Shown here piece after piece: positions 1-64,000 of a stretch of 64,000 nt of DNA. How positions within the stretch are numbered: position 1 is the first letter of the stretch; each line of letters starts with the position of its first letter. The notes under the pieces were generated by a model. That model did no database searches. It was not told where the DNA came from and worked only from the letters and a program-made list of their open reading frames with translations. The stretch comes from Escherichia coli. GTDB taxonomy: Bacteria > Pseudomonadota > Gammaproteobacteria > Enterobacterales > Enterobacteriaceae. Position numbers and translations under genes: made by a program. Where the stretch lies: NCBI GenBank assembly GCA_025544715.1, contig GCA_025544715.1_4109.1; one strand, 5' to 3'.

Positions 1-909
1 TTGTAATGCGATTTGCATTGAACGTGTGTCTAATGATTTATCTAAGTTTTGTGTTTTATTTAATAGTGCATCAACTGACTCACCCATACTTTTACTGAAC
101 TTAGTCATGCTCATGATAAACTGTTCAGTACTTTTTGCTTGATCCATACTACGTAACATTTCTCTTCCACCAAATTGCTTTTGGAATTTAATATTACGTG
201 CAGTTAAATCAGTTAATGTTTTTTGTGAAACACCATATAAACCTAATTGATTTTGTGCTTGTTGCACAGTACCCAATAATTTACCAAATGTAGAAACACC
301 ATCACCATATGCACCATCTAATTGTGCAACAACGGCACTATGAGTTTGTAATGCTTCACCAAATGCATCAATACTCATCATTGATGCACCAGCACCTTTT
401 AATATGGAGCCGTAACCTTCAGATAGAGCGACACCAGCACTGTTTATTCTATTATAAACTTCAAGCTGTGCATTTAACACATTATAAACTGCTAAACCAG
501 CGTCAGCAACCAATTTGAAGGCAGATGCTGCTGCACCAACTGGACCTGGGATCATTGCTAATGAACCAGCAAATGAAGATGCACTCATTCCTAGTGAGTT
601 TACAACATTGCTAACGTTTGCAGACGTACTCATCATAGTTTTGCCGACATTCGATACTTCAGATGATAATGATTTAAATATTTTTCCAAATTCTTTACCA
701 TCATCAGCTTTGTTATTTGTTCGAGAGCCACGGTTTCCAGTACTTGATGAATTACTTCCATTACGTTTTCCACTTTTAGAACCGGATTTCTTTCTATCAT
801 TTTTTATATTTTCAGCCAATAACTCACGTATAGCACTCAAACTATCGTTGTTATCTTTAGTTTGATTAACCAACTGCTGGAGTAGGTAATCACTTGTATT
901 TCCAGCCAT
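1..909 (-). CDS. Partial ORF (N-terminal 303 codons; gene continues beyond window start); Gly/Ala/Ser-rich virion-type protein, possibly tape-measure or internal tail protein
   Basis: Reverse-strand frame starting at ATG (complement of 907-909) is open for all 303 codons to position 1, checked codon by codon (MAGNTSDYLLQQLVNQ...). RBS-like AAGGGAA lies upstream. Absent from the ORF track because the window edge truncates it. Product guess is weak. Confidence 0.5.
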   Translation of the reverse strand, partial: MAGNTSDYLLQQLVNQTKDNNDSLSAIRELLAENIKNDRKKSGSKSGKRNGSNSSSTGNRGSRTNNKADDGKEFGKIFKSLSSEVSNVGKTMMSTSANVSNVVNSLGMSASSFAGSLAMIPGPVGAAASAFKLVADAGLAVYNVLNAQLEVYNRINSAGVALSEGYGSILKGAGASMMSIDAFGEALQTHSAVVAQLDGAYGDGVSTFGKLLGTVQQAQNQLGLYGVSQKTLTDLTARNIKFQKQFGGREMLRSMDQAKSTEQFIMSMTKFSKSMGESVDALLNKTQNLDKSLDTRSMQIALQ

Positions 910-997
910 AACATTCCCTTTTAATAGATGTATTATAGAAATATTTATGAAACTATAGAGAATATAAAAATTAGTTTAATTTAATCTTTTTTGGTCT

Positions 998-1005
998 TAT
1001 AAATA
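998..1005 (+). promoter_or_regulatory. T4-type late promoter box TATAAATA
   Basis: Exact TATAAATA 35 nt upstream of ATG 1040, followed by GGAG RBS; the window encodes a gp55-like late sigma factor. Confidence 0.5.
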
Positions 1006-1039
1006 CTAAAACACATTTATTACATGGAGATTTAATAAA

Positions 1040-1876
1040 ATGGCTATGAATCCACTTGCTAAGTACACTAAAATTGAAGAGATCAGTACTAAGTTAGTTA
1101 CAAACGGCGTTATTCCTTATAAAGAAGGAGTTCTAGGTCCAAAAGGTGTCAAATGTGGAGTTTGTGCACGTAGTGCACGTGATGAAATGACACTTAATAC
1201 CCCCGATATGTTACTAAACGGAGATGCAGTATCCCGTGTTATTGAAAACTGTGTTCCTAATGTAATTGACGCTGATGAGTTGTATGTAAATGACGTTGAA
1301 ATGCTTCTTATTGCTATTAAAGTTGCTTCTAAAGAAGAAACATATGATATTAACGTTGTATGTCCTGAATGTGAAAAAGAAGGTCGATTTGAACGTAATC
1401 TATCATATCTTCTTGAAACTGCACAAGCATTTGAAGAAATCCCATCAATTGATTTAGATAATGGGCTACGTTTGGAATTTAGACCACTGACATGGAAAGA
1501 ATATTCATCGTTTGCTGAACGCATGTTCAGTGAGCAGCAGAAGACTAAGTTTCTTGAAACTGCTGATATTGATAAAGATGAAAAAGTAAAAATATTTTCT
1601 GAAGTATTTGAAAACATGGCTCAACTTAACTTCGATATGATTGGTGGAGTTATTGCAAAAATTATAACACCAGATGGTGATGAAGTAGTTGAAAAAGAAT
1701 TTATTAATGAATGGCTTGGACAACAATCGAAGGGAGTACTTAAACTAATTCGTGAAAAAATGGATGAAGTACTTGAAATTGGAGTATCACATAGTATGGA
1801 AGTAGAATGTGATGGATGTAATCATCAATGGGAAATTGATGGACTAAAATATGATCCTAGTCATTTTTTCGAGTAA
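1040..1876 (+). CDS. Zinc-ribbon protein with three CxxC pairs (CGVC, CPEC, CDGC); possible baseplate hub or assembly factor
   Basis: 278-aa ORF with GGAG RBS and late promoter upstream; cysteine pairs seen in translation; function by context only. Confidence 0.6.
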   Translation: MAMNPLAKYTKIEEISTKLVTNGVIPYKEGVLGPKGVKCGVCARSARDEMTLNTPDMLLNGDAVSRVIENCVPNVIDADELYVNDVEMLLIAIKVASKEETYDINVVCPECEKEGRFERNLSYLLETAQAFEEIPSIDLDNGLRLEFRPLTWKEYSSFAERMFSEQQKTKFLETADIDKDEKVKIFSEVFENMAQLNFDMIGGVIAKIITPDGDEVVEKEFINEWLGQQSKGVLKLIREKMDEVLEIGVSHSMEVECDGCNHQWEIDGLKYDPSHFFE

Positions 1877-2085
1877 TGCTTCTCCAGTCATCTCCTGAAG
1901 AAATACAAGAAGTACTGAAGGAGATAGAACTGAATAAGTCAGAAATCAAAAATGCACTAATGGAATGTTCTGTATATATGGATAACATTGACTATGGAAC
2001 ACTCCTTAATATGCCATTAATAGATAGAGACTTATTAGTTAAGTCTTTTAATAAAAAAATTAAAAAACAAAACGAGAAGCACTAA
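1876..2085 (+). CDS. Small hypothetical protein (69 aa)
   Basis: Start overlaps upstream stop (TAATG coupling); followed by an intrinsic terminator. Confidence 0.4.
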   Translation: MLLQSSPEEIQEVLKEIELNKSEIKNALMECSVYMDNIDYGTLLNMPLIDRDLLVKSFNKKIKKQNEKH

Positions 2086-2093
2086 TTTTCATA

Positions 2094-2122
2094 TAGCCAG
2101 CACATTGTTGCTGGTTTTTTTT
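2094..2122 (+). terminator. Rho-independent terminator
   Basis: CCAGCA-cattgt-TGCTGG stem-loop followed by TTTTTTTT. Confidence 0.6.
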
Positions 2123-2311
2123 GGTTTTAAACTACAGAATTATTTGAATTGAATTATGAAAGGATTAATTTTAATATTATTGGATTCATCTAACTCATTT
2201 CATTCGTTAGCTGAAGAATATTCGTTACTACGTAACTCATATTCATTTAATTAAATTAATTATAAAGAACTTTAAAAGATTTAATACTTGACGGGATTTG
2301 TTGAGGACATT

Positions 2312-2371
2312 TTCATCCCCCCGCAGGGGAATGAAGACAATAAAAAAGAGACAATGAAGTCTCTATTTCTT
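2312..2371. terminator. Two adjacent hairpins; second is terminator-like in both directions
   Basis: TTCATCCCC-ccgca-GGGGAATGAA, then AGAGAC-aatgaa-GTCTCT flanked by an A-run upstream and ATTTCTT downstream. Confidence 0.4.
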
Positions 2372-2398
2372 GACGCTGATGGTTTCAGCATTTATTGT
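2370..2398 (+). promoter_or_regulatory. Candidate sigma70-like promoter TTGACG-N17-TATTGT
   Basis: Hexamers and 17-nt spacing seen directly; would transcribe into the ORF-free GC-richer region. Confidence 0.3.
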
Positions 2399-2399
2399 A

Positions 2400-2760
2400 T
2401 TGCGAATTTCTTAAAAATATATTAAGAACGAAAGCGGGTTGCTCTGTTTCTCTCTATCGCAGTCATGTGCAACGGTCGTCAGTCTTAATCATCCTGACAC
2501 TCACCTGAAAGTCTATACAATCAAACTTCAGGCTGTTTATTAAAATCACTTAATAAACTCCCTTAGCAAATCTGGTAAGGTGCGATCCTTATATGTCTAT
2601 CGAGGAACTCTCTGTATGCTTATCGGAGTTCTTTATTGAGCCGCATTGCCGTGAGGGGTTCAAACTATGCCCACATCTAACGGGTTTCTTTTGCTCATCG
2701 CACTGTTGAACTGCTCATCTGCCATCTACATTTTCGATAGGATCAGGTTCTAATTTATAT
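2400..2760 (+). ncRNA. Candidate structured non-coding RNA or decayed insert (ORF-free, GC-richer than surroundings)
   Basis: No ORF of 60 aa or more in any frame between 2086 and 2921; local composition visibly richer in G/C; several hairpins (e.g. GAACTC-15nt-GAGTTC followed by TTTATT at about 2625-2660). Class not identified; no tRNA cloverleaf found. Confidence 0.25.
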
Positions 2761-2921
2761 GCATTTCTGCATTCAACAGGATTGTCATTACTACAACAAA
2801 CATTATAGCACAAACTTTAAAGTTGTCTCACTATTTTTATAAAAATATTCATTAAGTACTTAAAATATTGCAAATAACTAATCCATAAATATTTTGATAA
2901 CAAATAGTTTGGTGAGGAATT

Positions 2922-3413
2922 ATGAAAAAAAGATTAAAAGATAGTAAGGATGCTGCAAACTATCGAAACGAATTGCTAAAGAAACAAAATGGAATAGATC
3001 CTATAATTAACGAACCAATAACTAAACCAGTACTGGATCACTACCACTATGGTAACCAACATTGTAGACAAGTTCTTCAAAATGAAGTCAATGCTTGGGA
3101 AGGAAAGGTGCAAAACAGCTTCAATCGATATATGAAGCACTTAACTGATAAACCATTATATGAGGTACTCAGAAATCTTGCTGATTACCTAGAGCGTAAT
3201 AACAGCATTCCTGACGATGAACAAGTTATACATCACACTGCACTAACTGTTGATGTTAATAAGTTTAAAAGGCTCCCAGCAACACAGCAAAACGCGATTC
3301 TGGAAGGGTTAGGAGTTGTCCCTGGTAGCAACACTACTGCTCGTGTAAAGCAAGCTAGAAAGCTGATTAAAGACGGTAAATTAAATATGGTTGATATAAA
3401 AAAAGGGAGCTAA
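2922..3413 (+). CDS. Endonuclease VII-like (His-Me finger) nuclease, possibly a free-standing homing-type endonuclease
   Basis: Motif LDHYHYGNQH...LQNEVNAWEG parallels the T4 endonuclease VII core HLDHDHELNG...CNLCNAAEG (recalled), with D/H/H/N/E retained but the zinc-binding cysteines absent. GGTGAGGAA RBS; CATAAATA 31 nt upstream. Confidence 0.6.
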   Translation: MKKRLKDSKDAANYRNELLKKQNGIDPIINEPITKPVLDHYHYGNQHCRQVLQNEVNAWEGKVQNSFNRYMKHLTDKPLYEVLRNLADYLERNNSIPDDEQVIHHTALTVDVNKFKRLPATQQNAILEGLGVVPGSNTTARVKQARKLIKDGKLNMVDIKKGS

Positions 3414-3430
3414 GGCTCCCTTTATCTTTA
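3397..3430. terminator. Bidirectional rho-independent terminator between convergent genes
   Basis: A-run, GGGAGC-taag-GCTCCC, T-rich tail; sits between the stops of the 2922 gene and the gp46-like gene. Confidence 0.7.
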
Positions 3431-3431
3431 A

Positions 3432-5579
3432 TTAGAAAACATCATCAAGAGTTGCATATTCAACAGTACTGAAACCGTCTTCTTTAACAACTTTGAGGAT
3501 TTTTTCAGTCTTAGAAAGTAACTCTTCTCTATGGGAAATAGCATAAACGTTCTTACCACGTACAGCAGCCATATCTTGGAAGATAGACCACACACGTAGA
3601 ACACCACTTGAGTCAAGACCTTGGTCAATCATCTCATCAATGATAAGAATATTAATACTTTGGTATAATGACTCATATGTATCACGGAAAGCACAAGATA
3701 ATGCGATGTTTACCCTTGTACGCTCACCTCTACTAAGCTGTTTATAGTCAAAGTACTGCCCACTCTTCTCAATTTCAACACTCAAATCATTCAAAAACAC
3801 AACATTATGCTCAGAACCGCACATATCGATATAGTACTGAAGTCGTGTATTCAAATATGAGATATTTTGCTCAATAATACGTTTACGGACATAAGAATCC
3901 TTGTTTAAAAGTAATTTAACCAAGAAATCTTGGTGATTTGACATTTTATCAAGATTATTATAGTCGCTATAATCGATTGGTACTAAAGAATCAGTCTTCA
4001 GAGTATTAATTTGGCTAATAAATGTGTTAGTAGTCTTCAATTCACGATCTAATTGCTGTGATAATGAATTTACAGTCATTTCTAACTCTTTAACTTCATA
4101 TTTGTTTAATGTATCTGGAACTTCCATTAGTTCATATGAGTTAAGTTCATCATATGATGACATAAGTTCATTTGCATAGATGTTTATTGGTTCTTCTTCA
4201 CTCTTTCTGACCAATTCTTGAAGCTTATGTTCATGCATTTGTGCTTCCGAAAGTGTATTATAATATGTCACAGGTTTAGGTGGCATATCAAAAATCTCAA
4301 TACTATCAATTTCTTGAAGTAATGTTTCAATTTCAGAAGAAGAACTATCAATTTTAGCTTGAAGATCATTAATAGTACTTTGGATTTTGTCTTTAATTGA
4401 AGAAGTATGTTCGTTATGTTCCAATTCAGACATACAAAGTGGACATTTGCTGTTTTCAACTGTTGATAATTTGTCAATTTCAGCATTAATTGAACATTCA
4501 TATCCTTTTAAAGCTATTTTTAGTGAGTTTAGTTTTTGTTCTTTGAAACGTTTTTGGTTATTATTCTCTTTTAGAATACCCTCTAACTGTTTCCATATCT
4601 CCAACTCATTATGATTTTCCAATTCTGCACTAATATCAATAGTTTTTAGCTTATCAATGCTTAGATTTAATGCTCTTTTAGATCTTTCAAGTTCACGGTC
4701 ATATGCATCAAATTTTAAAGCCAACTCTTGTACACGGCGTTCAATTTCACCACGCTTTGCGTTATGAATAAGAGCTTTCTCTTTTATGTCAGCAGCTTCA
4801 TAGAGGTCATTAAAGTCTAAAGTTTTATATATATTCAACTCTTCATTTAACTTAGATACTCTATTATTTTTATCAATTTCAAACTGGTTTGCCTGTTCTT
4901 GTAGTGCCTCAATACTTTTTTGAATACGTTCATTACTTGCAGCTACAGTTTCATTTTTGAACTTTTCTTGTTCGGCTAAACGTTTAGTATCCTTATACAT
5001 CTCCTTTAGCATTTCAGCTTTTTCCGTCAACTGTGTTATTCCAAGAAGTTCTTCTATCATATCACGTTGTTTTTGTGTGGATAAAGCTAAGAAAGGTTCA
5101 ACGTTAGCATTCAGTACTACAATATGTTCAAATAATAATTGAGATATACCAAGAATTTCATTCAAATCTTCTTGTGTGTCTTTCTTTTCTCCCCTTGATT
5201 CATCTTCAATTTTATTATCTTTCCCTAAAGTAACAAAATTGAAATACGTGGGACTTCTCCCACGTTCAACCAAATATTGTACACCATCTTTTTCAAACTC
5301 TACAACTACTTCACAATTTTTTCCATTAGTTTTATTGACTAGGTTAGGAATTTTAATATCGTTACCAATACTTTTACCAAATAATCCAAAAACTAATCCT
5401 TGAATAATAGCACTTTTCCCTACACCATTTCGACGTCCGGTACTGTCACCACCTTCAATAACTGCATCATTATTTTGACCCAGTACTAATGAAATGTCGG
5501 AACCATTCAAGTCAATTGATTGTGGTGCATTACCAAATGAAAAGAAGTTCCTCATAGATATACGTGTAATGTTTAGCAT
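3432..5579 (-). CDS. Rad50/SbcC-like recombination nuclease ATPase subunit (T4 gp46-like)
   Basis: Walker A GRRNGVGKS, long coiled-coil middle with CPLC zinc-hook motif, ABC signature LSRGERTRV, Walker B ILIIDEM, H-loop; AGGGA RBS. Confidence 0.9.
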   Translation of the reverse strand: MLNITRISMRNFFSFGNAPQSIDLNGSDISLVLGQNNDAVIEGGDSTGRRNGVGKSAIIQGLVFGLFGKSIGNDIKIPNLVNKTNGKNCEVVVEFEKDGVQYLVERGRSPTYFNFVTLGKDNKIEDESRGEKKDTQEDLNEILGISQLLFEHIVVLNANVEPFLALSTQKQRDMIEELLGITQLTEKAEMLKEMYKDTKRLAEQEKFKNETVAASNERIQKSIEALQEQANQFEIDKNNRVSKLNEELNIYKTLDFNDLYEAADIKEKALIHNAKRGEIERRVQELALKFDAYDRELERSKRALNLSIDKLKTIDISAELENHNELEIWKQLEGILKENNNQKRFKEQKLNSLKIALKGYECSINAEIDKLSTVENSKCPLCMSELEHNEHTSSIKDKIQSTINDLQAKIDSSSSEIETLLQEIDSIEIFDMPPKPVTYYNTLSEAQMHEHKLQELVRKSEEEPINIYANELMSSYDELNSYELMEVPDTLNKYEVKELEMTVNSLSQQLDRELKTTNTFISQINTLKTDSLVPIDYSDYNNLDKMSNHQDFLVKLLLNKDSYVRKRIIEQNISYLNTRLQYYIDMCGSEHNVVFLNDLSVEIEKSGQYFDYKQLSRGERTRVNIALSCAFRDTYESLYQSINILIIDEMIDQGLDSSGVLRVWSIFQDMAAVRGKNVYAISHREELLSKTEKILKVVKEDGFSTVEYATLDDVF

Positions 5580-5587
5580 ATAGTCCC

Positions 5588-6619
5588 TTATAACGATCTG
5601 TAAATTTGGATTAGAAGATTTTTATCAAACATTGGTGAATCAATTTCCATAATTTGCTGCAAAACTATCTCATCAACTGATTCAGTACTTTCAAAACTAA
5701 CACCATCTTCGATTAATTCTGAAATACTTTGCTTGCTTGTCACAACATTAAACTCTCTAATGTTATAAAGTTTAGTAAATGTATCACGAATAAAACTAAT
5801 CTCATCAGTTGTTATTGATATATCAACTTGAACTTTTGATATTGTGTTATCTTGTAGATAATAGCTTGGATCAGTCAACAATTCAGAAAGTGTGAATGTT
5901 CTATATTTTGGTGCATTATCCCATGACTTGAAAATAGGTTCTTTGCCATGTTCAAGAATCATCACACCTCTTGCATCATCCCATGTATCGGAAAAATTAT
6001 GTGGAAAACAATTACCAGTATAAACTACACGAGTTCCTTTTGAAGTTGTTTTTGACTGTCGTTTATGAAAATGTCCACTAAAAACATACTCACATCCACC
6101 AAAAGAACCTTCTGTTTCTTTTCCATGATCAGGCATTTCTACCATCTTGTTAAGTAAGTAACCTGGTAACTCTAAGTGACCAAAAACATACTTACTTTTT
6201 AGTTGAGGTAACAACTTATATTCATCTTCAATCATAAATGGAATGAAAGTACAATCATCAAAGGTTGTAATTTCATTAATGAATTCTATATTTTCATAAA
6301 CTTGAGCCATATTGATACTTGTTATATCACGTTTGTTTTTATGATACATATCATGGTTGCCTACTAAAAAATATACTTTTTCAAAATTATCATTTAATAA
6401 TTGAAGAATTTGTAAACCATAGTTTAGTGTTTGAATATTGATATTACTTCTATTATGAAAATAATCTCCCATAAAAACACAAACTTTGATATTATTTTTT
6501 TTAGCTACATCAATCATGAATTTAATGAAGTTTAAACAATCTTCATTGTGTTGCTTGCTGTTATTCTTTAAACCTAAGTGAATATCAGTGAATGTAATTG
6601 CTTTATCAAACAGAGCCAT
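5588..6619 (-). CDS. Mre11/SbcD-like nuclease subunit (T4 gp47-like)
   Basis: Calcineurin-like phosphoesterase motifs DIHLG, GDYFH, GNHD, GHFH. Start placed at the third in-frame ATG (MALFDK...) because AAAGGAAAA RBS precedes it; the track start 6637 is an alternative. Confidence 0.9.
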   Translation of the reverse strand: MALFDKAITFTDIHLGLKNNSKQHNEDCLNFIKFMIDVAKKNNIKVCVFMGDYFHNRSNINIQTLNYGLQILQLLNDNFEKVYFLVGNHDMYHKNKRDITSINMAQVYENIEFINEITTFDDCTFIPFMIEDEYKLLPQLKSKYVFGHLELPGYLLNKMVEMPDHGKETEGSFGGCEYVFSGHFHKRQSKTTSKGTRVVYTGNCFPHNFSDTWDDARGVMILEHGKEPIFKSWDNAPKYRTFTLSELLTDPSYYLQDNTISKVQVDISITTDEISFIRDTFTKLYNIREFNVVTSKQSISELIEDGVSFESTESVDEIVLQQIMEIDSPMFDKNLLIQIYRSL

Positions 6620-7445
6620 CTTCATTTTTCCTTTCAATCATGTTCAATTCAATTTCAATTTGACGTGTATGTGATGGCGTAAAGCCATGCATTTCAAGTA
6701 AATCATCACGTATATTTCGAACATTTTTCTCACTATTCAATATAGAACGAAAACTATTGTTTACGAATGATGTATAGTAAGAGAAAGGATTTAGCTGAAC
6801 TGCTGGTTTATCTTTTTTATAAAGAATGCTCTCTTTAAAGAGAAGTGCGTTTTTAACTAATTGTATTCTTGCATCACCCATCATTTCATCTAAGTATGTA
6901 TAGTTTCTGTAATTAGATTTATGAGAGATTTCCTCAGCAAGTTTAATGAACATCTTCCCTAGTTCATTTGTAATTTTACCATGAACAGTACTGAATTCAC
7001 CAGTTTCAAGATCTCCTTTCCAATGAGAACGACATACTTCATAGAGAATTCCTTCATTATCTACAATGTAATGCTTGAATGGTTCAAAGTTAACTCTAGT
7101 GTCGGGTGGAATATGTTCATCAGTGATAACACGAATAACAACTTCATCGATTGGAACATCAGTGATAACTAAATTATTTTCATCTGCATATTCTTTAGCT
7201 TTTTTAGCACTCATACTTTCCTTTTCACGAATACTATCAAGCATTTCATTGTTTAGTCGTTTGATTCGTGCTGCTTTGGCTTTTTCAAGTAACTCAGCAG
7301 TAATTTCTGACTCATGAAAAACAATATAATCATACATACTATATGATTTGTCTAATAACCAGCAGTATGAAATCTTACTTTTTTGTATTTCACGAAGTAA
7401 ATCAGCATTATTGAGATACTTTTTACGCTTTGGCCTATTTGTCAT
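6606..7445 (-). CDS. Late-transcription sigma factor (T4 gp55-like) with a roughly 95-aa insertion
   Basis: N-terminus KYLNNADLLREIQKSK and C-terminal NPFSYYTSFVNNSFRSILNSEK resemble T4 gp55 segments (recalled); 279 aa versus 185 aa in T4; TATAAATA boxes occur upstream of late genes in the window. Confidence 0.7.
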   Translation of the reverse strand: MTNRPKRKKYLNNADLLREIQKSKISYCWLLDKSYSMYDYIVFHESEITAELLEKAKAARIKRLNNEMLDSIREKESMSAKKAKEYADENNLVITDVPIDEVVIRVITDEHIPPDTRVNFEPFKHYIVDNEGILYEVCRSHWKGDLETGEFSTVHGKITNELGKMFIKLAEEISHKSNYRNYTYLDEMMGDARIQLVKNALLFKESILYKKDKPAVQLNPFSYYTSFVNNSFRSILNSEKNVRNIRDDLLEMHGFTPSHTRQIEIELNMIERKNEDGSV

Positions 7446-7533
7446 TGTATTTTACTCTCCATGTTTAAATCCAATAGGTACAATCCTTGTACCATCAATG
7501 TTATTATAGCACCAAAAAGCATTTTGTCCCACG

Positions 7534-7541
7534 TATAAATA
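7534..7541 (+). promoter_or_regulatory. T4-type late promoter box TATAAATA
   Basis: Exact TATAAATA 36 nt upstream of ATG 7577 and inside the 5-prime extension of track ORF 7487..8308, which argues for the downstream start. Confidence 0.55.
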
Positions 7542-7576
7542 CATCAAATGTTCCCTTATTATGGAGAATCAAAAAG

Positions 7577-8308
7577 ATGATTGATCGTAGAATTCGATTA
7601 CGACCTAAAGCCGCAGGTGCTAACTATGTATATGGTGATTTCGGAGATAGCTCCGAACCAACACTACTTTCGTTTCTGCGTCCAACTAATGGGTTGGTTT
7701 GGACTGTAACACCAACAATTACTGAACAAAGGTCAATTCAGTATGAAACACAGTCTCCTATACATACCAACAGTAACTATAACAACTATAAGAACACTAC
7801 TAATACAGTTTTCACGATTCAGGGTGAATTTTATGCAAATACAGCAGCAGAAGCTATGTATGCATTGGCATGTGTTCATTTTATACGTTCTGTTTCATTG
7901 ATGGATTTTGGTAGACAAGCTGCTTCGGCTAATAACCCCGAACTCGCAATTGCGGGTGCACCACCACCAATCTTACTTCTAAGTGGATATGGTCGTTATA
8001 CATATAATGATATTCCTGTTATTTTAAAATCTTATAATTTTACTTACCCAAATGATGTTTCTTATATTCAAGTTCCGTTGAATAGTAGCGATAGTACTTT
8101 TAATTTATCCGACATGGATAGTAGAAAATTCTTCGAACAACTTAGAAGTACTGGGTACATGAATCCACAAGATGAAGTTTGGGTTCCACAAAAAATTTCA
8201 GTTATGTTACAACTTGAAGAACAACCTACATCTGATTATATGACTAAAACGTTCAACCTAAATGCATTTAAACGTGGTGAACTATTACGTAAAGGAGGAT
8301 TTATTTAA
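7577..8308 (+). CDS. Baseplate or tail structural protein (first gene of late baseplate operon)
   Basis: ORF with GGAGAA RBS 10 nt upstream of ATG 7577; late promoter upstream; function by position only. Confidence 0.6.
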   Translation: MIDRRIRLRPKAAGANYVYGDFGDSSEPTLLSFLRPTNGLVWTVTPTITEQRSIQYETQSPIHTNSNYNNYKNTTNTVFTIQGEFYANTAAEAMYALACVHFIRSVSLMDFGRQAASANNPELAIAGAPPPILLLSGYGRYTYNDIPVILKSYNFTYPNDVSYIQVPLNSSDSTFNLSDMDSRKFFEQLRSTGYMNPQDEVWVPQKISVMLQLEEQPTSDYMTKTFNLNAFKRGELLRKGGFI

Positions 8309-8622
8309 TGTCCAACTATAGTCAATACTCACCTTACGCTAAGGTGAAACAAACATGGTATCTTGGGTATAATTTACCACGTGATATTGTTCCGGCTGAT
8401 ACTGATGATTTTTATGAGATCCCATTGAAATATGAATATCAACCTTGGCGTTTAGCATACGAAATGTATGGTAATGAACGCTTATATTATATTTTCGCAT
8501 TGTTAAATCCAGACATACTAGGAGAAGATCCTATATATAATTTTAAAAGTGGAGTAACAATTAGAATACCAGCAAATCAAAGAGTACAAAATTATCTTAA
8601 TGGTACTCGAAACATAGGCTAA
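8308..8622 (+). CDS. Small LysM-like tail protein (P2 gpX-like fold candidate)
   Basis: 104 aa, start overlaps upstream stop; segment RLAYEMYGNERLYYIFALLNP...GVTIRIP resembles LysM-type baseplate proteins (recalled pattern). Confidence 0.45.
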   Translation: MSNYSQYSPYAKVKQTWYLGYNLPRDIVPADTDDFYEIPLKYEYQPWRLAYEMYGNERLYYIFALLNPDILGEDPIYNFKSGVTIRIPANQRVQNYLNGTRNIG

Positions 8623-8633
8623 TGGAGTAACGT

Positions 8634-10883
8634 ATGGCAGATTTACGAAGTACAGTTGATAATTTTCAAAATGATATTACAAGTATTACTGGTAAGGCTA
8701 AAACCACCACATCTAATGCACTTGATAGTTTGAAAGCTACAGCAAATACATTACAAAATGATGTAAAAACTATTACAAAAAATAATTACAAAGCAAATGT
8801 AAGTAATGTAGTATCATTACCAAAACAAAGTGCTAGTGTCGATCAAGTTTATGAAGATCTAGATTTAAGTCAGTTTGTAATACCGTATGACAATAAATTA
8901 TTGAAATATGATAATCCAACATGGCACTTTTGTTTATTTGCCTTAGATAAAGATGATTTTAAAAACTTTTGGCTTTACCCAGATGCAGAAGTGCAACGAC
9001 ATGTAATATCAGAAAGTGGTGTTACTGGCAAATATAATATCACTAGTGTACAAATGACACAAGCTGGCCCGTCAACACCAGGAATGACAACAAACTATTG
9101 CTTTAATACAGCAGTACTTAATATGTCTGAAAATAATAGTATGAGTCTATATGACGAATTAATTTCGTTAAGTAACAAACTTAGATATCATAAATTCATG
9201 GACTTGCCATTGATCTTGGAATTAAAGTTTATTGGCTTTAATAAAAATGGAATACCTGAAATTATCCCAGAAACAACAAGACGCTGGTCAGTTAAAATTA
9301 ATAGTGTTACTGCAAGTGCTTCACAAAGTGGTAGTACTATGATGTATACTATGAACTTAGTTCATAATAGAGCAGCTTTAGTTGATAACATTGAATGGAC
9401 ATTAAAAGAACCATTCAATTGTACTGCTGAAAACTTTGGTGACTTCTGTTTTGATTTAGAAGATAAATTAAATCAGATGGCTGACCAACAATATGGTTAT
9501 CTTAGATATAAATTTGGTGAATTATCCGAAGGTAAATTTTTCGAATTTAAAGTAGCTCCTGATTTGCAAGATTTGTTTATAAACTATGATTCTAAACAAA
9601 TGGCAGAGGCTGGAACAACTAAAAGTGGTGCACAAGGTTCTAAAAACTTTTCATGGAACCCAAGTACTCCTATATCTCGAATTATTGATGACGTTATTGA
9701 TACATGTACTGTACAAGCAGATGATAGTACTAGTGTGCGTCAATTTGTAAACATTATACCAGTTAAACAATACGTTGGTTTTGATAATTATCGTAATACT
9801 TCTGTTTATAAAGTAATTTTTTACATTGTTAGATTTAAAATAGGTGATATTGTTCATGAATCTGATTTACAACCTGAAAATTTCACATTTGAGTACTTTT
9901 TTGAGAACGCAGAAAAATACGTAGATCCTAATGATCAAAAACCAAAAATAAACATGAAAACTTATAATTATCAATTTAGTGGGCTTAATAGTGAGATACT
10001 TGATTTGGATTTGAAATTTGATCAGCAATTTTTCGTAGCCACTACACGTAACCCTGGTCCGATACAAGATGTAGCGAACCATGCAGGTACACATACATCC
10101 CAAGAACTCAATATTCAAGGTGTACAATACAATAGTATACCAGACGCATGGGCAAAAACAAGTGATTTACGTGTAACTCGTGATTTAGGAGGGATGTTAA
10201 CACAAGCCCAACAACAATTGTTAACTGAAGTTGAAACTTTAGCAAAAAATCAAATGCAGGTTGGTAACGCAGAAGAACAAGACCGTTATAATAACTATCA
10301 AGTCAATGTTTTACCTCAATATATTGAAGATTATGTAACCACTTATGAAGAAAACGATGGCGGTACTGATGGTGTTGGTCACCGTTATGGTGAAGTGTTC
10401 ACAATGCCAACCGAAGCAACTAACAATGAAACAACGTTATCCGCTTCGTTAAACGATAACAGCAGCACATATGAAATGGATAGACGTAAAATACGTGACA
10501 ACTATTACAATAGACCTTTTTTGTGTAAACTCGATATGCGTGTAGTAGGCGACCCGTACTGGTTAGGGTGGAGTGATTACTCTTACTTACAATATCTAGA
10601 ACAAGTAATTAATGGTGAAGATATGGAAATTAACCCAGATGATTATCATGTAGCAAATTATATAACATCTGAAGCGTATCTATTACTAAAATTACAACCA
10701 GTAATATCAATAAATGATAACACTGGTGTTTTGGATATTAATACACCAACTACATTTAACCAAACAATTTATCGTGTTAATAAAATTGTTCATGATTTTG
10801 GTGCAGGTGGTTCTTTTACACAACAAATTCAAGCTGCAATTGTAATTCGTGCACTCAAACGTCACGATAGTATAGTTGATTAA
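8634..10883 (+). CDS. Putative baseplate hub protein (gp27/gpD position)
   Basis: 749-aa ORF immediately upstream of the spike gene; TGGAG RBS; assignment is positional. Confidence 0.55.
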   Translation: MADLRSTVDNFQNDITSITGKAKTTTSNALDSLKATANTLQNDVKTITKNNYKANVSNVVSLPKQSASVDQVYEDLDLSQFVIPYDNKLLKYDNPTWHFCLFALDKDDFKNFWLYPDAEVQRHVISESGVTGKYNITSVQMTQAGPSTPGMTTNYCFNTAVLNMSENNSMSLYDELISLSNKLRYHKFMDLPLILELKFIGFNKNGIPEIIPETTRRWSVKINSVTASASQSGSTMMYTMNLVHNRAALVDNIEWTLKEPFNCTAENFGDFCFDLEDKLNQMADQQYGYLRYKFGELSEGKFFEFKVAPDLQDLFINYDSKQMAEAGTTKSGAQGSKNFSWNPSTPISRIIDDVIDTCTVQADDSTSVRQFVNIIPVKQYVGFDNYRNTSVYKVIFYIVRFKIGDIVHESDLQPENFTFEYFFENAEKYVDPNDQKPKINMKTYNYQFSGLNSEILDLDLKFDQQFFVATTRNPGPIQDVANHAGTHTSQELNIQGVQYNSIPDAWAKTSDLRVTRDLGGMLTQAQQQLLTEVETLAKNQMQVGNAEEQDRYNNYQVNVLPQYIEDYVTTYEENDGGTDGVGHRYGEVFTMPTEATNNETTLSASLNDNSSTYEMDRRKIRDNYYNRPFLCKLDMRVVGDPYWLGWSDYSYLQYLEQVINGEDMEINPDDYHVANYITSEAYLLLKLQPVISINDNTGVLDINTPTTFNQTIYRVNKIVHDFGAGGSFTQQIQAAIVIRALKRHDSIVD

Positions 10884-10896
10884 GGAATAAAATATT

Positions 10897-13560
10897 ATGG
10901 CAGATACAAGTAAAAAGTATGCACAACAGCAGTTGGGTCGTTTTGACCCATCTTATCCGCAGTTAGCAACTGTTATGGATAACAGAGATCCAACTAAATC
11001 AGGAAAACTGAAAGTTTGGATACAAGGTTCACAGAGTGATAAAAACTCAAAAGAATCATGGATAGAAGCATCTTACATGTCTCCTTTTGCTGGCAAAACA
11101 CCAGGCATTCCAAGTGCTGATGCATATGGTCAATATCCAAAAGGATACGGTTTTTGGGCAGTACCACCAGATGTAGGGTGTACAGTTGTTGTAATTTTTG
11201 CACAAGCCCGTACATTCCAAGCATATTGGATTGGTTGTGTATATGACCAGCGTATGAATACTATGGTTCCAGGTATGGCAACTGAAGTAAGTAATTATGG
11301 TGGAACTGATATGCCACTTCCTGTTACTGACTATGATCGTAACACTATCACTACCGATATGCAAGACAAATATGCTAACGTTCCAATCATCGCAGGTCTT
11401 AAAAAGCAAAACCTTTTATATGACGAAGAAGCTGGGTTGGCGAATCGTAGTAGTACTCGACAAACCACAAGTACTGTATATGGGATGTCATCACCGCGTG
11501 GAAATAGTTTCATTATTGATGATGGATATACTGAAGAGGAATTAACTGCACCCACATGGGATCAAGACCCAGATGGATATCAAGATACGCAATTTAATAA
11601 CCCAGTAAACGATACCCGTGTTGGTTCTCGTAAAAATGAAGGTGTTGTAATAAAAACACGTAGTGGTGCACAACTTCTTTTATCAGAAGCAACTGGTGAT
11701 GTTCTTTTAATTAACCGTGACGGTACTGCACGTATTAAATTCACTGGTGAAGGTGATATTGACATGCATTGTGACAAGAATATCAATATTCGTGCAGGAC
11801 AAGATATTAATATTACGGCTGGACGTTCATACAACATTGAAACCGGACAAGATTTCAATGCACGCGTTGGTGCAAATACTAAATTAGATCTAATTGGTGC
11901 TCTTGATGCAAAAGTTGGTGGACAAGTGGTGGTTAATTCAGGTGCTGACCTTCGTTTAGTTACGGCTGCATCATTGCGTATGCAAAGTGGTAGCAGTACT
12001 GATATTACTGCTGGTTCAAATGCGTCTATTTCTGCTTCTACATCTGCAAACTTAATTGGTTCATCTTCAGCAATTGTTAGTGGTGGAGGTCAAACATTAA
12101 CAGTTAATAGTGGTGGTAATAGCGGTACTGCTGAATTTACTGCACCAAATTTCAGAACACCATCTGCTGGTCTTAATGAACACATTCATGATATTGCCGC
12201 TTGGGTTAATGCTGAAAATCATGGTAGTTATGTTGAACCACCAAGACAAGGTGGGGGGAGTGGCTCAAGTGAATCACCAGTTCAACCCCAGCCAGCAAAC
12301 GATGTATCACCAGAACTACCAGTTGCACAAGATACAGAAGCTGTTCAGTTTGTAAACTATACATCAGAAACTGAACAAGTGCAATCTCAAGATTTAATGA
12401 CATCTGACCCTGGAATGACTGGATATAGTATTACATATGAAGGTTTACATATGTTCATGCCATGTAGTGGTACTATTCGCCAATATGGTTATTGGGGGAA
12501 AGGTGTTCCAACACAAAGTGGTGGGAAGTCAGATCGTTCTGGATGGGAAATACAATGTAAAGGTGACATAGTTGCACCCGATGGTGGTGTAATAGTAATT
12601 ACTAATGGTGCACTGTTAATACAACATAAGTCAGGATATAAATCTGTATTTTATAATATTCAATCTGATTTATTAAACAAAGATGTTGTTCAAAAAGGAC
12701 AAGTTGTTGGTAAAGCAAATGGTGTTATACAGTTTGAAATACGTGTTACATCAGCTAACGTGCTTGGTTTTAGCGGTTCAGTTGATCCTGGTCTATTTTA
12801 TGCATCTCAAACTGGTACTGGTTCTGACGCAGCCAATAAAACATTAATTGCAGGAAAAGCAACCAATCAATCTGCACCTCAAGCAGTAGTGCAACCTTCT
12901 GTTGATAGTGATGAATTAGTAGTTACTACAAAAATTAAAACAATTGGTACAGGTTATTCACAACGTGGTTCACGACATGTTCCTCGTCGAAGAAGAACAC
13001 AAAGAAGTGGTGTTTCAACTACGCCAGTTGAGCAACCAACTTATAATATAGGTAATGTTGATAAAACAGCCATAGATTGGAAAGTTGTTCCAGGTGATGC
13101 TCAGTTTATTTCTGAATTAAAAGAATATGAGGGTACATTACAATATCAACAAGCAAAGGGATATTATCGTAATGGTAAGTTCTGGCGTTATTTAGACAGT
13201 CGTGGATATCCAACTATTGGTTACGGTCACTTAATTGTTAGCGGTGAAAACTTCTCTGATGGAATAACTGAACAACAAGCAAATGATATGTTAGTTCGTG
13301 ATAGTAGTAAAGCAATTTATGATGCCAAATCAATTTATGCTTCATATAACATGAAAACTCCTTATCTTGCTCAACAAGTACTATGCCAAATGGTATTTCA
13401 GATGGGTAAAGGTGGTGTATTGAAATTTAAAACTATGTTATCAGAAATGGCAAAAGGTAATTATAAACAAGCAGCGGCACAAATTCGTAATTCTGCTTGG
13501 TATCGCCAAACCACACGCCGTGCGGAGTTAATGGCTCGTCGTTTGGAGGCATGTCAATAA
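10897..13560 (+). CDS. Baseplate central spike (gp5-like): OB-fold, beta-helix, M23-like module, C-terminal T4-lysozyme-like domain
   Basis: N-terminal LATVMDNRDPTKSGKLKVWIQG resembles the gp5/VgrG OB-fold; repetitive NINIRAGQDINITAG... beta-helix; EHIHD after the helix; C-terminal MVFQMGKGGVLKF...WYRQTTRRAELMARRLE closely parallels T4 lysozyme (recalled). Confidence 0.85.
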   Translation: MADTSKKYAQQQLGRFDPSYPQLATVMDNRDPTKSGKLKVWIQGSQSDKNSKESWIEASYMSPFAGKTPGIPSADAYGQYPKGYGFWAVPPDVGCTVVVIFAQARTFQAYWIGCVYDQRMNTMVPGMATEVSNYGGTDMPLPVTDYDRNTITTDMQDKYANVPIIAGLKKQNLLYDEEAGLANRSSTRQTTSTVYGMSSPRGNSFIIDDGYTEEELTAPTWDQDPDGYQDTQFNNPVNDTRVGSRKNEGVVIKTRSGAQLLLSEATGDVLLINRDGTARIKFTGEGDIDMHCDKNINIRAGQDINITAGRSYNIETGQDFNARVGANTKLDLIGALDAKVGGQVVVNSGADLRLVTAASLRMQSGSSTDITAGSNASISASTSANLIGSSSAIVSGGGQTLTVNSGGNSGTAEFTAPNFRTPSAGLNEHIHDIAAWVNAENHGSYVEPPRQGGGSGSSESPVQPQPANDVSPELPVAQDTEAVQFVNYTSETEQVQSQDLMTSDPGMTGYSITYEGLHMFMPCSGTIRQYGYWGKGVPTQSGGKSDRSGWEIQCKGDIVAPDGGVIVITNGALLIQHKSGYKSVFYNIQSDLLNKDVVQKGQVVGKANGVIQFEIRVTSANVLGFSGSVDPGLFYASQTGTGSDAANKTLIAGKATNQSAPQAVVQPSVDSDELVVTTKIKTIGTGYSQRGSRHVPRRRRTQRSGVSTTPVEQPTYNIGNVDKTAIDWKVVPGDAQFISELKEYEGTLQYQQAKGYYRNGKFWRYLDSRGYPTIGYGHLIVSGENFSDGITEQQANDMLVRDSSKAIYDAKSIYASYNMKTPYLAQQVLCQMVFQMGKGGVLKFKTMLSEMAKGNYKQAAAQIRNSAWYRQTTRRAELMARRLEACQ

Positions 13561-13572
13561 ATATTTTAGCAC

Positions 13573-13580
13573 TATAAATA
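13573..13580 (+). promoter_or_regulatory. T4-type late promoter box TATAAATA
   Basis: Exact TATAAATA 17 nt upstream of ATG 13597 (lysozyme gene). Confidence 0.55.
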
Positions 13581-13596
13581 AAACGAGGATATCTTT

Positions 13597-14085
13597 ATGA
13601 GTAAATGGGAAATTAAAAATACAGATGAGCAATTTTTTAAGGAAATTAAAGAATTTGAAGGAACTATTGCTTATCAGAAAAAACTTGGTTATTTTAAAAA
13701 TGATAAGTTTTGGGTATATAAAGACAGTTTAGGTCTTGATACTATTGGTTATGGTCATCTAGTTCTTCCTGGTGAAAATTTCAAGAATGGTTTGACCGAA
13801 GCTCAAGCTGACCAACTTCTTCTCAAAGATGCTCAAACTGCGTACAATGATGCAAAATCAATTTATGAACAATTCGGTATGACCGCACCAGTACAGGTAC
13901 AACGTGTATTATGGTTAATGGTATTCCAAATGGGAAAAACCAAAGTTTTGAAATTTAAAAAAGCAATGACCGCATTAGGTAAAGCTGATTACAAAACTGC
14001 TGGTAAAGAATTGCGTGATAGTACATGGTATAAACAAACCACTTCACGAGCGGAAAAGATGGCACGTATCGTTGAATCCGTATAA
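13597..14085 (+). CDS. T4 lysozyme-like endolysin (GH24 muramidase), paralog of the spike C-terminal domain
   Basis: EFEG catalytic Glu context, DTIGYGHL, MVFQMGKTKVLKFKK, WYKQTTSRAEKMARIVE; alignable by eye to the spike C-terminus across about 150 aa. Confidence 0.9.
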   Translation: MSKWEIKNTDEQFFKEIKEFEGTIAYQKKLGYFKNDKFWVYKDSLGLDTIGYGHLVLPGENFKNGLTEAQADQLLLKDAQTAYNDAKSIYEQFGMTAPVQVQRVLWLMVFQMGKTKVLKFKKAMTALGKADYKTAGKELRDSTWYKQTTSRAEKMARIVESV

Positions 14086-14100
14086 TAAAGGAAATAGACA

Positions 14101-14496
14101 ATGGCAGTTGTTTTTAAAGGGTTTTCTACCCCTGTAGTTGGTAGAACTGAAACATTGTATGATAGTGAATTGGTTCGCCAAGATTTAATGAATCATTTCA
14201 ATACAAAAAAAGGTGAACGAGCATTTGATGCTGACTATGGGTTTATTGCATGGGATTTGCTATTTGAATTGGAAGGTTATAATACTATCAACCTTTTAGA
14301 AGCAGATGCCCGTAGAATAATTAGCTTAGACCCACGTTTAAATCTTAAAAAATTACAAATTTCAAGAATAGAATATGGATACCAAATGAATATTGTATTA
14401 CAGTACGTAGTATTGGACACATTAGAAGAACTTACTATAGTATTTGATGCAAGAAGTAATAATCGAATGGCAACATATTCAGTTTCGTCTTTATAA
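14101..14496 (+). CDS. Baseplate wedge protein gp25/gpW-like
   Basis: 131 aa; KGERAFDADYG resembles the gp25 GSRPFDPEFG region (recalled); position between spike and gp6-like gene. Confidence 0.8.
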   Translation: MAVVFKGFSTPVVGRTETLYDSELVRQDLMNHFNTKKGERAFDADYGFIAWDLLFELEGYNTINLLEADARRIISLDPRLNLKKLQISRIEYGYQMNIVLQYVVLDTLEELTIVFDARSNNRMATYSVSSL

Positions 14497-14501
14497 TTAT
14501 A

Positions 14502-14530
14502 AAAGCACTCTTCGGAGTGCTTTTCTTTTT
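14502..14530 (+). terminator. Rho-independent terminator
   Basis: GCACTC-ttcg-GAGTGC followed by TTTTCTTTTT. Confidence 0.7.
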
Positions 14531-14597
14531 GAATAAATATTTCTATATATAATTCCCAGTACTGAACTAGTACTTTACTGATTTAAAGGAATAAATT

Positions 14598-17500
14598 ATG
14601 TCACAACAAAAAAGGCAATCAAATTTATACGCTGGTGAGGATTGGACTCAAGTATATGAAAGTTTTTATAAAATCAATCTAACAGCTTATGATTTCGATA
14701 CTATCCGTCAGAGTATGATTGATTATCTACGTGCAACTTACCCAGACTCATTCAACGACTGGATCGAAAACGACCAGTTTATTTTTATTTTAGATACGAT
14801 TTCTATGCTAGGTCAGAACTTGGCATTTCGTATGGATTTGAACACACGTGAAAACTTTTTAGATACTGCAACTCGTCGTGCATCAGTACTAAAACTAGCT
14901 AAAATGATTTCTTACTCACCACGCCGCTCATATCCAGGTCGTGCAGTTGCTAAATTAACCGAAATTAAAACAAACCAAGATGTTCGTAATAGTTTTAATG
15001 AATCATTAAAAGATAAAATCATTCGTTGGAATGACCCGATGGATGCTAACTGGTATGAAAACTTTATTCTAGTAATGAACAGTTCATTTGTCAGTACTAA
15101 CCAATTTGGTAATCCAGTCAAGCGTATTGATGTTAATGGTGTCTCCCGTCAACTATATCGAATGAACACCATCCCAATGACAGCACCCAGTATTCCATTT
15201 ATTGCAACTGTCAATGGTGAATCTATGACATTTGAAGTAGTGAATCCTGACATTACGTCTGTTGGTGTTGAAGAACGACATCCAGAACCACAAGAGCAAA
15301 AATATATTGTTTATCAAAATGATGGTAATGGATTTAGCTCACCAAATACTGGGTTTTTTGTATATTTCGTACAAGGTACATTAACATATCAAGATTATCA
15401 ATATGCTATCCGTGAAGAGAACCGTATACAAGATATTAACGTTGATAATATCAACGAAACTGATGTATGGGTTCAAGAAATAAATGAAGATGGTATTGTT
15501 CGTACCAAATGGACAAAAGTTCCATCAATGGAAAGTATTGCATATAACACTGTTAATCGTCAATTAAAAACAATTTTTGCTGTTACTACTCGTGATAAAG
15601 ACCAAATAACAATTAAGTACCCAGACTCAAGAAGTGGTGTTGTTCCCCGTGGGACGTTCCGTGTATGGTATCGTGTTAGTAATGGTAAAACATATAACAT
15701 TAAAACTTCTGAAATTCAAAACAAAAGCGTAAAATATACATATCGCACAAAAACACAGTCAAGTTATGAATCTAGTACATTGGATATACGTTTTTCATTA
15801 CAATATGAGTCTGACCGTGCACAAAGTGCCGAAACTATTGAGCAAATTAAAGCACGTGCACCACAAATGTACTATACCCAAAACCGTTTTGTCAATGGTG
15901 AAGATTATAATATAGCACCACTTAGTTTAGGAAATACTGTACTTAAATCTAAAGCTATTAATAGAATTTATAGTGGTCAATCAAGGTTCATTGATATCAA
16001 TGATCCTACGGGTAAGTATCAGAATACCGACGTTTTTAGTGATGATGGTGCATTATATCAAGAAAACACGCAATTTAATAGATCGTTATTGCTCCCAACT
16101 ACAAAAACAAATGCTAGTATTGTTATTGACAATATTCAACCATTGATTGGGGAAAATGCAGTAATACAACGTTACCAAGCGTATCCATCCAATACAATTG
16201 GTATTGAAATACAACAAGCATGGACTCCTGTGTACAATTCAAATTACACAACCAATACATATGGCAGAATTTTGGGTTCGTCTGGAACAGTGTATGGTTC
16301 GTATCAGGTAGGTACTCTTATTAAATTTTCTAATTCTGGTACTACGATATGGGCAAGTGTTGTAAGTGTGTTAGATAATGGTTTTTATGTACTAAGCACA
16401 TCTGTTCCTAGTGGAATGCAAGCAATAGAGTACATATTACCATATAGAACTAGATTTAACACAGTTGAAGTTCAGTCTATTTCTGCTATGTTGGATAAAA
16501 AAACCGATTTTGTAATTGTACATGATAAAGAAACAACTTCATGGGTTCCAATCGAAGCAAGTACTAATGACGATACTATTGTGTATAATGGTAATGAAGT
16601 TTTAATTATAATAAATGTAAAATATACTGCTGAAACTTGGGAATTTGATGCTAATGGTATTGAATATATATTTGTGGGTGGGGATAAAGTAAGATTTTAT
16701 TTTGTATCATCTAAAAAAATCACTGATATAAGTACTGGTACAGTTCAAAGTGATAAGATTGAAATTTTATCATCTAACACTACTAGTAGTAGTAATTCAG
16801 GATTGACAAGTAATATAGATTTTCAAATTTATGACACAATTCAACAAGAGAATGGCTATCTAGATGGTTCTCGTGTTATTGTTACATCTAGAAAAGTAGA
16901 TAGTAATGGTATACCGTTGGAACCAAACCAATTTAAAGAAATTGTTCCTACCTGGACAGGAACTGATGCATTAAAATATGGTGGTATTTTGGTATTTCAG
17001 GAAAATAGTGATTTCACTATATCAGTACTGTCTTTACCAAATGATACCTTCACACTTCTTGATTCATCGTGGTCTTATACAATGGAACAAGCCTTGGCAG
17101 AGCCGAATGCATATAAAAGAACTGAATTTGTTAGAAATAACGCAATTCGTTCAACCACATTGAGTGGATTATATAGTAAAGGTTCTGGATTTTTAGTTGG
17201 TTTTAACTATGATGGTAAATATTATTTTATTGAACAAACAGTTGGCAATAACAATGATCGTTTGGGACAACTAATTAGTAATTTAACTTATTCCGATGAT
17301 ACTGGCACTGTTAGTCCTGAATTGGCTTTTTATCGTGCAATTAATAACATGGGAACTAATGCTGACGAGAATCAGAAGCTAGATTATTATGGATACAAAG
17401 ATGTTACTTCACAGTACACTGTTAAAACTAATGCACGTACTAGTATAGACTTCCATTGGAAACACTATGCACCTGACGACAATAGAATTGATCCTAGTAG

Positions 17501-18059
17501 AACAAACTTAATTGATATGTATGTATTAACCAATTCATATAAAACTGAAGTTGACGTTTGGTTGAAAAATAATGCTGTTGGTAGTATTCCTAAACCACCA
17601 ACATCGGTTGAATTGAAAGATATGTTCAAAGATGTTGAACAAAAAATAGTCATTAGTGATAGTATCATTTGGCATAGTGCTGAGTACTTACCTTTATTTG
17701 GAAACAGTGCTGCTGAAGATTACAAAGCTGATTTTAAAGTAGTGAAATTACCAAACAGCACAATGAGTGATGATGAAATTCGTCAAAATGTCATAGCATT
17801 AACTAATGAATACTTCAATGTTGATAACTGGGATTTCGGTGAAAGTTTCTATTATACTGATTTGTGTACTTACATACACTCACAGTTAGGTAGACATATT
17901 AGTACTATTGTTATAGTTGCACAAAATCCAAATTCAAAATTTGGCTCTCTATTTGAAATCCCTTCACGTTCAGACCAAATATTCTTGAGTACTGCATCTG
18001 TTGAAAATGTTCAAATTGTTAACTCACTAGCTAAAAGTAATATTAATATCGGTTCTTAA
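14598..18059 (+). CDS. Baseplate wedge protein gp6/gpJ-like (Baseplate_J family candidate), 1153 aa
   Basis: N-terminal region (YDFDTIRQSMIDYLRATYP...FLDTATRRASVLKLAKMISYSP) fits the recalled Baseplate_J N-terminal pattern; follows gp25-like gene; AAGGAA RBS. Confidence 0.7.
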   Translation: MSQQKRQSNLYAGEDWTQVYESFYKINLTAYDFDTIRQSMIDYLRATYPDSFNDWIENDQFIFILDTISMLGQNLAFRMDLNTRENFLDTATRRASVLKLAKMISYSPRRSYPGRAVAKLTEIKTNQDVRNSFNESLKDKIIRWNDPMDANWYENFILVMNSSFVSTNQFGNPVKRIDVNGVSRQLYRMNTIPMTAPSIPFIATVNGESMTFEVVNPDITSVGVEERHPEPQEQKYIVYQNDGNGFSSPNTGFFVYFVQGTLTYQDYQYAIREENRIQDINVDNINETDVWVQEINEDGIVRTKWTKVPSMESIAYNTVNRQLKTIFAVTTRDKDQITIKYPDSRSGVVPRGTFRVWYRVSNGKTYNIKTSEIQNKSVKYTYRTKTQSSYESSTLDIRFSLQYESDRAQSAETIEQIKARAPQMYYTQNRFVNGEDYNIAPLSLGNTVLKSKAINRIYSGQSRFIDINDPTGKYQNTDVFSDDGALYQENTQFNRSLLLPTTKTNASIVIDNIQPLIGENAVIQRYQAYPSNTIGIEIQQAWTPVYNSNYTTNTYGRILGSSGTVYGSYQVGTLIKFSNSGTTIWASVVSVLDNGFYVLSTSVPSGMQAIEYILPYRTRFNTVEVQSISAMLDKKTDFVIVHDKETTSWVPIEASTNDDTIVYNGNEVLIIINVKYTAETWEFDANGIEYIFVGGDKVRFYFVSSKKITDISTGTVQSDKIEILSSNTTSSSNSGLTSNIDFQIYDTIQQENGYLDGSRVIVTSRKVDSNGIPLEPNQFKEIVPTWTGTDALKYGGILVFQENSDFTISVLSLPNDTFTLLDSSWSYTMEQALAEPNAYKRTEFVRNNAIRSTTLSGLYSKGSGFLVGFNYDGKYYFIEQTVGNNNDRLGQLISNLTYSDDTGTVSPELAFYRAINNMGTNADENQKLDYYGYKDVTSQYTVKTNARTSIDFHWKHYAPDDNRIDPSRTNLIDMYVLTNSYKTEVDVWLKNNAVGSIPKPPTSVELKDMFKDVEQKIVISDSIIWHSAEYLPLFGNSAAEDYKADFKVVKLPNSTMSDDEIRQNVIALTNEYFNVDNWDFGESFYYTDLCTYIHSQLGRHISTIVIVAQNPNSKFGSLFEIPSRSDQIFLSTASVENVQIVNSLAKSNINIGS

Positions 18060-18065
18060 TATAAC

Positions 18066-18090
18066 GGGCGTTCTTCGGAACGCCTTTTTT
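18066..18090 (+). terminator. Rho-independent terminator
   Basis: GGCGTTC-ttcg-GAACGCC followed by TTTTTT. Confidence 0.7.
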
Positions 18091-18138
18091 ATATCATAAA
18101 TAAATCAAATGAATGAACGAATTATATGGAGTCCAAAA

Positions 18139-21100
18139 ATGACTAATAATTTTAAGTTTCAACCTACACAGATGGCTGAAGCAGTACAGAAGAAGCTTTT
18201 TATTAAAAGATTGCCTGAGTGGATGCAAGGCTTAGAAGATATTCAAAAAGTCAGTGATGATGTTATTCAACAATGGTTTAATCCGGCTGAAAACGAATTA
18301 GTTGACGGCTATATTGGTGATATGGGTTCTCCTGCCGCTGCTGGTAATATCTTCTTACATGAAAGTACTGTAGCACGTCAACTTTATCAGTTGTCCACTG
18401 CTTACGTCTCAAAAAATGATGATTCGACAATTCGTTCAATTCAATTTTATGATGATCTAGTTGGATACATGAATCATTATGGAGCACTAACCGATAATGA
18501 AAGCCGTTTGTTCAACGGTAAGTTTTATGCATGGACTCCAGCTATTAACCCAAATAAAATGAACAATTTTAGCTCATATCTTTGGGACACTAAAAACTCT
18601 TATAATATTACTTCACCTGATTACATTGTAATGGAACGTGGAGCACTTAATGGTAATACATGGTCACTACAAAACTTTTGGTATACTTTAGGTGAAACTT
18701 TAGAAGATGGTTCAATTTTAACTGAAGAATTAATGCAAGATTCTCGCTTTATTCGTGCCCGTGCTCCAATTATCGAATATAATAAAAATATTGAACTAAT
18801 TAACTACGGTACAAAATTCCGTGGAACTGTCGATCTATTCTCAGATATAATCAAACCTGAAGATATCGTACAAAAAGATATTAATAGTGGCATCCGTATT
18901 GATGGTATTATTCCACAAGATGGTATGCGTATTCTATTCACCAGTATTGGTAACAATGGTGAAAATAATAGAATTTATAATGTATATGTCAAAAAAATGC
19001 AGGATGGTACTCGTGTTTATGGTTTGGCATTAGATCCAGAAGAAGAAACCGAATCACGCCCAAGTGGTGAACCTCAAGATGGTGATGTTGTTCTAATCAC
19101 CAAAGGTAATGAGTATGGTAACAGTTCTATGTACTGGAATGGTTCTTTGTGGGTTCGTGCACAATCAAAAACTAGTGTTAACGTATTCCCTAAATTCCAA
19201 CTTTATGATCGTAATGGTATCAAACTTGACAACAGTACTACATATCCATCCAGTAACTTCAACGGTTCACAATTGTTTGGATTTAAAATAAATTACAACT
19301 ATGCAACTGATAGTGTATATGGATATAACATCGAACTTGGTGATTACAATTATTACATGTATGAAAACTTTTTACAATCACAACGTTATACCTATGACCA
19401 TCTTGGAATTGAAGTTGAAATTGATGGTTTATACTATTATAATATTATTGATGAAAATAATGAAATGAATCTCCAAACTGATTGGGTTCGTTCAGAAGAG
19501 TACTCTAAACAATATGTAAAACAAACACCACAAGTACAACGTACTGACATGTATCGTGTGTTCAGCACTGTTTATGATATGGAAGTTTTTAAAGAACCTG
19601 TTGATGGTATGTATGCATATGTTGTTGAAGTTGATAGAACCTATCAGTACTATAAAGCAGACCGCGAAACTTATCTAGACTGGCATCCAATCACTGGTGA
19701 TGGTGTTCAGATTGTAAAATATGACCACACATTCGAATTAGCACAAAAAGTTTTAGATAATGATTCTGACATAATTGAAGTTGTTGTTGATGGTGTTGAT
19801 GTATCAAAATATACCAAAAATGTATCAAAAGGTCAAGTTCAAAGTATCACCTTAGATAGCACTGTAGATTTGGATGAAGATTCAGTTATTCAAATTAGAA
19901 CTTATAGCAGTACTGTAACTCCTAATAAAGAATTAGGTGCATATGAAGTTCCAATTAACTTACAAAATAACCCATACAATTCCAATATTATATACATTAA
20001 CCAAGGAGACTACACTCTACATTTTCAGGATATTATTCAAAAGAACATTACAAGTGGTTCATCTGACGATTTTAATGATTATGAAGAACGTTTAGCGAAA
20101 GGATTGGTTAATAATGGTGTTGGCACTAAAATTATCCAAAATGAAGCATCTATGCTTCCATTGATGGCACATACTGCAAATGAAGACATTGATTTGTTTG
20201 AAGCAACTATGTTTATGCAATCTGAATATTTTAGATTTATTAATAAGTTTAATACTCAAATGCTTCGTATGTATGATGAAAATCCATCAGATTTTTTGCA
20301 AAATAGTGCTGCAAATATTGTTGATTCTATTTTAACTACTATCAATATGGGGCGTGATAGTTCATTCCCATTCTATTATGATAATGTTGGGAGTACTTCT
20401 GGATTTATTCGTGCATTTATACCACCAACACCACAGTTCTTGGGTATTCTACAAGCATATGTTCCAGAAAAAGCGACATTCCTTACTGCTGGTAGTAAAC
20501 CAAGCTGTTATAACATCAGTCATACTGGTATTATTTCGAAAGCATATCGTGTCATCAATGGTGTTGATAAAATGGATGATGTTGTATATGAATTAGAAAA
20601 TAGAATTTTTAATAGTATCGATAATAAATTCAAAGATGTTGATTATGTTCCAGTTTTGAACAGTGATGATCTTTTTCCTACACCATATTTCACAAAAACC
20701 GAATATAGTGCAGAAGAGAAACAAACGCTATTGTTACGTGGTTATATTAACTTTACTGCATCTAATGGTATCAGTAATAGTACACATGATTATGATCCTA
20801 ATAATTGGAGAACTTGGAACTATACCGGAACCTATTATGTAGTTAATGGTCAAAGTACTGAAATTCCTGCTCGTGGTTCATGGCGTGCAATTTATACTGA
20901 CCAATATGGTACATATCGCCCTGCAACACATCCGTGGGAAATGTTTGGCTTTTCACAGCGTCCAACTTGGTGGAACCAAGAATATGAACCAACTGCTGTT
21001 CAAGTTGGTGAGCGTGATAGTGATGTGGTATATGTATATGAAGCACTTGTTATGAATGAACAAGGAGATTTAGTTCCTAGTGGTCTATGGGATATCGACG

Positions 21101-24100
21101 GCACTATCGGAGATAGTAGTACTGGTACTATTTTGTCTGGTGATCGCCGTGGACAGTATGACAAATATAAAAGATTTGGTGTACAGCCATTTAAAATCAC
21201 AAAAACTGGTAATAAAACATCTTCCGGTATTGATATTTGTGTTGTTGAATATATTGCACCTGAAATTTTAGGTTTAGTGTCTGGTTCTTTAAATCATAGA
21301 GCAGAACCTTGGGCATATGGTGACATGGGTGACATGGAATTTACATACATGAACACTACATTGTTTGCATATGACCAAATGCTACTTTTGTATAAAGCTA
21401 AACCTGCACAATTTGCTAACTATTTTTGGGATACCCGAAATGACAATTTAAAAGAAGTATTCACTGATGGTTCACAATTCCTTTATGGTGATACACGTAA
21501 GCGTATTAATTTTGATAAAAACACTGTAGTTCATGGTGAAAATAACACAAGAACAATTGGTTATCAAATGTTTGTTAGTGATTATTTGATGTATCAAAAT
21601 AAAAACATTACAACCAAATATGGGGATGTAGTTCGTTCTTCTTATATAAATGTTGGTCATAAAATTGGTGGTTTTACTAAAGCAGATCAGCTAACATTCA
21701 ATGCTAAATCATTTGGTCTTATTTCACAAGAAAACCAAACTATTGGTCTTGTTCGCTCGAATAATATTCGTGATGAACAAATGAGTGCTATCAAAATTAC
21801 TTGGAATGGTAGTGCATATCAGATTGATGGATATGATTTAGTTGGTGCTAAATTCAAATATAAACTGCCAGTGAAAAATGGTAGAAAAGTAACTCTTAAA
21901 TTAGAAAACCGCAATGTTGTTCATTATAACGAATGGAAATCTGAAGCTTCCATTGAATATGGTAAAGTTTTTAATAGTTACCAAGAAGTTTATACTTTTA
22001 TTTGTGGTTATGGTGAATATCTTAAAGAACATGGCTGGATTTTTGAAGATGTAAATGATAGTGGTGCTCAACAAGATTGGAACACTATTGCTAAAGATTT
22101 TGTGATCTGGAGTCAGAATTCTCTGGTAACGGGTGAATTTATTTCTTGTACACCAAGTGCAGCAAATGCTAAATTTGGTGCAGACTTTGGTTCAGTTCAA
22201 TCTATTACACAAAATAACGGTGGTGTGTGGTCATTACTTGATGATAACAACCAAGGTATACGTCAATATGAAATTGAAACTTCTCGTATTGGTAATATCT
22301 TTACTGTTAGAACTTTAGAATCCAATAAACGTATAGCATTAATTCGTTTAAGTTTGTGTTCATATGAACATGCTGTTATTTTTGATGATAAGACTATTTT
22401 TGGTGATTATATCTATCAGCCAACTTATGGTTCTATTCAAGAATTAATTAAAATGTATGGCTACATTACTGGTTCATGGACTGGTCGTCTACAAGCTCCT
22501 GGATTTATTATCTTGGAAGCTGGAACACTACCATCATTTGAAAAATTAGTGTCGGATTTCCAACATTATTATGATAGTGAAACTCCAGTAAGTGATGTAC
22601 AATTACAAGAGTTGTCAAACCATTTGATTGGTTATCAATCTCGTGATTATCTACAGCGTATGATTAGTAGTGATGTTAGTCGTGTTGATTTCTATAAAGG
22701 ATTCATTCATGATAAAGGTACTAACCAAGTTTTAGAACGTGTACTTCGTGTTTCTAAATCATATGACACTGATGAATATAAAGCATTACAAGAATGGGCA
22801 TTTAAAATTGGTACATATGGTAATATTGATGGTAAGAAAAATCTTCAATTTAAATTGATTAATGACCAATTTAAACAACAACCTCAAATGGTTTCTTTTG
22901 ATGTAAATGCAACTTCAAATGGTAATGGTAATCATATTGTATACTTTGGTGAGCAGGGTAAAGATCCTCGTTGGATTACACGTCCAAATGGTAAGTTCTC
23001 ATTCCCAATGCGTAGTGGAAGAAGTGAAAATATCCAACTTCCAGATATTGGTCCAGTAACATTGGATGAAGTATCGTACACAACAAAAGATTTCAGTACT
23101 GCATATAATGACCGCATAACTTATACTAATGGTAAAGGTGAAAATCCTGAATCTGTGTGGATGTTTAAAGACGGTAATGGCTTGTGGAACATTTTTGAAT
23201 TGGTTGATACTAATGTGCAAATGGTTTCTATAACACCTATTGAAAATACCGATGTGTATGCTGAACAATTTTGTAAAGTAACTTTAACTGATAATGTACC
23301 ACTTGAAGATGGTGATTATTATTATTTTGTTGATGAAACTAACTTTATGCCAGATACTTTAACAGTAGAAAGTCAATATTATACTGCTGGTTCTGATCCT
23401 AAAGTTATGGTAGTTCCATTTGACACTTCTATTGATATTGAATTTACTGATCCAGATACACGCCCACGTTTGTATCGTTATGTATCACGTTTTGTCAGTA
23501 CTGATGAACGTCAAGCTTACATTGACAAGAAATATAGTTTTAAAGCACCACAAAGTACTTTATTTGATCGTCCAACAACATATGACGAACGTACTAACAT
23601 TACTGAGCTATATCTAAACGTTTATGACCCAATTAATGGTGTTATTCCAGGTGCGGCTATGCAAAACGTAACATATACTTCACCAGTTGATCCTGCACAG
23701 TATAATAGTAATGGAGAGTTAATCCAAGCTTGGGGTGCTGATAAAGTTGGTCAAGTATGGTGGAACACTAGCACTGCATTTTATTTGGATTATACTCGTG
23801 CAATTTATGACGCAGACGGTAATGTTGACATTGATGCAACAAATGAATACAAACGTTACAACTGGGGTCGTTTATTACCACATAGTACAATTGATGTGTT
23901 AGAGTGGGTTTGTTCACCAGTTGAGCCATATAACTGGGACAAATACTGTAAAGATGTTGCTAAGAAAAACAAAAATAATACTATGTATCTACCAAGTGGA
24001 ACTGCACTTGAAGATAATTATAGTACATTTTTGGAATATGATAGTTCAACTGATAGTTATGTGACAAAATACTATTTCTGGGTACGTGATACAATTTATG

Positions 24101-27100
24101 TACCACCACTACATACCAGAACAAAATCATGTACTGACATTGCTCGTATTATTAAAGATCCAACACAGCTAAACATTCCTTGGTTCGCTCCAATCAATGA
24201 AAACTCGTTTATTCTTAGTAATATGCAATTTAAAGTTAATGATGATACCAGTATTTTAACTGTTTCTTATTACATGGATAGTACTGAAGTTGTTAAACAT
24301 GACCAGTATCAACTATGTAAAGAAGGTGACAGCTATAACTTTAACCCACTAATTTGGGATTCAATGTGGAACTCACTAATTGGTCAAGAAACAACTGAAT
24401 CAGGTTCTGTGATTAATTTATTATATCCAGATGTTGATAACGGTTTAGGATCAAACAAAACTTGGTTCCAAAATGTTATAGAAGCTCGTAGAAACTTTGT
24501 AGAAAGTGCTAATAATTATTATAGGTCACAAAACATAACCACTAATAGTGTTGTTATGGAAGATGTGTTTAATGTTAAAACCACTGAAGTTAACCCGAAT
24601 GAAGTTTCTTTCCGTGTATTGTCTTACAATAATGAATTAGTTATTGCAGTTGAAAGTGATAAATTTAAAGAAAATGACGCTGTTATTTTAAGTACTAGTG
24701 GATATCTACCAAATCCATTAACTTCTAGTGCTGTTTATTTTATTCACTTCGACGAAAATGGATATATTCAGTTAATGAATAGTCCAGCAAACGCGGGTAG
24801 TGTTGTTACTATAACGTTAGAGAACAAAGGTGAGGGTCAACATAAAATGATTAAACAATCTGATTATGTTGAATCACTAGGAACTTCATTGGACATGACT
24901 CAGTACTGGTCATATGCTGATTGGTATGATGTTGGGTATGATAGTAACACGACTTATACTCAAGAGTCAAGCTTAGAAGATGCTAATACTAAAAACTACC
25001 AAGTTGGTGATATTATCAGAGTTACCGATAGTGAAAACATTTGGACATTGTATATTAAATCACAATCACGCGATTCAATTTATTGGAAAGCGATTGGTCG
25101 TGAAAACAGTACAGTTGAACTCAATGATATGCTTTACGCAGATTATAGTGTTCATAATGATAATGGTTCACTAAGCAATCGTGAAATCAACGTTCGTAAA
25201 GCACTCGCTTTACTCAAAAATTCTTTCGATTTACATCAAAGCGAAATTGTTTTTGATATGGTCAAATATGTACATGTTGAACAAAGTGTTGTGGATTGGG
25301 TATTTAAAACATCATATATCTATATTGTTGGTTTGGAACAATCATTAGTTCAAAACTATTCAAACGATAATTTGATTAATCAAATTGTTGAATATTTTGA
25401 AGAAGTTAAACCTTATAGAACTAAAATTCGTTCACAAATAGAGCAAAAGACATCTGATGATGATTTAATAAAAGGTCTGTGTAATGATTTAGATCCTAAT
25501 GGATATATTTTCGTTGACGGTTCTTGGGTCAAAACTGAAAAAGATATTTGGGATTATGAGTACGCTCAATTTAATGAAATTACCCAAAAATGGGAACAGG
25601 TAGGTTCACTACCAAGCGATTTCATTACACCAAATAGAAGATTCCAAGAAATTGATATTATTATGCATTACGATAACATTCAATGTAAACCAAATGCAGA
25701 TTTGGCAAGCATAAATGAATTAGTAAGTGTTAATAACAAATATCAATCCAATGAAAAGGATGCTGTTAGTAACTATGAATTACAACGTTATATATATTCT
25801 TTCCCAGAATATAGTGAAGAAACTTTCGATCTTCTTATTGCTTATCAAATGCAAATCTACTATCCAGAATTGGATGTAACACTAGGAACAGCATATGGCG
25901 TTAACCAGTGGTATAAAGACCATGCGGAAGATTTAGAAGCAACTGATGAATTTACTGCTACATTGGAGCGTGTTTATAAAGAATCAACGCAGAACGATAT
26001 GTTTACTGACCTTAGACAATATGTTCAGTATAACACATTGGCAAACCGTTTGAAACTTTATAAAGATATAAGTGATGAGAAAATTCACGATGAAGTTGGT
26101 TGTGGATTTAGTGGACTTACTTATAATGACAATCCTAGTACTAGACTTCCATTAGGCTTTTCTTCTAGTAATGATTATAACTATGGATATTTTGAAATAA
26201 GCAGTGAACTGTATCAAAAATATATTTCATTAATTAAAGATAAAAATCCTGACGCATCAGACTATGAAGTAAAAGTTAAACTTGAAGTTGAGTATGGTGT
26301 ATATGTTTATCGTTATGATGAAGTCGGTGGTGATACCCGTTTCTATACTGATGCTATTCACGTATTAGCAGGTATGAGAGGGTTATTCGACAAAGACGCT
26401 ACTGATAAGTACGAAAAAGCTGAAGAGATTCTTAGTAAAACCCCAATTGATATCTATGCAATTACAATGATTCCAAGAAAATATGTTTACTTAAATGTTA
26501 ACGGTGTATATCAAAGTATACCTGATGAACAAAGTATTGATGATTTCATGGAAGATTATTTTATCACAAATGGTGAAATGATTGAACTAGCTGAAATAAA
26601 TCTAGATGATTTACCACTAGATCAAAATAACCCAATGTATTCAGATTATCAATATATACTTGATAGTATTACTGAAGCTAAGTACTTCAATGATATGAAT
26701 GCATTTGATAACCTAGCATTAGAATCTCAAACTTCTTCAATAAAATGGGAAGTTAAAGATGATGAAGTTGATCCTTATATTGTGGATATATCTGATATAA
26801 ACCCTTCTGGGCGTGATGTTGGTCAAATTAGATTTACAGTTGATGGATATGGGTTTGACAATGTATCTCTTGTACAACTACGTGATAACAGCAGATATCA
26901 AACTGAAGGTATGGCAATTATCAATCCATATAAACATACAGAAGCAATTGTTAGTATTCCTTCATATGCTAAGATTGAAAATGATATTAATAAAACAACA
27001 TCGAAGTTTGATGAAAAATATTTCTATCGTGTGAGATCTATTAATAGCTTAACTGAAGCAGAAATAGTTGACAATGACCTATCTGATGGTGATAAGGTGA

Positions 27101-28110
27101 TGATTTTCACTCCTGATGGTGAAGATTTTGTGAGATATCAAAATCACACATGGGAAACAATCTTGCGTGTATCTAATATCAAAAACAATACAACTCCGAT
27201 CCTATTCACTGTAAGAAATACAGGTAAAGAAACGATTGAATTGATTGATGAGAGTACTGGTGCAGTTCTCCGTTATGATAATATCACTCTTGCACAACAA
27301 AATGAGCCAGTACAGCCTCTTGCATTGAACATTGTTCGTGTTAGAACATTTGCTGACCCAGAATTTGTGAAGAATGGTATCAAATTGTACGAACAAAATA
27401 GAAATTACACAATTGATGTAATTAATTATGATGTTTTCTACGATACTACTTTAAATGGTGGTAAGTACAATGACGGAATAACACCAGATGACGTTGACGT
27501 TTGGGTAATCTCTAACGAAATATTTGATGTTGATGGAATTACTATCGACAACGGTTATAACCTACCAATTACTGGTGCGGGAGTTCTTAGTGAATTAGCA
27601 AGAACTAAAATGACTGATAGTTTAGAAATCAACGTTATTGAATATGATTCAAGTGTTATTCAACCGTTTAGAAATAATGAAGGTATATGGGTTTATGGAT
27701 ATCCAATGGTTGACGGTATGTACATCGGTGTTGTTGGTGGTACGGTTACTAACATCACAACCATTAGTGAAGAAAATACAACCTATGTTTCTCAACCTAA
27801 ATCAATAAGTCCTTATAGTATTAGAAATAATGTTTTATCCGGTTCAGCCGCGAACATGAATGATATTATATCGATTGGATATGAAAAAGTTGAAGTTAGA
27901 AATGCAAATAATTTACTTCGTGGAGTAATGTATAGTGCAGAACATGATTTTAAACTTAATACTACATATTCATTCAATGGAATTAATTTAGGTAATTATG
28001 ATATGTTAAAACGTTACACACAAAATAGTTACACTATAGATCTTTCAGTATACACTGATAGTCTACAAGTTAGTGGTAATGATATTAAAAATATATTATT
28101 AGTTAAGTAA
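18139..28110 (+). CDS. Giant virion protein (about 3320 aa), presumably baseplate or fibre-associated
   Basis: Uninterrupted 10 kb ORF in the baseplate operon. Start moved to ATG 18139 (GGAG RBS; CATAAATA box overlaps track start 18109). Non-repetitive; no catalytic motif recognised by eye. Confidence 0.85.
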   Translation: MTNNFKFQPTQMAEAVQKKLFIKRLPEWMQGLEDIQKVSDDVIQQWFNPAENELVDGYIGDMGSPAAAGNIFLHESTVARQLYQLSTAYVSKNDDSTIRSIQFYDDLVGYMNHYGALTDNESRLFNGKFYAWTPAINPNKMNNFSSYLWDTKNSYNITSPDYIVMERGALNGNTWSLQNFWYTLGETLEDGSILTEELMQDSRFIRARAPIIEYNKNIELINYGTKFRGTVDLFSDIIKPEDIVQKDINSGIRIDGIIPQDGMRILFTSIGNNGENNRIYNVYVKKMQDGTRVYGLALDPEEETESRPSGEPQDGDVVLITKGNEYGNSSMYWNGSLWVRAQSKTSVNVFPKFQLYDRNGIKLDNSTTYPSSNFNGSQLFGFKINYNYATDSVYGYNIELGDYNYYMYENFLQSQRYTYDHLGIEVEIDGLYYYNIIDENNEMNLQTDWVRSEEYSKQYVKQTPQVQRTDMYRVFSTVYDMEVFKEPVDGMYAYVVEVDRTYQYYKADRETYLDWHPITGDGVQIVKYDHTFELAQKVLDNDSDIIEVVVDGVDVSKYTKNVSKGQVQSITLDSTVDLDEDSVIQIRTYSSTVTPNKELGAYEVPINLQNNPYNSNIIYINQGDYTLHFQDIIQKNITSGSSDDFNDYEERLAKGLVNNGVGTKIIQNEASMLPLMAHTANEDIDLFEATMFMQSEYFRFINKFNTQMLRMYDENPSDFLQNSAANIVDSILTTINMGRDSSFPFYYDNVGSTSGFIRAFIPPTPQFLGILQAYVPEKATFLTAGSKPSCYNISHTGIISKAYRVINGVDKMDDVVYELENRIFNSIDNKFKDVDYVPVLNSDDLFPTPYFTKTEYSAEEKQTLLLRGYINFTASNGISNSTHDYDPNNWRTWNYTGTYYVVNGQSTEIPARGSWRAIYTDQYGTYRPATHPWEMFGFSQRPTWWNQEYEPTAVQVGERDSDVVYVYEALVMNEQGDLVPSGLWDIDGTIGDSSTGTILSGDRRGQYDKYKRFGVQPFKITKTGNKTSSGIDICVVEYIAPEILGLVSGSLNHRAEPWAYGDMGDMEFTYMNTTLFAYDQMLLLYKAKPAQFANYFWDTRNDNLKEVFTDGSQFLYGDTRKRINFDKNTVVHGENNTRTIGYQMFVSDYLMYQNKNITTKYGDVVRSSYINVGHKIGGFTKADQLTFNAKSFGLISQENQTIGLVRSNNIRDEQMSAIKITWNGSAYQIDGYDLVGAKFKYKLPVKNGRKVTLKLENRNVVHYNEWKSEASIEYGKVFNSYQEVYTFICGYGEYLKEHGWIFEDVNDSGAQQDWNTIAKDFVIWSQNSLVTGEFISCTPSAANAKFGADFGSVQSITQNNGGVWSLLDDNNQGIRQYEIETSRIGNIFTVRTLESNKRIALIRLSLCSYEHAVIFDDKTIFGDYIYQPTYGSIQELIKMYGYITGSWTGRLQAPGFIILEAGTLPSFEKLVSDFQHYYDSETPVSDVQLQELSNHLIGYQSRDYLQRMISSDVSRVDFYKGFIHDKGTNQVLERVLRVSKSYDTDEYKALQEWAFKIGTYGNIDGKKNLQFKLINDQFKQQPQMVSFDVNATSNGNGNHIVYFGEQGKDPRWITRPNGKFSFPMRSGRSENIQLPDIGPVTLDEVSYTTKDFSTAYNDRITYTNGKGENPESVWMFKDGNGLWNIFELVDTNVQMVSITPIENTDVYAEQFCKVTLTDNVPLEDGDYYYFVDETNFMPDTLTVESQYYTAGSDPKVMVVPFDTSIDIEFTDPDTRPRLYRYVSRFVSTDERQAYIDKKYSFKAPQSTLFDRPTTYDERTNITELYLNVYDPINGVIPGAAMQNVTYTSPVDPAQYNSNGELIQAWGADKVGQVWWNTSTAFYLDYTRAIYDADGNVDIDATNEYKRYNWGRLLPHSTIDVLEWVCSPVEPYNWDKYCKDVAKKNKNNTMYLPSGTALEDNYSTFLEYDSSTDSYVTKYYFWVRDTIYVPPLHTRTKSCTDIARIIKDPTQLNIPWFAPINENSFILSNMQFKVNDDTSILTVSYYMDSTEVVKHDQYQLCKEGDSYNFNPLIWDSMWNSLIGQETTESGSVINLLYPDVDNGLGSNKTWFQNVIEARRNFVESANNYYRSQNITTNSVVMEDVFNVKTTEVNPNEVSFRVLSYNNELVIAVESDKFKENDAVILSTSGYLPNPLTSSAVYFIHFDENGYIQLMNSPANAGSVVTITLENKGEGQHKMIKQSDYVESLGTSLDMTQYWSYADWYDVGYDSNTTYTQESSLEDANTKNYQVGDIIRVTDSENIWTLYIKSQSRDSIYWKAIGRENSTVELNDMLYADYSVHNDNGSLSNREINVRKALALLKNSFDLHQSEIVFDMVKYVHVEQSVVDWVFKTSYIYIVGLEQSLVQNYSNDNLINQIVEYFEEVKPYRTKIRSQIEQKTSDDDLIKGLCNDLDPNGYIFVDGSWVKTEKDIWDYEYAQFNEITQKWEQVGSLPSDFITPNRRFQEIDIIMHYDNIQCKPNADLASINELVSVNNKYQSNEKDAVSNYELQRYIYSFPEYSEETFDLLIAYQMQIYYPELDVTLGTAYGVNQWYKDHAEDLEATDEFTATLERVYKESTQNDMFTDLRQYVQYNTLANRLKLYKDISDEKIHDEVGCGFSGLTYNDNPSTRLPLGFSSSNDYNYGYFEISSELYQKYISLIKDKNPDASDYEVKVKLEVEYGVYVYRYDEVGGDTRFYTDAIHVLAGMRGLFDKDATDKYEKAEEILSKTPIDIYAITMIPRKYVYLNVNGVYQSIPDEQSIDDFMEDYFITNGEMIELAEINLDDLPLDQNNPMYSDYQYILDSITEAKYFNDMNAFDNLALESQTSSIKWEVKDDEVDPYIVDISDINPSGRDVGQIRFTVDGYGFDNVSLVQLRDNSRYQTEGMAIINPYKHTEAIVSIPSYAKIENDINKTTSKFDEKYFYRVRSINSLTEAEIVDNDLSDGDKVMIFTPDGEDFVRYQNHTWETILRVSNIKNNTTPILFTVRNTGKETIELIDESTGAVLRYDNITLAQQNEPVQPLALNIVRVRTFADPEFVKNGIKLYEQNRNYTIDVINYDVFYDTTLNGGKYNDGITPDDVDVWVISNEIFDVDGITIDNGYNLPITGAGVLSELARTKMTDSLEINVIEYDSSVIQPFRNNEGIWVYGYPMVDGMYIGVVGGTVTNITTISEENTTYVSQPKSISPYSIRNNVLSGSAANMNDIISIGYEKVEVRNANNLLRGVMYSAEHDFKLNTTYSFNGINLGNYDMLKRYTQNSYTIDLSVYTDSLQVSGNDIKNILLVK

Positions 28111-28112
28111 TA

Positions 28113-28146
28113 AAAAAGGAGAGCATATTGCTCTCCTTTTCTTTTT
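28113..28146. terminator. Bidirectional rho-independent terminator
   Basis: A-run, GGAGAGC-atatt-GCTCTCC, T-run; between convergent stops of the giant gene and clpA. Confidence 0.7.
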
Positions 28147-30435
28147 TTATGCCAGTGCTTTATCTACAGCTTTGGAACGTTTCGGTTTAATACCGATTTT
28201 ACCATCAATAACATCAAATGTAATGTTACCACCATTCACAAGTGAACCACACAACATTTCTTTAGCTAGTGGTACACGAATGTTTTGTTCAATGGTACGT
28301 TTCATTGGACGTGCACCCATGCCAACTTTTACCCCATTTTTCGCAAGCCATTCACGTGCAGCTTTTGTCAATGTAACTTTAACATTGCGGTCTTTGACTT
28401 GTTCATTCAAACTGCCCATGAACTTATCAATGATGCTGTCAATAGCTTCACTGCTTAGGTCTTTAAACGTAACGATACTATCAATACGGTTAATGAACTC
28501 TGGTGGCAAGAATGCTTTAATTGCCTTGTCTTGTGCAGTATCACTACCGCTCATACCAATGCTACGCTTCGTTGAATCTGCCGCACCAAGGTTTGTAGTC
28601 ATAATAACAGTTACGTTATTAAAATATACAGTTTTACCTTGTGAACCAGTCAGGCGACCTTCATCCAAAACCTGTAGGAAGGTTAGTAGTACTTTACGAT
28701 CTGCTTTTTCAATTTCATCAAGTAACAGTACTGCATTAGGGAACTGCTCAATTTTATCCAACAGTAAACCGTTACCAGAATCATGACCAACATAACCTGG
28801 AGGTGAACCAATTAGTTTAGAAACAGTATGTTCTTGAGAAAATTCTGACATATCAAAGCGAATCAGTTCCGCACCAGTTGCATCTGCTAATGCTTTGGTA
28901 ATTTCTGTTTTACCAGTACCAGATGGTCCAACAAACATAAATGCACCCTGAACACTAGATTTGTCACGCAGTCCTGCACGAGCTACCATCACGTTATCAA
29001 CTAATTTTTGAATAGCTTCCTCTTGACCGTATACACGTGAGCGTAGTGCATCTGGTAGATTACGCATACGATCACTTTCAGTACATGCAACCACGTTGAT
29101 ATCCAAATTGGCAATGCCAGCAACAACTTCTTGAATCAAATTGGCAGTAATAAGCTTACTATTGTTGTCACGTGAACGAACTTTAGCAGCAGCAGCGTCC
29201 ATTAGATCAATCGCTTTATCTGGGAAGTGCTTATTCTTCAGGAATTTATCACTGAGAGAAATTACAGCATCCATTGCATCAGTTGTGAACTCAACATTAT
29301 GGAATTTTTCATAAGTTGGTTTCAAACCATTAACAATTGCACGAGTTTCATCAATTGTCGGCTCAACTACATCAATTTTCATAAAACGACGAGTTAATGC
29401 ACTATCTTTCTCGATATTTTTACGATATTCATCATATGTTGTTGCACCAATTACACGAATCTCACCACGTGAAAGTGCTGGCTTAAGCATATTGCTCATG
29501 TCCATAGAACCATTACTTGCGGAACCAGCCCCAACCATAATATGAATTTCATCAATGAAAACAATAGTATTTTCACGTTTCTTTAGTTCTTTTAGCAAAT
29601 TGTCGATACGTTCTTCAAACTCACCACGATACTTAGTACCAGCAGTCAATGCACCAACATTTAGTGAAAGAATTTCAACGTCTTTCAGGTGTTCAGGTAC
29701 GTTGCCGTCAGCAATAGCTTGTGCAAGACCGTCGATGATTTGTGTTTTACCTACACCAGCTTCACCAGTGAGAATAGCATTCTTTTTGGTCTTGCGAGCA
29801 AGAGTCTCAATCAATGCAGACAATTCTTTCTGGCGACCAATCATAGGATCTAGTTTGCCTTCTTTTGCAAGAGCAGTTAGATTCGTTGTATAGTCTTCCA
29901 AACCTTTTTGTTTAGATGATTGCTGCTGTTGGGCCACTTTTTTATCTCCAATCGGTTCGTCATTAATGCTTTGTAAGTTGATACCCTTATCAAGTGACTC
30001 AACGTGTTTTTGTAATGCACGTGCAGCTTCAGTACAGCTAACACCTTCTTCTTTTAACGCAGCTTCTAGTGCTGTGTTAGGGAAAGACAGACATTCGAAT
30101 AGAACAAAATATGCATCAATCGAAAAATCATCACTTTTTAGTTGTTCAATAACTGATTTTTTAGAAAGCTCATGTACAACGCGATTCACTAGAAGTGAAG
30201 TACGATTCGCGTCTTCATCTTTAACACTTTTTGGTGCATGTGGAACTGTTGTATTTTTAAGATAGTTCATCAGGCGGTTGTGCAGTTTGTCTGCATCAAT
30301 GTTCATATCTTCAAATACGTTCTTGATGCTATCAATAGTCAGTACTGTGGCACTTACGTGGTCAATAGTCAAGAATGTATGACCTAGAGATGTTGCCAGT
30401 TCGTCGCTTTTTTTGAACAATTGAGTAAGATTCAT
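28147..30435 (-). CDS. clpA: ClpA-type AAA+ unfoldase (Clp protease ATP-binding subunit)
   Basis: Clp N-domain; AAA-1 Walker A GEAGVGKT and Walker B IVFIDEIH; AAA-2 Walker A GPSGTGKT and Walker [10 protein letters not shown]; SIGMSGSD aligns to the ClpA IGL loop; [11 protein letters not shown] sensor; no ClpB-type middle domain. Start placed at ATG with AGGAG RBS (track start 30456 is an upstream GTG). Confidence 0.9.
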
Positions 30436-30475
30436 GTATTCTCCTATGTGATTCACGTCACTCTAATTAATAAAC

Positions 30476-30503
30476 ATTATATCACATTCTTACGGTTTGT
30501 CTA
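30476..30503 (-). promoter_or_regulatory. Early sigma70-type promoter for clpA (TAGACA-N16-TGATATAAT)
   Basis: Minus-strand reading TAGACA, 16-nt spacer, extended -10 TGATATAAT; same GATGTGATATAAT core as the two promoters near 56700. Confidence 0.55.
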
Positions 30504-30545
30504 CAAGGTAAATAAAGATATACCCGATTTATTTTGGAGACAAAC

Positions 30546-32039
30546 ATGACATATAGAATGTGGAAAAAAGGTAGAACCAATGATTACAAGTTCATTGATT
30601 CTGCCATTGCTGAACAATACAACATTGGTGGAGTTGACATGTGGCTTTATGCATATGTCGGTCCAAAACAAGTTGCTGACAACACTGACTTATCCTATGG
30701 AGGTGATTATACATCTTCAGGATCAGTTGTGTCAAGTATTGGCGATTTAATTTTTGGTGACACACCAAACAGAAACTACAACCTTGAAGCTATCACACTT
30801 AGTTGTGTCTATCAAGTTCAAGAAGCAACTCCAGACTTGAAAATCCCAGGATTGTTCTTTAATTTCAACACTATGGACATCACAATCCATTATAATACAA
30901 TGATGCAGCGTTTAGGTAGAAAAATCATGCCAGGGGATGTGATAGAACTACCAAATTTACGTGATTTTGATGTATTGGGTAAAGATACAGGTCTAAACCG
31001 CTTCTATGTCGTCCAAGATGCATTTCGTACATCTGAGGGATACTCGGTTACGTGGCAACATCACATTTATAAACTTAGAGTTAAACCGCTAACCGACTCA
31101 CCTGAGTACTCCGATTTACTCGGTAACAATAATTATCCTGATAATCCAGATGACCCTAATAATGGTAATGGAAATACCGATGATGGTTCGTCGGAAAACA
31201 GTAACTATGACAATGAAATGGATATCATGAACCGTATCATCATGCAAGCTGATGATGAAGTACCCTACATTCATTTTACAAATGAACATTTGTATGATGA
31301 TCGACCTGATACTGTAGATTTATCAAAATATATGCTTAATGGTTATGATTTCCCAGAAGAACCTGCCGATGGAATGTATTTTTTGAAAAAAACATACCCA
31401 GTACTCAAAGAGTTTGTTAATGATACATGGATTTCTGTGGAAGTCAAGCGTGGAACTATCTTTCCCAGAAAACCAATGGATGGTGACTTCTTCTTTAAAG
31501 AAAATGACGCAGATGTGACAGGTTATACGTTGTATCAATATGATAAAAGTGCTAAAAAATGGTTAAATTGTGATGTAGAATATACTACCAGTGATGTTCC
31601 ACCAGAAGATGTGGAAGATTTTTGTATTTTTTATAAAGAACCACACATTTATCAGTATAATGATGACAAGTGGGGGGAACCAAAGGTAACTTATGTCAAT
31701 GAACCATTCACGTCCAATTGTGTATATGGTAATATTGATTCCCAACAAGATTATCGTCCTAAAATTCCACCAGCACGAGGTACTGTCCCTGAAGGAAATA
31801 TGTTCCCGACTGATGCAGTAGATGGTGACTATTTCTATCGTACCGATTATACCCCAGTTACGTTATGGGAATTCAATGCAACTAAGAATTCATGGGTTAT
31901 TTTTGATTATGGTGGAAGAAAACCGTGGGAAGGTGCAGACCTAGCACTTACACAGTTTGTAAATAGTGATAACAAAGTTCCATTACATGACGCAGTTAAA
32001 CCTAATACTGTTTATCGCATACATAAGGACACAGAATGA
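30546..32039 (+). CDS. Virion structural protein, possibly baseplate wedge gp8-like
   Basis: Start placed at ATG 30546 (GGAG RBS). GGVDMWLYAY and three P-x-DG-x-YF repeats resemble T4 gp8 segments (weak recall). Confidence 0.55.
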   Translation: MTYRMWKKGRTNDYKFIDSAIAEQYNIGGVDMWLYAYVGPKQVADNTDLSYGGDYTSSGSVVSSIGDLIFGDTPNRNYNLEAITLSCVYQVQEATPDLKIPGLFFNFNTMDITIHYNTMMQRLGRKIMPGDVIELPNLRDFDVLGKDTGLNRFYVVQDAFRTSEGYSVTWQHHIYKLRVKPLTDSPEYSDLLGNNNYPDNPDDPNNGNGNTDDGSSENSNYDNEMDIMNRIIMQADDEVPYIHFTNEHLYDDRPDTVDLSKYMLNGYDFPEEPADGMYFLKKTYPVLKEFVNDTWISVEVKRGTIFPRKPMDGDFFFKENDADVTGYTLYQYDKSAKKWLNCDVEYTTSDVPPEDVEDFCIFYKEPHIYQYNDDKWGEPKVTYVNEPFTSNCVYGNIDSQQDYRPKIPPARGTVPEGNMFPTDAVDGDYFYRTDYTPVTLWEFNATKNSWVIFDYGGRKPWEGADLALTQFVNSDNKVPLHDAVKPNTVYRIHKDTE

Positions 32040-33379
32040 AAATAGATTATTATTATGACGGTCAATTTCGCAGAGTACTGAAACATCTTATCAGAGTTTT
32101 TGGTGAATTTCAAGTACAAAATGGTGTTGATGCTAATGGAAACCCAAAATACAAAAAGGTTCCATGTCGCTATGCCGATATTTCAAGAATGGCAGCAGCA
32201 ATTATAAATGGGAATAGTGAAAATGTTCTCCCATCAGCACCTATAATGACCATAAGTGTTAATCAACTAAAGTTGGATCGTAAAAATATTCGTTCTAATG
32301 CCAACGAAACTATAGTAATGGGGTCTAACAAGACCCCTGCTATTAATGAGTACACAAAAGAACTTGACACACAATACAAAATTGTAAGACATAACCCAGT
32401 ACCTTGGACTTTTACGTTTGATTTGAATATTTGGGTAACTCAAACTCAAACTAAAATGGAATTATTCGAACAAATCTCAACTTTGTTTGCACCTAGTATA
32501 CAACTTCAATTATCTGATAACCCGTTAGATTGGACATCGCTTAGTGATGTTGAACTAATAGATTGTCAGTTTTCTACTCGTGGTTTTCCACAAGGAACTG
32601 ACCCAGATTTGGATATAATGGTTTTAACATTTGAAACGACAATATGGTTTTCTTTACCAGCTATTGTTGAAAAACCAAAATTAATTCAACAGATTACTAC
32701 AAATATTAAAGGTGCTCGTGACGAATTTGATTTTGAAATGGGAAATTATTCAGATATAATAACAGATGTTTTTACACCAAAGAACTTATGTATTAAAGTT
32801 GAAGAAATTACTAATTCCAAGTATAATTTACCTGATACATACCAACTTACCTTGGTTAGCCAATCGCTATCTGCGGTTTCTCCCAACGGTGGAATATATT
32901 CATGGGAAAAATATCTTAAATATCTAGAACCAAATTTTGATGATAAAAAAGTAGGGATTAAATTTCAACAATCTATTGAAGAAGACAACCCACTAAAAGG
33001 TCATATAGCGTCGTATGGTGAAAATGAAGATGCCAACAAAATTATAGTACAGCTTGATAATACAAATTATACTGTTGATTATACTATACATGGGTTTGTG
33101 CAGAAAGATTCAGTACTTTCAAATGCATTACCTGAACAATATTATGTAAATAACAGTATACATAACATCATTTATAAAGAAACCGAAATCCCATCAAATT
33201 ATTTGTTTAAAATTACAAATGATGGTGCACAATTAATTGAACCATCTACTGTACGAAATTACATTTATAATAAAGAAGACAATGGTTATTATAGATATAA
33301 TGACAAATTTAAATGGCATAAAAGTATAATGCCTGTGTATCGTCAGGGATATTGGAAAATAACTTTCACTGACAAATAA
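32036..33379 (+). CDS. Virion structural protein (hypothetical)
   Basis: 447-aa ORF translationally coupled (ATGA overlap) to the upstream gene. Confidence 0.55.
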   Translation: MKIDYYYDGQFRRVLKHLIRVFGEFQVQNGVDANGNPKYKKVPCRYADISRMAAAIINGNSENVLPSAPIMTISVNQLKLDRKNIRSNANETIVMGSNKTPAINEYTKELDTQYKIVRHNPVPWTFTFDLNIWVTQTQTKMELFEQISTLFAPSIQLQLSDNPLDWTSLSDVELIDCQFSTRGFPQGTDPDLDIMVLTFETTIWFSLPAIVEKPKLIQQITTNIKGARDEFDFEMGNYSDIITDVFTPKNLCIKVEEITNSKYNLPDTYQLTLVSQSLSAVSPNGGIYSWEKYLKYLEPNFDDKKVGIKFQQSIEEDNPLKGHIASYGENEDANKIIVQLDNTNYTVDYTIHGFVQKDSVLSNALPEQYYVNNSIHNIIYKETEIPSNYLFKITNDGAQLIEPSTVRNYIYNKEDNGYYRYNDKFKWHKSIMPVYRQGYWKITFTDK

Positions 33380-33392
33380 AGGAGGTGTTGTT

Positions 33393-33857
33393 ATGAATGA
33401 AGCGGTTGGTGCTATATTTTTATCAAAAAGTACTGGACATATGATGTTAAACTTGCGTTCTGAAAGAAGTACCTATTCTAACAACTGGGCATTTGTTGGT
33501 GGAAAGCTTGAACATAACGAAACACCATTACAAGGTCTGATGAGAGAAATTAAAGAAGAGTTGGGCAACTCAATACCTAACATTATTGATATTATACCGT
33601 TTGATGTATTTTGTACAAAAAATGGTAAATTTAAATATTATTCATTTGTTATTGTAGTTGAGAATGAATTTGTACCGACTTTAAATCATGAAAGCTCTGG
33701 TTATGCTTGGGTTAGAATTGGTTCTTGGCCTAAACCATTACACCCTGGTGCTAAAAATACTTTACTTAACACAAACTTAATGAAAGATTTTTACTCACTA
33801 TGGGAAAGTATACGTGAAGGTACACAGTTTGTCAACAGTTTACCATATAGATATTAA
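33393..33857 (+). CDS. NUDIX hydrolase
   Basis: Nudix box GGKLEHNETPLQGLMREIKEELG (G-x5-E-x7-REUxEExGU); AGGAGG RBS; own terminator. Confidence 0.85.
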   Translation: MNEAVGAIFLSKSTGHMMLNLRSERSTYSNNWAFVGGKLEHNETPLQGLMREIKEELGNSIPNIIDIIPFDVFCTKNGKFKYYSFVIVVENEFVPTLNHESSGYAWVRIGSWPKPLHPGAKNTLLNTNLMKDFYSLWESIREGTQFVNSLPYRY

Positions 33858-33861
33858 AACA

Positions 33862-33888
33862 AAAAGGAGCCGTGTGGCTCCTTTTTTT
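33862..33888. terminator. Bidirectional rho-independent terminator
   Basis: GGAGCC-gtgt-GGCTCC flanked by A-run and T-run. Confidence 0.7.
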
Positions 33889-34987
33889 ATACTCCAATAA
33901 TCGGAATACCTGTAATATTTAACAACACGGATGCTTGTAGTTTAACGGATTCACCAGCAGTTAGATTACTAATGCTACCATCAACTCGAAAACCTAAATT
34001 TTTATTTGAGTTTAGAGAATTGATAACCCAATTTTCATAATCAGCTTTAGATGTTCCATTAGGATTTGGAATAGATGGATCTACACCATTAATAACAATA
34101 TTTACGTCCCAGTTTGGGCGACTACTGGTAATAACATCTTTTATGGATTCTAATTGTGTAATCCTACGTGGGTCTGGCATTTGACTTGCCCCAACCGAAC
34201 CAGGAACAAAAGTTCCTTGATTATCTACATAGAATTGCCCTTTTATAAAAAAGGTTTTTGAATTATAGGGAAGAGAAACTATCTCACCAGAAGAATCATT
34301 TACTTCTCTAATCATAATTTTTAATTCATAGAAATAGTTGCTACCAAATTCAAATACACCAGTACCATTAGTTAATGTTGTCCAGTTATTTGTATCTACT
34401 TGTGAAGTACCACCTAAGTTAAAATACGCAATTGGTTTAGTACTGTTACTTTGTGTGAACTCTATATATTTTTTACCATTATCATAGTTAATATCTAATA
34501 ATGATGAATACTCTTTGTTTTCTGGTCTAGATGTTTGAATTTCACGCCATTCTTTGTTTTTCATTAACACACGAAGAGAATCACCGTTACTAGTTAATAC
34601 CATACGACCCATAACACTATTTTCACCATCAGGTACTGTGTTAAAAACAGTAATCATAGGTATAGACGCCCATTCAGCTTCAGTTACAATATCAGCAGGT
34701 TGTCTAGCATTATCAACTAATGATATCAATAACTCACCAGTACTACCAGTGTTTCTATACCAAAGTTGACCATTGACGTTACCACGTGGTGCAGATGCTG
34801 AACTGAAATTTTCAACTAAATGTAAAAAGTTTTCGTTCCATGCTTGACCATAACTTACTTTGTTTCTACCAACTAAATTTAACGGAACTGGGTTACTTCC
34901 TGGCTGGTTTGGTCCTAAAATAACATTATTTGGAATGGTAGCATAAACACTACCATTACTTCTATAAATTGTATAATTAACACTCAT
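33887..34987 (-). CDS. Hypothetical structural protein (366 aa), tail fibre or baseplate related by context
   Basis: Third gene of a minus-strand trio embedded among fibre genes. Confidence 0.6.
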   Translation of the reverse strand: MSVNYTIYRSNGSVYATIPNNVILGPNQPGSNPVPLNLVGRNKVSYGQAWNENFLHLVENFSSASAPRGNVNGQLWYRNTGSTGELLISLVDNARQPADIVTEAEWASIPMITVFNTVPDGENSVMGRMVLTSNGDSLRVLMKNKEWREIQTSRPENKEYSSLLDINYDNGKKYIEFTQSNSTKPIAYFNLGGTSQVDTNNWTTLTNGTGVFEFGSNYFYELKIMIREVNDSSGEIVSLPYNSKTFFIKGQFYVDNQGTFVPGSVGASQMPDPRRITQLESIKDVITSSRPNWDVNIVINGVDPSIPNPNGTSKADYENWVINSLNSNKNLGFRVDGSISNLTAGESVKLQASVLLNITGIPIIGV

Positions 34988-34999
34988 TATATGTCCCCA

Positions 35000-35608
35000 T
35001 TATTGTAATTGTACACGAACTGTGTATTTAATTTGTAAGACACGGTTTGCACTTTTCTCAACTGGGTGAAAAATGATATGGGTTAAAGGAATACCACTAT
35101 CTCCATCCGTGTACAATCCCAATTCATCAAATACATAAGTTCCATCCATGCTTGTCCCTGAGCTTACACCTTGGTCGGATGGTTCACCTAACCCTAGAGT
35201 ACAAATACATACAATATCAGTATAGGACTGACCTGGTATATGTACAGTTGTAATATTATTGTATTGTGAATCAATACCTGCCGTAATTCGTGGGTTGATT
35301 TTTTTCAAATATGTTTGTGAATACAAACCACCAAATGATGTAACACGTGGTTTTTTATAAGTAACACGCCCAGTACTTAAAACTACTGTACCACCATTAC
35401 CAAAACGCATCTCGCTAATAGAACCAATAGGAATACCAGTACTGTCTTGATTATATGCTAACGCATTAGCAATGGCAGTACTCATATTTTCAGGGTGAAT
35501 AGCGTTAGATTTATCTAAAACGATTTTTTGATTTGATGGATCAGTAACGTCAGTAATTAGGACATGACCTTTAACAAATAGTTTTGGTTGTTCTGTTTCT
35601 AATTTCAT
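35000..35608 (-). CDS. Hypothetical structural protein (202 aa)
   Basis: ORF tightly packed between neighbours on the minus strand. Confidence 0.6.
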   Translation of the reverse strand: MKLETEQPKLFVKGHVLITDVTDPSNQKIVLDKSNAIHPENMSTAIANALAYNQDSTGIPIGSISEMRFGNGGTVVLSTGRVTYKKPRVTSFGGLYSQTYLKKINPRITAGIDSQYNNITTVHIPGQSYTDIVCICTLGLGEPSDQGVSSGTSMDGTYVFDELGLYTDGDSGIPLTHIIFHPVEKSANRVLQIKYTVRVQLQ

Positions 35609-35617
35609 TTCTAATCC

Positions 35618-36115
35618 TTAGTAGTTAATTAAAATTTGTTCTAACTTCCCAGCTAAACTTTTTTGGACATCTGATGGATACTTACTAATATAATCACGGT
35701 CTATACCAACTTTAAGGTAAGTAAAATTACCAGTTACTGTTTCAGCAAATGTTCCGGTAGTTCCTTGTTGTCTAATTAAATCCCCACCATTTGGATTTAA
35801 AATAACCATATCAGTAAATTCAAGATAATAATTACAACTTTCAGTGAATTTAATTGGAAACCAATCATCATCAGTAGGATTACTAGCTAATGTAGCTAAC
35901 ACATAAATTCTACCAATAAAATTACGTAGTGTAAATGAAATCGTATGTAAACCTGTAGTACAGCCATAGTAGCCACCACTAGCAAGTGGTAACGTTTGTT
36001 CATTCCAGTGATAATCCAAGTTAGCTGGATACCAGCTATCAGATTCAGGAAAATCTTGCCATGAACCATCTTTTGTTTTTCTTCTGAAGAGAAAGTCTTT
36101 TGATCTTAATGCCAT
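35618..36115 (-). CDS. Hypothetical structural protein (165 aa)
   Basis: First gene of the minus-strand trio; AAAGGG RBS; AATAAATA late-like box on the minus strand about 33 nt upstream. Confidence 0.6.
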   Translation of the reverse strand: MALRSKDFLFRRKTKDGSWQDFPESDSWYPANLDYHWNEQTLPLASGGYYGCTTGLHTISFTLRNFIGRIYVLATLASNPTDDDWFPIKFTESCNYYLEFTDMVILNPNGGDLIRQQGTTGTFAETVTGNFTYLKVGIDRDYISKYPSDVQKSLAGKLEQILINY

Positions 36116-36225
36116 TGTTTAAGCCCTTTTAGTAGTGAACTTTCATTTATTTATTAATGATAACGAAATGTATTTTGTACTGATAAATATTGGTATATGA
36201 CATTAACTCATACAAGGGAAATATT

Positions 36226-37341
36226 ATGACAATTTCATTTAATGGTTCATGTAATAACTCCGGCATCAAAAGTCTAGTTATTAATGGTGCTGGGCATTTA
36301 ATTGTAACCTATGCAGATAACACAATTCAAGATTTAGGTCTTGTTGTAGGACAGAATGGCGAGAATGGTAAAAACTTTTATCCTAATGAGATTGGTTTTG
36401 AAATTCCTTCCGAACAATTTAAAGTTGGTGAACCACTTGGGTGGTGCTACTTAAGCTTGGCTAACAACACCAGTACTCTATACTTTAAATCAAACGATGC
36501 ACAAGATCCGACAAGTACATGGATTAGTGTTGAGTTTGGTAAAGGTGATACTGGTGAAGCGGGTAAGCCGTTCCACATTGATAGTGCTGGGACTTCTTTC
36601 CCAACAACTGGTCTTTTTAATAACTATACATTTTATAATACTCAAGATGGTAAGCTTTATTTCTATCAAAGTGTAACTGCCACTTGGAGTGATGGTATCC
36701 CTTTCCGTGGTGAACAAGGTCCGCGTGGTCGTTTCCATATTGATAGCAGTGGTGATCAATTTCCAAGTATTGAAAATCTTCCAGTTGATTATTGTTTTTA
36801 TAACAACACTGATGGAAAACTATATTATGTTGATGAAGTAACTACAACTACCCCTCCTTCAAAAGAGTGGAGTGATGGTATTCTATTCCGTGGTAAAGAA
36901 GGTCAGCAAGGTATTCAAGGTATACAAGGCGAACCAGGTGCACCAGGTAAAGATACAATTTCTATTAGAAATACCATAGATAGCTCATGGACTAACGCAC
37001 TATTAGTTATTGGTACATGTCCTGCTGGATATGTAGTTTCTAATATTGATGTAAACGTTATACAACCTTATTCTCTTCCTGTAACTGATATGTTTGTACG
37101 TTTTGGTGGTGAAGCACAAGAAGATATTGGCGGGACGGTAATTGCACCAACTTCCTACTTTGATATCAATCGTCAGATGCGTTTTATTGTTAATGAAACT
37201 AATCATGCAGCATCCGATGTTGATGAAATTATTTCATGTGTATTCAACGATTCTGTTAACAACAGTCCTTATGGAAAAATGGAAATTATTTGTACTCTTT
37301 CATGGCAAGCTCCTATCCAACCGATTCAAGATAATATTTAA
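36226..37341 (+). CDS. Tail fibre-like protein with short collagen-like Gly-X-Y stretches and an internal duplication
   Basis: GEQGPRGRF and GKEGQQGIQGIQGEPGAPGKD triplets; duplicated HIDS-G-x-FP...DGKLY...WSDGI-FRG unit. Start at ATG 36226 (AGGGAA RBS); GATAAATA box overlaps the track start 36190. Confidence 0.7.
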   Translation: MTISFNGSCNNSGIKSLVINGAGHLIVTYADNTIQDLGLVVGQNGENGKNFYPNEIGFEIPSEQFKVGEPLGWCYLSLANNTSTLYFKSNDAQDPTSTWISVEFGKGDTGEAGKPFHIDSAGTSFPTTGLFNNYTFYNTQDGKLYFYQSVTATWSDGIPFRGEQGPRGRFHIDSSGDQFPSIENLPVDYCFYNNTDGKLYYVDEVTTTTPPSKEWSDGILFRGKEGQQGIQGIQGEPGAPGKDTISIRNTIDSSWTNALLVIGTCPAGYVVSNIDVNVIQPYSLPVTDMFVRFGGEAQEDIGGTVIAPTSYFDINRQMRFIVNETNHAASDVDEIISCVFNDSVNNSPYGKMEIICTLSWQAPIQPIQDNI

Positions 37342-37355
37342 GGGAGGATGTCATA

Positions 37356-39497
37356 ATGGCAGTATTTTCTAATTTTGAAGGAACTATGCAGCCCAAATTC
37401 ATATTGGGGAAAAAAGGTGCTTCAATAAATTTTATCAATGATTCAGTTTCTATAAAAGATTATCTAGGAGAACAGTTCCTGCCACTTAAGGTAGGAACTT
37501 CATCTGATCCTAATTCAGCAGTTAACGTAAAATATCTTGAAGATAATCCTAATGCATTATTTGGTGTTGTACCACCTACCGATGATATAGGAAAGAACAA
37601 TAATACGTATTTTCAAATTGATGAAGATGGTATTGTTGATATTTTTGCAAAAAGCAATGGTACATGGGTAAAATCATTATACATTAATAAAAAAGTTCTA
37701 TCCAGTAAAAATGGTGGAGATTTCATCGGACTTATTACTGGAGGTACAGTTCAACAGGCACAGTTTTATATAACACCAGAAGAATTTGGTGCTAAAGGTG
37801 ATGGTGAAACTGATGACACTGCTGCTGTAAATTTATGTGCTGCTTATGCTAAAGAAAATAAAATCCAAATTCAGGCTGGTGGTAATTACCGTATCAAAAC
37901 TGCAATATATCTGGAAGATGTAACTTGGTTTGGGGGAACTATTACTGGTAACGGTGGTACTATGGTATCCGTTATTAATTCCCAAATACAATTTGCAACA
38001 CTTACTGGATGTTATTTAAAATTCTTCGGTGGCGATGGTAAGTTTTATTTTAATAAATTTATAAACATCACAAGTACTGCTGCATTTTTAATGCAAGGCA
38101 TGACACAACCAGGTACAATAGATTTTTGCTTTAATGAAATGACCCAATGTAAGTATGGTGTTCTTCAACAAGGTACTGGTGAGAAAATGAAGGTTGGTAG
38201 ATATTCATATAACCACATACATGATATATATGGTGATGCAATTGAACTAAACGTAATTAACTCACACTATCCTGATGGTTTTGTTATTGAAGGGAACATA
38301 ATTGAAAACGTTGATGGTTCTAACGCTCCAATCCCACTTTCAAACTGGGGTATTGGTATTGGTGTTGCTGGTTCTGGTCCTTATGGTTTAGATGCACCAG
38401 ATACACAATATGTCAGAAACTTTGTTATTAAAAATAACAGACTATATAATGTTAGACAATGTATCCACGTTGAATTAGGCATGGACTTTAAAATACTTAA
38501 TAATGAAGTTTATCCATCATCTTTAGTTTCTGTTGGTACTGGATTAACCACTGCTGGTGTTATAACTTATGGTTCAAAGGAATTCATTATTGATGGATTG
38601 ACTGGTCATTTGCTTAATGATCCTTCTATCACAAATAGAATGGTTTCAATAAACTGGGGTGTAACTTCTGGTCGTTTTGCTGGACCACCTAGAAACTTTA
38701 AAATTTCTAATCTCTATATTCCAGAGTCTTCTATACTTGTTTATACTTCCGGTTCTGACAATTGGTTAAATAATACAGAATTGAGCAATATCACCTGTTC
38801 TAAAATTCTTTGGCGTGGTTTACCATCATCATCTAAATTTAGTGATATTAGAACTAAAGAATTAGATGTAATTGGTCAACATCTCTCTACAGAAGGCGAA
38901 GGTGGTGGTATCTATACTCGCTCTAAATATACTTATACTAATTGGACTAACTGTGTTGTTCAAGATGATTGTAATGTTTCAAAATATAGTTTTTCTAAAA
39001 TGTATGTAGACAGAATAGACCAATCATCTAATAACTTTAAAGTTACAACTGCAATCGATGGTACAGGTCACCGTGGCCCAGTACTGATACCTGTAGTTGA
39101 GCAATATTATATTCCATACGATACTTTTCCTGGGGGACGCTATTTCTCTGAAGGTACGATTATTCATAAACAATCGGGTGGAAAATATATTGTAACTGTT
39201 GGTGGTTCTTTTTTCGGAAAATATGACACAATTAGACAAACGGTAGCAGGACAAACATACATAGAAGCATTGGGTGTGTCATGGGGTGAAAACCAATATG
39301 CAAAAGCTGCTGGTACTGAGATTATTATATCTGGTGCTGGTGAAAATGGTGGTGATTTGAGAACGTATATAACTCGTGCAGTGTATGTTGTAAACAACGT
39401 ATATAGAATTGATATTGCAGATCCTATCATAACAGCAACTGCCGCTGGTGCAGCATTAAAAGCCGCCCAACCCGTAACTTACATAACCCTACCATAA
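37356..39497 (+). CDS. Tailspike or tail fibre with predicted right-handed beta-helix (possible depolymerase-type receptor-binding protein)
   Basis: N-terminal 60 aa shared with the next gene (MAVFSNFEGTM...FILGK); central region has the glycine/asparagine-rich repetitive pattern typical of beta-helix folds; AGGGAGGA RBS. Confidence 0.7.
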   Translation: MAVFSNFEGTMQPKFILGKKGASINFINDSVSIKDYLGEQFLPLKVGTSSDPNSAVNVKYLEDNPNALFGVVPPTDDIGKNNNTYFQIDEDGIVDIFAKSNGTWVKSLYINKKVLSSKNGGDFIGLITGGTVQQAQFYITPEEFGAKGDGETDDTAAVNLCAAYAKENKIQIQAGGNYRIKTAIYLEDVTWFGGTITGNGGTMVSVINSQIQFATLTGCYLKFFGGDGKFYFNKFINITSTAAFLMQGMTQPGTIDFCFNEMTQCKYGVLQQGTGEKMKVGRYSYNHIHDIYGDAIELNVINSHYPDGFVIEGNIIENVDGSNAPIPLSNWGIGIGVAGSGPYGLDAPDTQYVRNFVIKNNRLYNVRQCIHVELGMDFKILNNEVYPSSLVSVGTGLTTAGVITYGSKEFIIDGLTGHLLNDPSITNRMVSINWGVTSGRFAGPPRNFKISNLYIPESSILVYTSGSDNWLNNTELSNITCSKILWRGLPSSSKFSDIRTKELDVIGQHLSTEGEGGGIYTRSKYTYTNWTNCVVQDDCNVSKYSFSKMYVDRIDQSSNNFKVTTAIDGTGHRGPVLIPVVEQYYIPYDTFPGGRYFSEGTIIHKQSGGKYIVTVGGSFFGKYDTIRQTVAGQTYIEALGVSWGENQYAKAAGTEIIISGAGENGGDLRTYITRAVYVVNNVYRIDIADPIITATAAGAALKAAQPVTYITLP

Positions 39498-39513
39498 AGG
39501 AGATTATATTAAA

Positions 39514-40410
39514 ATGGCAGTTTTTTCTAATTTAGAAGGAACCATGAAGAAGTCCTTCATTCTTGGGAAGAATGGTGCACAGATTACCACAAATGGTAGT
39601 GTTGTGCAAATTCAAAACTACTCAGGAACACAACTTCTTCCAATTTCAGCAGGTGAACCAACTGCAAACACACACTTGGTTACATTGGGATATTTAAACG
39701 CACACAGTGGTGGTGGTAGTTCTGGTATCTTACGTGGAACAACAGCACCATCCGATTCTATTGGCCTAGATGGTGACGTTTACTTTTTGGTTGATAGTAC
39801 TAATGTTCTTCAAATTTATATTAAAGATCTTGGTATTTGGAAACCATTTAAAGGTAGCTCACCTGGAACTGATAGCTCATATGTAACTACTGAAATAGTT
39901 CCTGTTTCTGCATTTACATTAGTACCAGATACTACTGATCATTATACTTACACACTACCAGAATCAGTTCATGGTAGAGGTTCTGATATTATGATTCAAC
40001 TACAAGGTGACCCAGGTAATGTTGCATTGGAATCAGTATTCCAAACCACAGTAACAGTTAGTGGTATTGGGGATATAACAATTGATGTGATTGGTCAAAT
40101 CACAGATTATGCAAGTGTTAAAGTAAACATTATAGGAGCAACCACAATGACAGTACCTTATAGTAAATTAGTAAACCAAGCAGATTGGGTTTCTAGTGCT
40201 GGTGATTTCACAATCACTATTCCAGCATCCGAACACAATCAAACCCCAGATAATTTGTATATTTCAATTTATGCAAATAAAACACCTGGAAGTGTTGCGT
40301 CATCTCCATTCGAGTTGGTAGTGACTGATACACAAATTAGTAGTACTGGTGATGTAATCTTCACTTCTGATATTTCTTTCAGTGGTAAGATTGTCATCTC
40401 CGGTAAGTAA
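39514..40410 (+). CDS. Tail fibre or receptor-binding protein paralog (shared N-terminal anchor, different C-terminus)
   Basis: MAVFSNLEGTMKKSFILGKNGA... is homologous to the N-terminus of the 37356 gene; AAGGAG RBS. Confidence 0.65.
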   Translation: MAVFSNLEGTMKKSFILGKNGAQITTNGSVVQIQNYSGTQLLPISAGEPTANTHLVTLGYLNAHSGGGSSGILRGTTAPSDSIGLDGDVYFLVDSTNVLQIYIKDLGIWKPFKGSSPGTDSSYVTTEIVPVSAFTLVPDTTDHYTYTLPESVHGRGSDIMIQLQGDPGNVALESVFQTTVTVSGIGDITIDVIGQITDYASVKVNIIGATTMTVPYSKLVNQADWVSSAGDFTITIPASEHNQTPDNLYISIYANKTPGSVASSPFELVVTDTQISSTGDVIFTSDISFSGKIVISGK

Positions 40411-40416
40411 AAAATT

Positions 40417-40450
40417 AACCAGACTTGTTCTAAATAAGTCTGGTTTTTTA
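40417..40450 (+). terminator. Rho-independent terminator
   Basis: AACCAGACTT-9nt-AAGTCTGGTT followed by TTTTTT. Confidence 0.65.
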
Positions 40451-40547
40451 TTATATTTGCTTTTGTCAAATAATGTATTAATTGTTGGATAACAGCATAA
40501 TAAAACTAAATATATACATATTAACAAGGTTATAATGGAGGGTATAA

Positions 40548-43500
40548 ATGTACTCAATAAAAACTGACTTAGATATTACTGGTGCTGGTACGGTTGGTAA
40601 GGATCTTTTAGTCAAAGGAAATGCTGTTTTCAATAATAACCTAACTGTAAATGGTACTGTAACTTTTGCAAATGCAACTTTTACTGCCATTGAATCATCA
40701 ACTGCCAACATTACATCTACTTTAGATGTTGGTGGCAAAGCAACACTTTCTGGTGGTCTTGGTGTTGAGGGTAATACTACAATCGGTAGTGCAGTTGTCG
40801 GGTCTGATACAGCAACAATTAATTCAAACGCTACCTTTAACGGTACTGTATCAGTTGGTTCTGATTTTACACAAACTGCTGGTACAACCACTCTACAAGC
40901 AACTAAAGTTAAAAACTTAGAAGTTGCTGAAACAACAGCATTTAAAGGTAATATTACTGCTGATGTTGGCACTACTGCTGCATTTGATAAAATTACTGCT
41001 AATACCGCAGAAATTACTAATGTAAGTACAACCGATATTAGTAGTACTGGAACTGCTACTTTTAAAGATGTAACCATTAGTGGTACATTAGGTGGTCAGT
41101 TTAATCTTTCTGACTTAAATGCAGTAACATTGAACGTTTCTGGTGCATCTAACCAACAAGGTGCAGTAACTTTCGGTGCTAACGTAACTGGTATTAACAG
41201 TACTGCTACTTTTAAAGACATTCGTATTGGTTCTAACTCTGAATCACAAACCTTCAGATTAAGCTTCCCTTACACTGCTCCTGGTAAACGCCCAACTGTT
41301 ATTCTACAAAACGAAATTCAGTCCGAGCTAATGTCACCTGCAAACTTGACAGTATTGACCTCTGCTTCTTTTGGTAATGCGTCATTATCTTCTTATGGTA
41401 TTACTGGTAATGGTCTAAACAAATTGGATTATCTAACAGTTTCTGGTAACAACACACAATCTCCAGACACACCACTATTAGAAGTTCAAAAAGGCAAAAC
41501 CAAAGTTGCTGACTTTGAAGTAACCGGAACTGCAACTATTCCAAATATTGAAAGTACTGGGACTGCTAATTTTAATAACATTAATGTTTCTGGTCTTCTT
41601 GGTGGATCATTCCAACTAGACGATATTAATGCAGTATCATTGAACGTTACTGGTGCAACTTCATTAGTTGGTGGTGTTACTCTTGGTTCTAATATTACTG
41701 GTTATAACAGTACTGCATCCTTTAAATCTATCAGCTTAGGCCAAAATAGTCAAGATGCGGCAGTGAAACTAGGTTTTGGATATACTGCACCTGGTCAACG
41801 TCCAACAGTTATTCTACCTAACGAAGTTCAATCAGAAGTCGTTTCTCCTTCTACATTGAACGTTCTTAAAACAGCAACTTTCGGTAACGCTTCGCTTTCC
41901 ACTTATGGTATTACTGGTAACGGTCTAAACAAACTAGATTATCTAACTATTACTGGTAACGAAACACAAGCTCCAGGTACACCATTCCTACAAGTTGGTG
42001 GTAAAGCAATTCTTAATGATGTTGATTTTACTGGTACAGTAACTGGACTAACTGTTGATGTTAGTGGTCAGGATCTAACACCTAATTCTGTTGTCGCGGC
42101 AGCAAATATTAAAGGTGCAACACTTGAAAGTACTGGTAACACTACTGTGGGTGCTAAACTAACTGTTACTGGTGATATTGCTGGTACAACTGCAACTCTT
42201 TCTGGTGCATTATCTGCTGGTTCAGTAAGTTCTGGTACTATTACTGGTACAACTTCAGTTTCAGCACCAACAATTAGTGCATCTACTGAAGTAACTGCTC
42301 CTACTATCACTGCTAGTGGAACTTTAAGTGGTCAAACCATTAACGGAACTAATATTAGTGCAACAACTCTTACTGCACCAACTATTAGTGGTAATACAAA
42401 CTTTACAGAAAATGTTGATATTACTGGAAATCTAACAGTTACTGGTACAGTAACCCCAGGTACAATTGATTTGAGTACTACTGATGTTAGTGCTAAATCA
42501 ATCACTACTACCGCTGGTGCAAATATTGGTGGCGATCTTGTGGTTCAAGGTTCTTTTGATTTATCAGCAGCAGACATTAACGTTAAATCACTAACTTCTT
42601 CTGGTATTGTTAAAAGTAATGACCTTGTTAATGCTAACGTACTTCCAGTACTTAATAGTACAACAGTCACATCAACAACTGTTAATGCTGATGATATAAC
42701 TGTTACTGGTTCTGCAACTCTTGGAACTGTATATGCAAGTACATCTGTTCTAGTTGGGTCAACTTTAACTGTAACTGGTGAAACTACAACTGCATCTTTG
42801 GTTACCCCAACCATTTCAAATGCAAGTGGTGTCACTATTTCCAATAATACAAATGTAACTGGTGATCTAACCGTTACTGGTGCAGTTATTCCAGGCTCTA
42901 TCGATCTAGCAACAACTGATGTAAGTGCGAAATCTATTACTACTACTGCTGGTGCGACTATTGGTGGTAACCTAACTGTTAATGGTACAGTAGATCTTAC
43001 TACTGCTGATGTTACTGTCAAATCTTTAACTAGTACTGGTGCAATTGTTAGTAATGAATCCACAATTAGTAGTGTTCTACCTAAACTTCAAAGTACTGAT
43101 GCAACTATTGCAACCCTTGGTTCAACAACTGCAAATATTACTAATTTGAATGTTACTGGTGCATCTACCGTAGCTGACGTAACTTCTTCAGGTAAAGTTA
43201 AAGCAGTTTCTGTAGAAACCCCAACAATTAGTAACGTTGATGGTGTATCTATTTCCAATAATACATCTATTACTGGTGACCTAACAGTTTCTGGTACAGT
43301 AACCCCAGGTGCGATTGATTTGAGCACAACTGATGTAAGTGCGAAATCTATTACTACTACCGCTGGTGCAAATATTGGTGGTGATCTTGTTGTTTCTGGT
43401 ACAGTTGATTTAAGTGGTGCTGATGTATCTGTTAAATCTCTAACAAGTACTGGTATTATTACAGTTAGTAGTGCAGAAGGTATTAACGTTCTACCTAAAG

Positions 43501-46500
43501 TTCAAAGTACTGAAGTTACAGTGTCTGCTCTAAATGCAACAAATGCAGTAGTTTCTGGTGATGTTTCAGCAGCAACAGCTTCAATCTCAGGTGCAATTAC
43601 TGGTGGTTCAGCAACACTATCTGGTGCTGGAACTGCTCTAAATGTAACTAATAATGCAACTGTCGGTGGTACACTTACTGTTGGTTCTATTACTTCAGCG
43701 GCAGAAAATGTATCCATTACTAAAAATACCGCTGTCACTGGTAATTTAGCAGTATCTGGAACTCTAACTGCTGGTGTTATTGATTTGAGCACAACTGATG
43801 TTTCTGTGAAAACTTTAACTTCTCTTGGTGACGCAACAGTTCGTGGTAACTTAACTGTTGATGGTTCTATTGACCTAAGTTCCGCAAACATCGTTGGTGT
43901 AACACTAGAAAGTACTGGCTCCACTACCGTAGGTACTGATTTGATACTAACTACTGGTAACATTACAGGTAGTCCATCTATTTCTGGTAACTTAGGTGTA
44001 ACTGGAACTACAACTTTAACTGGTGCAACAACAGTTTCAAACACATTGAATACTGCTGGTAAACTAACAGTTAATGCTGGGGGAATTCAGGTTGTTGCAG
44101 GTGATATACAAGTTGATTCTGGAACTATTAATGCTCCTAGTGCTAATATTTCTGGTAGTTCAACACTTAATAGTGCTACTGTAACCACTACACTCGGTGT
44201 TACTGGGGCAGCAAGTATGAATGGTGGTTTAACTGCTTCTACTTTGGATGTAACAGGTGATAGTACAGTACAAAAACTAACTGTTAAAGGTGTATTTGTT
44301 CCTGAAGGTGGTTTGGACCTTTCCGGTGCTGATCTTAACGTGAATAGCGTAACTGCTGCAACCACATTAAGTGTTACTGGTGCTAGTACTCTGACTGGTG
44401 GTGTTTCCACTTCAACAGTATCTGCATCCGGTAAGGTAACCGCACAAGAACTAAGTACTGGTACATTGGATGTAACCACAAATGGAACTGTTGGTGGAAC
44501 TTTAGGTGTAACTGGTAAAGCAACTGTTGGCTCACTAGATTCAGGTGCAATATCTGCTACATCTGGTACATTTAGTACTACACTGGATGTAACTGGAGCA
44601 GCAACATTTGGTAATAATGTTAATATTACTGGCACATTAACACCAGGTGCATTGGATTTAACTAGTACTGATGTAGTTGCTAACAGTCTTTCTGTTGCAT
44701 CAACCCTACATTCAGATGGCAATGCAACAATTGGTGGTACATTAGGTGTAACTAGTGCAGTAACTGCTCCATCAATCGCTCTTAATGGTGAAGGTACTGC
44801 GTTGGCAGTTACTAATAACGCAACCATTGGTGGTACATTAGGCGTAACTGGTAAAGCAACTGTTGGATCACTAGATACAGGTGCAATCTCTGCAACATCT
44901 GGTACATTTAGTACTACATTAGATGTGACTGGTGCAGCAACCTTTGGTAATAATGTTAATATTACTGGCACATTAACACCAGGTGCATTGGATTTAACTN
45001 NNNNNNNNNNNNNNNNNNNNNNNNNNNNNNNNNNNNNNNNNNNNNNNNNNNNNNNNNNNNNNNNNNNNNNNNNNNNNNNNNNNNNNNNNNNNNNNAACTA
45101 GTACTGATGTAGTTGCTAACAGTCTTTCTGTAGCTACAACTCTACATTCAAATGGTAACGCAACCATTGGTGGAACATTAGGCGTAACTGGTGCAGTAAC
45201 TGCTCCATCAATCGCTCTTAATGGTGAAGGTACTGCATTAGCAGTTACTAATGACACAACGATTGGTGGTACATTAGGCGTAACTGGTGCTACAACTTTA
45301 GGTTCTCTAACAACCTCTGGTGCAGTTAAAACTGGTGCTAATGTTATTATCGGTACTAAAATTGGTGAACAACCAGAGACAGTTCAGATTTTCCCTAATA
45401 CTTACATTGCAGGCTCCTTGCGTGTAGATGGTGGTATCAACGCTGATATTGACGTTAGTGGTCAAACAATTGAACCTTATGCAGTTGTTGCGGCTGACAC
45501 TATTAGTGCAGCGGGTAATATTACTTCTGGTGCAGAGTTGATTTCCAAATCAGCAACTATTGGTGATGTTGGTTCACAAAACAACAACTTAACAATCAAT
45601 GGTAACGTAGTTAACAACGGTAACTTTACAGTAACTGGTCTACTAAACGCAACACTAAACCAAGCAAACTCTGACGTGGCTGTTAAATCATTAACTGCAA
45701 CCAACAGTGTTGCTGCTGGTACTAGTATTACCGCAGGTACAAGTATTACTGCAACTGGTCTACTAAAAGGGAACACCCTTGAAGTAACTACTACTGGTTC
45801 ATTTGGTGGTGCAGTAACAATGTCAAGTGGTGCTAACATTACTGGAACCGTTGGAATTACTTCTGGTAACCTAACTGTTGGTGGTGATATTTCTGCAACA
45901 GGTACTGCAACCCTAGCAGCAACTTCAGTAACTACCATTACTACTTCTGGTGCAGCAACACTTGCTAGTGCATCTGTTACTGGAGCAGCAACAATCGGTG
46001 GTACTTTAACTGTTACTGGTTTAATGACTGCAAATGGTAGTGTTGTTTTAGGTGACGCTGCTGCTGATACATTAACTGTCAATGCAACATCTTCTTTCAA
46101 AGAAAATGCAGTATTTGATAAAGATGTAACTGTAACTGGTCAATTAACAACTACTAATGCTGACCTAACTACTACAACAGTAACTACTAAAAAATATGAT
46201 GTTATTCCTAATCAAGTAACTTCTTCTGTTATCGCACCAACTGGTACTTGGACCCCAGACGGTACTAGCAACGTATACTTTATCACTCTAGATCAAGATA
46301 CCACTCTAGCACCAATCACTGGTCTAATCGGTGGTGGTAAAGCATCTTCAGTATACATTTATGTGAAACAAGATGCAACAGGTAATAGAAACTTTACTAC
46401 TGATGGTACTTATGCGGTTGTTGATGGCACACTGAACAAAACTGCAAACTCTGTAACTATCTACCAAGTCATTTATGACGGTGTGAGTCCAGTAACAGAT

Positions 46501-46527
46501 ATGTTTATTGCACAACGTACTGCTTAA
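40548..46527 (+). CDS. Very large repetitive fibrous protein (long tail fibre-like), interrupted by an assembly gap
   Basis: Thr/Gly/Val-rich beta-type repeats of several periods; the frame before the gap (40548..44999) and after it (45096..46527) encode the same repeat family, so the two track ORFs 40548..45101 and 45418..46527 are one gene; GGAGGG RBS. Confidence 0.75.
44508..45290 (+). repeat. Near-identical 336-bp (112-aa) in-frame tandem repeats inside the fibre gene
   Basis: Unit GVTGKATVGSLD(S/T)GAISATSGTFSTTLDVTGAATFGNNVNITGTLTPGALDLTSTDVVANSLSVA... recurs at 44508 and 44844 and resumes after the N-run. Confidence 0.8.
45000..45095. other. Assembly gap (96 N)
   Basis: Run of N; falls exactly inside the 336-bp tandem repeat, so copy number and true gene length are unknown. 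Confidence 0.95.
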
Positions 46528-46591
46528 TAATTATAATAATAAAGGTGTCACTCATTTTGGGTGACACCATCATAACAAGTGAGGTAGTTAT

Positions 46592-47371
46592 ATGTTCACA
46601 TATGTGAAAGGAAATTCAAAAGAAAATTATGAATTGGGAAACATTATTTCCAATCCAATTGGTGTAAAAGGACTCAAAGAACGTCCTGGTGCAACACCAG
46701 AAGATCCACAAACCTATCGTTATCTTTATAGTGATATTAGAACTCTTTATGGTATTTCAAGTAAAGATGGTTCACCAGTAGAACCAAATGATGCTGTTAG
46801 AAAAGAAGAAGGTTTTTGGTGGTTAGTGTATAAAAATGTTGGAAATGTTAATGCTATTGAACAACCGTTGGAGTTTATTAAATTAAAAGATGAAAATCAA
46901 CCTATTGTTGAATTTTTTGAAGATGCCACAGAAGAATATAAAGCACTAACTGTTCTTAAAACATATCATTATATTGATATACCAATAGCAGATGTTAAAG
47001 CTGATTTAAAAGCAAGAACTATTTCAGAACGTACAAATCGTATGAATTCTGGTTATATGTTCAATGGTCATCGTTACAGTACTGATATGTCTGGTCGTCA
47101 AATGCTTCTTAATTATTATACACAAGTCACTTCAGGTTCTGAAAGTGTTTCTATTTTTCTTGATGACGCAATTGTAAAATTATCTGCTGCTGAAATGACA
47201 CAACTATACACTGAAGCCTTTGCTATGATTGAGCAATTGTTTACAGAATGTGACAATCAGTGTGCTGCAATTGACGCAGTTGATGATTTAGATCCTGATG
47301 CAATTTATAAGGCACAACAAGCTGCAACTTGGGTATATGAAGGTGTTGATATTCCTGAACGTATACGTTAA
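46592..47371 (+). CDS. Hypothetical protein, possibly tail fibre assembly or chaperone (by position)
   Basis: 259-aa ORF between two fibre genes, preceded by a GGTGTCAC...GTGACACC hairpin; no motif recognised. Confidence 0.55.
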   Translation: MFTYVKGNSKENYELGNIISNPIGVKGLKERPGATPEDPQTYRYLYSDIRTLYGISSKDGSPVEPNDAVRKEEGFWWLVYKNVGNVNAIEQPLEFIKLKDENQPIVEFFEDATEEYKALTVLKTYHYIDIPIADVKADLKARTISERTNRMNSGYMFNGHRYSTDMSGRQMLLNYYTQVTSGSESVSIFLDDAIVKLSAAEMTQLYTEAFAMIEQLFTECDNQCAAIDAVDDLDPDAIYKAQQAATWVYEGVDIPERIR

Positions 47372-47381
47372 TTAATAATAA

Positions 47382-47410
47382 AGGTCAACTATGGTTGGCC
47401 TTTATTTGTT
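47382..47410 (+). terminator. Rho-independent terminator
   Basis: AGGTCAAC-tatg-GTTGGCCT followed by TTATTTGTTT; near-identical in sequence to the terminator at 49053. Confidence 0.6.
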
Positions 47411-47428
47411 TCAATATAAGGAAAATAT

Positions 47429-49042
47429 ATGTATAATATAAGAACAGATATTATTGTAAATGGTGATATCAGCTATGACGGTGATCTAATAGGTAAGATT
47501 CCAGTACCTGATATTAGTTCTAAAAATAAAAATATTTTAATTCATGAAAGTGATGGTTTATATGTTCCAGATAACACTATTAACTATCAAGGTGGTACTG
47601 GTATATCAATATCCTCTAATTTAATATCTACAAAAATCAGTTCAACTGAAGGTAATATCCTTAGTAATGATTCTAACGGGTTGTATGTTCCTGATAATAC
47701 GGCAAGCTACATAGCTGGAAATGGTATCAATGTTAATACAAATGTTATATCTGCTAAAGTGAGTTTAAATTCTGGAAACATTCTGATTTCTGATACTAAT
47801 GGTCTGTATGTTCCTAATACATCAATTGTGTATTCTGAGGGAACTGGTGTAGAAATAAGTAATAATACTATTTCAGCTAAAATAAGTACATCTCCTAATA
47901 ACATAGTTACTATTGCAGAAGGTGGTTTATATGTCCCTGATAATACAGTAACATATACAGGTAGTGACAGTATTAAAATAGATAATAATATTATATCATC
48001 AAAAGTAAGCACATCTTTAGGAAATATCCTTACAACTGATAGTACGGGTCTATTCGTACCTGATAATTCGATAACGTACAATGCGGGTAATGGGATTGTA
48101 ATTAGTGATGAAGTGATTAGTGTTGAGGTTGACCCTACGCCAGAAAATATATTATCTTCTACTAGCAATGGTTTATTTGTTCCTAACAATACTGTAACTT
48201 ATAATGCTGGCAACGGAATTTCAATTAACTCTGATATAATAAGTGCTAAAATTAGTTCTACTTCTGGTAATATACTATCTACTGACAGTACTGGATTGTT
48301 TGTGCCTAATACAAGAATAAATTACGTTGGTGGTACTGGTATATCAATTAGTTCAGAAACAATTTCAACCAAAATAAGCACAACACCAGGAAATACTTTA
48401 ACAACTGACGTAAATGGGTTATATGTACCGACTGGTCCATCCTCATATACTGCTGGAAATGGTATAACTATTGACAGTAATGTTATTTCGTCTAAAATAA
48501 GTAATACCTCTGGTAATATATTAACATCAGATAGTTCTGGATTATTTGTTAATGGTAATAATACTACTAACCTAGTTCGTAGAAAAAGAGAATTATATTA
48601 TTCAAACTTAAATATACAATTCACAGATGGAATTGAACAGAATTTAATTCAAATACTTAAATCATTGACCCCCACTAGTGGAACACTAGATAGTTTCTTC
48701 AATACAACAAGTAATAAGCTAAATGTTTATAATTTCAATTCATCTCTAAATTTCAAATTAAATATATACGGTACATGGACTACTAGTTCATCTAATATGA
48801 GTTTTGCTATTAATTTTACAAATACTCAATTTAATAATATTAACCAAGTTAGAACACCAACAATCACAGTTGATACTATTTCATTTAATACATTTTTAAG
48901 TGTTGATGAAAATGGTAACCTAGTAACTAATGGAACACCTATTACGTTAATGTCACATGGTGGCAAGTTTACAGTCACTAATTTATTATTAATTGCTGAG
49001 CAAATCGTTCCACCTTCAATGAGTGGGGTTTCTGTAGTGTAA
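47429..49042 (+). CDS. Tail fibre protein with about nine 41-aa tandem repeats and a distinct C-terminal domain
   Basis: Repeat unit GLYVPDNT-x-Y-x-G-x-GI-x-I...IS-x-KIS...GNIL; N-terminus MYNIRTDI resembles that of the 40548 fibre (MYSIKTDL). Confidence 0.75.
   Translation: MYNIRTDIIVNGDISYDGDLIGKIPVPDISSKNKNILIHESDGLYVPDNTINYQGGTGISISSNLISTKISSTEGNILSNDSNGLYVPDNTASYIAGNGINVNTNVISAKVSLNSGNILISDTNGLYVPNTSIVYSEGTGVEISNNTISAKISTSPNNIVTIAEGGLYVPDNTVTYTGSDSIKIDNNIISSKVSTSLGNILTTDSTGLFVPDNSITYNAGNGIVISDEVISVEVDPTPENILSSTSNGLFVPNNTVTYNAGNGISINSDIISAKISSTSGNILSTDSTGLFVPNTRINYVGGTGISISSETISTKISTTPGNTLTTDVNGLYVPTGPSSYTAGNGITIDSNVISSKISNTSGNILTSDSSGLFVNGNNTTNLVRRKRELYYSNLNIQFTDGIEQNLIQILKSLTPTSGTLDSFFNTTSNKLNVYNFNSSLNFKLNIYGTWTTSSSNMSFAINFTNTQFNNINQVRTPTITVDTISFNTFLSVDENGNLVTNGTPITLMSHGGKFTVTNLLLIAEQIVPPSMSGVSVV
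47549..48560 (+). repeat. In-frame 123-bp (41-aa) tandem repeat array in fibre gene
   Basis: Repeated GLYVP/GLFVP-containing units seen in translation. Confidence 0.6.
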
Positions 49043-49052
49043 TAACATATTA

Positions 49053-49082
49053 AGGTCAAGCCTATGCTTGGCCTTTTCTTTT
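49053..49082 (+). terminator. Rho-independent terminator
   Basis: AGGTCAAGC-ctat-GCTTGGCCT followed by TTTTCTTTT. Confidence 0.6.
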
Positions 49083-49129
49083 AACTAAAATAAATACATC
49101 ATATAAATCTATTCTGAGGAAATATTTAA

Positions 49130-51094
49130 ATGAGTATAAATCGAATTAGAGGTGATGGTGGTGTAATTATCGATAGTAAATCTTTTTTAGAGTTACCGAA
49201 AGCACCATCAAAAGAAACCGCTGATGTAATAAGATCAGGGATGATTAGATACAATAAGGAATGGAAATCATTTGAAGGTGTTCTGGATTTTGAAGATGGT
49301 ACTATGGCATATCGCCGCTTTGCAAACTTAGATGCAAATGGTAAACTTCTTACTTCCCAATTACCAGATTCAGTAACTAGTGGTTTACAGTTTGTTGGTA
49401 CATACAATCCTATCCCAGATGATATTGATCCACCTTTAGCACAAACACCACTACCAGCACCAGCAGCATCACTAAATGGTGATTATTATGTTGTTCGTGG
49501 TATTATGGATGCAGCACAAGCACACTTTGAAGCAAATAACCCACAAACAAGTCCGGTTACATTTACACCTACGAACCCAACTGGTCAAGGTAATTGGATT
49601 GAAATTTTATATTATATTGACTCCAATCCAAATATATCTGGTGCTAAACTTGTAACATACGCTTTTGCAAGAATTATTACTGCATCTATTCCTAGTACTG
49701 GTCATGAAGGTCTTGAAAATTTAGCAACTGATGCTGACTTAACTAAACCATTTGCTTCTGGCGTTCCAATGAACCAGACCGCACTATCAGATGGTGATTG
49801 GATCATTATAACTGAAGATAAAAACATACGTCTACGCCAGTCAAGAACAAGCATTTCTGCTGCTTCTGTATTATATGACAATACAGTAATGATTGCAAAC
49901 CATCGTCAATTTAGAACGAACGCAGGAACCGTACAAACATCCATAGATAACGTTGTGATTGAATGTTTGCGTAGAACTGGCGATTCCATGTATAATGATG
50001 GAACAAGCGGCTCAGGGCGTTTTGGTGTGGTCTATGGTAGTGCAGCAGCACCAGCATTGACATTTAATAACAATCCATTTGATCCAACCAATAACCCAGG
50101 TAATGATCCTACCAAATGGTCAGACGCTAATACTGGTATATTTCATCCAGCAGATGATGCAATTGGTTTCAGTACTGCTGGAACTGAACGTATTAGAATT
50201 AATAATTCAACATTAACATTATACCAAACAACTTCAACCCCAGCATCAACCCCAGTACTAAGATTTGATAATGCAACCAATACTAATGTTGGACTAAGTG
50301 CTAGTAGTAATATTATTTCATTTAGTTCAATGAATAAAGTACAAGTTGAATTTAAAAATGGTGAAAGTGCGTTTCATGGTAATATTGTGGTTGATGGTAC
50401 AAGCACATTGACTGGTGATACATCAGCTAGTAATATCACTGCTAGTGGTAATTTGAACATTCAAGGTAATACCATATTAGGCGATGCTGCATCAGATACA
50501 ATTACAGTTAATGGAGTTAGTACGTTTACAGCAAACACCAATTTCAATGGAACAACTAATAAATTTAAAAATATAAATCTATTAGCTAATGGTATAATTA
50601 CATTAGAAAGTACTACTAACCAAAGTACAATCCAATTAGTTAGTTCTGATTTAAAACTATCAATGGGTAATTATGCTGATGTAAGTATCTATGATAATGG
50701 AACTATAAGAGCACGTTTTAATAGATATGGTATCCAATTACCAGTACTAGCTACTATTGATAACTCTGTTGGCGTTGATGGTATGATTGCATACTCCAAT
50801 ACCGAGCGTACTTCAATGCAAAAAGTTCAAGGTCAATGGGTTCCAATTGGTTCAGGTTCAGTGAGAACCGATGCTTTTACCATTTCATCTTGGGTATTAA
50901 GTGGTAACTACTACACCCTTACTGTAACAGCCTCAAACATCGTCACAGCAGAGATACAGGAACAGGTTAGTCCTGGTGTCTATACTCGTGTTGAGGTCGA
51001 TAGCGTTACGTTTAACGGCACTAACGTAGTGTTTAGTATACCTTCAACTCCTGATGTACGTTTCGACGGAAGAACATTGGTAACAATTAGATAA
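49130..51094 (+). CDS. Tail fibre protein (IRYN-type N-terminus)
   Basis: GMIRYNKEWKSFEGVLDFEDG matches the recalled fibre N-terminal signature (IRYN...FEG); late-like TATAAATC/AATAAATA boxes upstream. Confidence 0.7.
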   Translation: MSINRIRGDGGVIIDSKSFLELPKAPSKETADVIRSGMIRYNKEWKSFEGVLDFEDGTMAYRRFANLDANGKLLTSQLPDSVTSGLQFVGTYNPIPDDIDPPLAQTPLPAPAASLNGDYYVVRGIMDAAQAHFEANNPQTSPVTFTPTNPTGQGNWIEILYYIDSNPNISGAKLVTYAFARIITASIPSTGHEGLENLATDADLTKPFASGVPMNQTALSDGDWIIITEDKNIRLRQSRTSISAASVLYDNTVMIANHRQFRTNAGTVQTSIDNVVIECLRRTGDSMYNDGTSGSGRFGVVYGSAAAPALTFNNNPFDPTNNPGNDPTKWSDANTGIFHPADDAIGFSTAGTERIRINNSTLTLYQTTSTPASTPVLRFDNATNTNVGLSASSNIISFSSMNKVQVEFKNGESAFHGNIVVDGTSTLTGDTSASNITASGNLNIQGNTILGDAASDTITVNGVSTFTANTNFNGTTNKFKNINLLANGIITLESTTNQSTIQLVSSDLKLSMGNYADVSIYDNGTIRARFNRYGIQLPVLATIDNSVGVDGMIAYSNTERTSMQKVQGQWVPIGSGSVRTDAFTISSWVLSGNYYTLTVTASNIVTAEIQEQVSPGVYTRVEVDSVTFNGTNVVFSIPSTPDVRFDGRTLVTIR

Positions 51095-51125
51095 TAAAAA
51101 AGGGAGAACATTAGTTCTCCCTTTT
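51095..51125. terminator. Bidirectional rho-independent terminator
   Basis: A-run, GGGAGAAC-atta-GTTCTCCC, TTTT; between convergent stops of the fibre gene and thyA. Confidence 0.7.
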
Positions 51126-51128
51126 CGT

Positions 51129-52058
51129 TTATACAGCCATAGGTGCTTTAATTGTTGGCATTGGGTTGTAATTCACTAATTTGAAAGAATCCATTGTGAA
51201 ATCTTCAATATTAGTAATTGTAGGATCAAGCCACAATTCAGGTAATTCACGAGGTTTTCGCTGTAGTTGTTCTTTTACTTGTTCAACGTGGTTTTTATAA
51301 ATGTGACAATCACCACCATTCCAAATAAATTCACCAACATCTAAACCAGTAATTTGTGCAATCATATGAGTTAGTAGTGAGTAACTACTGATATTAAATG
51401 GAACTCCCAAAAATAGATCAGCGGAGCGTTGATGTAGAATGCAGCTTAGTTTCCCTTGTACTACACAAAATTGCACAAAGCTATGACAAGGTGGCAACGT
51501 CATATCATCAAGCTCACCAACGTTCCAGGCACTTAGAATGTGGCGACGACCATATGGATCGGAATGTATACCTTTGATTAGTTCTTGTAATTGGTCAGTT
51601 GTACGTTTCATAACAACACCATGTGAACCAGTATAATCGATAACTTTGTATCCTTTATCTTTTAATTCTTGAATTTCTTCAGTACTGGAACTAAATTTAT
51701 AATCTTCCCATTCACGCCATTGCTTACCATACACTGGACCCAATTCACCATCAGTATAACCAAGAGCAACGCCTTGATTTAGGTAATTATCTGTCCAAAT
51801 TGTTTTCTTTTCAGTATCACGAGTTCCATGCAAAATTTCACAAAGGCGACGCTCATCATGGGAACCTTCAATAAACCATAGTAATTCTGAAGTCATTGCT
51901 TTCCAAGCTAGACGTTTTGTCGTCACTGCTGGGAAACCATCGTTAAGGTCGAAACGCATTTGTTGACCGATAAGTTTGATTGTCCCAACACCAGTACGGT
52001 CAACGCTTTCTACGCCTTCATCTAGAATTTTTTGATATAGTTCTTGTAGTTGTTTCAT
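51129..52058 (-). CDS. thyA: Thymidylate synthase, ThyA type (T4 td-like); a dUMP hydroxymethylase is not excluded
   Basis: LPPCHSFVQF (catalytic Cys), RSADLFLGVPFNISSY (Asn predicts dUMP specificity), GDCHIYKNH; uninterrupted 309-aa ORF, no intron. Confidence 0.9.
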   Translation of the reverse strand: MKQLQELYQKILDEGVESVDRTGVGTIKLIGQQMRFDLNDGFPAVTTKRLAWKAMTSELLWFIEGSHDERRLCEILHGTRDTEKKTIWTDNYLNQGVALGYTDGELGPVYGKQWREWEDYKFSSSTEEIQELKDKGYKVIDYTGSHGVVMKRTTDQLQELIKGIHSDPYGRRHILSAWNVGELDDMTLPPCHSFVQFCVVQGKLSCILHQRSADLFLGVPFNISSYSLLTHMIAQITGLDVGEFIWNGGDCHIYKNHVEQVKEQLQRKPRELPELWLDPTITNIEDFTMDSFKLVNYNPMPTIKAPMAV

Positions 52059-52651
52059 TATACTTCCTTGAAAAATGTAATAAAATGTTCCATATGTTTT
52101 TCTGTGGCATTGCGTGAACCAATACCAGTCCAGTTTCCATGTGGAGGTGGAACCACGAATGATTGTTGGAACTCTTTCAGTACTGTATCGAAATAAAATA
52201 CTGAACGTGAATTCATATCATAACAATAAATTTCAGGATTTTCAACTGAATCCATATACATCTGTACTGCCCATGCAGTACCACCACTTACCTTAGTTGG
52301 TGATGTGATATTTGCAATACAATATATTCTTTCTGTATTAAGTATCTGATAACTATTCCTTGCAAGTAAGTTGTAAACATAAGAACCAGGCTTCGGTACT
52401 TTTCGCTGTAACGAGTAACATGCAATGTTTAGTTGATTTAATATAGAAATATCAGATAGAATATTGGATGGTATTTCTAATATAGTACTTTCATCTACAC
52501 TATGCTCATGACCTTTGAATGAAAAATTAATAACTTCAAATCCATTATTTTTTGCATAGATAGAAAAAAGGCGGTCAGCACCTGCTGCCCCGCCACTAAA
52601 ACATACATTAGATAAACCTTTTATTGCTTCATCTAATTCATTCTTTTTCAT
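52058..52651 (-). CDS. SLOG-fold (DprA/LOG/YpsA-like Rossmann) protein, predicted nucleotide-ligand binding
   Basis: N-terminal glycine loop FSGGAAGAD and later VSGGTAW motif; stop/start coupled to thyA. Confidence 0.55.
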   Translation of the reverse strand: MKKNELDEAIKGLSNVCFSGGAAGADRLFSIYAKNNGFEVINFSFKGHEHSVDESTILEIPSNILSDISILNQLNIACYSLQRKVPKPGSYVYNLLARNSYQILNTERIYCIANITSPTKVSGGTAWAVQMYMDSVENPEIYCYDMNSRSVFYFDTVLKEFQQSFVVPPPHGNWTGIGSRNATEKHMEHFITFFKEV

Positions 52652-52654
52652 ATT

Positions 52655-53311
52655 TTATTTTGCTTTACGTTCTGCAAATAGTTGTTTTACTTTCTCAATA
52701 GCTTTAGTCTGTGAAATACCTTCTGGAATTTCTAGATAAATTGTTTTACTATCTTTCGGTTGTTCAACAACTTGTGTTTGTGGACGCAAACTTGGCTCTA
52801 AATTATATGCACGTTCATAATGTTCTTTAGCCAGTTTTTCATATTTTTGTGCATCAGTGAGAAGTTGTTCTACAATAGTAGCTTCTTCTACTTTAGTGTC
52901 AGCTTCTTGTGGATTGAATGGGTTAAAGTCTTTTACTTTACCATCTTCTTGTACTTTTGCTTGATTTTCATCTAATGCTTTGTTTAGAACATCAAGAGAA
53001 ATTTTATTATTACCACCAGTGTGCATATCAATGTCACAAGTACGAACGCGACGTAGATGCTGCATATTGTGTAGAACATCTAGCATTTTGCGTCCATCGA
53101 GATAACCAATTTTATGCATTACTTCCCACAAATCAATATTAGATTGACCATGACCCATAACAATATCAGTTACTGCGTGAACATATGCTTCTGGTAGTGA
53201 ATCACGATAAACAATAAGGCAGTGTTCAGGATCATCTGGTAGTGAACGCCAAACAACAAAAACACGAGAACCTGTATTACGCATTACACCAACATGACGA
53301 ATAGCTGCCAT
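52655..53311 (-). CDS. Hypothetical protein (218 aa)
   Basis: ORF in the early minus-strand operon; no motif recognised. Confidence 0.6.
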   Translation of the reverse strand: MAAIRHVGVMRNTGSRVFVVWRSLPDDPEHCLIVYRDSLPEAYVHAVTDIVMGHGQSNIDLWEVMHKIGYLDGRKMLDVLHNMQHLRRVRTCDIDMHTGGNNKISLDVLNKALDENQAKVQEDGKVKDFNPFNPQEADTKVEEATIVEQLLTDAQKYEKLAKEHYERAYNLEPSLRPQTQVVEQPKDSKTIYLEIPEGISQTKAIEKVKQLFAERKAK

Positions 53312-53313
53312 AA

Positions 53314-53559
53314 TTATTCTCCTTTATCTTCTTGAGTTTCACTATCTTGTGATTCAGCTTCTTCTTTAGCTGCATCTTCTTGTGCTTTAATATCTTCAAG
53401 AGCTACATTTGCAAAAGAAACAAATTTAGATACAACTGGAGCAACCTCAACAAGTTCTTCAACTTTAAAGGTGTTTCGTGCAACAGCAGCTTCCATAATT
53501 TTTGCAGCATTGATTAGGTCTAGAAGGGTTAGTTGAATTTGATTATTTTCTTGTTCCAT
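53314..53559 (-). CDS. Small acidic protein (about 81 aa)
   Basis: Start placed at second ATG (MEQENN...) with GGAGAG RBS; C-terminus rich in E/D. Confidence 0.5.
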   Translation of the reverse strand: MEQENNQIQLTLLDLINAAKIMEAAVARNTFKVEELVEVAPVVSKFVSFANVALEDIKAQEDAAKEEAESQDSETQEDKGE

Positions 53560-53593
53560 TTTAATACTCTCCATGTATATTGGTACATTAACT

Positions 53594-53621
53594 ATTATAT
53601 CATATTTTTATAAGTTGTCCC
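53594..53621 (-). promoter_or_regulatory. Candidate early promoter (GGGACA-N16-TGATATAAT)
   Basis: Extended -10 TGATATAAT identical to the strong promoters; weaker -35. Confidence 0.35.
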
Positions 53622-53625
53622 ACTT

Positions 53626-53657
53626 ATAAAAAGAAGAGAACGGAAAATTCCGTTCTC
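53626..53657 (-). terminator. Rho-independent terminator ending the MoxR-vWA operon
   Basis: Minus-strand GAGAACGG-aatttt-CCGTTCTC followed by TTCTTTTTAT. Confidence 0.65.
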
Positions 53658-53669
53658 ATTATTTAGTAC

Positions 53670-55094
53670 TTAACTACGTTGACGCTTTTTATCAGCTTCA
53701 TATTCGTAGTGTACAGTCTCACCAAATGGTGCAACTTTATTTGGGTTACTGTGAATCACGAACAGTGTTTTACAGTAGTTTGGATCACCCCACGACTGCC
53801 ACGGTTCACCATCTGTAAACATTACAAGCTGTTTAGGCTTGTAGTTGTCGTTCTTCATATGAACCCATACTGCTTCAAAGTCAGTACCACCACCACCTTT
53901 TACTGGATATTCCAGAATCTTACGTTCTTCGCCAGTTTTGTAATCCTTTACAGTATAAACTTCAGTATCAAAAGTCATGATACGAATCTTAAACTGTTTG
54001 AATTGTTTAGTGATACCTAGAACTTCACTAATGAAATCACGAAGCATATCTTCAGAAATAGATCCAGAAGCATCTAGTGCAATCGCAATATCAATGTCAT
54101 CATCTGGTTTCATCCCTGGGTAAATTGGATTACCATAGAATGAACCATTAGAACCAAAACCTGCACCCCAAGAACGACGATTCGGATTTTGATATGTTGC
54201 ATCAGACTTCAACCAACTACGAAGTGTGCGTTGAAGTTTTGAACGCCAGTCAATCTTTGGTTCTTTAAAGTTGTTAATCATACGAGCGATTTCTGCTGGT
54301 GTACCACCTGCACGAGCAGCATTCATCATTGCTGTTTTGAAATCATCCATGTAATCACGTTTTTGTTTCTCACTTGAACCACCCTCTTGACCTTCTTGTG
54401 GAACGTCATGCTGGTCAATTGTAGTACCTTTTGGTTTACCCTTACCATCTTTAATATCGCCAAAAGTACCGCGATTTTTACCTTCACCTTCGCTACCACC
54501 ACTTTGTGGTTGACCTTCACCTTCACCATCTTCTTTTTGTTCTTCTTCTTCAAGAAGAATGTAAATCTCTTCTGCGGTCATACCTTCATATTTTTTATCA
54601 TACAACCATGAACTTTGGATTTTTCCAATTTTCTCACGAACGATGATTTGGTTAATGGCATAATCCGCTGCACGGTTATAACGTTGTGGATCACGCATAC
54701 CACGACGAAGGAAGTGATCGTAAGCACAGTGTAGAATTTCATGACAAATTACAGCAATAAGGTTTTCATCAGTCAAACCTTCAGTCATTTCTTTTAATTG
54801 TTCGTCTGTAACTTCAGGGTGCTTTTCACGAATAGCTTCTTCATATTCTTTCTTTTTAGATGGGTCTTGAATGCCCATTACAAATTCTACGTTGTAGAAT
54901 AGATGTTTACCATCCACTGCTAGAGTACGACACCATGTATTATTAGGAACTGGACGTAAACGTGAAGCGAGTACGCCAAAGAATGGTGCAGTTAACATCA
55001 AAGATGTACGAGCCAGAACCAGACGATCTTGACATTCTTTCTGAAGTGCAGGAGATACTTCATTGAATATGGAAGTAGATTTGTTATCTGACAT
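53670..55094 (-). CDS. vWA-domain protein with N-terminal HExxH metallopeptidase-like module (CobT-like partner of the MoxR ATPase)
   Basis: HEILH motif; acidic low-complexity linker EEEEQKEDGEGEGQPQSGGSEGEG; C-terminal vWA with MIDAS-like DASGS and a Gly-rich GGGGTD segment. Confidence 0.85.
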   Translation of the reverse strand: MSDNKSTSIFNEVSPALQKECQDRLVLARTSLMLTAPFFGVLASRLRPVPNNTWCRTLAVDGKHLFYNVEFVMGIQDPSKKKEYEEAIREKHPEVTDEQLKEMTEGLTDENLIAVICHEILHCAYDHFLRRGMRDPQRYNRAADYAINQIIVREKIGKIQSSWLYDKKYEGMTAEEIYILLEEEEQKEDGEGEGQPQSGGSEGEGKNRGTFGDIKDGKGKPKGTTIDQHDVPQEGQEGGSSEKQKRDYMDDFKTAMMNAARAGGTPAEIARMINNFKEPKIDWRSKLQRTLRSWLKSDATYQNPNRRSWGAGFGSNGSFYGNPIYPGMKPDDDIDIAIALDASGSISEDMLRDFISEVLGITKQFKQFKIRIMTFDTEVYTVKDYKTGEERKILEYPVKGGGGTDFEAVWVHMKNDNYKPKQLVMFTDGEPWQSWGDPNYCKTLFVIHSNPNKVAPFGETVHYEYEADKKRQRS

Positions 55095-55168
55095 GTATAT
55101 TTCCTCGTTTAGTTAAGATAAAAGAAGGATACCATTAGGCATCCTTCTTGTCAACAACTCTTTGTTAA

Positions 55169-56494
55169 TTAGCCAAGAGAGCGTGCTTTACGTACAAGTT
55201 CAGAGTACTTAGCGATGAAATCTTTAAACGCTGGTACATCTTTAATGGAAATCGCAACCTTATGAAGCGTGATGGTACGAATTGCCAGTACTGCCAGTTC
55301 TGCTTGAGTTGCAGAGAAGTTATGGTCTAGGAAGGTGATGAAGTTGTTACACAGTTTACCCCATTCTTCCACTGGTAGACGTTGTTCTTGCTTCTCATTG
55401 AACAGGTCGATAATTTTATAAACCAAGTTCAGAGTGATAAAGTAGTTCGCAGAAATATCCAGCGTTGCGTCGATTTCTTTGATTTCACCAGACAGAATAG
55501 ACATAGTATCTGGTAGTTTAGCAACGTTCTCAACGTACTCAATGTATTCAGTCGCAACACCTTCACCAACACGACCAGCAATCATTGCACGGAACACTTC
55601 TTTATCAATTGTCTTATTTTTCTTGAGATCTTCGTAGCGTGCTACTGCTTCCCATGAACGTGGAGAAGTACCACCGCTGTGAGAAGGATCTTGTGGGCTA
55701 AGTGTGTTAAAGTACTTAGAACCAGTGTTGTTGATGAACGCAACAGTTGCTGGGTTCAAACGTTTTGCAATCGCATAATCGTTAATCCAATCTTGATGAT
55801 AAGGAATCATCTCAATGTGAGTCATACGGTCACGCAGTGGTGTAGCAAGAGAGAACGTTACACCGCCATCAGTTTCACGGTTACCTGCTGCAAGAATCAG
55901 TGCAGTCTTAGGTAGCTTCATCTCACCAACACAACGGTCGAGGATTAGCTGATAAGACGCTGCCTGAACAATAGGCATTGCAGAGTTAATTTCGTCAAAC
56001 AGAATAACACCTTTCCAATCTTCGGACAATTTCAGTACTTTAGGTGCAGCCCATACTACCGCTGTTTCAGCTACATAATCTTTTGCTTCGGCAAGCTCAG
56101 ATTCTTTCAGAAGAGAACCGTCAGTTTTACGGAAAAGCTTCTCTGGAACTGGAATACCGCGAAGGTCACTTGGTTCAATTTGAGACAAACGGAAATCGAT
56201 AAAGTTAGTATCTTGGTCGATTAGTTTTGCTTCAAATGCAGCCAGTTCACGGCGTAGCTGATCAGCATTTTCAGGGTCAGCTTCGATTTGTTGTTTCATG
56301 AACTCGATTTTAGCTACGTTATCTTTACGCAGTGGGTAATTTTCATCAGCATATTGACGAGCGATAGCAGACTTACCGATACCTGGGCTACCCCAAATCA
56401 TCAGGCTATCTTGAATCATGTCAGCCAGTGCCATTGCTTCTTTAGCTTTCTTTGGAGTCAGTTTAACGTTCAGGATATCGTTTTGAGTAGTCAT
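55169..56494 (-). CDS. MoxR/CobS-type AAA+ ATPase (AAA_5-like)
   Basis: Walker A GSPGIGKS, Walker B ILFDEIN, single AAA module. Confidence 0.85.
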   Translation of the reverse strand: MTTQNDILNVKLTPKKAKEAMALADMIQDSLMIWGSPGIGKSAIARQYADENYPLRKDNVAKIEFMKQQIEADPENADQLRRELAAFEAKLIDQDTNFIDFRLSQIEPSDLRGIPVPEKLFRKTDGSLLKESELAEAKDYVAETAVVWAAPKVLKLSEDWKGVILFDEINSAMPIVQAASYQLILDRCVGEMKLPKTALILAAGNRETDGGVTFSLATPLRDRMTHIEMIPYHQDWINDYAIAKRLNPATVAFINNTGSKYFNTLSPQDPSHSGGTSPRSWEAVARYEDLKKNKTIDKEVFRAMIAGRVGEGVATEYIEYVENVAKLPDTMSILSGEIKEIDATLDISANYFITLNLVYKIIDLFNEKQEQRLPVEEWGKLCNNFITFLDHNFSATQAELAVLAIRTITLHKVAISIKDVPAFKDFIAKYSELVRKARSLG

Positions 56495-56561
56495 GTATAT
56501 ATTTCCTTTTGTTGGATAAAATCGTTTAAGTTTCTATTATAGCCAATCCGTGGGCAAAAGT

Positions 56562-56602
56562 AAAGGAACTGTGTTAAAATAATTTAACTTATCAGTTCCT
56601 TT
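56562..56602. promoter_or_regulatory. Perfect 10-bp inverted repeat with 21-nt spacer in the MoxR leader (operator or RNA hairpin)
   Basis: AAAGGAACTG ... CAGTTCCTTT, located between the tandem promoters and the MoxR start codon. Confidence 0.5.
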
Positions 56603-56663
56603 GTTACTTCATGAATCATCCGTGTGTTTAAAAGGTAAATCTCTTTGCTGTCTTGATGTGAAC

Positions 56664-56691
56664 ATTATATCACATCGTTTCAACTTGTCAA
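56664..56691 (-). promoter_or_regulatory. Strong sigma70-type early promoter (TTGACA-N16-TATAAT, TGn extended -10), proximal
   Basis: Minus-strand TTGACAAGTTGAAACGATGTGATATAAT; A-tract UP-like element upstream. Confidence 0.65.
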
Positions 56692-56758
56692 TCACTTTTT
56701 TTCTTTTTTTTTTCAAACTCACATCTTGTGACGCTTGAAAACTTTATGTATGATGCTT

Positions 56759-56786
56759 ATTATATCACATCATTCTATCTTGTCAA
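56759..56786 (-). promoter_or_regulatory. Strong sigma70-type early promoter (TTGACA-N16-TATAAT, TGn extended -10), distal
   Basis: Minus-strand TTGACAAGATAGAATGATGTGATATAAT, 95 bp upstream of the proximal copy. Confidence 0.65.
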
Positions 56787-56809
56787 CATTTATTTTTAAT
56801 TCATTTTTC

Positions 56810-57190
56810 TTACATATGAATAGAAAATAACTGTTTAAAATCATCACAACACAATGTTAATTCAGTTATTATCATTGCATCTGTCAGATATATGTACTGA
56901 CCTTCAACATAGTAAGGTGAAGTACATATTCTGTCAAGTGATGTAAACATTATAGAACTTTTAAATTCTCTTTGCAAGGGGATTTTTGTAAATTCATAAA
57001 GATTATTTTCTTTACAAATTCCATATCCAAACTTACTAAGACGTAAACCACCGCCAGTTCTGAAATTTTCAAAAATTGACATCAGAAGCATACGGTCTGT
57101 TATTTCTGAATCTGATTCATGTACTTCCCTAACTTTGGAAAGTACATTATTTTGATATTCAGTACTGTTATGTGATGGTTCTGGAAACAT
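56810..57190 (-). CDS. Hypothetical protein (126 aa), last gene of an eight-gene coupled operon
   Basis: ORF separated from the upstream gene by 3 nt. Confidence 0.6.
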   Translation of the reverse strand: MFPEPSHNSTEYQNNVLSKVREVHESDSEITDRMLLMSIFENFRTGGGLRLSKFGYGICKENNLYEFTKIPLQREFKSSIMFTSLDRICTSPYYVEGQYIYLTDAMIITELTLCCDDFKQLFSIHM

Positions 57191-57193
57191 ATA

Positions 57194-57589
57194 TTAGTCT
57201 CCAACAAAACCTTGACGTGCAGCATAAGATGGTGCACCAGGTTCATTATAGTGTTGTACACCTTCTTTGTCAATTGTTGGTCCCATACCTTCAGTACCAA
57301 AACAACCTGCAATGGCTTCCAACACTTCATCATCAGCAACTTCAGTACTTTCATCATTATATCGAATGTCAGACAAAATGTCACAGGCTTTTTGTAGTTT
57401 ATCTACAATTTCTTTTTGGTCTTCACCAGATTTAATCTTATCAACAATGTTAATAAGACATTTGGTAATATCCTTAAGAACATCAACTGCTACAACATCG
57501 GATTCAACTTCAACTGAAAAACTTTCGTCTTCATCTCTTCCGGTAATTTCGTCTAACGCTTCAACTAGTTCACGATAATTATATTGCAT
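57194..57589 (-). CDS. Acidic hypothetical protein (131 aa)
   Basis: Strongly D/E-rich; start 1 nt after the upstream stop. Confidence 0.6.
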   Translation of the reverse strand: MQYNYRELVEALDEITGRDEDESFSVEVESDVVAVDVLKDITKCLINIVDKIKSGEDQKEIVDKLQKACDILSDIRYNDESTEVADDEVLEAIAGCFGTEGMGPTIDKEGVQHYNEPGAPSYAARQGFVGD

Positions 57590-57590
57590 A

Positions 57591-58571
57591 TTATTTGTCT
57601 CCTAAAAATTTCTTGTATTTTTCTTGGAGACTTTCAAAAATATCTTCTACTTCTTCATCAGAATCATCTTCCAAGTCAATGTTACCTTCAGGTGAATCAT
57701 CTTCTTCACTTTCATTAACATTTAGTGGGTTATCTCCTAATGCAGTGCCTGGGAATTTTGGTTCAAATTTATGAACACGATTTTCGTTCCCTTCATTATC
57801 ATAATACTCAGGTTCTGGACGATTGTCAAGATCTTCATCTACAACACGTCTCCAATAAAACTGATTGCCTTTTGCAATTACAACAAAATGGTCACCTTCA
57901 ACACCATTAGTCTTTAGTTGACCATCACGAACTGCATCAGCTTCTGTTCCATATGGACCGTAATCAGTACTGTTAGATGGTTCTTCATCTTCAGAGATAC
58001 TTAGATCTGGTAGAAATTGGGTATCTTTCATTTCTTTATCGGTGGCAGGATTACCCTCTACGGAAAAATCTTCGTCTTCTTCTTCGTTAATACCAGCAAG
58101 GGATAGCATACGACTAAAATCGAATTCTTCTTCAATAATTTCTTCTTCTTCCTCATCGTCTTCTTCAACTGATTCTAGTTGAGGTTGACCACTAAGGTCA
58201 AGAGAAAAATCTTCTTCACCTTCTACACCTGGTTCTGAAAATTCAGCATCCATACTAACTTCATCTGAGTCAGCACCAAAATCACCAACATCAGCGGAAA
58301 GATCATCAACTGCCGCTGCTAGTGGGTCTTCAACTGAAGTTTCAATTCCACCAATTTCTTCTTCAGCACCAATAGAATCTAGATCTAGTGGAGCAATAGG
58401 TGGAAGAGATGGAGTCATAGACCCCATTGATGGTACTGGAGCAGCAACAACTGGGTCTTGACGTTCAGCTTGACCAGCAAGTGCTAACATACGTGATAGT
58501 GTTTCCAAATCATCAGATTCTAAACCTGCGATATCGATTTTAACTTGTGCTTCATTAATTTTTTTAGCCAT
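57591..58571 (-). CDS. Highly acidic protein (326 aa) with poly-D/E tracts and duplicated SRML(A/S)LAG motif
   Basis: Runs such as EEDDEEEEEIIEEEFDF and DLEDDSDEEVED; motif LSRMLALAGQAE repeated as FSRMLSLAGINEE; AAAGGA RBS. Confidence 0.7.
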   Translation of the reverse strand: MAKKINEAQVKIDIAGLESDDLETLSRMLALAGQAERQDPVVAAPVPSMGSMTPSLPPIAPLDLDSIGAEEEIGGIETSVEDPLAAAVDDLSADVGDFGADSDEVSMDAEFSEPGVEGEEDFSLDLSGQPQLESVEEDDEEEEEIIEEEFDFSRMLSLAGINEEEDEDFSVEGNPATDKEMKDTQFLPDLSISEDEEPSNSTDYGPYGTEADAVRDGQLKTNGVEGDHFVVIAKGNQFYWRRVVDEDLDNRPEPEYYDNEGNENRVHKFEPKFPGTALGDNPLNVNESEEDDSPEGNIDLEDDSDEEVEDIFESLQEKYKKFLGDK

Positions 58572-58593
58572 TTTAAATAAATCCTTTTAGTTA

Positions 58594-60099
58594 TCAATCA
58601 TTATTATTTAATGATTTTAAAATTTGCACTGTTTCATCCTTTTTACCTGAAAGTAAAATGTCAGCAGCAAGTAGAGAAACCTCATCACCACGAGTTAGAA
58701 GTACTGTGATTTTTTTAGCATAAGGTGACTCTTTAATTTTAGAAGCTAATGATTGTACGTCATCACCAGCAATTGTTTCAGATTTAGTTTCTGGTTCGGA
58801 AACTTCGTCTGGTTTTTCTTCAGACTCTGGTTCTTTCTTAGGTTCTTCTTTTGATTGAATTTGATCAGTACTAGAATCATCTGGTTTTACATCATCTTTA
58901 TCTTCTTCATACTTAGCAAGTAATTTAGCTGCGGTTGCTTTCGGAATAAATTTACCATCAGCACTAATGAATCGGTCACCACCAACATAAAAATATTCTT
59001 TGCCTTGTTTGGATTTAACTTTTGTTCCAATTTTCATAGCACCAGAATTGTTATGACGGAAAATGTCACGTTGGGCTGCTCTTTCAACACTTTTAGAAGC
59101 ACTCGTGTTAAGTTGCTTTTTACTTTCAATATCATACCACAAGTTATTTTTCTTAGTGTATGTTTTTCCTTTAGAAGAAGTCATTCTATAACCATCAGGT
59201 ACTGTAATACTTTCAAATTCTTCAATTTCTTCATCTGCTTCATTAATTGATTCTTTGGTTGCAAATACAGGCTGTTTAACAGGTTGTGTTGATTGTTGTG
59301 GCTTTTCACCTGATCCAAAACGCTGTTCACTGTGTTCTTGTTCACCAGTTAAGGTAGGAAAATCACTTGGGTTGTTCTTCACAAATTGCTGATATGCATT
59401 AATAATGGAATGTGCACTTTGTTCAGGAATTACAACGTTGCCATCATTATCACAAAATTCTTTACCATTCCACTCACAACGGGTATTGCCTTGAACTAAT
59501 GTTGATTTGATTGGAATTAATTTATTTTTTGAAGCCAACTGACGAGCAATACGCATACCTTCATCGGAAAGCTTACGAGTCATTGCTGGATCAACTGGTC
59601 GGCCTGATTTTATATCAACAAAACGATGATTCTTTGGAATAAATTTAAAACCACTAACTTCCATACCTGCTGGAATTGAAATATCATCAGCATATGGTGG
59701 AAGAATATAGAATTTTAGTGCATTCCATTCTTTTTGAAGTGTTTCTTTCGAAACATTATATACTCGATGGTCATCAGCCATTAATTCTGTGATGAATTCA
59801 CTTTCTGTTAATAGAATTCCATCTTTTGAGTTGAAACGGTTTTCACCAATAAATGTACACTCTTTACCTTCAACAATATATTTGTTACCAATTTTATATT
59901 CATTTGAAGCTAGATTGTGCTCGACAATCTGTTGTCGAGCACTTGCGTACATGGATGGGTATTTTCTAGGGTCTACCATTAACATATTACAGTCATTGAA
60001 CCAGAATCCTTCAAGAAATACATATTTTGCACCAGTATGTGACGTATATACATATCCATTAGGAACGGTGGTAGTTTCAGTACTGAAAAAATTATCCAT
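58594..60099 (-). CDS. Hypothetical protein (501 aa) with an internal two-module duplication and acidic/lysine-rich C-terminus
   Basis: VP-x-GY...TS...G-x-Y module and IG-x-K...KE...F-x-G-x-RF-x-S-x-DG module each occur twice; AAGGAG RBS. Confidence 0.7.
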   Translation of the reverse strand: MDNFFSTETTTVPNGYVYTSHTGAKYVFLEGFWFNDCNMLMVDPRKYPSMYASARQQIVEHNLASNEYKIGNKYIVEGKECTFIGENRFNSKDGILLTESEFITELMADDHRVYNVSKETLQKEWNALKFYILPPYADDISIPAGMEVSGFKFIPKNHRFVDIKSGRPVDPAMTRKLSDEGMRIARQLASKNKLIPIKSTLVQGNTRCEWNGKEFCDNDGNVVIPEQSAHSIINAYQQFVKNNPSDFPTLTGEQEHSEQRFGSGEKPQQSTQPVKQPVFATKESINEADEEIEEFESITVPDGYRMTSSKGKTYTKKNNLWYDIESKKQLNTSASKSVERAAQRDIFRHNNSGAMKIGTKVKSKQGKEYFYVGGDRFISADGKFIPKATAAKLLAKYEEDKDDVKPDDSSTDQIQSKEEPKKEPESEEKPDEVSEPETKSETIAGDDVQSLASKIKESPYAKKITVLLTRGDEVSLLAADILLSGKKDETVQILKSLNNND

Positions 60100-60112
60100 G
60101 TGTTGATTCTCC

Positions 60113-60655
60113 TTAAGAAAGCATACGTAACAGTTGGTCGCGTTGCTCTGGACTTAATTTTTGTAGAGCATCAGGGATACTGGAACCTTGTGCTTTTGGT
60201 TGTTCTTGTTGTGCTGGTTGCTCTGGTGCATTTGTTTGTGACTGTTGTGGTTCGGAACGTTCTTCTTCCCCTTGTTGGTCACGGTAATCATTCATTAAAT
60301 CACGAGCCGCATTTAATAGAGCACTACCTACATCTTTTGGTGTAAAAGAACGACGAGGATTGTTCCCTAAATGTTTAATATCAAGATTGTTACCTTTAAA
60401 AAACTGTGCAACATCAGCGTAAGGCACTGATGGTTGAGCTTTACCATATTTACGTCCAACATATCGTTTAAACTCGGCCCACAATCGGTTAGCTTCAGCA
60501 CCAACCTCTTGTGCACCTTGTTCTATCTGTCCACTACCAAAAAAGCCTTTTACTTTTCCTTTTGCACTATCAACTGCACTTTGTGAACGACTATAAGGAC
60601 GAGCTTCATTTAACTCATTGTCTTCATAATCTAACATTTCATTAAGTATACTCAT
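60113..60655 (-). CDS. Hypothetical protein (180 aa), Gln/Glu-rich C-terminus
   Basis: ORF starts 3 nt after the upstream stop. Confidence 0.6.
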   Translation of the reverse strand: MSILNEMLDYEDNELNEARPYSRSQSAVDSAKGKVKGFFGSGQIEQGAQEVGAEANRLWAEFKRYVGRKYGKAQPSVPYADVAQFFKGNNLDIKHLGNNPRRSFTPKDVGSALLNAARDLMNDYRDQQGEEERSEPQQSQTNAPEQPAQQEQPKAQGSSIPDALQKLSPEQRDQLLRMLS

Positions 60656-60658
60656 GTG

Positions 60659-61195
60659 TTAATCCTTTTTACCAAAACCAGCACTCATATATTGAGAGTA
60701 TTTATTGTCTTTTTTAGATGCTTCAATTGCATCATCAACTGCTGTTTCAGCACGTTGTTGACCAGCTAAATCATAACTGTCTTCTGGTTTACCAAAATCT
60801 ACACCAATAATTGGCTCATCAACATCATCAAAATCGATATCATCTTCTAGGTCAGTCATTTCAATTTGACGAGGTTCATCTTTACTGCGTACACGAATCA
60901 GTGCTTCGGTCATACTTAGTAAATTACCGATTTCATACATTAGTACGTTTGATTGAACACCACGATGACATTTAAAATCAAACATCCAAATTTCACCACA
61001 ATCTAATTCATAGAAATCTAATGGTTTTTCCATAAAAATTGTTTTCTTAAGTGCACCAATTTCAAATGCATCATAGCGGTCCATTAGTCGCTGTGTTACT
61101 TTACTAAGTTGTTCCGGTGATGGTTCAACTGCAAACTTAACTCGGTATTCATAAACTGGTTTTTTTTCAGTTAGGATTTGTTGTAATCTATTCAT
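60659..61195 (-). CDS. Hypothetical protein (178 aa), acidic C-terminal half
   Basis: ORF with GGAG RBS. Confidence 0.6.
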   Translation of the reverse strand: MNRLQQILTEKKPVYEYRVKFAVEPSPEQLSKVTQRLMDRYDAFEIGALKKTIFMEKPLDFYELDCGEIWMFDFKCHRGVQSNVLMYEIGNLLSMTEALIRVRSKDEPRQIEMTDLEDDIDFDDVDEPIIGVDFGKPEDSYDLAGQQRAETAVDDAIEASKKDNKYSQYMSAGFGKKD

Positions 61196-61222
61196 TTTAA
61201 TAACTCCATAAGGTCGTTTAAG

Positions 61223-63330
<2,108 letters not shown>

Positions 63331-63341
63331 TCATTATCTCC

Positions 63342-64000
63342 TTAAAATCCTACACTACCAAAAACACGATCAATGATATCTAAACCTTGATTGACATTTT
63401 CAGGTAAAAGTGAATTAATTCTGGTACTATACATTTCTTCAATGTTATCAAATTGTATACAATTATCTGGTTTGATAGTCACTACCATTTCAACTGGAGA
63501 ACTTGAACTATAGTCTAATGAATCGTATGATATGTTTTGAATAACACATCCGGTTAAAACAAAGTATTCCATAACACCAGCACTGTTATAAGAAGAACCA
63601 CCAATAAATTGATCTACTGCATTTACTAAGCCAGCATTATTTGTTGCAGCAGTTGCAGCATCTACTAGTGTATCTCTTCCTAGATTTTCTAGTGTATCAT
63701 CTGAGTTACGACCACTCAACATCTGTATAACTAAACCAAATTTATAAGAACCATAATCTTGGTCATTTCTTGAAGTTATTCTGCGTTGAAAGTCAAGTTG
63801 TTTTTGTAGTTGGCGTGATAATGCTTTTGCTGATGCATTTCCAACTGAATCACGTATAGATATAGTAATTGGTTCCCAATCATGACTACCTATATAGGAA
63901 GTATTAGTAGTAAATTGATATAGTTTATGAGTACTAAATGTTACCGTAGGTCTATCAATTTTATCAACATCTAATGCGATGTGATCACGTTCATCTATAT
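63342..64000 (-). CDS. Partial ORF (C-terminal 219 or more codons; gene starts beyond window end), tail-tube or baseplate family candidate
   Basis: Frame of track ORF 63342..63722 stays open upstream to position 64000 with no stop (checked), so the ATG at 63722 is internal. Confidence 0.55.
   Translation of the reverse strand, partial: IDERDHIALDVDKIDRPTVTFSTHKLYQFTTNTSYIGSHDWEPITISIRDSVGNASAKALSRQLQKQLDFQRRITSRNDQDYGSYKFGLVIQMLSGRNSDDTLENLGRDTLVDAATAATNNAGLVNAVDQFIGGSSYNSAGVMEYFVLTGCVIQNISYDSLDYSSSSPVEMVVTIKPDNCIQFDNIEEMYSTRINSLLPENVNQGLDIIDRVFGSVGF

Follow-up and report, generated by a model that had tools for sequence, protein, structure and literature searches.

A circularly permuted SLOG domain encoded next to thymidylate synthase in a jumbo coliphage, with a tentative role in DNA-precursor metabolism

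The protein studied here can be compared with several described members of the SLOG superfamily. Among the closest is the 'putative molybdenum carrier protein' of Syntrophus aciditrophicus (PDB 3imk), which we take to be a member of cpYpsA (PF12694, 'Circularly permutated YpsA SLOG family'). The others are DprA/Smf (PF02481), YpsA/YAcAr (PF06908, PF10686) and the LOG/PpnN nucleotide 5′-monophosphate N-glycosidases (PF03641). Two DprA motifs, G-S/T/A-R and F/L/Y-x-x-R-N/D, were defined by Wang et al. 2014 (PMC3950713), and the second of them was mutated in H. pylori DprA, in which the homologous motifs surround one base and contact phosphate (PMC3950713). The same paper quotes PGGxGTxxE as the LOG motif. 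A GxD/E signature has been described for the YpsA-like clade (PMC6459960). According to Iyer et al. 2022, this clade is the main SLOG type in viruses and is present in 31 % of jumbo phages, and a role in NAD+ signalling was predicted for it.

The window, a stretch of 64,000 nt, derives from an Asteriusvirus (121Q/PBECO4-like jumbo coliphage, 98.6 % identity), and the features of interest are collected in Table 1. The initial annotation described a SLOG-fold protein translationally coupled to a ThyA-family gene. Both ORFs were confirmed on the minus strand, and the identity of the ThyA-family neighbour in the same operon was verified by PF00303 and NF002497. The two quoted motifs, FSGGAAGAD (residues 18-26) and GGT (residues 123-125), are present and consist largely of residues invariant across 43 homologues, and the assignment to the SLOG superfamily was borne out by a structural match and by the nucleotide-contact loops. 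In the suggested HMM search against SLOG profiles, YAcAr (PF10686) scored 20.2 bits, below its gathering threshold of 28.2, and aligned only to residues 6-44 containing the glycine loop, while PF12694 (gathering 26.2 bits; nothing at E up to 1) and PF02481 (gathering 29.6 bits) did not match the 197-aa protein.

Table 1. Features of the SLOG-thyA region, numbered by position in the window
Feature	Position	Strand	Remark
Terminator-like hairpin, 13-bp stem and T run	51097..51126	minus	between thyA and convergent tail-fibre gene
thyA, canonical thymidylate synthase, 309 aa	51129..52058	minus	~45-aa insert in small domain
SLOG/thyA junction, AAGGAAG then TAATG	52056..52069	minus	1-nt stop/start overlap
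197-aa SLOG-fold ORF, 121Q gp567 homologue	52058..52651	minus	circularly permuted DprA/YpsA-clade domain
G176-I-G-S-R180, DprA G-S/T/A-R motif	52112..52126	minus	last strand, not first
Loop and helix S122-GGTAWAV-Q130	52262..52288	minus	G123, G124, T125, A128 invariant
Helix L95-L-A-R98-N99-S-Y-Q102	52346..52369	minus	fits DprA motif F/L/Y-x-x-R-N/D
Glycine loop S19-GGAAGA-D26	52574..52597	minus	contains GxD signature of YpsA-like clade
218-aa protein	52655..53311	minus	PHROG_15894; stop 3 nt ahead of SLOG start
86-aa protein, first of apparent four-gene unit	53314..53574	minus	PHROG_13789; stop 2 nt ahead of 218-aa gene
Promoter-like GGGACA-16-TATAAT with TG	53594..53657	minus	consensus match only; upstream limit of four-gene unit

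The SLOG domain of the 197-aa protein stands alone and belongs to the YpsA/DprA clade. It was structurally confirmed to have the Rossmannoid three-layer alpha/beta fold of LOG, DprA, YpsA and the Moco carrier protein, and the glycine-rich nucleotide-contact loops of SLOG proteins (GGxxGxD, GGT) follow the core strands. The signature of the YpsA-like clade corresponds to G24-A25-D26, with D26 invariant (n=128). The motifs of the family come in the order SGGAxGAD ... RN ... GGT ... GIGSR. The G-S-R strand, which is N-terminal in DprA, is thus relocated to the C-terminus in the phage protein, and therefore the SLOG domain is circularly permuted. This shift of the first core strand is shared with cpYpsA and distinguishes the protein from YpsA/YAcAr. 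Relative to 3imk/cpYpsA, the phage protein carries an extra beta-hairpin (~141-164) and a helical insert (~45-90). Both DprA signatures are found in it (G178-S179-R180, permuted, and L95-L-A-R98-N99), but unlike DprA it has neither a SAM domain nor a C-terminal winged-helix domain. The catalytic PGGxGTxxE of LOG/PpnN is missing. When aligned by hand on the GG pair, S122-GGTAWAV-Q130 occupies its position, and the family has Gln, rarely Glu, in place of the LOG Glu.

No Pfam model captures the family at threshold. Weak YAcAr matches were obtained for 20 of the 43 relatives (best E-value 1.3e-4), and PF02481 weakly matched 7 of the 43, and the best-scoring relative, P0265, attained 26 bits over 130 residues. 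Against PF12694, P0265 and another relative, P0278, reached 19.5 and 17.5 bits, weak matches that speak for the permutation. Scans of the 197-aa protein with NCBIfam and PADLOC gave zero matches. Searches of PDB sequences with the native-order profiles recovered no SLOG protein: profile A1 (43 sequences) had a chance epimerase match alone and profile A2 (128 sequences) had none. When the G-S-R strand and its helix were placed N-terminally, the re-permuted profile matched DprA 3uqz across the junction, at a marginal E of 0.012, aligning GIGSR-helix-SGGAxGAD to VGSR-helix-SGLAKGID of DprA. Besides a weaker epimerase match shared with the native profile, only DprAs were recovered, and 3imk was found by none of the profiles. 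Re-permutation of single sequences changed the Pfam results little (YAcAr 20.3 bits versus 20.2 native, and one insignificant DprA match). With hhalign, the native and re-permuted profiles aligned to E. coli Smf at isolated motifs only (~0.1 % probability), and the same was seen with a 12-sequence enterobacterial DprA profile (~0.1 %), which is narrow, its DprAs being at least 70 % identical.

Across the 43 homologues, which reach down to 25 % identity, S19, G20, G21, A22, G24 and D26 are invariant in the N-terminal half, R98, Q102, G123, G124, T125 and A128 in the middle, and G176, I177, G178 and R180 at the C-terminus. G20, D26, R98, G124, T125 and G178 are still invariant in 128 more diverse members, with conservation of 90 % or more at L95, N99 and Q102 in the family alignments. 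Because they persist across the 43 and 128 homologues, the motifs are not chance features.

The TAA stop of the SLOG gene (52060-52058) and the ATG of thyA (52058-52056) have one base in common, and a Shine-Dalgarno-like AAGGAAG run lies at 52069-52063. Since the stop and start overlap, the two genes are probably translationally coupled. Together with the genes for the 86-aa and 218-aa proteins they appear to form a four-gene unit, ahead of which a terminator-like hairpin precedes the promoter-like site within the same interval (consensus match only). A homologue of the 218-aa protein lies upstream of SLOG in all 18 of 18 Rak2-like loci, and in phAPEC6 virions yielded 1 peptide of this homologue, gp262c (PMC7247149). 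Near the SLOG-thyA operon the T4 late-promoter motif TATAAATA is absent, and its count in the window is below chance expectation. The SLOG gene is located among virion-morphogenesis genes.

Judged from its sequence, the thyA product is a canonical dUMP-to-dTMP enzyme. It covers the whole PF00303 profile (E 3.4e-101), scores 340.8 bits against the NCBIfam equivalog NF002497 (cut-off 327) and is 53 % identical to E. coli ThyA. The E. coli residues R21, E58, W80, Y94, R126/127, C146, R166, D169, N177, H207 and Y209 are all retained; in phage numbering they include R21, R171/R172, C191, R211, N222, H252 and Y254. The C-terminal residues are KAPMAV, compared with KAPVAI in E. coli. In dCMP hydroxymethylases an Asp, which confers cytosine specificity, stands where thymidylate synthase has Asn177. 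The thyA product does not fit an enzyme of this type, similar to T4 gp42, as it keeps Asn222 and has no Asp there. ThyA was detected with 3 peptides in phAPEC6 virions and was not detected in CBB virions, and because of this disagreement we take its packaging as unconfirmed.

The SLOG family comprises ~2,700 clusters at 50 % identity and is almost exclusively viral, unlike DprA/Smf. A scan of a genome collection with profile A1 revealed at least 13 bacterial loci, which is a lower bound because a single narrow peptide pattern was used. Adjacency to ThyA is restricted to the Rak2-like jumbo phages, one of 12 sequence clusters, and direct overlap of the two genes to 121Q-type phages, with the same junction in 121Q itself (L002). 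RaK2 has a 2-nt gap, and in 16 of the 18 Rak2-like loci the spacer measures 235-330 bp, usually with another small ORF inside. No ThyA was present within 6 kb of 62 more distant viral SLOG homologues, and a scan of the 114 neighbour representatives, from genes up to three away from SLOG, showed no ThyX family.

A different partner is seen outside the Rak2-like phages. The SLOG gene directly adjoins a DNMK-family kinase (PF21448; PHROG_139, E 1e-48) in 33-34 of 54 non-Rak2 viral loci, and a dNMP kinase lies within four genes in 38 of the 54. The two genes usually overlap by 4 nt, and their pairing, found in 5 of the 12 sequence clusters, survives rearrangement, with the gene order reversed in two loci (L020 and L050). 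We found no dNMP kinase gene in the 64,000-nt window. Rak2-like phages encode the same type of kinase ~15 kb upstream of SLOG, and it would therefore fall outside the window. The link to nucleotide metabolism proposed in the initial annotation thus gains independent support, because dNMP kinase is the commonest SLOG neighbour elsewhere. In one relative the domain is joined to a histidine phosphatase, and fusions of viral SLOG domains to guanylate kinase are reported in published surveys (PMC9503650).

Our preferred reading, held tentatively at a probability of about 0.35, is that the SLOG protein binds a deoxynucleoside-5′-phosphate unit within DNA-precursor metabolism, with DprA-like binding of ssDNA as a close rival. 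The four loops (SGGAxGAD, LxxRN..Q, SGGT and GxGSR) would form one small pocket holding a single nucleotide, i.e. a base with its 5′-phosphate, and the likeliest ligand would be a free deoxynucleoside 5′-monophosphate. A small ligand fits better than an extended DNA-binding surface, because only three basic positions (R83, R98 and R180) are conserved throughout the family and the pI of the protein is 5.95, although with a family median of 7.7 the pI is not decisive between DNA and small-ligand binding. The protein would be an accessory, probably non-catalytic, to the phage dNMP-to-dNTP supply line, where it may hand over, buffer or sense dNMPs for dNMP kinase and ThyA. Its pairing with ThyA in one operon would be derived, and dNMP kinase, which is by far the more frequent partner, would be the ancestral one. 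The protein would play no part in the synthesis of modified bases. To our knowledge, no phage is known to use a non-catalytic dNMP binder in its nucleotide metabolism. Other points count against this reading. Overlapping genes are frequent in phages and by themselves prove nothing, and the adjacency of SLOG and dNMP kinase could be a conserved gene order of T4-like phages, which is conceivable because the SLOG neighbours in these phages are T4-type structural genes.

A DprA-like function is nearly as probable. The G-S-R and LxxRN pocket would bind ssDNA, and the protein would serve as a mediator or protector for UvsX/RecA-type recombination or for entering DNA, next to a thyA or dNMP kinase gene that is merely a co-transcribed DNA-metabolism gene. 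DprA-like is the present PHROG/RefSeq label of the family. Its best-conserved features are the two DprA signature motifs, for which binding of ssDNA was demonstrated in DprA and which in this respect speak against the dNMP reading. The weak PF02481 matches and the PDB matches of the re-permuted profile point in the direction of DprA as well. Several contexts indicate DNA rather than nucleotides, again contrary to the dNMP reading. In the N4-like phage Pylas the SLOG domain is inserted in the gene annotated as virion RNA polymerase, and the N4 virion RNA polymerase transcribes single-stranded templates. A family match lies inside a protein named 'DNA 3′-5′ helicase', and a WYL regulator and topA adjoin SLOG in Flavobacteriaceae. 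In Cr30, SLOG directly follows the recombination nuclease genes gp47/gp46 and precedes peptide deformylase, which can be compared with E. coli dprA, a neighbour of def and of the topoisomerase-like yrdD. Moreover, an additional ssDNA-binding role in jumbo phages was proposed for DprA-type SLOG proteins by Iyer et al. 2021, and uvsX and uvsW, but not uvsY, are among the genes named in the CBB paper.

We regard as improbable that the protein acts in counter-defence, where it would sense, sequester or cleave an immune signal made from NAD+ (cADPR-type, Thoeris-like) or a nucleotide second messenger of another kind. This idea, raised in the initial annotation too, agrees with what has been predicted for SLOG domains of viruses (PMC9503650), and in one relative, a multidomain protein of 2,942 aa, SLOG stands beside a NADAR domain. 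However, the NAD+/ADPr prediction for YpsA-like viral SLOG rests on associations with Macro and NADAR, which the present family mostly lacks, and the 114 neighbour clusters tested contained no gene for Macro, Nudix, TIR or NADAR. The location of the gene among those for virion morphogenesis is consistent with such a role, as is the fact that an N4-like phage and several crAss-like ones have the domain embedded in giant proteins; carriage within the N4-like virion RNA polymerase, if packaged, would deliver SLOG at the very start of infection. On the other side, PADLOC did not recognise the protein, the best 60 structural neighbours listed contain no ThsA-type SLOG domain, the seven known sponge families (2026 listing) include no SLOG protein, and SLOG is mostly stand-alone and adjoins a housekeeping kinase.

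We give little credence to a joint reading, in which the family would be a circularly permuted module of DprA type, specific to viruses, and its one-nucleotide pocket would connect DNA-precursor enzymes to DNA. In one version, SLOG would hold dNMP kinase and ThyA on ssDNA where replication or recombination takes place, with a parallel in T4 gp32, for which an organising role in a dNTP-synthetase complex was once proposed. In the other, it would be a new dNMP-directed enzyme or sensor. On this joint reading SLOG would also enter with the virion in some phages, because it is part of the annotated N4-like virion RNA polymerase and of giant crAss-like proteins and because ThyA occurred in phAPEC6 particles. 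The idea of the initial annotation that SLOG and the ThyA-family enzyme jointly produce or process a modified pyrimidine for phage DNA draws only on the gene overlap and on the general observation that hydroxymethylases occur among ThyA homologues, and it is unsupported and highly improbable, since ThyA is canonical (above the equivalog cut-off, with Asn222, the catalytic Cys and the C-terminal KAPMAV) and the pairing is limited to one lineage, where another ORF mostly interrupts it. Only methyltransferases are reported in the published genomes of related phages, and in CBB no gene for the synthesis of glycosylated hydroxymethyl-cytosine.

For the window, this means that nothing points to an unusual base in the DNA and that thyA is ordinary. 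For the family, two labels compete, the DprA-like recombination mediator of the annotation and the NAD+/ADPr signal processing of the comparative-genomics papers, and the strong linkage to dNMP kinase supports a third reading. The identity of the SLOG ligand would assign a function to the family, including all Rak2-like jumbo phage records examined, and it would also explain why N4-like and crAss-like phages carry the domain inside giant proteins.

The 197-aa SLOG protein and the adjacent ThyA are encoded in phage DNA. The 4-kb stretch around their genes shares 98.6 % identity with four Escherichia phages (vB_EcoM_E9.1, 121Q, G17, Sharanji) and 97 % with PBECO4, and because of this identity to 121Q/PBECO4-type phages the source of the window can be assigned to Asteriusvirus, a Rak2-like jumbo myovirus of ~350 kb. 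The counterparts in 121Q are gp567, labelled 'DprA-like DNA recombination-mediator protein' in RefSeq, and gp568 (thymidylate synthase). Both genes are located within the virion-morphogenesis region. Tail-fibre genes converge on them from one side, and on the other side, on the strand of SLOG, are a MoxR-type ATPase, a DUF2201/VWA protein, and tail-tube and head-completion genes. The DUF2201_N/VWA and MoxR pair is kept in nearly all Rak2-like loci; the RefSeq label 'HNH endonuclease' on the former protein looks wrong. A 537-aa ORF, presumably a tail-fibre or whisker repeat protein, consists mostly of about a dozen tandem ~37-aa units (…GNILSxDSNGLYVPDNTxxYxxGxGIxIxxNxISxKxS…).

Features of the window and of loci (L-numbers) carrying SLOG homologues
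Feature	Sequence	Coordinates	Remarks
537-aa repeat ORF	window	47429-49042 (+)	
Strong hairpin with T run	window	51097-51126	3′ of thyA
thyA, 309 aa	window	51129-52058 (-)	
SLOG/thyA junction	window		AAGGAAG-TATA-ATG; final A of TAA stop doubles as A of ATG
SLOG gene, 197 aa	window	52058-52651 (-)	
218-aa gene	window	52655-53311	upstream of SLOG, preceded by 86-aa gene; gaps 2 and 3 nt
Promoter-like site and hairpin	window	53594-53657	upstream boundary
DUF2201_N metallopeptidase-like + VWA protein (474 aa) and MoxR-type AAA ATPase (441 aa)	window	53670-56494	same strand as SLOG, upstream
MoxR ATPase	window	55169-56494	
SLOG gene of phAPEC6	L098, MK817115.1	5059-5652 (counterpart of window 52058-52651)	
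PHROG_22463 ORF	L005, L007-L010, L013-L015, L018, L028	about 6590-6950	
SLOG domain of Klebsiella phage Pylas	L083, NC_049444	6001-6525	
SLOG-containing protein of phage cr109_1	L084, NC_055892	1-5786	
Flavobacterium, Myroides, Paenimyroides chromosomal loci	L085, L088-L095		

Both ORFs were found where the initial annotation had placed them. The simplest reading of the layout is a four-gene transcription unit (86 aa, 218 aa, SLOG, thyA), and the TAA/ATG overlap would fit translational coupling, short of proving it.

The proposed SLOG fold was borne out. The only notable Pfam match was YAcAr (PF10686, a SLOG family), covering the glycine loop alone with 20.2 bits, below the 28.2-bit cut-off, and NCBIfam and PADLOC scans of the protein gave no match. 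PHROG_768 ('DprA-like') matched with E 1e-26. The AlphaFold2 model built from 43 homologues was very confident (pLDDT 96.9, pTM 0.92), and its sole significant Foldseek match was 3imk, a 'putative molybdenum carrier protein' from Syntrophus aciditrophicus.

The order of the motifs is unusual. In DprA, YpsA and YAcAr the first strand, ending in G-S/G-R, comes ahead of the strand ending in SGxAxGxD, whereas the phage protein has SGGAAGAD (19-26), LLARN..Q (95-102), SGGT (122-125) and GIGSR (176-180), the latter on its last strand; all four are invariant or nearly so across homologues. Native-order family profiles matched no SLOG sequence in PDB. When the C-terminal strand and helix were put first, the profile matched DprA of S. 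pneumoniae (E 0.012) and H. pylori (E 0.7), both marginal values, and the alignment crossed the artificial junction uninterrupted (GIGSR-helix-SGGAxGAD versus VGSR-helix-SGLAKGID). Two relatives gave weak matches to Pfam cpYpsA ('circularly permutated YpsA SLOG family'). Re-permuted single sequences gained nothing in Pfam searches, and a narrow DprA profile from enterobacteria was not matched by hhalign. Circular permutation of the family thus has good support from the order of the motifs and from the match to 3imk, and only weak support from sequence statistics.

Wang et al. 2014 (PMC3950713) characterised the ssDNA-binding domain of DprA by two signature motifs, G-S/T/A-R (Arg52) and F/L/Y-x-x-R-N/D (Phe140, Arg143, Asn144), whose residues in the complex form a small pocket where one thymine inserts and the phosphates are held. 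The phage family carries both motifs, G178-S-R180 and L95-x-x-R98-N99. Unlike LOG proteins, it lacks the catalytic motif PGGxGTxxE, with Gln130 at the equivalent position in a hand alignment. Only three basic positions are conserved family-wide; the pI is 5.95 (mildly acidic) for the 197-aa protein, with a family median of 7.7. From these features, what DprA and the phage family appear to share is a one-nucleotide pocket, compatible with a free or a strand-borne nucleotide alike.

The neighbour is indeed a ThyA-family enzyme. Pfam Thymidylat_synt matched it end to end (E 3e-101), it scored above the NCBI thymidylate-synthase equivalog cut-off, and it is 53 % identical to E. coli ThyA. All residues checked are kept (E. 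coli numbering: R21, E58, W80, Y94, R126/R127, C146, H147, Q165, R166, S167, D169, N177, H207, Y209), and the C-termini read ...KAPMAV in the phage and ...KAPVAI in E. coli. The small domain carries an insert of ~45 aa, at a place where some bacterial enzymes also have one. Asparagine at the N177 position specifies uracil; with its counterpart Asn222 and all the checked residues kept, nothing points to a hydroxymethylase. In the genome papers on related phages, DNA methyltransferases are the only such genes named, and no glucosyl-hydroxymethyl-cytosine genes are reported for CBB. The joint role in base modification suggested initially is very improbable.

Mass spectrometry of phAPEC6 virions reported thymidylate synthase as virion-associated (3 peptides), together with a 25-kDa homologue of the 218-aa protein (1 peptide) and the MoxR ATPase (6 peptides) (PMC7247149). 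The equivalent genes CBB_216-223 were not detected in the CBB virion proteome. The virion ThyA of phAPEC6 recalls old, disputed reports in which T4 thymidylate synthase is said to be a baseplate component. In GenBank the phAPEC6 SLOG gene is split between gp260c (65 aa) and gp261c (45 aa), although its 197-aa ORF is intact, with no frameshift; if the search used this annotation, the full SLOG protein could not have been found.

The pairing with thyA does not extend to the family at large. Among 80 viral loci encoding SLOG homologues, thyA lies 3′ of SLOG only in 18 Rak2-like jumbo-phage loci, which make up a single cluster of the 12 obtained from the sequences at 50 % identity. The overlap seen in the window occurs only in 121Q-type phages of this clade; the gap is 2 nt in RaK2 and 235-330 bp in the other 16 loci, ten of which have a called ORF of 90-120 aa in it (e.g. 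CBB gp222). A small acidic coiled-coil-like ORF (PHROG_22463, 87-122 aa), situated between SLOG and thyA and overlapping the latter, is present in most Rak2-like phages and absent from 121Q-type phages and RaK2. The 'coupling' is thus recent and local.

A different partner recurs in the other loci, where the SLOG protein shares 32-41 % identity with the query. Deoxynucleoside monophosphate (dNMP) kinase (Pfam DNMK E 3e-14; PHROG_139 E 1e-48) is encoded directly upstream of SLOG in 33 of them and at most four genes away in 38, with a 4-nt overlap in about 20 of the 33. The pairing spans five of the 12 clusters and is kept despite changed flanking genes and even with reversed gene order (e.g. 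L020, L050). Among phages in culture, Atu_ph07 of Agrobacterium and Phosso of Sinorhizobium have it. Rak2-like phages (XbC2, 7t3) have the same kinase type ~15 kb upstream of SLOG; no dNMP kinase was found within the window, which agrees with such a position falling beyond its edge. When 114 other neighbour families were scanned with Pfam, T4-type structural genes and scattered single enzymes came up, and none of Macro, NADAR, Nudix, TIR, ThyX or deaminase was a recurrent partner.

In an exhaustive HMMER search, 2,669 cluster representatives had E ≤ 1e-3, of which 1,942 reached E ≤ 1e-10; most are stand-alone proteins of 175-210 aa, and the relatives listed had no precomputed Pfam domains. Seven homologues of ~300 aa (P0083, P0088, P0092, P0095, P0144, P0145, P0169) share a conserved ~110-aa C-terminal extension, and a Pfam scan of two of them (P0083, P0144) gave no match. 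Fusions include a 2,942-aa relative with SLOG followed by NADAR and a 368-aa one with an N-terminal histidine phosphatase. Klebsiella phage Pylas (N4-like) has an intact domain with all four motifs at roughly residues 975-1175 of a 3,820-aa product annotated as virion RNA polymerase. In crAss-like phage cr109_1 an intact domain lies C-terminally in a 4,328-aa protein whose gene has 23 TAG codons in frame within the 5.8 kb examined; TAG is therefore recoded in this phage. Foldseek against viral models added cr130_1, cr272_1 and a protein named 'DNA 3′-5′ helicase'.

In T4-like Caulobacter phage Cr30, SLOG follows gp47/gp46 and precedes peptide deformylase. Bacterial copies are very few (at least 13 loci in 185,579 species, as searched with a narrow pattern), and 11 of the 13 occupy a fixed chromosomal locus in Flavobacteriaceae, ordered miaB (divergent), SLOG, WYL+WCX transcription regulator and topA in the nine with flanking DNA. 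Canonical E. coli dprA (L100) adjoins def and topoisomerase-like yrdD, a suggestive parallel to both neighbourhoods; the permuted protein might stand in for DprA in these Flavobacteriaceae.

We tentatively favour, at roughly one chance in three, a putative binder, less likely an enzyme, of free dNMPs, which would act alongside dNMP kinase and ThyA. This accounts for the dominant linkage to the kinase and for that to ThyA, as well as for the fusion to a phosphatase and the guanylate-kinase fusions that Iyer et al. 2022 (PMC9503650) pointed out. Close behind comes a putative DprA-like ssDNA binder or recombination mediator, a tentative alternative to which the identity of the DprA motifs, several of the contexts (helicase, polymerase, recombination nuclease, topA) and the 'DprA-like' annotation now in use all point. 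The dNMP binder is placed slightly ahead for two reasons: it explains the only association seen repeatedly in many lineages, and fusions to DNA enzymes can also be explained by a sensor of small ligands. Viral YpsA-like SLOG domains have been predicted to handle NAD+-derived immune signals (PMC9503650), and a putative sensor, sponge or hydrolase of such signals would suit the NADAR fusion and the domains within giant, possibly injected, proteins; with support in this family limited to these two observations, we consider it unlikely, ranking third ahead of base modification.

PHROGs, RefSeq and two comparative-genomics papers (PMC7824862, PMC9503650) already cover the fold and clade of the protein, how abundant the clade is in jumbo phages, and the 'DprA-like' label. 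The permutation of the family, the dNMP kinase as its recurrent partner and the SLOG domain built into an annotated N4-like virion RNA polymerase have no prior statement in the literature consulted.

Follow-up and report, generated by a model that had tools for sequence, protein, structure and literature searches.

A MoxR-type ATPase and vWA-peptidase gene pair of an Asteriusvirus, its predicted transcription control and a possible role against host defence

What might a MoxR-class AAA+ ATPase and a vWA protein with a peptidase motif do for a phage, and how would their expression be controlled? These questions are raised by a two-gene unit on the minus strand of the window (the whole 64-kb stretch of DNA analysed here), which belongs to an Asteriusvirus (PBECO4/121Q-like; 98.8% identity). 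All elements that the original prediction had placed here were recovered in position on the minus strand, confirming a unit of MoxR-class ATPase and vWA/HExxH protein with promoters and a terminator of its own.

Identity and distribution of the gene pair

The coding features of the unit are as follows.

55169..56494, minus strand: MoxR-class AAA+ ATPase, N4 gp24-like, 441 aa (PHROG 1297, E 2e-107)
53670..55094, minus strand: N4 gp25-like protein, 474 aa, with an N-terminal DUF2201_N metallopeptidase, an acidic disordered linker and a C-terminal vWA domain (DUF2201)
54714..54743, minus strand: codons for HEILHCAYDH (H118, E119, H122, H127), a putative zinc site (homolog conservation)
54375..54548, minus strand: acidic, Gly-rich linker, approximately residues 183-240 (disordered in the model)
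54060..54074, minus strand: MIDAS codons D341-A-S343-G-S345, with T404 and D428 further on (conservation)

Judged by sequence comparison, both genes are homologous to gp24 and gp25 of phage N4 (BLASTP, E 1e-28 and 4e-30, respectively) and stand in the same order, and the pair is almost certainly the Asteriusvirus copy of this widespread phage pair. To have called it an uncharacterised functional system was an overstatement: GenBank records of the same genus already annotate the genes as 'MoxR ATPase' and 'N4 gp25-like', N4-like phages (Schitoviridae) have the pair among their core genes, and Iyer et al. 2021 (Viruses 13:63) reported it from jumbo phages. What is new here is the regulatory anatomy, with its conserved promoters, leader hairpin, intercistronic terminator and final terminator. 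The pair co-occurs in ~700-800 of 50,697 phage records (ATPase in 813, vWA protein in 692, with near-identical counts per host genus) and in many bacteria, where the ATPase gene lies upstream on the same strand in 62 of the 69 loci with room for it. Gene neighbourhoods vary between phage groups, no third conserved gene accompanies the pair in phages, and PADLOC returned no match for it.

Walker A (GSPGIGKS) and Walker B (ILFDEIN) occupy residues 35-42 and 164-170 of the ATPase. Across an alignment of 62 diverse homologs, the Walker A residues, E168 of Walker B, N205, and P278 and R279 of a PRSW motif are invariant, as are D100, R102, L103, D110, G113 and P115 of an RLSQxEPxDLRGIP core; D167, R206, S280 and W281 are present in at least 90%. 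Two insertions are clade-specific, a helical one of ~50 aa after Walker A and another of ~30 aa after DLRGIP. The nearest solved folds to the predicted structure (pLDDT 87.8) are NorQ and CbbQ2, with dynein and midasin also among the closest. Pfam searches scored AAA at 21.3 bits, just past its cut-off of 21.2, and AAA_3 at 16.6, short of its 27, with direct support for AAA_5 absent; the protein is a NorQ/CbbQ-like MoxR-class AAA+ ATPase whose class is backed indirectly, through its homologs and modelled fold. An earlier 'CobS-like' label for the ATPase found no support, as a search at E up to 0.01 of NCBIfam, a library with CobS, CobT and NorQ models, returned zero matches.

Profile support was direct for the second protein, which matches Pfam DUF2201_N and DUF2201, as well as PHROG 1314. 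Within its HEILH motif (residues 118-122), no substitution of H118, E119 or H122 occurs among 66 diverse homologs, nor when N4 gp25 and a Vequintavirus protein are added; H127 is present in at least 90%, and the N-terminal domain is a predicted HExxH zinc peptidase. Likewise, D341, S343, G344, S345, T404 and D428 of the MIDAS site are invariant, distant homologs included, and the site is intact. The linker falls below pLDDT 50 at residues 195-220 and differs between homologs in length and sequence. Fold matches include NorD and the midasin MIDAS, every match listed for this protein covering the vWA domain only. The conservation of HExxH agrees with the original proposal, and the second gene product is a predicted adaptor of the ATPase, in which a flexible acidic linker joins a MIDAS-bearing vWA domain to the peptidase at the N terminus.

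Promoters, leader hairpin and terminators

The candidate regulatory features, in the order of transcription, are as follows.

56664..56809, minus strand: 51-nt promoter unit in two copies 95 bp apart, 75% identical (repeat comparison)
56759..56786, minus strand: promoter P1, TTGACA-N16-TATAAT with TG (extended -10) and an A-rich tract upstream (consensus match and genus conservation)
56664..56691, minus strand: promoter P2, TTGACA-N16-TATAAT with TG and an A-tract upstream (consensus match and genus conservation)
56553..56602, minus strand: leader hairpin (AAAGGAACUG...CAGUUCCUUU, inner GUUAAA/UUUAAC stem) followed by UUUACUUUUG (fold and conservation)
56536..56564, minus strand: possible third promoter P3, TTTACT-N17-TATAAT, 3' of and overlapping the leader U tract (10/12 matches)
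55114..55149, minus strand: intercistronic hairpin, separating the ATPase gene from the vWA gene; 12-bp stem and then UUUUAUCUU (sequence scan)
53627..53657, minus strand: unit-end intrinsic terminator, 9-bp stem GAGAACGGA/UCCGUUCUC and U tract (sequence scan)

P1 and P2, the two perfect consensus promoters predicted 95 bp apart, have the GATGTGATATAAT core in common and recur, with varying spacers, in seven Asteriusvirus genomes (80-99% identity). For P1 the -35 element is retained in 7/7 and the -10 in 6/7 (TACAAT in SP27); for P2 the -35 is retained in 6/7 (TTGACG in ph0011) and the -10 in 7/7. P1 is also present in RaK2, SP27 has an additional copy of the P2 unit, and the doubled unit appears to be an old tandem duplication. 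Perfect TTGACA-N16-TATAAT sites number four in the window against a shuffle mean of 0.16, a count reached by none of 100 shuffles, and three of the only six intergenic TGnTATAAT sites in the window belong to the ATPase/vWA unit or the next unit. The predicted P2 start at ~56657 gives a leader of ~163 nt.

The 10-bp inverted repeat (56562-56571 and 56593-56602) is real and perfect, and extends into a longer hairpin followed by a U tract (leader fold z = -3.2); the element occurs nowhere else in the window. In the G17 record it is labelled a terminator, and in seven related loci (RaK2, Munch, pEa44, GAP32, L100, L101 and L098) it follows a single extended -10 promoter. Three of nine stem pairs carry double-sided compensatory changes, with only one cell non-pairing, and the hairpin is retained across five named phage lineages and metagenomic relatives. 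Rather than the generic leader palindrome first described, it is best read as an intrinsic-terminator-like attenuator.

An unlikely alternative reading is that the hairpin merely terminates the upstream late operon, or that P1, P2 and the hairpin produce a non-coding RNA of ~100-195 nt, with the ATPase expressed mainly from the weaker P3 or by unregulated read-through; the tandem promoters would then not control the genes as originally supposed. This would accord with the finding that the stretch from the upstream stop codon (56810) to the hairpin contains no further terminator, with the order of stop codon, extended -10 promoter, and hairpin with U tract conserved in several genera, and with the conserved sequence from P2 to the hairpin, which AYGGAU motifs flank on both sides. 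The P3 TATAAT is, moreover, kept within Asteriusvirus (JNE01 has TGGTATAAT there). It is, however, not retained in the other genera, and outside Asteriusvirus no promoter-like site lies between the hairpin and the ATPase start, so that the ATPase gene could be transcribed there only through the hairpin. The alternative is further disfavoured by an Rfam search, which matched no family, and by small leader ORFs that are not conserved among related loci. P3 had been missed in the first reading of this DNA, as had the intercistronic hairpin.

The intercistronic stem core (55149..55122, with the T tract after it) is predicted to be a terminator-like attenuator: a hairpin and U tract occupy the same intercistronic place in 10/11 Rak2-like loci, with unrelated stem sequences, and in the Munch record it is labelled a terminator. 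At the end of the unit, the stem and T tract (53657..53636) are annotated as a terminator in the G17, UE-S1 and Munch records, and a comparable strong hairpin lies 3' of the vWA gene in most related loci examined.

In the preferred, attenuator reading, host sigma-70 RNA polymerase would start at the two tandem consensus promoters, and the leader hairpin would limit or delay read-through into the ATPase gene while also shielding the unit from the structural operon that precedes it, which lacks a terminator of its own. The intercistronic terminator would make the adaptor-peptidase less abundant than the ATPase, and the strong final terminator would end the unit. This anatomy, drawn from sequence features, is probable. 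The designation as an 'early' module is not supported: it was based solely on promoter consensus, and a conserved terminator-like hairpin stands between the promoters and the ATPase gene. The N4 homologs are middle genes, and those of PA5oct, where the ATPase is virion-flagged, fall in the middle/late region if locus-tag numbers correspond to the gp numbers of the paper.

Candidate roles of the pair

Among the homologs compared, only those in Vequintavirus Bas54 (MaxBurger) have a phenotype, from a 2025 transposon screen (HIDEN-SEQ preprint, 10.1101/2025.11.20.689424). These homologs, bas54_0063 (ATPase, E 6e-33) and bas54_0055 (vWA, putative metallopeptidase; Pfam), are 24-30% identical to the window pair. 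Both tolerate insertions on K-12 (TA-site saturation 0.94 each); on clinical strain CFE311, bas54_0063 drops by log2 -7.23 (adjusted p 0) and bas54_0055 by a weaker -2.20 (adjusted p 0.009), and the authors report, from plaque assays with a knockout, that overcoming cloned DS-28, a predicted defence system, specifically requires bas54_0063 (10.1101/2025.11.20.689424). These recent data point to a role in countering bacterial defence, and give defence interference, one of several roles first proposed, its best experimental hint. The functional evidence nevertheless conflicts, with dispensability and the DS-28 result in Bas54 set against virion detection elsewhere: CsCl-purified phAPEC6 virions yielded 6 peptides of the ATPase (19% coverage), and the PA5oct record flags it by ESI-MS/MS as virion-associated.

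From a 24%-identical homolog, we infer that the pair most likely has an accessory role in disabling a host protein, such as a component of anti-phage defence, rather than one in essential particle assembly. If the pair works like NorQ-NorD, CbbQ-CbbO and midasin, its MIDAS site would grip an acidic residue of the target and dock on the ATPase hexamer, ATP-driven pulling would remodel the target and the tethered peptidase would cut it, making the pair a two-subunit, substrate-targeted unfoldase-protease. Taken as a whole, with pair identity, transcription control and the disabling of a defence component together, we put this account at slightly under even odds (~0.48). Against it, the phenotypes are those of a preprint that studied another phage subfamily, where the two genes are not adjacent; anti-defence genes are usually variable, and a pair that is core in N4-like phages and syntenic throughout the Rak2-like phages hints at a broader function.

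A rival role is that of a virion assembly chaperone and processing protease, in which the pair folds or mounts structural proteins (e.g. tail fibres) and the peptidase trims them. Iyer et al. 2021 (Viruses 13:63) proposed this, without experiment, for exactly such a MoxR ATPase/vWA-metallopeptidase pair, with MoxR-vWA tail growth in the archaeal virus ATV as a parallel. The virion detections fit an assembly or structural role, as do core status in N4-like phages and the position of the Rak2-like unit directly 3' of the structural-gene block, but we consider it doubtful. Both Bas54 homologs are non-essential on K-12, the unit has sigma-70 consensus promoters, which the neighbouring structural genes lack, and the N4 pair, of middle genes, adjoins dCTP deaminase and replication genes. 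Furthermore, the vWA-peptidase is missing from the proteins listed for phAPEC6 virions and has no ESI-MS/MS flag in PA5oct, and the thymidylate synthase in the phAPEC6 list means that carry-over of abundant non-structural proteins is possible. Far less probable is an activase or metal-cofactor insertion chaperone serving a phage or host enzyme, e.g. of nucleotide metabolism. NorQ-NorD delivers iron to nitric oxide reductase, CbbQ-CbbO serves Rubisco and CobS-CobT is of the same kind. The nearest solved structures (NorQ, NorQ-NorD complexes and CbbQ2), a thymidylate synthase gene near the pair in the window, dCTP deaminase near that of N4 and the initial CobS-like designation would all suit such a function; however, none of these three systems has an equivalent of the invariant HExxH peptidase domain, the NCBIfam search was empty, neighbourhoods differ between phage groups and the Bas54 phenotype is specific to host strain.

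Comparison with known systems

N4 gp24/gp25 match the window pair in homology, gene order and HExxH, MIDAS and Walker motifs, but are smaller proteins; the window ATPase has its two insertions and the vWA protein an extra ~34-aa segment and long acidic linker relative to gp25. The N4 genes are transcribed as middle genes by the phage's own RNA polymerase II, whereas the window promoters are of sigma-70 consensus. [quoted passage not shown] 2021, Viruses 13:63; example proteins ASV44729.1 and ASV44728.2), for which no promoters or terminators were described. The Bas54 genes represent the same two families at ~30% identity, but lie 3.6 kb apart on opposite strands, and bas54_0056, the immediate 5' neighbour of the vWA gene, is no relative of the ATPase.

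NorQ-NorD and CbbQ-CbbO, the nearest solved folds for the ATPase and vWA domain, are two-component systems in which a MIDAS adaptor couples substrate to a MoxR hexamer. Their NorD/CbbO adaptors lack a peptidase, their substrates are metabolic enzymes, identity to the window pair is only 12-16%, and the pair gave no curated-threshold profile match to them. Finally, the bacterial vWA-MoxR ternary systems (VMAP, iSTAND, FtsH; Kaur et al. 2020, eLife 9:e52696) share the MoxR and vWA core, with peptidase effectors sometimes fused to the vWA protein, but they serve the host in defence or conflict and include a third signature protein, whereas the phage pair stands without a third conserved gene and its peptidase is N-terminal and of DUF2201_N type.

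Gene pair and its relatives

The region 53400-57100 is 98.5–98.8% identical to its counterparts in PBECO4, 121Q, phAPEC6, G17 and other members of Asteriusvirus, jumbo coliphages with genomes of ~350 kb. The original prediction had placed here an autonomous early unit encoding a MoxR/CobS-like ATPase and a vWA protein with an HExxH module; its motifs, promoters, inverted repeat and terminator were all present at the coordinates checked, confirming the observation, while the interpretation was only partly supported.

Features of the two-gene unit
56786..56759, minus strand: promoter P1, matching the consensus at 12/12 positions, with TG before the -10 hexamer
56691..56664, minus strand: promoter P2, also a 12/12 match with TG before the -10 hexamer
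56553..56602, minus strand: leader hairpin
56564..56536, minus strand: P3, a possible weaker promoter-like site (TTTACT-N17-TATAAT) found by consensus scan and previously missed
56494..55169, minus strand: ATPase open reading frame (ORF), 441 aa, with GSPGIGKS at residues 35-42 and ILFDEIN at 164-170
55149..55122, minus strand: intercistronic hairpin with a 12-bp stem and then a T tract, previously missed
55094..53670, minus strand: vWA ORF, 474 aa, with HEILH at residues 118-122 and an acidic, Gly-rich stretch at ~183-240
53657..53636, minus strand: unit-end terminator with a 9-bp stem, found by consensus scan

The ATPase has the Walker A and B motifs, sensor 1 and arginine residues of an active AAA+ module. 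Across an alignment of 62 homologs, residues G35, G38, K41, S42, E168 and N205 were invariant, as were the RLSQxEPxDLRGIP core and P278 and R279 of the PRSW motif, with D167, R206, S280 and W281 retained in at least 90%; members of the jumbo-phage clade carry two insertions. The match to PHROG 1297 was strong and that to the generic AAA model of Pfam borderline (21.3 bits, cut-off 21.2); in the same library AAA_5 gave no match and AAA_3 scored 16.6 bits, below its gathering score of 27. Homologs of ~360 aa with 29–33% identity do carry PF07728 (AAA_5) and PF07726 (AAA_3), and the link to MoxR is transitive for this reason. With the predicted ATPase structure (pLDDT 87.8), a Foldseek search of the PDB ranked NorQ chains first (E 3e-7, TM 0.57–0.63 on the target), with further matches to NorQ–NorD complexes, CbbQ2, dynein AAA modules, midasin and McrB. 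The case for the MoxR class is made by transitive homology and predicted fold, without a direct curated profile match; this part of the original prediction is supported through the homologs and the fold and not for AAA_5 itself. The label 'CobS-like' is not supported, neither protein matching any NCBIfam model at E up to 0.01, in a library that includes CobS and CobT. PADLOC defence-system models likewise matched neither protein at E up to 0.01, and sequence searches of the PDB with single proteins and profiles gave no significant relative beyond the P-loop or vWA level.

The vWA protein scored well above gathering thresholds for both PF13203 (DUF2201_N; 122.4 bits versus 23.2) and PF09967 (DUF2201; 75.0 bits versus 26.4), bearing out the predicted family. 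Its HExxH motif proved invariant (H118, E119 and H122) in sets of 66 and of 69 sequences that include N4, Vequintavirus and PA5oct-type proteins, occurs in an acidobacterial homolog as well, and is accompanied by H127 in at least 90% of homologs. The vWA fold contains a complete MIDAS motif (DxSxS...T...D), and among the matches listed by two fold searches with the model all were to the vWA domain, none covering the N-terminal domain.

BLASTP connects the two proteins to gp24 (E 1e-28) and gp25 (E 4e-30) of phage N4, in identical gene order. By tblastn against 50,697 phage records, the ATPase was found in 813 and the vWA protein in 692, with nearly identical counts per host genus; the pair is carried by ~1.5% of sequenced phage genomes, including Rak2-like jumbo phages, PA5oct-like phages, Vequintavirinae and relatives, and N4-like phages. 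The genes are adjacent in the window, in N4 and in Rak2-like phages. They are separated by three small ORFs and a homing endonuclease in PA5oct-like phages (MIJ3 and PA5oct; L013/L104) and by a 503-aa gene in the Vibrio jumbo phage 2.275.O (L097). Bacterial genomes hold at least 526 loci, mostly in Acidobacteria; where the locus left room, 62 of 69 had the ATPase gene upstream in the same orientation, often with a third gene of ~314 aa and no Pfam match between the two. In Acidobacteria (L030-L096, e.g. L043 4026-7182) the three form an operon whose successive genes overlap at their stop and start codons, running from an ATPase of ~336 aa through the ~314-aa protein to a vWA-peptidase of ~402 aa. 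Public names can mislead: the vWA-peptidase appears as 'HNH endonuclease', 'DNA repair ATPase' or 'Zn-dependent hydrolase', and the ATPase as 'Transcriptional regulator MoxR1'.

Promoters, leader hairpin and terminators

The two perfect tandem promoters of the original prediction, P1 and P2, were recovered 95 bp apart by consensus scan, and exact search confirmed their common core GATGTGATATAAT, exact copies of which occur at those two sites alone. Both lie within a 51-nt direct repeat whose copies are 95 bp apart. The 64-kb window has four perfect TTGACA-N16-18-TATAAT sites where 0.16 would be expected; the other two (N17/18) are at 57245-57273 (minus strand), inside an ORF (57194..57589) upstream of the unit, and at 30706-30735 (minus strand). 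Only six intergenic TGnTATAAT sites occur in the whole window, three of which serve this unit or the next one. P1 and P2 are retained in seven Asteriusvirus genomes (80–99% identity), with hexamers almost unchanged and spacers variable. The intergenic region of SP27 (L004 296-705) is 95 bp longer than that of the window because the P2 unit and the first part of the leader are duplicated, giving three tandem promoters, and its P1 reads TACAAT. A TTGACA at 55154, overlapping the intercistronic hairpin, is probably no promoter, having a poor -10 (TATCCT) and being kept only within the genus.

The perfect 10-bp inverted repeat reported in the leader is present (56562-56571 and 56593-56602) and belongs to a longer hairpin followed by UUUACUUUUG, a terminator-like character that had been overlooked; the G17 record annotates this hairpin as a terminator. 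The leader fold is more stable than those of shuffled sequences (z = -3.2). Five named lineages (Asteriusvirus, Alcyoneusvirus RaK2, Salmonella phage Munch, Eneladusvirus and Mimasvirus) and metagenomic relatives share one layout, in which an upstream stop codon is followed by an extended -10 promoter, ~35–45 nt, a hairpin with U tract, ~50–60 nt and the ATPase start codon. Among ten sequences, three of the nine stem pairs carry compensatory changes on both sides (G-C to A-U, A-U to C-G and U-A to A-U), the exceptions being a single wobble and, at the base of the stem, a single non-pair, and the U tract is kept; pairs were counted on a manual register checked against the sequences, MAFFT having failed to register the left arms. 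The loop varies from 4 to 22 nt among lineages, which favours an RNA hairpin over a DNA operator, and an operator for a dimeric repressor is unlikely given the same range of distances between the arms. We also rejected a leader-peptide attenuator: small ORFs that precede or run through the hairpin vary in both frame and length where they occur at all, and have no ribosome-binding sites. Rfam at a permissive threshold returned chance-level hits alone in the leader.

Outside Asteriusvirus no promoter-like site follows the hairpin, and the ATPase gene must therefore be transcribed through it. We read the hairpin as a putative attenuator that would also end the upstream operon, itself without a terminator. 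The motif CACGGAU(G/U) flanks it at 56544-56552 and 56616-56624 (minus strand), with three sites in the window against 0.79 expected, and AYGGAU occupies both equivalent places in other genera; we take it to resemble the GGA-type binding sites of CsrA-like RNA-binding proteins. The predicted leader fold has ACCUUUU, close to the 5' end, base-paired to AAAAGGA, which is the ribosome-binding site of the ATPase gene (56630-56645 and 56500-56512, minus strand); Asteriusvirus and RaK2 have retained the two strings and Munch has not, and no covariation was found for this pairing.

A hairpin directly before a U tract and maintained in evolution likewise characterises the intercistronic and unit-end elements. 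Between the ATPase and vWA genes, 10 of 11 Rak2-like loci have a strong hairpin with U tract, and since the stem sequences are unrelated while the feature is kept, selection appears to act on the terminator itself. The ratio of the two subunits is probably determined by this element, which would leave the ATPase in excess over the adaptor. The terminator of its own claimed for the unit was confirmed at 53657..53636; most related loci examined have a strong one after the vWA gene, with the next promoter directly after it. In the window, the next unit begins with GGGACA-N16-TATAAT, again with TG before the -10 (53621..53594, minus strand). A palindrome around the ribosome-binding site of its small gene is conserved (ATACATGGAGAGTAT in the window, AATACATGGAGTGTATA in five other lineages), and the true start codon of that gene is probably the one at 53560 given in the G17 record, and not that at 53574. 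Further along, at 52058-52651 (minus strand), between small ORFs and thymidylate synthase, a gene without annotation in most records matches PHROG 768, 'DprA-like DNA recombination-mediator protein' (E 1.3e-26). The thymidylate synthase CDS measures 1554 bp in UE-S1 (L002 104-1657) versus 930 bp in the window and G17, which could reflect an insertion or an annotation merge.

The early timing originally assigned to the unit is a tentative inference from promoter consensus, given the attenuator, the middle-gene status of the N4 genes and the data from PA5oct; transcript data for any Asteriusvirus were not found in the literature, and those for PA5oct concern a distant relative. The predicted regulatory anatomy is well supported by comparative evidence and adds modest new detail.

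Evidence on function

Two lines of functional evidence, a screen in the Vequintavirus Bas54 and virion proteomics, pull in different directions. In Bas54 the ATPase homolog is bas54_0063 (E 6e-33) and the vWA homolog bas54_0055. According to the HIDEN-SEQ preprint, both are non-essential on K-12 (TA-site saturation 0.94 each), and under competition on CFE311, a clinical strain, insertions were depleted in bas54_0063 (log2 -7.23, adjusted p 0) and in bas54_0055 (log2 -2.20, adjusted p 0.009). Data S6 of its supplementary file 9 is titled resampling_K-12_vs_CFE303, its command line and file names give CFE311, and we read it as K-12 versus CFE311. By knockout and plaque assays, the HIDEN-SEQ authors found bas54_0063 to be specifically required against the cloned two-gene system DS-28, a predicted defence system. 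Dispensability on a defence-free host combined with a requirement against a defence has been seen for the Bas54 homolog alone, with DS-28 as the defence. We had also considered as ATPase the genes bas54_0056 and bas56_0054, annotated 'anti-sigma factor' upstream of the vWA gene, and rejected them for want of BLASTP similarity; 'anti-sigma factor' and 'anti-termination' are names given to this unrelated Vequintavirus gene beside the vWA gene, and the 314-aa acidobacterial middle gene is unrelated to bas54_0056.

The Bas54 data favour a conditional anti-defence role and argue against an essential role in assembly, at least in Bas54, and this first phenotype, by analogy from a distant homolog, points to anti-defence. 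A host-directed and probably anti-defence target is accordingly, in our estimate, the most likely role of the pair, at a probability of about 0.45–0.5. Assembly or processing, the second most likely role and in itself doubtful, draws on the virion table of phAPEC6, in which the near-identical ATPase ortholog gp265c appears with 6 peptides and 19% coverage, and on the PA5oct ATPase homolog (E 6e-49), whose record carries the note 'ESI-MS/MS' and which lies in a region its study calls middle/late, if locus-tag numbers correspond to the gp numbers of the paper. The phAPEC6 table may include carry-over, since thymidylate synthase is also listed, and the vWA protein gp264c is absent from it. An enzyme-activase role is unlikely. 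The CRISPRi-ART paper holds nothing on either gene.

Proposed mechanism and relation to known systems

What is established is which domains are present, that the catalytic and metal-binding residues are conserved, that the two genes are coupled and that the folds relate to NorQ–NorD, and a mechanism can be sketched on this basis. The MIDAS site would bind a client protein by an acidic residue, the vWA domain would dock on the ATPase hexamer, the client would be remodelled by ATP hydrolysis and the tethered HExxH domain would cut it. Returning to the anti-defence role, we offer as a tentative, rather improbable extension that gp24/gp25-type pairs may be general ATP-driven, substrate-targeted proteases dismantling host immune proteins, DS-28 and possibly others. 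The ATPase would be partly carried in the virion and act on arrival, and in Rak2-like jumbo phages the intercistronic terminator and the conserved leader attenuator would set dosage and timing, with the AYGGAU motifs on either side of the attenuator as possible binding sites for an RNA-binding protein of host or phage. If true, Schitoviridae, Vequintavirinae and Rak2-like jumbo phages would share an anti-defence machine of a new mechanistic class. Few phage gene sets without demonstrated function are conserved as widely as this pair; should both the unfoldase-plus-peptidase mechanism and the anti-defence role hold, phages would have a new way to neutralise host immunity, and a long-standing 'unknown' of N4 biology would be explained.

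As a kind, the gene pair is already known, and the copy in the window is not a new member: in N4-like phages gp24 and gp25 are two of 14 core genes, middle genes described as 'unknown' and 'vWFA domain'; existing records name the orthologs 'gp24-like' and 'gp25-like' (RaK2) or 'MoxR ATPase' and 'N4 gp25-like protein' (phAPEC6); and Iyer et al. 2021 described the same architecture in 'group 2.2' jumbo phages, proposing virion assembly and proteolytic processing. Against these known systems, the modest added value of this window is its transcription anatomy, in which the promoters, the putative leader attenuator and the intercistronic terminator provide clean, testable handles for expression studies.
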